Shown here: positions 1 to 5,046 of the stretch, piece by piece
How the letters are laid out: each line of letters begins with the position of its first letter
How positions within the stretch are numbered: position 1 is the first letter of the stretch
IMG/VR virus record: IMGVR_UViG_2671180636_000004
DNA from: a virus
Lineage: Duplodnaviria; Heunggongvirae; Uroviricota; Caudoviricetes
Strand: one strand, 5' to 3'
Length of the DNA: 5,046 nucleotides
The notes under the pieces: model-generated
What the model was told of the DNA's origin: nothing
The model's input: the letters and a program-made list of their open reading frames with translations, nothing else
Database searches by the model: none
Made by a program: the position numbers and the translations under genes

Positions 1-45
1 TGAACATAAAACACTATCAATAAGTTGGAGTCATCACCCCAATTT

Positions 46-59
46 TTTACGTACGTAAA
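46..59. repeat. Perfect 14-bp palindrome TTTACGTACGTAAA upstream of the porin gene; function unknown, possible regulator binding site
   Basis: Read directly from the sequence; the reverse complement is identical. It lies in the visible part of the porin upstream region before the N-mask. Confidence 0.5.
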
Positions 60-508
60 CCACTAAATGATATTTGCGAGAATGCTACCGAGTATTGAAA
101 ACACCACTACANNNNNNNNNNNNNNNNNNNNNNNNNNNNNNNNNNNNNNNNNNNNNNNNNNNNNNNNNNNNNNNNNNNNNNNNNNNNNNNNNNNNNNNNN
201 NNNNNNNNNNNNNNNNNNNNNNNNNNNNNNNNNNNNNNNNNNNNNNNNNNNNNNNNNNNNNNNNNNNNNNNNNNNNNNNNNNNNNNNNNNNNNNNNNNNN
301 NNNNNNNNNNNNNNNNNNNNNNNNNNNNNNNNNNNNNNNNNNNNNNNNNNNNNNNNNNNNNNNNNNNNNNNNNNNNNNNNNNNNNNNNNNNNNNNNNNNN
401 NNNNNNNNNNNNNNNNNNNNNNNNNNNNNNNNNNNNNNNNNNNNNNNNNNNNNNNNNNNNNNNNNNNNNNNNNNNNNNNNNNNNNNNNNNNNNNNNNNNN
501 NNNNNNNN

Positions 509-1594
509 NNNNNNNNNNNNNNNNNNNNNNNNNNNNNNNNNNNNNNNNNNNNNNNNNNNNNNNNNNNNGCTCAGGCAGCTGAAATTTATAATAAAGACAG
601 TAACAAGCTGGATCTGTACGGGAAAGTTAATGCTAAGCACTACTTCTCCTCTAATGATGCAGATGATGGTGATACTACTTATGCCCGTCTTGGCTTCAAA
701 GGTGAAACCCAAATCAACGATCAACTGACTGGTTTCGGTCAGTGGGAATATGAATTCAAAGGCAACCGCGCTGAATCTCAAGGTTCCTCCAAAGATAAAA
801 CCCGTCTTGCCTTCGCTGGCCTGAAATTCGGTGACTACGGCTCCATCGATTACGGCCGTAACTACGGTGTAGCATACGACATCGGTGCGTGGACTGACGT
901 CCTGCCAGAATTCGGTGGTGACACTTGGACTCAAACAGATGTGTTCATGACTGGTCGCACCACTGGTGTTGCAACTTATCGTAACAACGACTTCTTTGGT
1001 CTGGTTGATGGTCTGAACTTTGCTGCTCAGTATCAGGGTAAAAATGACCGCACTGACGTAACTGAAGCTAATGGTGATGGTTTCGGTTTCTCCACTACTT
1101 ATGAGTATGAAGGATTCGGTGTAGGTGCAACCTATGCTAAATCTGACCGCACTAATAATCAGGTTATCTACGGTAACAACAGCCTGAATGCATCTGGTCA
1201 AAATGCTGAAGTATGGGCAGCTGGTCTGAAATATGATGCGAACAACATCTATCTGGCTACCACCTATTCTGAAACCCAGAACATGACTGTTTTTGGTAAT
1301 AACCATATTGCCAACAAAGCACAAAACTTCGAAGTAGTTGCACAATATCAGTTCGACTTCGGTCTGCGTCCGTCCGTTGCTTACCTGCAATCTAAAGGAA
1401 AAGACTTGGGTGCGTGGGGTGATCAGGACCTGGTTGAATATATTGATGTAGGTGCAACCTATTACTTCAACAAAAATATGTCCACTTTTGTTGATTACAA
1501 AATCAACCTGATTGATAAGAGCGATTTCACGAAAGCATCTGGCGTTGCTACCGATGATATCGNNNNNNNNNNNNNNNNNNNNNNNNNNNNNNNN
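509..1594 (+). CDS. nmpC: General diffusion porin of the OmpC/OmpF/PhoE family (prophage NmpC/Lc type); both ends lie in masked sequence, so boundaries are estimates
   Basis: Visible portion is 569-1562. The translation starts ...AQA|[17 protein letters not shown] (signal-peptidase site followed by the typical mature porin N-terminus) and contains the PEFGGD loop-3 motif and alternating beta-strand pattern typical of enterobacterial trimeric porins. Start at about 509 assumes a 23-residue signal peptide; end assumes about 9 more residues plus stop after ...ASGVATDDI. The 74..2083 track ORF is an artefact of reading through N runs. Confidence 0.85.
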
Positions 1595-1945
1595 NNNNNN
1601 NNNNNNNNNNNNNNNNNNNNNNNNNNNNNNNNNNNNNNNNNNNNNNNNNNNNNNNNNNNNNNNNNNNNNNNNNNNNNNNNNNNNNNNNNNNNNNNNNNNN
1701 NNNNNNNNNNNNNNNNNNNNNNNNNNNNNNNNNNNNNNNNNNNNNNNNNNNNNNNNNNNNNNNNNNNNNNNNNNNNNNNNNNNNNNNNNNNNNNNNNNNN
1801 NNNNNNNNNNNNNNNNNNNNNNNNNNNNNNNNNNNNNNNNNNNNNNNNNNNNNNNNNNNNNNNNNNNNNNNNNNNNNNNNNNNNNNNNNNNNNNNNNNNN
1901 NNNNNNNNNNNNNNNNNNNNNNNNNNNNNNNNNNNNNNNNNNNNN

Positions 1946-2329
1946 NNNNNNNNNNNNNNNNNNNNNNNNNNNNNNNNNNNNNNNNNNNNNNNNNNNNNNN
2001 NNNNNNNNNNNNNNNNNNNNNNNNNNNNNNNNNNNNNNNNNNNNNNNNNNNNNNNNNNNNNNNCAATGCTTACCTGCCAGTGACATGAATGTCATACCGA
2101 CTACATAATAATCTACTAATAAATCGTGCAAATCGCTGTTGTTCTTTTTCAGACGGGCCATGCACCCGCAAATAATCATCGCGTCATCGTCACAACATTG
2201 CGGGCGAGATTTTACTTTTGAAGTAATTAATCCCTTAAAACCGGCGGCAATGGACGACCAGGTCACATCTTCATGATTATTAGCCGCCCACGCTCCCCAA
2301 CGCTCAAGAACCATCTGAATATCACGCAT
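1946..2329 (-). CDS. quuD: Late-gene antiterminator Q (DLP12/phage 82-type Q family); 3' part masked, end estimated from recalled length of about 127 aa
   Basis: Visible 2064-2329 translates to [64 protein letters not shown]..., with a Cys-rich segment. ATG at 2329-2327 is preceded by GGAG at 7 nt spacing. The track ORF begins at an in-frame TTG at 2344 (MWSKLM...), but the ATG at 2329 with an SD is the more plausible start. Position immediately downstream of rusA/ylcG matches lambdoid gene order. Confidence 0.8.
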
Positions 2330-2414
2330 CAACTTACTCCACAAAAATCAGACCAGAACGCCAATTACAAGCAAAAATCAACAAAACAGTATTAGTTGAT
2401 TGTTATCTCTGACT

Positions 2415-2555
2415 TCATACTCCTGCTCCTGTCAGGGTTTTGGCGTAATTCTTCAGTATTCGGTAATCGGTCAAAACAGAACCGGGGAAACGATATAAGC
2501 GCAGATGCCCCCAGCGGTGGCGAAGAAGTTCTGCCATATAAAACTCAAACATCAT
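2415..2555 (-). CDS. ylcG: Small 46-aa protein between rusA and Q (YlcG-like); below the ORF-track cutoff, found by hand translation
   Basis: Minus-strand ORF reads [46 protein letters not shown]. Its ATG (2555-2553) overlaps the rusA stop TGA (2554-2552) in an ATGA arrangement. Length and position match what I recall for DLP12 ylcG; the sequence identity itself is not verified. Confidence 0.5.
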
Positions 2556-2938
2556 TCATTCCCCATTTCGGTGATGGTCAGTTCCAGCCTCCCACCTTTG
2601 GTAACAGGCATCTTCACAACGCGGTAATCAACGACCTGAGCATCATCCAGCCAGAAACCTGCTTTGGTGAGTGCGTCAAAAGCGGCTTTTTGCAGATTAT
2701 CCAGGTCACGGCGACGGCGATCCGGCATGTGGCACTCAATACGGATTTTCACTGGCATAGCCAGGCCGATATCCAGCATTGCGTTTTTAATGATTCGGGT
2801 GACGTTATCGCGGTATGCCTGCCCTTCTGCGCTGATGTGTGTGCGCCCGCGATTATGGCGGTAATAGCGGTTATTGCTCGGAGGCCAGGGNNNNNNNNNN
2901 NNNNNNNNNNNNNNNNNNNNNATGCTGTAGGTATTCAC
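2552..2938 (-). CDS. rusA: Holliday-junction resolvase RusA (crossover junction endodeoxyribonuclease)
   Basis: Translation MNTYS[masked][30 protein letters not shown]...[63 protein letters not shown] matches RusA as I recall it. Start codon is GTG at 2938-2936, overlapping the ybcO stop (GTGA). Codons 2891-2921 are N-masked. Confidence 0.9.
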
Positions 2939-3225
2939 GCCTTAATAACCCCCTCTTTCAGCCAGATAACCTGCGTTCTCGCCATACCTTCCAGCGCGCA
3001 TTCTTTTGCATACTCAGCATCGACAAAATATGTGCGGCGGTCGATTTCGTCGTGACAGGCAGAACATGCAATGGTGGCAATCAGGTCTGGCGGTTTGATA
3101 CCGGTACCGCACAATCCAGCCAGCCGGATATGTGCCAGTACTGACGTTTCAGGATTGCCATTACATACGCCAGGGATTCTTACCTGGCATTCCCGACCAC
3201 GCGCTGCTTTTCTCAAATCAGCCAT
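2935..3225 (-). CDS. ybcO: YbcO-like prophage protein (DUF1364 family, putative nuclease), 96 aa
   Basis: Translation [99 protein letters not shown] at 3225-3223 is preceded by GGAGG (complement of 3230-3234). The track ORF extends to an upstream in-frame start at 3264, but the SD-supported ATG at 3225 is preferred. Stop TGA at 2937-2935. Confidence 0.85.
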   Translation of the reverse strand: MADLRKAARGRECQVRIPGVCNGNPETSVLAHIRLAGLCGTGIKPPDLIATIACSACHDEIDRRTYFVDAEYAKECALEGMARTQVIWLKEGVIKA

Positions 3226-3388
3226 GATTCCTCCTTGCTGCCAGTCGCAACCATTTTTTATCAACCAGGCTAGCGGTATATCCGAGCAGTGTTGGTATTT
3301 CGGATGGCTTCAGCTCAGGCTTACGCTTACGACGATTTGATACTCTGTAGATGTGCCCGTTCATGACACGAATAAGCGGTGTAGCCAT
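3218..3388 (-). CDS. ninE: NinE-like small protein, 56 aa; not in the ORF track, found by hand translation
   Basis: Minus-strand translation from ATG 3388-3386: MATPLIRVMNGHIYRVSNRRKRKPELKPSEIPTLLGYTASLVDKKWLRLAARRNHG*. AGGAGG SD lies upstream. The start overlaps the ybcN stop (TAATG) and the stop TGA (3220-3218) overlaps the first codons of ybcO. Confidence 0.75.
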   Translation of the reverse strand: MATPLIRVMNGHIYRVSNRRKRKPELKPSEIPTLLGYTASLVDKKWLRLAARRNHG

Positions 3389-3843
3389 TACGCCTCCTGC
3401 TTATCGCGCAGCTGCTGGTATTCACAGCTCTGCAGAATTGTCAGGTGGCAGCCGATATTCATCGCCCAGGCTTCGACTTTGCACAGGAAGATGTACATCT
3501 CGCCGGTTTCCAGCTCTGACGTATGGCGGAGGGATTGGACGGTGGTGACCTCGCCGGACACGACATCTACACGGTCTTTGCTTTCGTAGCCGAGATAGGT
3601 GTGCTTCATCGCGTCTTTGACCCACTCAGGCGTAGCGAAGGTCTTGCCGCGGGCGATGAGATATTCGCTGATCTCCGTGTACCACATGTGGCTGAGCGCG
3701 TTCTGCGACAGGCTGCGCTTCTCGCGCCACGGCTTAACCTGCAGGCGTAAGCATTGCCCGGCATCCAGCAATGGCTGAATCTGCTGGCCGATGGCCGCGA
3801 AGTTACCGCGATGGAGTTTGATGCCGTCTACTGGCAGAGTCAT
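3388..3843 (-). CDS. ybcN: YbcN-like prophage protein (DLP12 nin-region protein, reported DNA base-flipping protein), 151 aa
   Basis: Translation MTLPVDGIKLHRGNFAAIGQQIQPLLDAGQCLRLQVKPWREKRSLSQNALSHMWYTEISEYLIARGKTFATPEWVKDAMKHTYLGYESKDRVDVVSGEVTTVQSLRHTSELETGEMYIFLCKVEAWAMNIGCHLTILQSCEYQQLRDKQEA. ATG at 3843-3841 is preceded by GGGAGG. Stop TAA at 3390-3388. Confidence 0.85.
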   Translation of the reverse strand: MTLPVDGIKLHRGNFAAIGQQIQPLLDAGQCLRLQVKPWREKRSLSQNALSHMWYTEISEYLIARGKTFATPEWVKDAMKHTYLGYESKDRVDVVSGEVTTVQSLRHTSELETGEMYIFLCKVEAWAMNIGCHLTILQSCEYQQLRDKQEA

Positions 3844-3935
3844 ACGGCCTCCCTAACGGAAACCGCAGAATGCAGAAAATCGCAGGTGCATTTCTGCATC
3901 TGTGACAAGGTGATGAGTTCAGATTGTGGTCGCAT
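3840..3935 (-). CDS. Small 31-aa ORF translationally coupled to ybcN (possibly the ylcH equivalent); hypothetical
   Basis: Hand translation of the minus strand: MRPQSELITLSQMQKCTCDFLHSAVSVREAV*. ATG at 3935-3933 is preceded by AAGGGGA. Its stop TGA (3842-3840) overlaps the ybcN ATG (ATGA). Too short for the ORF track; assignment is positional only. Confidence 0.4.
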   Translation of the reverse strand: MRPQSELITLSQMQKCTCDFLHSAVSVREAV

Positions 3936-3954
3936 TTAAGTCCCCTTAAATGCG
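3931..3954. repeat. Inverted repeat (10-bp arms CGCATTTAAG / CTTAAATGCG, 4-nt spacer) covering the SD and start codon of the ylcH-like ORF at the GC-normal/AT-rich junction
   Basis: Read directly from the sequence; arms are exact reverse complements. No U-tract on either strand, so it is not a canonical intrinsic terminator. Confidence 0.5.
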
Positions 3955-4107
3955 CAGAAGTCACCGGAGTTGTTCAGGCTCCGATGAGAGGATTATGGCG
4001 GATTGATTACGATAAATCAAAACTATCTTGAAGCCAAAACAGTGATCTTCGCTTTAAAAACCTTGTATACTTTCACCTAATCACAGCCAGAACTATGGAT
4101 CTAACCA

Positions 4108-4485
4108 ATGACCAACAAAGAAAACAAAGATAAATATATTAACAAGTTCAAGAAAGAGCTTTCAAAATATATACAACCAACTGCTGGAGTGGACATTCAA
4201 TTATTTAACTCTAAGGATGGTGGTGGTGTAATTAAAGCCACTTTGAATAGAAGTGGAAAAAGAAAATCATCTATTGCTGGTAATTTTACTAAATTAGGTG
4301 AGGCAATTACCTCGAGTGGGCAGAGGGTTTTTGGTGGTGATCTATCAAATGTGAATTTTTACGGAACAAATACGATTTTTGATGGAGATACAATATTTTT
4401 AATTAAATCACCTGATTCAGAGGAGTGGTCATCACAAAAAGCTTCCAAAGACGTAGAGGGCATCGTATTTGGAGGGAAAAAATGA
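4108..4485 (+). CDS. Hypothetical protein, 125 aa, lysine-rich N-terminus and Gly-rich motifs (GGGV, FGGD, FGG); no recognisable family; first gene of the AT-rich cassette
   Basis: Uninterrupted 126-codon frame in AT-rich DNA, where stop codons are frequent by chance, so a long open frame is unlikely to be random. The upstream in-frame codon 4102-4104 is TAA, so ATG 4108 is the first possible start. Only a weak SD-like GGAT lies 7 nt upstream. No hydrophobic N-terminus, so probably cytoplasmic. Confidence 0.6.
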   Translation: MTNKENKDKYINKFKKELSKYIQPTAGVDIQLFNSKDGGGVIKATLNRSGKRKSSIAGNFTKLGEAITSSGQRVFGGDLSNVNFYGTNTIFDGDTIFLIKSPDSEEWSSQKASKDVEGIVFGGKK

Positions 4486-4567
4486 TTAACATTACTACTA
4501 AGGATGCACTCAAGTCAGTGGTGAAGTAAGAGATCTAGTAATTCTTCTTGAAACTGATGGAAAAACG

Positions 4568-4909
4568 GTGTCTGATTATTTGCAGCCAATCCCTCCCAAA
4601 AAAGATACACACTGGAGCATGATTTTCATTCCGGTAGCAATTTATATACTACTTAATCTTGTATACATTATTGCTCACCCATTATTTCCTGAAAAATATC
4701 TAAAAACATCAACATCTATATTTCTATTCATTTCCTTCATATTAAGTGCAATAGTAGCATATTTTGTTTTCCATAAGCATAAATCTGCCACTCTATCCAT
4801 ATGCAGCTTAGTGTTCTTAGTGTTAATTGTAGGTGCTAACGTAGGGTTTATCAGTTACAGCGACCTAACACAAAAAGCGACGCAAAAATTAGATAGTTTG
4901 TCTAAATAA
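4568..4909 (+). CDS. Hypothetical small integral membrane protein, 113 aa from GTG 4568 (or about 96 aa from ATG 4619), three predicted transmembrane helices; second gene of the AT-rich cassette
   Basis: Open frame in AT-rich DNA on the same strand, 82 nt downstream of the previous ORF. Three hydrophobic stretches of about 19-20 residues (MIFIPVAIYILLNLVYIIA, SIFLFISFILSAIVAYFVF, LSICSLVFLVLIVGANVGFI) are separated by short charged loops. The first in-frame start is GTG 4568 (weak GGA 6 nt upstream); the alternative ATG 4619 has GGAG only 1 nt upstream, so the true start is uncertain. Confidence 0.6.
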   Translation: MSDYLQPIPPKKDTHWSMIFIPVAIYILLNLVYIIAHPLFPEKYLKTSTSIFLFISFILSAIVAYFVFHKHKSATLSICSLVFLVLIVGANVGFISYSDLTQKATQKLDSLSK

Positions 4910-4916
4910 TTATGTT

Positions 4917-4937
4917 GCCATGCGAAGTATGCATGGC
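4917..4937. repeat. Inverted repeat (7-bp arms GCCATGC / GCATGGC, 7-nt loop) 8 nt downstream of the cassette's second ORF; possible weak terminator or binding site
   Basis: Read directly from the sequence. No adjacent T-tract, so a terminator role is uncertain. Confidence 0.35.
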
Positions 4938-4951
4938 TGCATGTCTGCCTT

Positions 4952-4964
4952 CCATTTAAAATGG
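4952..4964. repeat. Perfect 13-bp palindrome CCATTTAAAATGG; function unknown
   Basis: Read directly from the sequence (6-bp arms around a central A). Confidence 0.35.
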
Positions 4965-5046
4965 GCTAAGACCTATAACCCTAAATATTATTCTTTATTA
5001 TCTTCTTTACCACTTCGGTGATGCTGCCAACTTACTGATTTAGTGT

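What the first reader, a model, noticed from the sequence alone, without database searches (positions are those of the whole stretch)
3840..5046. Variable accessory slot upstream of ylcH/ybcN carries different cargo from the reference DLP12 arrangement
In the E. coli K-12 DLP12 prophage as I recall it, the genes upstream of ylcH-ybcN are ybcL and ybcM on the same strand as the nin genes. Here the corresponding position holds an unrelated, oppositely oriented AT-rich gene pair. This suggests the position is a cargo hotspot where different prophages carry different accessory modules.
Basis: partly seen in the sequence, partly recalled or inferred. Interest (0 to 1): 0.45.

Follow-up and report, generated by a model that had tools for sequence, protein, structure and literature searches.

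The report
Prophage cargo slot with unknown gene pair
The stretch is the well-known variable "accessory gene" slot between the replication genes and the nin genes of a lambda-like prophage, here filled by a rare, uncharacterised two-gene module (a small soluble protein plus a small three-helix membrane protein) that recurs as a fixed pair in very distant bacteria and may be an undescribed phage-exclusion system.

Summary
K-12 DLP12 has ybcL-ybcM-ylcH-ybcN on one strand. The window has an unrelated, opposite-strand, AT-rich pair instead (GC 0.35 against 0.53 for the nin block). Homology to K-12 stops at window 4022.

The cargo module is 4023-5016:
- Gene A, 4108-4485, 125 aa.
- Gene B, 4482-4909, 142 aa in relatives, frameshifted here.
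- An IS1 end at 5017, which replaces the replication gene P.

The hotspot reading is supported. Of 2778 complete E. coli genomes with the ylcH-ybcN anchor, 46 carry this cassette and 672 carry the K-12 cargo. Four others sampled hold ren, a SNIPE-associated protein, a HEPN protein or an inverse autotransporter.

The slot as a kind is already known. The cargo is not described. A and B have no Pfam, NCBIfam, PADLOC or PDB match. Both are under strong purifying selection (dN/dS about 0.08). They occupy the same slot, always antisense, in Enterobacter- and Klebsiella-type prophages. Distant A homologues across several phyla are always followed by a B-like gene, sometimes beside Type III R-M, BREX, AbiTii or OLD-like genes. 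Phage exclusion is an inference, not shown.

The parts
3388..3843 (-). ybcN-family (NinB-like) gene. It is the first gene of the nin block and the fixed right-hand anchor of the slot.
   Evidence: 151-aa ORF. Pfam NinB 3.5e-05. PGAP name 'YbcN family protein' WP_000174718.1 in identical relatives. 121/151 identical to K-12 YbcN.
3840..3935 (-). ylcH-like small ORF (31 aa) whose stop overlaps the ybcN start (ATGA).
   Evidence: Translation MRPQSELITLSQMQKCTCDFLHSAVSVREAV against K-12 YlcH, 17/33 identical. PGAP does not annotate it in the window-type allele but does in the K-12-like allele. Two terminator-like hairpins lie inside it on the minus strand.
3936..4022 (.). Conserved flank upstream of ylcH. 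Its outer edge (4022/4023) is the recurrent mosaic joint of the slot.
   Evidence: Homology to K-12 ends at 4022. Most IMG/VR loci break 177-179 bp upstream of the ybcN ATG. Most of 2778 E. coli genomes break at query 279-281, which is window 4020-4022.
4023..5016 (+). Cargo module: an AT-rich two-gene cassette on the strand opposite to the phage early-right operon.
   Evidence: GC 0.347. Present at >=99% identity in 46/5426 E. coli genomes, always single copy and chromosomal. Absent from 50,697 phage records and 72,556 plasmids.
4066..4071 (+). TATACT, the only -10-like hexamer upstream of gene A. This is weak evidence for a promoter.
   Evidence: Read from the sequence. The consensus scan found no sigma-70-type site on the plus strand upstream of 4108. 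The upstream region is not conserved in the Klebsiella-type cassette.
4108..4485 (+). Gene A: a 125-aa soluble protein (WP_000182282.1, PHROG 18061) with no signal peptide or transmembrane segment. It founds a family of about 125-135-aa proteins.
   Evidence: ORF. PHROG 18061 at 9e-85. No Pfam, PADLOC or NCBIfam hit. 111 representatives at E<=1e-3 in an exhaustive HMMER search. dN/dS 0.077 against the Klebsiella-type copy.
4482..4909 (+). Gene B, a pseudogene in this window. In relatives it is 142 aa (WP_000608370.1, PHROG 16940): a conserved 36-aa N-terminal domain followed by three transmembrane helices. Its start overlaps the stop of A (ATGA).
   Evidence: One G is missing after 4504 relative to L002 and L003, giving a stop after 15 codons. 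The intact form is annotated. AF2 model pLDDT 73 shows a beta-hairpin, a helix and three long helices. Hydropathy supports this. dN/dS 0.091.
4917..4937 (+). Hairpin GCCATGC-GAAGTAT-GCATGGC, eight bases after the B stop codon. It is a likely 3' end or terminator element of the cassette but has no T-run.
   Evidence: RNA fold of 4905-5005: -23.2 kcal/mol, z = -2.8. The same stem with a different loop follows B in the Klebsiella-type cassette.
4963..4981 (-). Terminator-like hairpin just downstream of the extended P reading frame, facing the cassette.
   Evidence: Consensus scan. Also present in the fold of the minus strand.
4989..5016 (-). The last nine codons and stop of the cassette-specific extension of replication gene P (..RSGKEDNKE*). 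No canonical P sequence remains.
   Evidence: Canonical P ends GGGATGGTGTGA. Cassette-bearing prophages read GGGATGGTGCGAAGTGGTAAAG..TAA, giving 237 aa instead of 229 aa. In the window IS1 abuts GAAGTGG.
5017..5046 (+). Left inverted repeat of IS1. This is a rearrangement junction that removed P, O, immunity and integrase from this prophage.
   Evidence: Matches the IS1 ends in L001, L099 and L104. No target duplication. In L104 the csc sucrose genes lie beyond it.
1..38 (+). Right end of another IS1 copy in the same orientation. It is a simple insertion between the lysis genes and the porin gene.
   Evidence: Matches the IS1 end. Flanked by the duplicated CCAATTTT(T) in L099 and L104.

Best explanation
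Window 3840-5046 is the accessory slot that lambda-like phages keep between replication gene P and the first nin gene. Lambda carries ren at that position.

The host prophage is a DLP12-type remnant. Its sequence is 99.9-100% identical to IS1-rich assemblies that are probably Shigella.

The slot has two sharp recombination joints. One is at the stop codon of P. The other is about 179 bp upstream of ybcN, at window 4022/4023. Between these joints different prophages hold different cargo.

Here the cargo is a self-contained two-gene module transcribed against the phage early operon. A is a 125-aa cytoplasmic protein. B is translationally coupled to A and is a 142-aa inner-membrane protein with a small, probably cytoplasmic, N-terminal domain and three transmembrane helices.

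Shown:
- The slot is variable.
- The joints are recurrent.
- A and B are real genes under purifying selection.
- They travel as an obligate pair.
- They sit in the same slot and orientation in four different lambdoid lineages.
- They have distant relatives in several bacterial phyla.

Inferred, at about 0.4 confidence: the pair is expressed from the prophage and excludes or aborts infection by other phages. In this model A senses or regulates and B is the membrane effector.

In this window the module is dead or dying. B is frameshifted, and IS1 has removed the rest of the prophage on that side.

The overall confidence of 0.75 refers to the slot and the autonomous two-gene module, not to the defence function.
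For: Slot and joints:
- K-12 gene order and lambda P-ren-NinB.
- Breakpoint at 4022 against K-12, against most IMG/VR loci and against most of 2778 E. coli genomes.
- Left joint at the P stop codon in 28 loci.
- Different cargo in sampled genomes and in L163, which has DndB-like genes, A-B and a colicin-like pair.
- The same cassette (>=99.8% identical) is linked to two ybcN/ylcH haplotypes, with the switch at about 3878.

Module:
- 46 genomes carry it at >=99% identity.
- The pair is in the P-to-nin slot, antisense, in Klebsiella-type, Enterobacter-type and L163 prophages.
- These prophages have different replication and nin genes.
- dN/dS is 0.077 for A and 0.091 for B, with dS about 2.
- 111 distant A representatives.
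- A B-like gene (N-terminal motif plus about three TM helices) follows A in 9/9 GTDB loci, 29/29 metagenome loci and in L091 and L094.
- No third conserved neighbour.

Defence inference:
- The pair lies between Type III Mod and Res in a Bacteroides genome.
- It lies directly upstream of BrxA-BrxB in a deltaproteobacterium.
- Among 68 neighbour ORFs of 14 metagenome loci: AbiTii x2 (one directly upstream of A), OLD-like TOPRIM x2, AAA_15/AAA_21 x3, integrase x3.
- Other occupants of the same slot are defence-type genes, SNIPE-associated and HEPN (PMC13043305).
Against: - No promoter was found by consensus upstream of A, and the upstream DNA is not conserved between cassette types. Independent expression is therefore unproven.
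- No hit to any of 5027 PADLOC models.
- No homology to RexA or RexB.
- The AF2 model of A is poor (pLDDT 58), and fold searches gave nothing significant.
- Many distant loci have ordinary housekeeping neighbours such as valS, a CLC channel and a response regulator.
- Only roughly a quarter to a third of about 24 loci have a recognisable defence gene nearby, no background rate was computed, and the tool does not assign the counts to loci.
- The module is inactivated at least twice: the B frameshift here, and IS1 inside A in strain CV839-06. It is therefore dispensable.
- No sequenced free phage carries it.
Confidence: 0.75

Rival explanations
1. A-B is a toxin-antitoxin-like addiction module. 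B is a small membrane toxin and A is its neutraliser, or the reverse. Its role would be to stabilise the prophage or island rather than to exclude phages.
For: - Two small overlapping genes that move as a self-contained pair between unrelated contexts.
- Found on mobile elements and next to integrases and transposases.
- In L091 the island also holds an Xre-MbcA/ParS antitoxin-type gene.
Against: - No match to any TA family in Pfam, NCBIfam or PADLOC.
- Each gene has been lost alone in different lineages without the other being removed. B is frameshifted while A is intact here. A is hit by IS1 while B is intact in CV839-06. This argues against a strongly toxic partner, though it does not exclude one.
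- TA and abortive-infection roles are not mutually exclusive.
Confidence: 0.2
2. A-B is a lysogenic-conversion or membrane-physiology module unrelated to phage conflict, for example envelope stress, transport or signalling. It happens to ride in the slot, as emrE and the inverse autotransporter do in other prophages.
For: - The slot also carries non-defence cargo: emrE, ybcL and ybcM in K-12, and an inverse autotransporter in MSB1_7A.
- Many distant A-B loci sit among housekeeping genes.
Against: - Recurrent neighbours are defence genes or mobile-element genes.
- There is no transporter, enzyme or signalling domain signature.
- The distribution is patchy, rare and spans several phyla, which is typical of mobile conflict systems.
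Confidence: 0.2
3. The difference from K-12 is not a hotspot effect. It would be a one-off IS-mediated rearrangement in this IS1-rich genome, or the two IS1 copies would form a composite transposon that brought the segment in.
For: - The window is bracketed by two IS1 ends in direct orientation.
- The right IS1 lies at exactly the edge of the cargo module.
Against: - The same cassette sits between an intact P and ylcH, with no IS1, in 45 E. coli genomes and in full-length prophages.
- The left IS1 has its own 8-9 bp target duplication, so it is a simple insertion.
- The right IS1 has no duplication, and its outer flank is shared with a third, inverted IS1. That is a later rearrangement.
Confidence: 0.03
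4. The two ORFs are chance reading frames in AT-rich non-coding or decaying DNA.
For: - No domain hits.
- B is broken in this window.
Against: - dN/dS is about 0.08-0.09 at saturated dS.
- Full-length homologues at 20-35% identity occur across phyla with conserved motifs and a conserved partner.
Confidence: 0.01

Closest known systems
Lambda ren / nin-region accessory slot (P - ren - ninB), and morons of lambdoid phages
   Same: - Same position: directly after replication gene P and before the NinB-family gene.
- Content differs between otherwise homologous prophages.
- Foreign base composition.
- Joints fall at gene boundaries.
   Different: - Lambda's ren is a single gene on the operon strand. 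Here the cargo is two genes on the opposite strand and there is no ren.
- An own promoter, which is part of the classical moron definition, was not found.
Prophage-encoded defence genes placed after the replication genes, such as the Gifsy-1 HEPN abortive-infection protein (PMC13043305) and the SNIPE-associated and HEPN genes seen here in E. coli
   Same: - Same region of lambdoid prophages.
- That paper chose its candidate partly because accessory genes are often encoded there.
- Searches show such genes in this very slot upstream of ylcH-ybcN.
   Different: - A and B share no domain with HEPN or SNIPE.
- Their function is untested.
Lambda RexA/RexB exclusion system
   Same: A prophage-borne pair of one cytoplasmic protein and one small polytopic inner-membrane protein (RexB 144 aa, B 142 aa).
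   Different: - No sequence relationship (hhalign probability 0.2% and 0.03%).
- A is 125 aa, whereas RexA is 279 aa.
- B has three predicted helices plus an N-terminal domain. That RexB has four helices is from my own knowledge.
- rexAB lie next to cI, not in the P-ninB slot.
[quoted passage not shown]
   Same: The concept is the same: a fixed position between conserved phage genes where many different, often novel, defence systems are exchanged.
   Different: - A different phage family and different flanking genes.
- This lambdoid slot also carries non-defence cargo: emrE, an adhesin and a colicin-like pair.
Mycobacteriophage Butters gp30/gp31 (recalled from memory, not tested here)
   Same: A prophage-expressed pair of a cytoplasmic protein and a small multi-pass membrane protein that together exclude heterotypic phages.
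   Different: - A different host phylum.
- No comparison was run, so no homology is claimed.

Membership tests
Lambdoid P-to-ninB accessory slot (moron position) | Lies between replication gene P and the NinB-family first nin gene | tested here: met
   Intact relatives read P, then B and A reversed, then ylcH and ybcN. In the window itself P is replaced by IS1 and only its last 28 nt remain.
Lambdoid P-to-ninB accessory slot (moron position) | Content differs between prophages that share the flanks | tested here: met
   46 genomes have the cassette and 672 have the K-12 cargo, out of 2778 with the anchor. Four sampled genomes each differ. In 60 IMG/VR loci the interval is 1.1-3.7 kb.
Lambdoid P-to-ninB accessory slot (moron position) | Base composition unlike the surrounding phage genes | tested here: met
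   GC 0.347 against 0.531 for the nin block. The Klebsiella-type cassette is 0.338 against 0.50 for its locus.
Lambdoid P-to-ninB accessory slot (moron position) | Own promoter and terminator (independent transcription unit) | tested here: inconclusive
   A hairpin after B is conserved in two cassette types. No consensus promoter lies upstream of A, only a TATACT at 4066-4071.
Lambdoid P-to-ninB accessory slot (moron position) | Expressed from the repressed prophage | not testable with these tools
   No transcript data were available. A literature search for the protein accessions and PHROG ids found nothing.
RexAB-type exclusion system | Sequence or profile homology to RexA and RexB | tested here: not met
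   hhalign of the B profile against RexB: probability 0.2%. A profile against RexA: probability 0.03%.
RexAB-type exclusion system | Cytoplasmic protein plus small polytopic membrane protein encoded together | tested here: met
   A has no hydrophobic segment. B has three. The genes overlap by ATGA.
RexAB-type exclusion system | Encoded next to the repressor and co-transcribed with it | tested here: not met
   The cassette is downstream of P. The repressor lies more than 2.5 kb away beyond O and the cro/cII-like genes.
Any described anti-phage defence system (PADLOC-DB 2.0) | Match to a model of a known or candidate defence protein | tested here: not met
   No family matched E. coli A or B at E<=1. 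Only four chance-level hits (E 0.002-0.009) among 72 diverse A homologues. The library dates from 2023, so newer systems are not covered.
Any described anti-phage defence system | Reduces phage plating or survives infection when expressed | not testable with these tools
   This needs an experiment.
Type II toxin-antitoxin module | Match to a known toxin or antitoxin family; one partner toxic alone | tested here: not met
   No Pfam, NCBIfam or PADLOC TA family matched. Toxicity itself could not be tested.
Phage holin (class I, three transmembrane helices) | Holin family match and position in the lysis cassette | tested here: not met
   No holin Pfam hit for B. The lysis genes essD, rrrD and rzpD lie elsewhere. 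Only weak structural similarity to holins, E>1.
IS1 composite transposon | Two IS1 copies bracketing a segment, with one shared target duplication outside | tested here: not met
   The left IS1 has its own duplication CCAATTTT(T). The right IS1 has none, and its outer flank is shared with a third, inverted IS1.

The most novel reading that the evidence does not exclude
A-B founds an undescribed two-gene anti-phage system that spans several phyla. A small cytoplasmic protein would be coupled to a three-helix membrane effector. In enterobacteria the system is carried as an antisense moron in the P-ninB slot of lambdoid prophages. Elsewhere it is embedded in or next to Type III R-M, BREX, AbiTii and OLD-type loci.
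Probability: 0.35. Interest if true: 0.6.

Novelty: new member of a known kind. Interest (0 to 1): 0.4.

Why it matters
The slot adds nothing conceptually. It confirms, with counts, that the P-to-ninB position of DLP12-type prophages is one of the places where E. coli swaps accessory genes. Cargo seen there includes an efflux pump, an adhesin, a colicin-like pair and defence genes.

The useful product is the cargo. It is a compact 0.8-kb gene pair that no database names. It is under strong selection, is strictly paired across Proteobacteria, Bacteroidota, Acidobacteriota and Myxococcota, and repeatedly sits beside known defence genes. That makes it a cheap, well-defined candidate for a phage-challenge experiment.

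The sharply defined joints also give a practical recipe for mining this slot across thousands of genomes. One joint is the P stop codon and the other lies 179 bp upstream of ybcN.

Tried and rejected
- Pfam, NCBIfam, PADLOC and PHROGs scans of A and B gave only two function-unknown PHROGs.
- Scans of 72 diverse A homologues and 10 distant B homologues gave nothing above cut-off.
- Profile searches of the A and B families against PDB sequences gave no hit below E 0.025.
- AF2 models: A is poor (pLDDT 58) and B is moderate (pLDDT 73).
- Homology to RexA/RexB is rejected.
- Cassette DNA and the A protein found nothing in INPHARED phages or PLSDB plasmids.
- A conserved third gene next to A-B was not found.
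- The composite-transposon idea for the two IS1 ends is rejected.
- A broad family alignment was too diverse for back-translated pattern scans. A narrower one had to be used, so the GTDB and metagenome samples cover only the 'IQxYINNF(R)' subfamily.
- The Brenes and Laub 2025 paper on E. coli prophage defences is not held. I could not check whether this pair was already tested there.
- A text search for the protein accessions and PHROG ids found no paper.
Full report
WHAT IS IN THE WINDOW

The window is a DLP12-type lambdoid prophage fragment, read as the reverse complement of the K-12 orientation.

- On the plus strand there is an ompC/nmpC-type porin gene, partly hidden by runs of N.
- On the minus strand there are quuD, ylcG, rusA, ybcO, ninE, a ybcN-family gene (3388-3843) and a 31-codon ylcH-like ORF (3840-3935).
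- Both ends of the window are IS1 ends: 1-38 and 5017-5046.

Assemblies L099, L101 and L104 match the window at 99.9-100%, including both IS1 junctions. They are crowded with IS elements. A 100% identical partial protein carries the NCBI label Shigella sonnei. The source is therefore probably a Shigella-type genome, although I did not verify the organism name.

CHECKING THE OBSERVATION

- MG1655 is annotated renD::IS3, emrE, ylcJ, ybcK, ybcL, ybcM, ylcH, ybcN, ninE and onward, all on one strand.
- Homology between the window and K-12 runs from 2064 to 4022 and then stops, 31 bp after the ybcM stop codon in K-12.
- Beyond 4022 the window has two plus-strand ORFs, A (4108-4485) and B (4482-4909).
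- GC there is 0.347, against 0.531 for the nin block.
- Neither ORF resembles YbcL or YbcM.

Four corrections to the finding follow from this.

- Positions 3840-4022 are conserved flank and not cargo.
- Positions 5017-5046 are IS1.
- Gene B has lost one G after position 4504 and stops after 15 codons, so it is a pseudogene here.

THE INTACT ARRANGEMENT

In 45 complete E. coli genomes without IS1, the cassette sits between replication gene P and ylcH-ybcN. Strains 536, F11, A7 and BH100N are among them. The same is true in full-length prophages that still have integrase, recombination, immunity, O, P, lysis and head genes. In all of these the cassette is on the strand opposite to the phage early operon.

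In strain CV839-06 an IS1 interrupts gene A. The cassette is at least 99% identical in all 46 genomes and is always single copy and chromosomal. It is absent from 50,697 phage records and 72,556 plasmids, both as DNA and as protein.

THE SLOT AND ITS JOINTS

The ylcH-ybcN anchor is present in 2778 of 5426 complete E. coli genomes.

- In nearly all of them the alignment to the window ends at window 4020-4022. Minor classes end 13, 42 and 77 bp further in. Only 46 continue into the cassette.
- The same break, 177-179 bp upstream of the ybcN start, is seen in most of 73 IMG/VR viral contigs whose YbcN is at least 97% identical.
- On the other side, 28 loci share homology with the cassette-bearing P gene up to its normal stop codon and no further.
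- Canonical P ends GGGATGGTGTGA and the next gene starts at once. Cassette-bearing prophages read GGGATGGTGCGAAGTGG and onward. This removes the stop and adds nine codons.

Both joints therefore fall at gene boundaries, as is usual for lambdoid mosaics.

The same cassette is linked to two ybcN/ylcH haplotypes. The switch is at about 3878, inside ylcH. This shows recombination in the conserved flank.

WHAT ELSE OCCUPIES THE SLOT

- Lambda has ren.
- K-12 has renD, emrE, ylcJ, ybcK, ybcL and ybcM, also AT-rich at GC 0.36.
- E. coli 16F5M1D1 has ren plus two small genes.
- E. coli EC10 has ren, a reversed SNIPE-associated-domain protein and a P22AR-domain protein.
- E. coli RM6927 has a HEPN protein and its partner.
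- E. coli MSB1_7A has a 1302-aa inverse autotransporter.
- An enterobacterial prophage, L163, has DndB-like genes, A-B and a colicin-like plus immunity-like pair together.

In 60 IMG/VR loci with a recognisable replication gene, the interval is 1145-3656 bp, with a median of 2.9 kb. It consists mostly of same-strand small genes at GC about 0.50. The cassette locus is the shortest and the most AT-rich of these.

It is not new. A 2026 paper picked a Gifsy-1 defence gene partly because accessory genes are often encoded after the replication genes of lambdoid prophages (PMC13043305).

THE CARGO

A is a 125-aa protein with no hydrophobic segment. B is 142 aa in intact copies. It has an almost invariant 36-residue N-terminal domain followed by three transmembrane helices, and its start codon overlaps the stop of A.

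From the positive-inside rule I infer that the N-terminal domain of B faces the cytoplasm, where it could meet A.

Both proteins belong only to function-unknown PHROGs. They match nothing in Pfam, NCBIfam, PADLOC or PDB sequences.

They are real genes. Between the E. coli cassette and the 74%/69% identical Klebsiella-type cassette, dN/dS is 0.077 for A and 0.091 for B, with synonymous sites saturated.

The pair sits in the same slot and the same antisense orientation in other prophages.

- Klebsiella-type prophages, upstream of DUF1367-NinE. Their replication modules are DnaB-, IstB- or O-type.
- Enterobacter-type prophages, between a 229-aa P and ybcN.
- L163.

A hairpin right after B is kept in both cassette types. 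No consensus promoter was found upstream of A.

A WIDER FAMILY

An exhaustive profile search found 111 representatives of an A family, nearly all 120-135 aa and matched end to end.

- Named genomes that carry it include a deltaproteobacterium and an Acidiferrales bacterium.
- They also include a Myxococcales bacterium and a betaproteobacterium.
- Bacteroides, Flavobacterium and Mariniflexile carry it as well.

Every locus with room has a B-like gene directly after A.

- This holds in 9 of 9 GTDB loci and 29 of 29 metagenome loci. It also holds in L091 and L094.
- The B-like gene encodes 124-154 aa in all but one locus. In L150 the downstream ORF is 441 aa.
- It usually overlaps A by 4 or 8 bases.
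- It has an N-terminal motif (approximately EG..E[IV][KR][DN][LF]..G..L..Y[IL]E.P) and about three transmembrane segments.

No third gene recurs. A-B is thus an obligate, self-contained pair that moves between unrelated contexts.

CLUES TO FUNCTION

- In a Bacteroides genome the pair lies between the Mod and Res genes of a Type III restriction system.
- In a deltaproteobacterium it lies directly upstream of BrxA-BrxB.
- In Mariniflexile it is flanked by transposases.
- Among 68 neighbour ORFs from 14 metagenome loci, the recurring Pfam families were Phage_integrase (3), AAA_15/AAA_21 (3), OLD-like TOPRIM (2) and AbiTii (2). One AbiTii gene is directly upstream of A.
- Other loci have plain housekeeping neighbours.

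This pattern, the prophage position and the cytoplasmic-plus-membrane architecture fit a phage-exclusion or abortive-infection system. That system would resemble RexAB in design but not in sequence.

This remains inference. I did not compute a background rate, and the structural models gave no functional lead. A toxin-antitoxin-like or other membrane role remains open.

STATE OF THE MODULE IN THIS WINDOW

B is frameshifted. The same frameshift appears in a clustered database protein, P0037.

The right-hand IS1 has no target duplication. Beyond it lie the csc sucrose genes and not P. The left-hand IS1 is a simple insertion with its own duplication. The prophage is therefore a decaying remnant.

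One oddity remains. The right-hand IS1 abuts the cargo within 0-1 nt of the mosaic joint at the P stop codon. As a result, window 4023-5016 equals the module as defined by comparison. I have no explanation beyond chance or a local target preference.

VERDICT

- The hotspot interpretation is supported, but the hotspot is of a known kind.
- The cargo is an unnamed, conserved, widely scattered two-gene module. It is a reasonable candidate for a new defence system.

Noticed in passing
window 5016/5017 (compare L005:5828-5855): The IS1 end abuts the cargo within 0-1 nt of the point where cassette-bearing prophages diverge from canonical P genes (GTG|TGA against GTG|CGAAGTGG). No canonical P sequence is left. 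The cause could be chance or a target preference, and it is unresolved.
   Followed up: partly
L099:10910-18149 and L104:10911-15306: The right-hand IS1 lacks a target duplication. Its outer flank CGCTTGCAG also borders a third, inverted IS1 about 4-7 kb away, with csc sucrose genes in between. This is the signature of an IS1-mediated rearrangement. In L099 and L101 an IS21-type element sits inside this IS1.
   Followed up: partly
window 1-47; L099:5433-6210: The left-hand IS1 is a simple insertion between essD and the porin gene, flanked by the duplicated CCAATTTT(T).
   Followed up: yes
window 4989-5016; L002:7150-7863: In cassette-bearing E. coli prophages the P stop codon is lost (TGA to CGA). 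P runs nine codons into cargo DNA, giving 237 aa instead of 229 aa. The Enterobacter-type cassette keeps a 229-aa P.
   Followed up: yes
window about 3878/3879: Two haplotypes carry the same cassette. To the right of 3879 they differ at 1-2 positions. In 3840-3878 they differ at 21 of 39 positions, and across the nin genes they are about 94% identical. There is therefore a recombination joint inside ylcH.
   Followed up: yes
L001:6429-7126 (E. coli CV839-06): A separate IS1 insertion interrupts gene A in one pig isolate. This is a second, independent inactivation of the module.
   Followed up: no
one search hits H78-H100 (e.g. UTI89, NC_007946.1:2036386-2037951): About 3100 E. coli genomes hold a roughly 90% identical ybcL-ybcM segment. 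It runs into ylcH, stops before ybcN, and is often next to an IS200/IS605 tnpA. It is a second, much commoner home of the K-12 cargo.
   Followed up: no
L163:1665-3348: The same P-to-NinB slot of another enterobacterial prophage holds a pore-forming-colicin-like gene (377 aa) with an immunity-like gene (174 aa). It also holds a DndB-like gene, alongside A-B.
   Followed up: no
L118:808-2310, L119:3667-4463, L120:434-4342: Other E. coli prophages carry a reversed SNIPE-associated-domain protein, a HEPN pair, or a 1302-aa inverse autotransporter in this slot.
   Followed up: partly
L112:3969-9919 (uncultured Bacteroides sp.): An A-B pair is inserted between the Mod and Res genes of a Type III restriction-modification system. 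A Snf2/HKD-type helicase and a DUF4391 protein lie upstream.
   Followed up: partly
window 3863-3898, minus strand: Two terminator-like hairpins lie inside the ylcH-like ORF, where lambda has tR2 between ren and ninB (the tR2 position is from my own knowledge). The small ORF may overlap a transcription terminator.
   Followed up: no
window 112-568, 1563-2063, 2891-2921: Runs of N mask the start of the porin gene, its end together with part of quuD, and eleven codons of rusA. Relatives show intact genes there (360-aa porin, 127-aa QuuD, 120-aa RusA).
   Followed up: yes

Follow-up and report, generated by a model that had tools for sequence, protein, structure and literature searches.

A decayed copy of a mobile two-gene cassette, encoding a soluble and a membrane protein, between P and the nin genes of a lambdoid prophage

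The stretch of DNA analysed here (5,046 nucleotides, hereafter the window) carries near its right end a decayed copy of a two-gene module that encodes a small soluble protein (ORF1) followed by a membrane protein (ORF2). As a structural description it is near-certain that the two genes form a real, conserved, horizontally mobile and accessory unit. The copy in the window is a pseudogenised remnant in a cryptic prophage riddled with insertion sequences, and it is probably inactive: ORF2 is frameshifted before its conserved N-terminal domain, and the adjoining replication gene P is cut by IS1. For the intact family we tentatively favour, as a reading that falls somewhat short of probable, a role in conflict, with the soluble protein controlling an effector in the membrane; any likeness to Rex would be one of logic alone.

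The cassette is flanked by replication gene P on one side and by the first gene of the nin region on the other, and it lies far away from the prophage's XRE-type repressor. GC content is 34.7% at 4023-4988 versus 50.6% in the nin genes at 2064-4022, and the drop that the sequence-only reading had noticed near 4000 is real; it falls at the same place, about 4022, as a mosaic boundary at which homology to cassette-less DLP12-type prophages ends. On the right, the P gene of a related contig (L001, 7040-7753) aligns to the window from 4988, and homology to L001 stops at 5017, where IS1 begins. Contig L017 runs on from the end of the window into the IS1 insA reading frame, and the insertion has split off the remainder of P from its last codons. 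The flanking features are as follows.

3388-3843, minus strand: ybcN (NinB-like), context at the start of the nin operon, left of the insert.
3840-3935, minus strand: ylcH-like small ORF, also context at the start of the nin operon, left of the insert.
4023-4107, plus strand: left edge of the insert and upstream region of ORF1, where homology to cassette-less prophages has ended (about 4022).
4988-5016, minus strand: last nine codons and stop of replication gene P, the right insert boundary in the L001 alignment.
5017-5046, plus strand: the outermost 30 nt at the left terminus of IS1 (GGTGATGCTGCCAACTTACTGATTTAGTGT), which interrupts P at its 3' end.

ORF1 lies on the plus strand, against ybcN, ninE, ybcO, rusA and Q, which agrees with the earlier claim that the cassette opposes the nin/Q operon. 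The view of this position as an accessory slot was upheld as well: the cassette is a self-contained unit (a moron) in a place whose content varies among related prophages, being ybcM/ybcL in K-12 and a recombinase in O157 NE92. In one relative the same P-nin slot also carries colicin/immunity and DndB-like genes. An Rfam search of 3800-5046 (E <= 1) returned no non-coding RNA.

The first gene was found intact, as had been read from the sequence. Two features were assigned to it.

4042-4071, plus strand: weak candidate sigma-70-like promoter (-35 GTGATC at 4042-4047, 18-nt spacer, -10 TATACT at 4066-4071).
4108-4485, plus strand: ORF1, intact, 125 aa, basic (pI 9.5), with neither a TM segment nor a signal-like hydrophobic stretch.

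ORF1 matched phrog_18061 over profile positions 1-125 of 125 (E = 9.3e-85) and belongs to a family of uncharacterised proteins of about 125-130 aa (111 representatives at 50% identity clustering). Its ribosome-binding site is weak. The candidate promoter agrees with the consensus at 8 of 12 positions, a score below the threshold of the promoter-scan tool, and is for that reason missing from the tool's listing. The -10-like hexamer is kept in position in divergent copies (TAGTAT in L028, TATAAT in L039), and the 4042-4071 element may act as the promoter of the cassette. Comparisons by hhalign gave neither an internal duplication in ORF1 nor similarity between ORF1 and the N-domain of ORF2.

For the second gene the earlier gene model had to be replaced. 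It had been read as a 113-aa gene starting at GTG 4568; that frame is a remnant of a 142-aa gene that starts at ATG 4482 and is frameshifted at 4506.

4471-4476, plus strand: Shine-Dalgarno sequence GGAGGG, 5 nt before the ORF2 start ATG at 4482, read from the sequence.
4482-4529, plus strand: 5' fragment of ORF2, reading MINITTKD and then, out of frame, ALKSVVK and a stop; relatives read MINITTKDGTQVSGEV...
4506, plus strand: frameshift site, where one G of a GG doublet is absent (GATGGCAC in relatives, GATGCAC here).
4508-4909, plus strand: 3' remainder of ORF2 in another frame, with the rest of the N-domain and the three TM helices.

Of 18 prophage contigs, 16 have an intact ORF2 of 142 aa, as do annotated E. 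coli genomes, and its ATG, at window position 4482, overlaps the ORF1 stop (ATGA). The Shine-Dalgarno sequence supports this start, which is the one annotated in relatives. In the pairwise alignment of the window with L001, from which the frameshift was called, one G is absent at 4506, so that the ORF2 frame ends at TAA 4527-4529 after 15 codons; L017, of the same lineage as the window, shares the lesion. The stretch 4568-4909 is what follows the first in-frame GTG of the remainder. Restart of translation at this GTG is unlikely, as it has no Shine-Dalgarno sequence and its product would lack the N-terminal domain, where conservation within the family is highest. Programmed frameshifting at 4506 was rejected: the site has no slippery motif, 16 of the 18 relatives are in frame, and an independent ORF2 frameshift in contig L025 points to ordinary decay.

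The remnant in the window matched phrog_16940 at positions 30-142 of 142 (E = 2.2e-74), the 29 missing profile positions being those lost to the frameshift. Since both PHROGs are annotated 'unknown function', membership is uninformative on function. Topology prediction gave three TM helices for ORF2, as in the sequence-only reading; in the numbering of the intact 142-aa protein they span residues 47-65, 79-97 and 106-124. The short N-domain is acidic (pI 4.9) and would be cytoplasmic in a putative N-in/C-out topology, and the loop after TM2 is basic and conserved.

Both genes are under strong purifying selection, with dN/dS of 0.07-0.09 among intact relatives (0.07-0.08 for ORF1) at dS of up to about 2-2.8, and full-length homologues with a conserved partner gene extend down to 20-35% identity. 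The missing family annotation, the weak ORF1 ribosome-binding site and the weak promoter match would fit chance reading frames in AT-rich foreign DNA, but DNA of 35% GC disfavours long ORFs, and the low dN/dS, the distant homologues and the matching partner profiles described below already refute this explanation, to which we give practically no credence.

The pair was present in 11 of 11 independent contexts sampled, each time as an ORF1 homologue followed directly by a membrane partner; the two genes were never found apart in these contexts. The partners have 125-188 aa with a soluble N-domain and three TM helices, and the genes usually overlap by 1-17 nt. Three distant partners matched the ORF2 profile (E = 4e-31, 4.5e-26 and 1.7e-8). 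The carriers are lambdoid prophages with differing flanks, one HK97-like prophage, a ColE2-type Rep/Mob plasmid in which the pair is directly beside the Rep gene, a TrwC/TraG conjugative element in which a caspase-like peptidase adjoins the pair, and chromosomal islands with PIN, DUF4160/DUF2442 or Xre-MbcA genes. These non-prophage carriers (plasmids, conjugative element, islands) reach distant phyla. In one context a ThsA-like SIR2 protein (E = 4.6e-32) is encoded about 1.3 kb downstream of the pair; scans of eight other neighbour proteins gave no matches, and a recognisable defence gene was seen in only one non-prophage context. In contig L039 a separate colicin/immunity pair, distinct from the module, lies nearby.

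One family member departs from this arrangement. It carries the ORF1-like domain in fusion with an HNH nuclease (E = 1.3e-12) rather than paired with the membrane protein, and it is a single cluster seen on 1.6-kb contigs only. A nuclease in place of the membrane partner fits a sensor with swappable effectors.

Natural copies with one broken gene were found in both directions. ORF2 is broken and ORF1 intact in the window and L017 and, independently, in L025; ORF1 is interrupted by IS1 and ORF2 intact in L002 and L030 (L002 has its IS1A transposase annotated at a site other than that of the IS1 in the window). Disrupted reading frames, which the sequence-only reading had held to speak against a functional module, thus characterise the window copy (ORF2 frameshift, IS1 in P) but not the family. 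The disrupted copies indicate that the module is dispensable, and because the window copy is a remnant, experiments need an intact allele such as that of E. coli A7 (NZ_CP028767, about 1326100-1327120).

These single-gene disruptions bear on the hypothesis that the pair is an addiction module of toxin-antitoxin type that stabilises its carrier, the 3-TM protein being a toxin checked by the soluble protein, or the reverse. Such a role would suit a pair of small genes that overlap, the soluble protein being encoded first, their strict co-inheritance, the position directly beside a ColE2-type plasmid Rep gene, and neighbours of toxin-antitoxin type (PIN, DUF4160/DUF2442, Xre-MbcA). However, copies with only ORF1 intact and copies with only ORF2 intact both exist in nature, so that neither protein is obviously lethal alone and strong constitutive toxicity is disfavoured, with the reservation that IS1 may be polar on ORF2; nor did either protein show similarity to known toxin or antitoxin families. 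We consider addiction unlikely, and note that toxin-antitoxin and defence functions are not mutually exclusive.

The HK97-like prophage bears on a further alternative, a non-conflict accessory role in lysis timing, membrane or envelope physiology, or conditional host fitness. There the pair shares its strand with the phage genes and lies just upstream of the lysis cassette, so the antisense moron arrangement is not universal. This position speaks for such a role, as do the non-defence cargo (ybcL/ybcM) in the K-12 slot, the lack of any known defence domain and the fact that most neighbours are not recognisable as defence genes. However, the lambdoid copies are not beside lysis genes: the lysis genes essD/rrrD are in another part of the prophage and do not adjoin the module. 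ORF2 and its partners matched no holin family in Pfam, and matches to holins in BFVD were weak (E about 1). The spread over prophages, plasmids, an integrative and conjugative element (ICE) and islands is moreover typical of selfish or conflict cargo, and we regard a non-conflict role as improbable.

Searches of Pfam, NCBIfam and PADLOC with both proteins and their wider families gave sub-threshold noise (for example 7TMR-DISM_7TM, 22 bits against a cutoff of 29) and nothing significant. In PADLOC-DB v2.0.0, which covers defence libraries to 2023, ORF2 and its partners had no match and the ORF1 family had isolated matches only, each seen in a single one of its 78 members (E 0.002-0.009). Profile searches of PDB sequences with both families returned no matches. 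The earlier statement that neither protein resembles a recognised family was therefore confirmed in Pfam, PADLOC, NCBIfam and PDB sequences, the PHROG matches being to families of unknown function. Structure prediction added little: the models gave no informative fold match, and that of ORF1 was of low confidence (pLDDT 58). INPHARED phages yielded no match by DNA or tblastn, PLSDB none for the plasmid-type homologue, and the GTDB species representatives none. ORF2 and its partners did not match Colicin_im, and there is no colicin gene in the window. The accessions and PHROG identifiers were absent from the literature searched and from the DefensePredictor supplements; a description in Brenes & Laub 2025 is possible.

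We hypothesize that the intact cassette is a translationally coupled pair that produces a small basic cytoplasmic protein and then an inner-membrane protein. Lambdoid prophages carry it in the hypervariable P-nin slot as a moron that runs against the early-right operon, and its own weak promoter would allow expression in the lysogen. The soluble protein would sense or regulate the membrane protein, presumably by direct interaction, and the membrane effector would compromise the membrane, so that a phage or other mobile element entering the cell is aborted or excluded. The sequence-only reading had placed the cassette among superinfection-exclusion, abortive-infection or toxin/immunity modules. 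This is plausible and is modestly strengthened by the mobile carriers, the HNH fusion and the SIR2 neighbour, but the findings do not tell defence apart from addiction or some other role at the membrane. The constant pairing, the purifying selection, the variability of the slot, the pI values of ORF1 and the ORF2 N-domain and the basic loop after TM2 also count in favour of the conflict hypothesis. Against it count the lack of PADLOC matches, the single recognisable defence gene among the non-prophage contexts, the restriction of the HNH fusion to one cluster, the uninformative structural models, the same-strand arrangement in the HK97-like prophage, the weak promoter and the dispensability shown by the disrupted copies.

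The closest parallel is RexA/RexB of lambda, likewise a two-gene unit of lambdoid phages that pairs a soluble protein with a multi-pass inner-membrane protein of about 140 aa, with expression expected in the lysogen and a proposed logic in which a sensor gates a membrane effector. The differences are substantial. ORF1 has 125 aa whereas RexA has 279, and ORF2 has three TM helices and a conserved N-domain in contrast to the four TM helices of RexB. The cassette sits in the P-nin slot, unlike Rex, which is in the immunity region and co-transcribed with cI, and it also occurs on plasmids, ICEs and islands far outside lambdoid phages. ORF1, ORF2 and their wider families had no match above noise to the Pfam-A and PADLOC libraries, which presumably include Rex models. 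At the P-nin position taken by the insert, lambda carries ren, a gene linked to Rex.

A second comparison is with the effector modules of CBASS, Pycsar, retron and Thoeris systems, in which a small TM effector lies beside a soluble partner on mobile carriers. Their effectors are swappable, and one variant of the cassette has an HNH fusion for the TM partner. Unlike these systems the cassette has no signalling enzyme, reverse transcriptase, NTPase or known sensor domain, and the PADLOC TM-effector models did not match it (best E = 0.17). A broader form of the conflict hypothesis is that the family is a new system spanning phyla that acts against phages or plasmids by abortive infection or exclusion. 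The ORF1 domain of about 125 aa would be its sensor or regulator and would work with interchangeable effectors, usually a 3-TM protein docked through its conserved cytoplasmic N-domain but, in one lineage or more, an HNH nuclease to which it is joined in cis. We view this broader form as possible but rather doubtful.

Membrane proteins of prophages that exclude superinfecting phages (Sie proteins) are a well-established kind, and inner-membrane exclusion that blocks phage DNA entry, with ORF1 as an accessory factor, was weighed as a further explanation. It would suit a small inner-membrane protein encoded in a prophage moron and, in lambdoid prophages, transcribed independently of the lytic operons. 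P22 SieA, T4 Imm/Sp and HK97 gp15 resemble ORF2 in being small inner-membrane proteins, encoded in prophage accessory loci. Unlike the cassette, with its strictly conserved soluble partner, these proteins act alone; the conserved domain of ORF2 is cytoplasmic by prediction, and neither protein has sequence similarity to described families, Sie proteins included. The same pair is also found beyond phages, in distant phyla, where small mobilisable plasmids, one conjugative element and chromosomal islands carry it, and an ORF1-like domain that comes fused to a cytoplasmic HNH nuclease suggests that the action is inside the cell. A DNA-entry block of this kind appears quite unlikely. Should the intact module prove to act in defence or exclusion, it would be a new and very compact system (about 0.9 kb) that combines a sensor-like domain of a new type with a simple effector in the membrane and that distant bacteria carry on prophages, plasmids and conjugative elements, and the P-nin junction of lambdoid prophages would be a cargo hotspot worth mining. 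The intact family is a reasonable candidate for experiments.

Downstream of ORF2, the convergent ORF2-P intergenic region contains two hairpins.

4917-4937, unstranded: palindromic hairpin GCCATGC-N7-GCATGGC, 8 nt past the ORF2 stop.
4963-4981, minus strand: terminator-like hairpin with a T-rich tail, 7 nt past the P stop codon.

The segment 4908-4990 has a predicted fold of -23.2 kcal/mol (z = -3.3) on the plus strand and -22.6 kcal/mol (z = -2.65) on the minus strand. The 4963-4981 hairpin is possibly a tR2-type terminator of the early-right operon.

The window comes from a DLP12-type lambdoid prophage and is 99.95-100% identical, outside its masked N runs (112-568, 1563-2063, and 2891-2921), to L017, an IMG/VR contig of the same lineage. 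The lengths of these runs differ from the matching sequence in L017 and in the E. coli A7 contig L001, with the 501-N run standing for ~335 nt, so that collinearity of the window coordinates with the source genome is lost across the runs. GC content falls from 50.6% (2064-4022) to 34.7% (4023-4988), confirming the drop that the sequence-only reading had placed near 4000, and the change falls at a mosaic breakpoint at ~4022. The ybcN/ylcH region is common to ~2,700 complete E. coli genomes (~77-79% identity) only up to ~4022, and the AT-rich insert was present in just 46 of 5,426 genomes. The following features were located:

+ strand of the window: porin gene
Minus (-) strand of the window: quuD, ylcG, rusA, ybcO, ninE, and ybcN (NinB-like)
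4108-4485, + strand: ORF1, intact
4482: true ATG of ORF2, preceded by GGAGGG at 4471-4476
4963-4981, - strand: terminator-like hairpin with T-rich tail, 7 nt past the P stop codon
4988-4990, - strand: stop codon of replication gene P, right end of the insert
5017-5046, last 30 nt of the window: left end (left inverted repeat) of an IS1, inserted nine codons short of the P stop

Upstream of ORF1 only a weak promoter-like element was seen (GTGATC, 18 nt, TATACT; 4042-4071), and the position of the candidate -10 is kept in divergent copies. Strong structure marks both strands of the convergent 78-nt spacer separating ORF2 from P (z = -3.3 and -2.65), and the terminator-like hairpin within it lies at the position of lambda tR2.

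The second ORF had been read as 4568-4909, and this gene model had to be replaced. Its match to PHROG 16940 begins only at profile position 30, and in intact relatives PGAP annotates a 142-aa protein (WP_000608370.1) whose ATG overlaps the ORF1 stop codon. Alignment of the window with L001 revealed that one G is absent at 4506 (GATGGCAC to GATGCAC), and as a result the ORF2 frame stops at 4527-4529, after MINITTKDALKSVVK. The part lost is exactly the first 36 residues, the most conserved part of the protein. The lesion is common to L017, and contig L025 carries an independent 1-nt frameshift; disruption, which the sequence-only reading had named as counting against it, applies to this copy but not to the family, an intact 142-aa ORF2 being present in 16 of 18 prophage contigs. 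The IS1 in P continues in L017 (8910-9140), where it breaks off after ~220 bp, with insA cut short at ...KIIDI; unrelated sequence lies beyond. The frameshift and the two IS1 findings together place this copy in a decaying, IS-riddled cryptic prophage, and the module is pseudogenised in the window. Another IS1 end is found upstream of the porin gene (L017 3434). Such IS density is, in our impression, typical of Shigella. The exact ORF1 sequence is recorded also in Shigella sonnei.

Another two contigs, L002 (E. coli CV839-06; 6319-7016) and L030, have an IS1 within ORF1 at about codon 49 and an intact ORF2, an independent event that mirrors the lesion in the window. This combination may be used to argue against a simple toxin-antitoxin relationship. 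An addiction module is a less likely identity for the pair than the conflict role favored below, and natural copies with either partner alone disrupted weaken it.

Both genes are under strong constraint. When the E. coli allele was compared with copies whose proteins are 92%, 76%, and 67% identical to it, dN/dS was 0.07-0.09 for ORF1 and ORF2 alike, with dS reaching ~2-2.8. These values uphold both ORF1 (4108-4485) and ORF2 as real genes and exclude chance ORFs. ORF1 is basic (pI 9.5) and without a hydrophobic segment, and its low-confidence AF2 model (pLDDT 58, pTM 0.61) has the topology alpha-beta-beta-alpha-beta-beta-alpha. The N-domain of intact ORF2 (residues 1-45, pI 4.9) is acidic and was modelled at low pLDDT as a beta-hairpin and a helix; three confidently modelled TM helices follow (47-65, 79-97, and 106-124). 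Under the positive-inside rule, the KK that precedes TM1 and the KHK loop that is invariant behind TM2 would favor an N-in/C-out topology.

The close families were seen only in Enterobacteriaceae (E. coli, Shigella sonnei, Enterobacter, and Klebsiella). When the ORF1 alignment was used for an exhaustive profile search, 111 cluster representatives scored E <= 1e-3 and 30 of them E <= 1e-10; almost all are full-length (120-135 aa), and they share the motif F-x-G-T-N ... I-x-L-I-K ... W ... A-x-x-D-V. We examined genomic contexts of distant members at 20-42% identity. In every one, a gene of 125-188 aa directly followed the ORF1 homologue, usually overlapping it by 1-17 nt, and encoded three hydrophobic helices after a short N-domain that is soluble; co-occurrence of the pair thus held throughout. 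The ORF2 profile matched three distant partners (E = 4e-31, 4.5e-26, and 1.7e-8). The other partners have the architecture in common, together with the basic loop after TM2 and a motif of the form VEGTxEE(I/V)(K/R)D(L/F) ... (Y/F)(L/I/F) in the N-domain. No conserved third gene was found in these contexts. ORF1 and ORF2 form a mobile two-gene module that is conserved and translationally coupled.

The earlier statement that neither protein resembles a recognised family was borne out. No protein of the pair or the wider families reached curated thresholds in Pfam-A or NCBIfam or matched PADLOC v2.0.0 (defence libraries to 2023), and PHROGs labels both families as of unknown function. Searches of PDB sequence profiles with either protein, and of Rfam, returned nothing, and both proteins were absent among ~50,000 isolated phage genomes. 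The structural check gave the confident TM helices of ORF2, and fold searches with the predicted models were uninformative. Accessions and PHROG identifiers were absent from the literature searched (the Brenes & Laub 2025 screen lies outside it) and from the DefensePredictor supplements.

The pair was found in these carriers:

DLP12-type lambdoid prophages: between P and ybcN
Other lambdoid prophages: differing flanks, same P-to-nin position, opposite strand
Lambdoid contig L028: DUF1367/ybcO/rusA/Q on one side, lambda-P on the other
Lambdoid contig L039: slot shared with a DndB-like gene, an HNH gene, and a colicin/immunity pair
HK97-like temperate phage: flanked by the replication/integrase genes and by the lysis cassette, same strand as the phage genes
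Small plasmid L003: ColE2-type Rep (Replicase E = 2e-44, plus PriCT_1), MobC, and relaxase
Small plasmids L011 and L012: only a PriCT_1 Rep fragment visible, upstream
Conjugative element (TrwC/TraG): caspase-like peptidase upstream
Chromosomal islands: adjoining PIN, DUF4160/DUF2442, or Xre-MbcA genes
Metagenomic contig L008: ThsA-like SIR2 protein (E = 4.6e-32) 1.3 kb downstream

The slot itself varies, K-12 having ybcM/ybcL there and O157 NE92 a recombinase. Further cargo besides the pair occupies the P-to-NinB slot of L039 (GCA_030132385.1; 7665-9348 and 11850-12971), including a 377-aa protein that weakly matches a pore-forming colicin domain and an adjacent colicin-immunity-like gene. This cargo suggests a general hotspot for cargo or conflict genes. 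One 447-aa protein (P0104; L040 246-1589), known only from 1.6-kb contigs of metagenomic runs, joins an ORF1-like domain (1-120) to an HNH endonuclease (191-231, E = 1.3e-12); its C-terminal ~200 aa have no assigned family.

Because many unrelated mobile elements carry the pair, because it sits in a cargo hotspot, because defence or TA genes occasionally neighbour it, and because an HNH-fusion variant exists, we tentatively favor a role in conflict, in which ORF1 would act as a regulator or sensor and the membrane protein as the effector under it. Of the sequence-only reading, the observation holds in part and the interpretation has partial support: the pair is a conserved mobile accessory module in a cargo slot, for which a defence role would be plausible, and the window copy is broken; the function is our inference. 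Superinfection exclusion by blocking injection is improbable, since the pair has non-phage carriers, its conserved domain is cytoplasmic, and an ORF1-like domain occurs fused to HNH; we consider a non-conflict membrane function just as improbable. The closest functional analogue is lambda RexA/RexB, likewise a soluble protein and a small polytopic membrane protein of a lambdoid prophage. The two systems are unlike in homology, protein sizes, number of TM helices, and genomic position, so that the likeness is one of analogy, not of membership. The pair is a legitimate uncharacterised family and a moderately interesting candidate among many such, and any test needs an intact allele, the window copy being broken.

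Downstream of the distant pair in L008 (1164-3141) are three genes, encoding a 178-aa protein that by eye may contain a PD-(D/E)xK-like motif (unsupported by Pfam), an NTP pyrophosphatase resembling Ham1p, and the ThsA-like SIR2 protein; this stretch may be a separate defence locus. PADLOC gave zero matches for eight other unknown neighbour proteins. In intact relatives (L001, 9674-12144) an ImmA/IrrE metallopeptidase and a DUF4411 gene directly follow the XRE-type repressor, and a YdaT-toxin-domain gene adjoins the replication genes. These genes, which lie outside the window, are candidates for other accessory modules.

What the first reader, a model, noticed from the sequence alone, without database searches (positions are those of the whole stretch)
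4108..4485. Lysine- and glycine-rich 125-aa protein of unknown family as first cassette gene
The N-terminus is very basic (MTNKENKDKYINKFKKELSKY) and there are repeated Gly-containing motifs (GGGV, FGGD, FGG), but no catalytic motif I can recognise and no signal peptide. It could be a sensor or partner of the downstream membrane protein. Its codon usage is AT-biased and atypical for the neighbouring prophage genes, suggesting horizontal acquisition.
Basis: partly seen in the sequence, partly recalled or inferred. Interest (0 to 1): 0.5.

Follow-up and report, generated by a model that had tools for sequence, protein, structure and literature searches.

The report
Unknown prophage gene pair, likely anti-phage
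The 125-residue protein is a real, well-conserved gene of a family nobody has described, always paired with a small three-helix membrane protein on mobile DNA and sometimes sitting inside restriction-enzyme operons, so it is a credible but untested candidate for a new anti-virus defence system.

Summary
The ORF at 4108-4485 is real. It is intact in every relative down to about 20% identity, is under strong purifying selection (dN/dS about 0.08-0.11) and is compositionally foreign (GC 34%, against 49-58% in its neighbours).

It matches no Pfam, NCBIfam or PADLOC family and no solved-structure sequence. A confident AlphaFold model (pLDDT 93) has no convincing fold neighbour.

An exhaustive profile search found about 110 family representatives. 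A motif-limited genome scan placed relatives in many bacterial phyla.

In essentially every complete locus read, a partner follows it, usually overlapping by 4 bases. The partner has a roughly 40-residue soluble head and three transmembrane helices. In this window, which is Shigella sonnei-like and flanked by IS1 ends, the partner gene carries a fixed 1-base frameshift.

The pair is a self-contained unit with a promoter-like element and a 3' hairpin. It sits antisense between the replication and nin genes of lambdoid prophages, in 48 of 5426 complete E. coli genomes. Elsewhere it occurs on a small mobilisable plasmid, in a conjugative-type element, between the mod and res genes of a type III restriction system, and directly after type I hsdM-hsdS. 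One relative is fused to an HNH nuclease.

Best reading, with confidence 0.5: a two-component phage-exclusion system made of a cytoplasmic sensor and a membrane effector. It works like lambda RexAB but is not homologous to it. No function has been tested.

The parts
4030..4107 (+). Cassette 5' region. It holds a promoter-like AT-rich element (-10-like TATACT at 4066-4071) and a weak Shine-Dalgarno-like GGAT at 4097-4100. The left edge of the transferable unit lies here.
   Evidence: Upstream sequence becomes alignable between otherwise different prophage backgrounds only from about 75-80 nt before the ATG. The TATA(C/G)T / TATAAT block and the GGA(A)TC block are conserved. The consensus scanner did not score it as a promoter. 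Function was not tested.
4108..4485 (+). ORF-A: a 125-aa soluble alpha/beta protein (WP_000182282-type, PHROG 18061). This is the finding itself.
4482..4909 (+). ORF-B: the partner membrane-protein gene (142 aa when intact; WP_000608370-type, PHROG 16940). Here it is a pseudogene: one G is lost next to 4506, the original frame stops at 4527-4529, and the three-helix part survives out of frame as ORF 4568-4909.
   Evidence: The alignment with intact E. coli copies shows the 1-base gap. The PHROG profile matches only from position 30. Hydropathy of the intact protein shows three transmembrane segments at 47-65, 79-97 and 106-124. The truncated 113-aa product is recorded on at least 100 Shigella sonnei contigs, so this is not a sequencing error.
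4912..4942 (+). Conserved hairpin just after the ORF-B stop codon (core GCCATGC-N7-GCATGGC at 4917-4937). It marks the right edge of the transferable unit and is a possible terminator or RNA 3'-end stabiliser.
   Evidence: It is conserved in all enteric variants, with a U-A to U-G change in one of them, and homology between backgrounds ends right after it. Folding gives z = -2.8. There is no U-run, so it is not a canonical intrinsic terminator.

Best explanation
ORF-A and ORF-B form a self-contained two-gene accessory unit (a 'moron') carried by prophages and other mobile elements, and it most likely excludes infecting phages. In the proposed mechanism, A is a cytoplasmic sensor or regulator that docks on the roughly 40-residue cytoplasmic head of B. 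On a phage-derived cue, B, a small protein with three transmembrane helices (predicted N-terminus inside, C-terminus outside), oligomerises and compromises the inner membrane (abortive infection) or blocks genome entry.

Shown here: both genes are real and conserved, pairing is near-obligate, the unit is mobile, it sits antisense to lytic transcription in a prophage cargo site, it occurs inside or next to restriction-modification operons, and the A domain is once fused to a nuclease.

Inferred only: physical A-B contact, A as sensor, B as pore or effector, and any anti-phage phenotype.

In this window the unit is inactive in any case, because B is frameshifted.
For: (1) The genes are real and selected. 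dN/dS is 0.08-0.13 for both, and the frames are intact across the family.

(2) Pairing is near-obligate. A B-type ORF (soluble head with motif MKxGxxEGTxEEI..F..NGL...Y, then three transmembrane helices and an RFK motif) follows A in 24 of the 28 genome and viral loci scanned. The four exceptions are one contig end, one fragmentary A and two damaged B genes. Most overlaps are 4 bases. The same holds in the enteric, plasmid and conjugative-element loci.

(3) It has moron anatomy. There is a GC trough, a conserved promoter-like block and a 3' hairpin that bound the shared DNA. It lies opposite to the early-right operon, between the replication genes and ybcN/DUF1367-nin, in several different lambdoid backgrounds. 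It is present in 48 of 5426 complete E. coli genomes, whereas the flanking DNA is present in 3172.

(4) It is mobile and patchy. It was found on a small Mob plasmid, in a conjugative-type element, in marine prophages, and in 26 species across Nitrospirota, Proteobacteria, Desulfobacterota, Acidobacteriota, Cyanobacteria, Myxococcota, Bacteroidota, Gemmatimonadota and Saganbacteria.

(5) It has a defence context. In a Bacteroides genome it lies between the type III mod and res genes on the same strand. In a proteobacterial metagenome-assembled genome it lies directly after hsdM-hsdS. A DrmD-like helicase lies 2.2 kb away in Nitrospira, and PADLOC candidate PDC-M49A lies 0.9 kb away in a Syntrophaceae genome. 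Further PADLOC hits occur among the neighbours.

(6) The A domain is modular. One representative fuses A to an HNH nuclease that resembles type IV restriction and CBASS-type effector nucleases.

(7) Natural knock-outs exist for either gene alone. B is lost in S. sonnei and in one Enterobacter-type prophage. A is lost through IS1 insertion in CV839-06/L050 and through a frameshift in Es_ST80. This fits an effector that is inert until triggered better than a constitutively toxic toxin/antitoxin pair.
Against: There is no experimental phenotype and no homology to any validated defence protein: PADLOC gave no hit for A or for any B tested, apart from one non-significant hit of the window's B at E 0.17. 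The accessions are absent from the supplementary tables of one large E. coli defence screen.

Only 4 of the 26 species loci from the genome scan were resolved as having known or candidate defence genes within three ORFs. Many instances sit beside housekeeping genes such as ValRS or a ClC channel, so the enrichment is suggestive rather than strong.

The HNH fusion is a single 1.6-kb metagenomic contig type.

Disruption of A by IS1 or a frameshift may be polar on B, so the 'B alone is tolerated' argument is weak.

The cassette is absent from all 50,697 deposited phage genomes and all 72,556 plasmids, so it has so far been seen only in integrated or metagenomic DNA.
Confidence: 0.5

Rival explanations
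1. It is a toxin-antitoxin or addiction module. B is a membrane-damaging toxin, A is its protein antitoxin, and the pair stabilises the mobile element or restriction operon that carries it. It may have no role against phages, or only an incidental one.
For: The two genes are small, overlapping and presumably translationally coupled. The pair occurs on plasmids, conjugative elements, prophages and next to restriction-modification genes. A-only survivors exist, as in S. sonnei.
Against: B-intact, A-disrupted genomes also exist, which a free toxin should not allow, unless polarity silences B. A has no DNA-binding or known antitoxin domain, and B has no known toxin family. B at 125-145 aa with a conserved soluble head is unlike the short type I membrane toxins (from general knowledge).
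Confidence: 0.15
2. It is a lysogenic-conversion or membrane-physiology cargo with no role in phage or mobile-element conflict, for example a small transporter or stress protein (B) with a cytoplasmic regulator (A). One source labels B 'VIT1/CCC1 family predicted Fe2+/Mn2+ transporter'.
For: Prophage cargo sites also carry host-fitness genes; the same prophage carries a porin and iss. Many chromosomal copies sit among housekeeping genes. The JGI label appears.
Against: No VIT1 or other transporter family is detected in B; the best Pfam hit is far below threshold. Three helices and 142 aa is small for a transporter. The extremely patchy cross-phylum distribution, the embedding inside restriction operons and the HNH fusion of A are not expected for a metabolic function.
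Confidence: 0.12
3. It is a phage lytic-cycle accessory, such as a holin/antiholin-like lysis-timing or replication-associated function used by the prophage itself.
For: B has three transmembrane helices like class I holins. The cassette lies inside a prophage next to replication genes.
Against: The cassette is transcribed opposite to the early-right operon and lies far from the lysis cassette, which has its own holin (essD) in the same prophage. It also occurs on plasmids, in conjugative-type elements, within restriction operons and as single chromosomal insertions without any phage genes. The predicted N-in orientation, with a cytoplasmic head and a positive loop after helix 2, differs from lambda S-type holins (inference).
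Confidence: 0.05

Closest known systems
Lambda RexA/RexB exclusion system
   Same: It is a prophage-borne two-gene unit made of one soluble cytoplasmic protein and one small polytopic inner-membrane protein (RexB 144 aa, B 142 aa). It sits where it can be expressed from the lysogen independently of lytic genes. The proposed logic is the same: a sensor activates a membrane effector.
   Different: There is no detectable homology: hhalign probability is 0.04% for A against RexA and 0.5% for B against RexB. A is 125 aa, against 279 aa for RexA. B has three predicted helices plus a conserved soluble head, whereas RexB has four helices. The gene order relative to the repressor and the genomic site differ. 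The phenotype here is untested.
PrrC/RloC-type abortive-infection genes embedded in restriction-modification operons
   Same: The A-B pair is found between the type III mod and res genes and directly after type I hsdM-hsdS. This recalls prrC, which sits inside the EcoprrI type Ic operon (from general knowledge).
   Different: PrrC and RloC are single large anticodon nucleases with ATPase domains. A and B have neither domain. Most A-B copies are not next to restriction genes.
Phage 'morons' (Hendrix/Juhala sense)
   Same: It is an independent unit with its own promoter-like element and 3' hairpin, a lower GC than its surroundings, inserted between conserved genes, and present or absent among otherwise similar prophages.
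   Different: 'Moron' describes anatomy, not function. This unit also travels outside phages.
Small transmembrane effectors of CBASS, Pycsar and retron systems
   Same: B is a short multi-helix membrane protein encoded next to a soluble partner. One weak PADLOC hit of B is to a '4TM effector' model (E 0.17).
   Different: That hit is not significant. No cyclase, reverse transcriptase or nucleotide-sensing domain is present.

Membership tests
PHROG 18061 (A) and PHROG 16940 (B): prophage protein families of unknown function | A full-length match to the family profile | tested here: met
   A matches at E 9e-85 over 1-125 of 125. The surviving part of B matches at E 2e-74 over profile positions 30-142 of 142.
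Lambda RexAB | The soluble component is homologous to RexA | tested here: not met
   hhalign of the 74-sequence A profile against lambda RexA gives probability 0.04%.
Lambda RexAB | The membrane component is homologous to RexB (four transmembrane helices) | tested here: not met
   hhalign of the 27-sequence B profile against RexB gives probability 0.5%. B has three hydropathy peaks.
Lambda RexAB | Exclusion of superinfecting phage with membrane depolarisation | not testable with these tools
   This needs infection assays.
Known or candidate defence systems (PADLOC-DB v2.0) | A significant match of any component to a system HMM | tested here: not met
   A gave 0 families. The window's B gave only E 0.17. 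Distant B proteins gave 0 families.
Defence gene by genomic association (defence-island criterion) | Family members are enriched next to known defence genes | tested here: inconclusive
   The pair is embedded in a type III restriction operon (L072) and a type I operon (L063), and lies near a DrmD-like helicase (L051) and PDC-M49A (L055). Further PADLOC hits among 140 neighbouring ORFs were not resolved per locus. Other loci are flanked by housekeeping genes. No background control was computed.
Type II toxin-antitoxin modules | An antitoxin with a DNA-binding fold and a toxin of a known superfamily | tested here: not met
   No Pfam, NCBIfam or PADLOC domains were found in A or B.
Type II toxin-antitoxin modules | The toxin is not tolerated without the antitoxin (asymmetric decay) | tested here: inconclusive
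   Both A-only genomes (S. sonnei, L037, L045) and B-only genomes (CV839-06/L050, Es_ST80) exist. Polarity of the lesions in A on B expression is unknown.
Phage moron | An autonomous unit of deviant composition, variably present between conserved phage genes | tested here: met
   GC is 34% against 49-58% in the neighbours. The cassette is in 48 of 5426 genomes, while the flanks are in 3172. The shared DNA is bounded by a promoter-like block and a hairpin. Promoter and terminator activity were not tested.
Class I holins | Located in the lysis cassette next to the endolysin | tested here: not met
   The lysis cassette (essD-rrrD-rzpD) lies 4 kb away on the other strand in the same prophage.
VIT1/CCC1 transporters (a source label for B) | A match to the VIT1 family profile | tested here: not met
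   There is no VIT1 hit at E <= 1 in Pfam. The best hit is 7TMR-DISM_7TM at 22 bits, against a cut-off of 29.

The most novel reading that the evidence does not exclude
A and B constitute a previously undescribed, phylum-spanning anti-phage system. Its roughly 125-residue sensor domain has a fold with no solved relative, and it can be wired either to a three-helix membrane effector or, rarely, to an HNH nuclease. The system is recurrently recruited as a back-up module inside type I and type III restriction-modification operons and into prophage cargo sites.
Probability: 0.4. Interest if true: 0.7.

Novelty: new variant of a known kind. Interest (0 to 1): 0.55.

Why it matters
If the pair is a defence system, it adds a compact module of about 0.9 kb with a new sensor fold to the known bacterial immune repertoire. 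It is present in uropathogenic and probiotic E. coli (strains 536, F11, A0 34/86, M-17), in Klebsiella and Enterobacter, and in many environmental phyla. It would also give a second, independent example of the Rex-type logic of a soluble sensor plus a small membrane effector. Because it sits inside restriction operons, it would offer a tractable case of layered immunity. Even if it is not defensive, it defines two conserved, co-inherited protein families that currently have no annotation in Pfam, NCBIfam or PADLOC.

Tried and rejected
- Family libraries: Pfam, NCBIfam and PADLOC gave nothing for A. PHROGs gave only unknown-function families.
- The profile search against solved-structure sequences gave only chance-level hits, at E 0.022 and 0.14.
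- The first AlphaFold run, with 9 close sequences, was poor (pLDDT 58). The 74-sequence alignment fixed this (pLDDT 93).
- tblastn against deposited phages and plasmids found no match.
- Literature searches by accession, PHROG id and descriptive terms found nothing. The accessions are absent from the DefensePredictor supplements. The Brenes & Laub 2025 prophage-defence paper is not held.
- Locus searches with the wide alignments failed for lack of a conserved block, so subfamily alignments were used instead.
- Nucleic-acid binding by a basic A was considered and set aside, because basic charge is not conserved.
- The VIT1 label for B was rejected.
- P0130 (1251 aa, repeat protein) was judged a spurious low-complexity hit.

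Full report
**Setting.** The window is a decayed lambdoid (DLP12-like) prophage. It carries an OmpC/NmpC-type porin on the + strand. On the - strand it carries quuD, ylcG, rusA (2552-2938), ybcO (2935-3225), ninE (3218-3388) and ybcN/NinB (3388-3843). After the - strand genes, on the + strand, come ORF-A (4108-4485) and the remains of ORF-B. Next are the last 30 bases of replication gene P on the - strand, where homology to other genomes stops at 5017. The window begins and ends with IS1 termini (see the incidental observations).

**Is the ORF real?** Yes.
- It is 125 codons long in DNA of 34% GC, where stop codons are frequent. The chance of such an open frame is about 8e-5.
- It is annotated as WP_000182282.1 in complete E. 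coli genomes.
- It matches PHROG 18061 end to end at E 9e-85.
- Enteric variants at 68-92% identity keep the frame. Synonymous sites are saturated while dN/dS is 0.08-0.11.
- Its GC (34%, GC3 26%) contrasts with ybcN (57%, GC3 76%), ybcO (52%) and ninE (49%). The GC trough coincides with the cassette.

**The partner gene and its state in this window.**
- In other genomes a 142-aa ORF (WP_000608370.1, PHROG 16940) starts at the ATGA overlap with A's stop codon.
- The window lacks one G next to 4506, so that frame ends after 15 codons. The 113-codon ORF at 4568-4909 is the displaced remainder.
- The 113-aa product is recorded on at least 100 Shigella sonnei contigs, so the lesion is a fixed lineage mutation rather than a sequencing error.
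- Intact B has a hydrophilic head of about 45 residues and three hydropathy peaks at 47-65, 79-97 and 106-124.
- B is also under purifying selection, with dN/dS 0.08-0.13.

**How wide is the family?**
- The word-indexed search saw only 13 enteric clusters.
- The exhaustive profile search found 111 representatives at 50% clustering, nearly all 120-135 aa.
- Their alignment shows one invariant residue, K100, and near-invariant Y10, G39, F84, G86, T87, W107 and D115. The consensus reads Y.N.FR..L...LKP..G ... F.GTN...E.NRI.LIK ... W....A..DV.
- None of the 74 members tested hits Pfam in a meaningful way. The profile finds no solved-structure sequence above chance.
- A motif-limited scan of one genome per species found 26 loci. 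They span Nitrospira, Nitrosomonas, Neptuniibacter, Syntrophaceae and other Desulfobacterota, Acidobacteriota, Synechococcus, Myxococcales, Saganbacteria, Gemmatimonadota, and Bacteroides, Flavobacterium and Mariniflexile. This very patchy spread points to horizontal transfer.

**Structure.**
- With the 74-sequence alignment, AlphaFold gives pLDDT 93 and pTM 0.87. The order of elements is helix 4-19, strands 27-35, 40-47 and 52-60, helix 63-70, a long conserved loop at 71-86, strands 87-92 and 95-100, and helices 104-107 and 109-124.
- The best viral-model hit is an uncharacterised phage protein.
- The fold therefore offers no functional lead.

**Pairing.**
- Every enteric prophage locus read has A followed by B. 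Fifteen of the 18 IMG/VR loci have both genes intact.
- The same holds at 20-45% identity:
  - a small Mob plasmid (A 125 aa plus B 143 aa, next to a replicase and MobC/relaxase);
  - short metagenomic contigs;
  - a marine chromosome after smc-zipA-ligA;
  - marine prophages;
  - a conjugative-type element in a Bacteroidota-like genome, where A is 220 aa and B 188 aa, with a caspase-like Peptidase_C14 gene upstream;
  - a contig where A is 243 aa and B 132 aa.
- Of the 28 scanned genome and viral loci, 24 show a B-type ORF, mostly overlapping A by 4 bases. The four exceptions are a contig end, a fragmentary A and two damaged B genes.
- The B alignment shows a conserved head motif (MKxGxxEGTxEEI..F..NGL...Y), three helices and an RFK motif after helix 2. 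By the positive-inside rule this suggests an N-in, C-out orientation; that step is inference.

**The unit is a moron.** DNA shared between different prophage backgrounds starts about 75-80 nt upstream of A. That stretch holds a conserved TATA(C/G)T or TATAAT block and a GGA(A)TC block. The shared DNA ends just after a conserved hairpin downstream of B, which carries a wobble-compatible substitution in one variant. The unit is antisense to the early-right operon. Its flanks differ between backgrounds: P or other small genes on one side, and ybcN or DUF1367 on the other. It is present in 48 of 5426 complete E. coli genomes, always chromosomal, whereas the flanking DNA occurs in 3172 genomes. No deposited phage genome or plasmid record carries it.

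**Context bearing on function.**
- In a Bacteroides genome the order on one strand is type III mod, a 35-nt gap, A, B (8-nt overlap), a 94-nt gap, then type III res.
- In a proteobacterial metagenome-assembled genome the order is hsdM, hsdS, A, B. HsdM and HsdS were confirmed against solved EcoKI and StySJI subunits.
- A DrmD-like SNF2 helicase lies 2.2 kb from the pair in Nitrospira. The PADLOC candidate PDC-M49A lies 0.9 kb away in a Syntrophaceae genome.
- Among 140 neighbouring ORFs there are further PADLOC hits (mad2, mad3, type IIG, PDC-S22, PDC-S45) that I could not assign to loci.
- Other copies are flanked by ValRS, a ClC channel or biosynthetic genes.
- One representative, P0104 (447 aa), fuses the A domain to an HNH nuclease (Pfam E 1e-12). 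That nuclease resembles type IV restriction and CBASS-type effector endonucleases in PADLOC.
- In one enteric prophage the same cargo site also holds a colicin-like/immunity pair and a DndB-like gene with an HNH gene.

**Natural knock-outs.**
- B is inactivated in the S. sonnei lineage (this window and L037) and truncated at 73 aa in L045.
- A is interrupted by IS1 at codon 49 in CV839-06 and L050, and frameshifted in Es_ST80, with B intact in CV839-06 and Es_ST80 (in L050 the contig ends within the IS1, so the state of B is unknown).
- Either gene can therefore be lost alone. This argues against a tight toxin/antitoxin dependency, with the caveat that lesions in A may be polar on B.

**Interpretation.** The best-supported reading is a mobile two-component exclusion system. 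A would be the cytoplasmic sensor or regulator and B the membrane effector. This is functionally analogous to lambda RexAB but unrelated to it (hhalign probabilities 0.04% and 0.5%). The placement inside restriction operons recalls PrrC-type back-up modules (from general knowledge). I give this reading 0.5. The rivals are a toxin-antitoxin or addiction module (0.15), a membrane-physiology cargo (0.12) and a lytic-cycle accessory (0.05); the remainder is unassigned. Nothing here tests function. In this particular window the system is in any case broken.

**Novelty and score.** The families are undescribed: no Pfam, NCBIfam or PADLOC entry and no paper found. The kind of element, a prophage cargo made of a soluble protein plus a small membrane protein, is familiar. 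I rate it a new variant of a known kind, with interest 0.55. It is a solid, cheaply testable candidate among many such candidates, lifted by its breadth across phyla, the restriction-operon embedding and a confident fold without neighbours.

Noticed in passing
window 1-38 and 5018-5046: Both ends of the window are IS1 termini. Positions 1-38 match the IS1 right end, with the same string seen as a reverse complement at the IS1 insertion in L050. Positions 5018-5046 (ggtgatgctgccaacttactgatttagtgt) match the IS1 left inverted repeat as I recall it. The right-hand IS1 cuts replication gene P, of which only about 30 nt remain at 4988-5017. The prophage segment is therefore bracketed by IS1 copies and is defective.
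   Followed up: partly
window 4482-4909; protein P0153: The truncated 113-aa ORF-B product is recorded on at least 100 Shigella sonnei contigs, so the window very probably comes from S. sonnei. The out-of-frame remainder still encodes all three transmembrane helices behind a GTG start. Whether it is expressed is unknown.
   Followed up: partly
L027 (E. coli CV839-06) 609-1466; L050; L028 (Es_ST80) 3009-3254: There are independent inactivations of ORF-A. IS1 is inserted at codon 49 in two records, and a frameshift gives an 81-aa product in a third. ORF-B is intact in L027 and L028; in L050 the contig ends within the IS1, so ORF-B could not be read.
   Followed up: yes
L009 3665-5348 and 7118-8971: In one enteric prophage the same cargo site also carries a pore-forming-colicin-like gene with a colicin-immunity-like gene. 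On the other side it carries a DndB-like gene (PADLOC DndB, E 7.5e-36) next to a small PtuB-like HNH gene.
   Followed up: partly
L030 3990-4760: A caspase-like Peptidase_C14 gene lies 240 nt upstream of the long-form A/B pair, on the same strand, inside a conjugative-type element (TrwC relaxase, TraG-like coupling protein). It may be a third component in that lineage.
   Followed up: no
L031 258-1895 and L032 1-918: A 545-aa protein with a GHKL/Bergerat-ATPase-like motif (…SNSGAKE…DNGCGM…, read by eye; no Pfam hit on record) ends 30 nt before the long-form A gene in two contigs. It is another possible lineage-specific third component.
   Followed up: no
window 3840-3938 (- strand); L001 7938-8036: RefSeq annotates a 32-aa ORF overlapping the start of ybcN. 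The region at 3900-4020 is shared with many lambdoid phages (HK639, phi80 'IR4', and phage 82 with an annotated promoter and regulator site). It marks the conserved phage backbone next to the insertion point.
   Followed up: no
protein P0013 (ENA metagenome, 127 aa): Its C-terminal 50 residues are identical to ORF-A, while its N-terminal part carries pentapeptide-repeat Pfam hits. It is probably a frameshifted or chimeric gene call rather than a true fusion.
   Followed up: no
window 112-568, 1563-2063, 2891-2921: Three masked runs of N interrupt the porin gene region, the quuD-proximal region and rusA. Nothing can be said about those stretches.
   Followed up: no

Follow-up and report, generated by a model that had tools for sequence, protein, structure and literature searches.

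The window, by which we mean the whole stretch of 5,046 nt that was analysed, is a piece of a DLP12-type lambdoid prophage. It is collinear with the corresponding region of E. coli A7 (locus L001, 2309-7019), with 96-100% identity in the unmasked blocks. We identified the following features:

1-38: IS1 end, left border of the prophage fragment, in the same orientation as the right-hand IS1
Elsewhere in the window, plus strand: ompC/nmpC-like porin gene
Elsewhere in the window, minus strand: antiterminator Q (quuD), ylcG, rusA, ybcO, ninE and the NinB-like ybcN
4040-4107, plus strand: conserved upstream region, a putative promoter, with a -10-like box (TATACT, 4066-4071) preceded by TG
4108-4485, plus strand: geneA, encoding a 125-aa soluble partner, intact in the window, phrog_18061 (unknown function)
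4911-4943, plus strand: stem-loop GCCATGC...GCATGGC directly after the geneB stop, which probably serves as terminator and marks the right-hand end of the cassette
5017-5046: opposite IS1 end, which truncates the 3' end of replication gene P and adjoins the cassette

The G+C content at positions 3970-4970 was 31-37%, and that of the flanks 50-60%. Two plus-strand ORFs lie in this AT-rich stretch, one at 4108-4485 (125 aa) and the other at 4568-4909 (113 aa). We refer to the upstream 125-aa gene as geneA and to the second gene, which encodes 142 aa when intact, as geneB. An Rfam scan of the window returned no match.

The ORF at 4568-4909 (plus strand, GTG start, 113 aa) is indeed present in the window, but the small gene that an earlier note had seen in it is not a complete gene: it is the remainder of a frameshifted 142-aa gene. 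A megablast search with positions 4000-4920 matched 46 of 5426 complete E. coli genomes (0.85%), with an identity of at least 99.6% throughout, and all 46 matches comprised 922 nt against 921 nt in the window. In those genomes geneB is annotated as the 142-aa protein WP_000608370.1. The alignment with E. coli A7 and CV839-06 showed that a single G is absent from geneB of the window, where GATGGCAC has become GATGCAC at 4506/4507. Because this one G is missing, codons 1-8 of geneB are cut off from the others and the true frame ends at 4529, and the gene is now laid out as follows:

4471-4484, plus strand: ribosome binding site GGAGG (4471-4475) and ancestral geneB start ATG (4482-4484), which overlaps the geneA stop TGA (4483-4485)
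4482-4529, plus strand: leftover geneB 5' end of 15 codons (MINITTKDALKSVVK), followed by a premature TAA (4527-4529)
4506-4507, plus strand: deletion of 1 nt (G) that shifts the geneB frame, from the alignment with E. coli A7 and CV839-06
4508-4909, plus strand: out-of-frame remainder of geneB, residues 10-142 and stop, from tblastn and PHROG 16940

According to tblastn, the original frame resumes at 4508, and residues 10-142 in the window are 100% identical to the E. coli protein. The 113-aa ORF corresponds to residues 30-142 of the 142-aa protein, i.e. to what remains after the first GTG, about four-fifths of the gene at its 3' side, and in the PHROG 16940 profile search it covered positions 30-142 of 142 only (E = 2e-74), short of a full-length match. 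The short charged N-terminal tail described in the earlier note was thereby revealed as an artefact of the 1-nt deletion and not a feature of the gene.

The start codon of the ORF had also been reported as ambiguous, either GTG 4568 or ATG 4619. It looked so because the ORF is an out-of-frame remainder, and the ambiguity is a scar of the frameshift. At ATG 4482 the GGAGG lies 6 nt upstream of the start and forms an anti-SD duplex of -9.8 kcal/mol, stronger than at GTG 4568 (-3.3 kcal/mol), while at ATG 4619 a GGAG directly abuts the start codon. As judged from these signals, the ancestral start of geneB is ATG 4482, and neither GTG 4568 nor ATG 4619. An ATGA overlap (4482-4485) joins the stop of geneA and the start of geneB, both in the window and in the intact E. 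coli loci, and this arrangement, together with the strong SD, indicates that the intact geneB is translationally coupled to geneA.

The identical deletion, with the identical IS1 junction, was found in an independent IMG/VR assembly (L026), and at least 100 Shigella sonnei contigs carry an annotation of the exact 113-aa product, under the name of hypothetical protein. These occurrences rule out a sequencing error. A programmed frameshift was also ruled out, given that the deletion falls in a GG doublet, that there is no slippery heptamer and that the intact homologues all read straight through. Since the same allele is annotated on so many S. sonnei contigs, the deletion allele is, by its distribution, a pseudogene that is lineage-fixed in this species. 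By the same evidence, the window itself almost certainly derives from S. sonnei. The S. sonnei ORF lacks residues 1-29, or residues 1-46 if ATG 4619 were used. We consider geneB of the window to be almost certainly a recent pseudogene, which belongs to its family by descent. The sequence comparison further suggests that it is most likely non-functional, because both the translational coupling and a near-invariant N-terminal domain have been lost, and the S. sonnei copy would be a natural loss-of-function allele of the intact system. The main value of the window is one of correction: the boundaries of geneB, its start codon and its partner gene are now defined.

We then considered the two genes as a pair. 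The window geneA matched PHROG 18061 with E = 9e-85. The encoded GeneA protein has neither a signal peptide nor a hydrophobic segment, and its structure model was poor (pLDDT 58.5). The pair was recovered at 23 prophage loci (E. coli, Klebsiella, Enterobacter and IMG/VR) and at nine further loci from plasmids or metagenomes; geneA lies directly 5' of geneB in every one of them. The two genes generally overlap by 4 nt, with an overlap of 1 nt in one prophage (L008) and of 17 nt in the plasmid variant (L009-L012). The window conforms to this arrangement, as its geneB is preceded by a PHROG 18061 gene with the ATGA overlap. The two genes also diverge in parallel: geneA identities of 100, 92, 76, 67 and 35% correspond to geneB identities of 100, 90, 66, 66 and 34%, respectively. 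Purifying selection on both is strong (dN/dS 0.07-0.19; 0.07-0.08 for geneA).

Conserved signals border the pair on both sides. Upstream, a t.GTAT..T motif about 36 nt before the geneA ATG is common to the window and to three other loci (L027, L003 and L008), which are otherwise divergent there. A consensus scan for a full sigma-70 promoter upstream of geneA called none, and for this reason we describe the cassette promoter as putative. Downstream, the stem-loop has a fold energy of -19.6 kcal/mol (z = -2.4), and four divergent lineages share its stem but not the sequence on either side. The flanking sequence diverges immediately outside the -10-like box and the hairpin, so the cassette has the anatomy of a moron, made up of a promoter, the genes and a terminator. 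We hold with high confidence that geneA and geneB form one functional unit. Across the loci compared, the pair is to all appearances self-contained and horizontally mobile, always paired, co-diverging and selected. The locus comparison supported an accessory cassette of two genes, carried by a lambdoid prophage, with the ORF marking the second of them.

The intact pair occurs in ~0.85% of complete E. coli genomes, in prophages of Klebsiella and Enterobacter and in small Col-type plasmids. In prophages, the cassette always has the replication genes (O/P or DnaB-type) on one side and the nin region (YbcN, NinB or DUF1367) on the other. In L001-L008 it shares a strand with the cI-like repressor and is oriented convergently to the early-right operon. 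One of these prophages (L008) carries a colicin-like and immunity pair adjoining the cassette. In DLP12-like prophages the same slot between P and ybcN carries other cargo: emrE with ybcK, a HEPN-domain pair, or a YajG-family lipoprotein. Some of this cargo is not related to defence (emrE, the lipoprotein), an observation that counts against a defence reading.

The plasmid version encodes proteins of 128 aa and 137 aa (34-35% identity) and is the sole cargo of ~3.5-kb plasmids. Their backbone is of the enterobacterial Col-type, with a Replicase (PF03090/PriCT_1) and Rop, and the pair overlaps the end of the rep gene. In a further plasmid variant the pair is flanked by rep and a MobC/NikA mobilisation gene. 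The family is very small: among 1.84 billion protein representatives, a profile search yielded seven relatives (cluster representatives). No relative was found among the GTDB species representatives, no nucleotide match in the phage GenBank collection and no protein match to the plasmid variant in PLSDB. The independent inactivations that we identified are mostly in geneB: the deletion shared by the window and L026, the loss of a C in L030, and the geneB alleles of P0033, P0035, P0016 and P0017, which are frameshifted or truncated. The single disruption of geneA was caused by a polar IS1 insertion.

We next describe the GeneB protein, numbered according to its full length. Three hydrophobic peaks were detected, with 19-residue Kyte-Doolittle maxima of 2.49, 2.52 and 2.41, and the hydrophobic stretches lie at residues ~46-66, 78-97 and 104-126. 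The AlphaFold2 model built with the family alignment (mean pLDDT 77) contains three long helices at residues 46-68, 71-100 and 103-141, with pLDDT of 85-92. In this model a Pro/Gln-rich linker connects helix 46-68 to the N-terminus, which was modelled, with low confidence, as a beta-hairpin (2-5, 11-14) and a helix (16-25). The membrane segments map to the window as follows:

4616-4684, plus strand: transmembrane helix 1, residues 46-68, with invariant P51, N59 and Y62
4712-4771, plus strand: core of transmembrane helix 2, residues 78-97, with the conserved basic loop HKHK (98-101) after it
4790-4858, plus strand: core of transmembrane helix 3, residues 104-126, containing the conserved motif GANVG, in which N120 and G122 are invariant

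We regard the hydrophobic segments as real because the hydropathy peaks are well above the usual membrane threshold and AlphaFold2 also places three helices; the two methods agree on the three membrane helices that had been proposed for the ORF. The window ORF retains all three, with the conserved N59, KHK loop and GANVG. A chance product of AT-rich DNA was ruled out, as the frame is kept down to 34% identity with dN/dS of 0.07-0.19.

The most conserved part of GeneB is the N-terminal segment. In an alignment of 17 clusters (59-99% identity), residues 1-36 (MINITTKDGTQvSGEVrDLvILLEtdGKtVSDYLQP) are almost invariant, more conserved than the membrane helices. The first 36 codons of geneB showed dN/dS of 0-0.07 with 13-21 synonymous differences, so the constraint acts on the protein. 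Among relatives down to 34% identity, 21 positions of GeneB are invariant, including K7, D8, S31, Y33 and P36 in the N-terminal domain and K99 in loop 2. A 571-aa protein (P0036) with four repeats resembling GeneB residues 12-46 (E = 3e-5) was judged to be a likely helical-repeat coincidence. Loop 2, which is six residues long, has +2 or +3 charges in every member (nearly all +2/0) and never more than one acidic residue, and loop 1 is neutral or acidic. From these charges we infer, with the positive-inside rule as the sole basis, that intact GeneB would be an inner-membrane protein of N-in/C-out topology with a cytoplasmic N-terminal domain. The two invariant intramembrane Asn residues and the GxxxG-like GANVG suggest that helices associate or that the protein oligomerises.

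Neither protein could be assigned to a curated family. Searches of Pfam and NCBIfam with both proteins and their distant relatives gave no match that reached the cut-off. The weaker Pfam matches (7TMR-DISM_7TM, YfhO, ECF_trnsprt, VIT1 and others) varied by member and were discarded as generic hydrophobic matches, and the label 'VIT1/CCC1 family' given in one source was rejected as a match of the same sub-cut-off kind. With PADLOC-DB v2, neither protein matched significantly, the best values being E = 0.17 (4TM effector) and E = 0.02 (PDC-S06). The Foldseek search of the GeneB model against PDB and BFVD returned nothing below E = 0.1, the sequence-profile searches of PDB gave no match, and we found no mention of the RefSeq accessions in the literature. 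Both PHROG 16940 (geneB) and PHROG 18061 (geneA) are annotated as 'unknown function', and membership in them is uninformative on mechanism for that reason. For the intact gene, a membrane-depolarising or exclusion role, as raised in the earlier note, would be a reasonable hypothesis, but the PADLOC, Pfam, NCBIfam, PDB and BFVD searches lent it no support by homology or structure.

Our best overall explanation, to which we give about an even chance, is that the window carries the frameshifted remnant of a paired, Rex-like, membrane-acting exclusion or addiction module. In such a module, cytosolic GeneA would most likely act on the N-terminal domain of GeneB and in this way control a membrane-perturbing activity of GeneB. 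The carrier lysogen or plasmid host would benefit through phage exclusion or abortive infection, or through addiction. The copy in the window would be dead or at best crippled. Judged by analogy with known pairs, a defence or exclusion role of the intact cassette is possible, somewhat short of an even chance. Slightly more tentatively, we propose that the intact cassette represents a two-component anti-phage or addiction system that has so far escaped recognition and that is unlike the four-pass Rex-like systems.

Other readings have to be weighed against the paired module, and the main rival is a toxin-antitoxin or addiction module made up of a putative membrane toxin, GeneB, and its putative antitoxin, GeneA, which would serve to stabilise the prophage or plasmid. 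The gene order (antitoxin-like, then toxin-like) and the translational coupling agree with it, as does the presence of the pair as sole cargo of ~3.5-kb plasmids, fused to the rep operon. The independent inactivations, mostly of geneB and only once of geneA through a polar IS1, point the same way, although their count is small and uncorrected for sampling. However, neither Pfam, NCBIfam nor PADLOC revealed similarity to toxin-antitoxin families, no DNA-binding motif was recognised in GeneA, and toxin-antitoxin and abortive-infection roles are compatible with each other; as an explanation separate from the paired module we consider it unlikely. It is clearly less probable that the truncated ORF still works alone in S. 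sonnei, as a three-helix effector of 113 aa (GTG 4568) or 96 aa (ATG 4619). In its favour, no stop interrupts the frame between 4502 and 4909, residues 10-142 have kept 100% identity with the E. coli protein, gene callers annotate both the 113-aa and the 96-aa products, and ribosomes ending at 4529 could re-initiate 39 nt downstream. Yet both candidate starts have a poor ribosome binding site compared with the -9.8 kcal/mol of the true start, what has been lost is the segment under the strongest constraint, and no intact family member lacks the N-terminal segment; as the event is recent and the lineage young, further decay would not yet be expected.

Three further readings concern the intact pair and are all improbable to differing degrees. 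GeneB could be a non-lethal superinfection-exclusion protein that stops DNA entry at the inner membrane, with GeneA as an accessory; T4 Imm, P22 SieA and HK97 gp15 are superinfection-exclusion proteins that block DNA entry. A small polytopic inner-membrane protein encoded on the lysogeny strand of temperate phages would suit this role, but the Imm_superinfect and SieB families of Pfam gave no match, and the strict co-evolving cytosolic partner, together with the near-invariant N-terminal domain that is probably cytoplasmic, fits a regulated effector better; we rate this reading just below that of the ORF working alone. A bacteriocin and immunity pair, with GeneA as a secreted or released toxic peptide and GeneB as the three-helix membrane immunity protein, is more doubtful still. 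The immunity proteins of the pore-forming colicins E1 and Ia are three-helix membrane proteins, the size and three helices of GeneB resemble small immunity proteins, the cassette occurs in small Col-type plasmids, and a colicin-like/immunity pair lies beside it in L008. Against this, GeneA has no signal peptide or clear double-glycine leader, no lysis or export gene is nearby, and a near-invariant soluble N-terminal domain would be unusual for an immunity gene. The Colicin, Colicin_im and microcin-immunity models of Pfam were also negative, and GeneA has no bacteriocin domain. We give the same very low standing to a membrane factor associated with replication or maintenance, e.g. a replicon anchor or regulator. 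The plasmid pair does overlap the Replicase gene at its 3' end, within a single operon, and the phage cassette adjoins the O/P or DnaB modules, but the latter is on the strand opposite to the replication genes, with several ORFs between them in Klebsiella phages. Moreover, the pair is dispensable for replication, because most related prophages and Col plasmids are without the cassette.

Beyond the window, the intact pair is a very small and tightly conserved module without recognisable relatives, and it is clearly mobile, with carriers that range from lambdoid prophages to tiny plasmids. Should the cassette prove to have no measurable effect, it would be one more orphan moron; if the defence or addiction reading is true, S. 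sonnei offers a ready natural knockout.

Finally, we compared the cassette with known systems that have a similar layout. Class I holins, such as lambda S105, have three transmembrane helices. GeneB shares with S105 a length of ~100 residues in the truncated ORF, the three transmembrane helices and a polar C-terminal tail, and the non-significant BFVD matches of GeneB include holins. It differs in having an extra N-terminal domain and in its probable N-in/C-out topology, opposite to that of S105. The lysis genes essD/rrrD are several kb away, beyond Q and on the other strand, so that the cassette, unlike a holin gene, lies outside the lysis cassette and on the strand opposite to the late genes. 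No holin family of Pfam matched the cassette proteins. We rejected GeneB as a phage holin on the grounds that it matches no holin family and is not beside an endolysin.

A closer likeness in organisation is with the two-gene cassettes of other temperate phages. Mycobacteriophages Sbash and Butters express from their prophages the defence pair gp30 (cytoplasmic) and gp31 (membrane), of which the membrane protein has been proposed to be an ion-channel effector (PMC12894663, PMC7542560). These pairs and that of Gordonia phage CarolAnn are, like our cassette, orphan two-gene cassettes that combine a cytoplasmic with a membrane protein, with expression in lysogeny (PMC7542560, PMC6426596), and neither they nor the cassette have homologues of known function. 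They differ in belonging to an unrelated host phylum, in having four-pass membrane parts and in showing no detectable homology to the cassette. A defence phenotype has been demonstrated for the Sbash, Butters and CarolAnn pairs, whereas the cassette is known from sequence alone.

In lambda, RexA is the cytosolic sensor or trigger and RexB the membrane channel proposed as effector (PMC12894663). RexA/RexB and PP_5643/5644 of Pseudomonas putida resemble the cassette as prophage-borne pairs on the repressor strand (PMC12894663), and in RexAB-type pairs, as here, the gene for a soluble protein is followed by that for a small (~140-aa) polytopic inner-membrane protein. The cassette proteins showed no sequence similarity to RexAB-type proteins, and the GeneB model no similarity of fold: in Pfam searches with four family members the RexB family was absent from the matches at E ≤ 1, and PADLOC was also negative. 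RexB-type proteins have four helices, whereas GeneB has three and a conserved N-terminal soluble domain; RexA comprises 279 aa and GeneA 125 aa; and Rex lies in the immunity region, whereas the cassette is located at the P/nin junction. The described Rex-like membrane components are all four-pass (PMC7542560). Because of this, and because none of them is similar to GeneB in sequence, the cassette would resemble Rex-like pairs in its possible working and not as a member of the group. We see the intact cassette as a reasonable candidate, still unproven, for a new variant among the two-component, membrane-acting prophage modules and, if the defence or addiction reading is true, its compact (~0.9 kb) design of sensor and membrane effector would join the Rex-like class.

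In one E. coli genome (CV839-06, locus L002), the first gene of the cassette, geneA, is interrupted by an insertion sequence and geneB is intact. The insertion, the window termini and the masked stretches lie as follows:

L002 6109-7260: IS1 insertion in geneA, after codon ~48
Window 1-38 and 5017-5046: like-oriented IS1 copies, represented by their opposite ends
Window 112-568, 1563-2063 and 2881-2911: masked N runs, compared with the intact-cassette locus of E. coli A7 (L001)

Because E. coli CV839-06 carries IS1 in geneA beside an intact geneB, loss of geneA is tolerated, at least where the insertion is polar on geneB. Other independent geneB alleles were frameshifted or truncated (locus L030 6001-6425 and proteins P0033, P0035, P0016 and P0017): the L030 copy has a C deletion within helix 1, P0033 has a frameshift near codon 41, visible only in the protein and coinciding with the CCCAAAAAAGAT A-run, and altered C-termini also occur. 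Inactivation of geneB may be recurrent.

The prophage piece between the IS1 ends measures ~4.98 kb and spans porin to cassette. Since the window termini are opposite ends of same-orientation IS1 copies, this piece could represent either a composite-transposon-like bracketing or a remnant left by IS1-mediated deletions. On the right, IS1 cuts replication gene P short, and an independent IMG/VR assembly (L026) has the identical junction. Within the piece, the N runs exceed the matching A7 stretches by 79, 166 and 24 nt, which reflects either mask lengths that are not true lengths or insertions in the window; as masked, rusA would exceed its 120-aa reference by 8 codons.

An unrelated protein, P0036 (571 aa), contains four tandem repeats (…NVRDLVKKFENEGLTVEDYLHKACLKQ…) at residues ~290-450. 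As these repeats resemble GeneB residues 12-46 (E = 3e-5), they hint that the helix-turn-helix-like segment of the near-invariant GeneB N-terminal domain may represent a small motif of wider occurrence.

Homologous or neighbouring gene pairs were located in plasmids and prophages:

L010 1081-2781 and L036 69-1250: homologous pair on small Col-type plasmids
L008 5297-6980: colicin-like and immunity pair adjoining the cassette in one prophage
L001 10446-12094: ImmA/IrrE metallopeptidase and DUF4411 pair beside the cI-like repressor in cassette-bearing E. coli prophages

On the plasmids, the geneA-geneB homologues overlap the 3' end of the replicase gene (PF03090/PriCT_1) by 7-11 nt, and rep, geneA and geneB appear to be translationally coupled within a single operon. 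The pair is followed in L036 by a MobC/NikA-like mobilisation gene. In other DLP12-like prophages (L031-L033), the cassette slot between P and ybcN is a variable cargo site: O157:H7 has emrE and the ybcK recombinase there, O26 has a HEPN-domain pair with a P22AR-like gene, and strain 042 has a YajG-family lipoprotein. The cI-adjacent position, occupied in Klebsiella relatives by BstA (KilA-N/BstA_C), NYN or CbiA/AAA_31 genes, has the look of a second slot for accessory or defence genes in the cassette-bearing phages.
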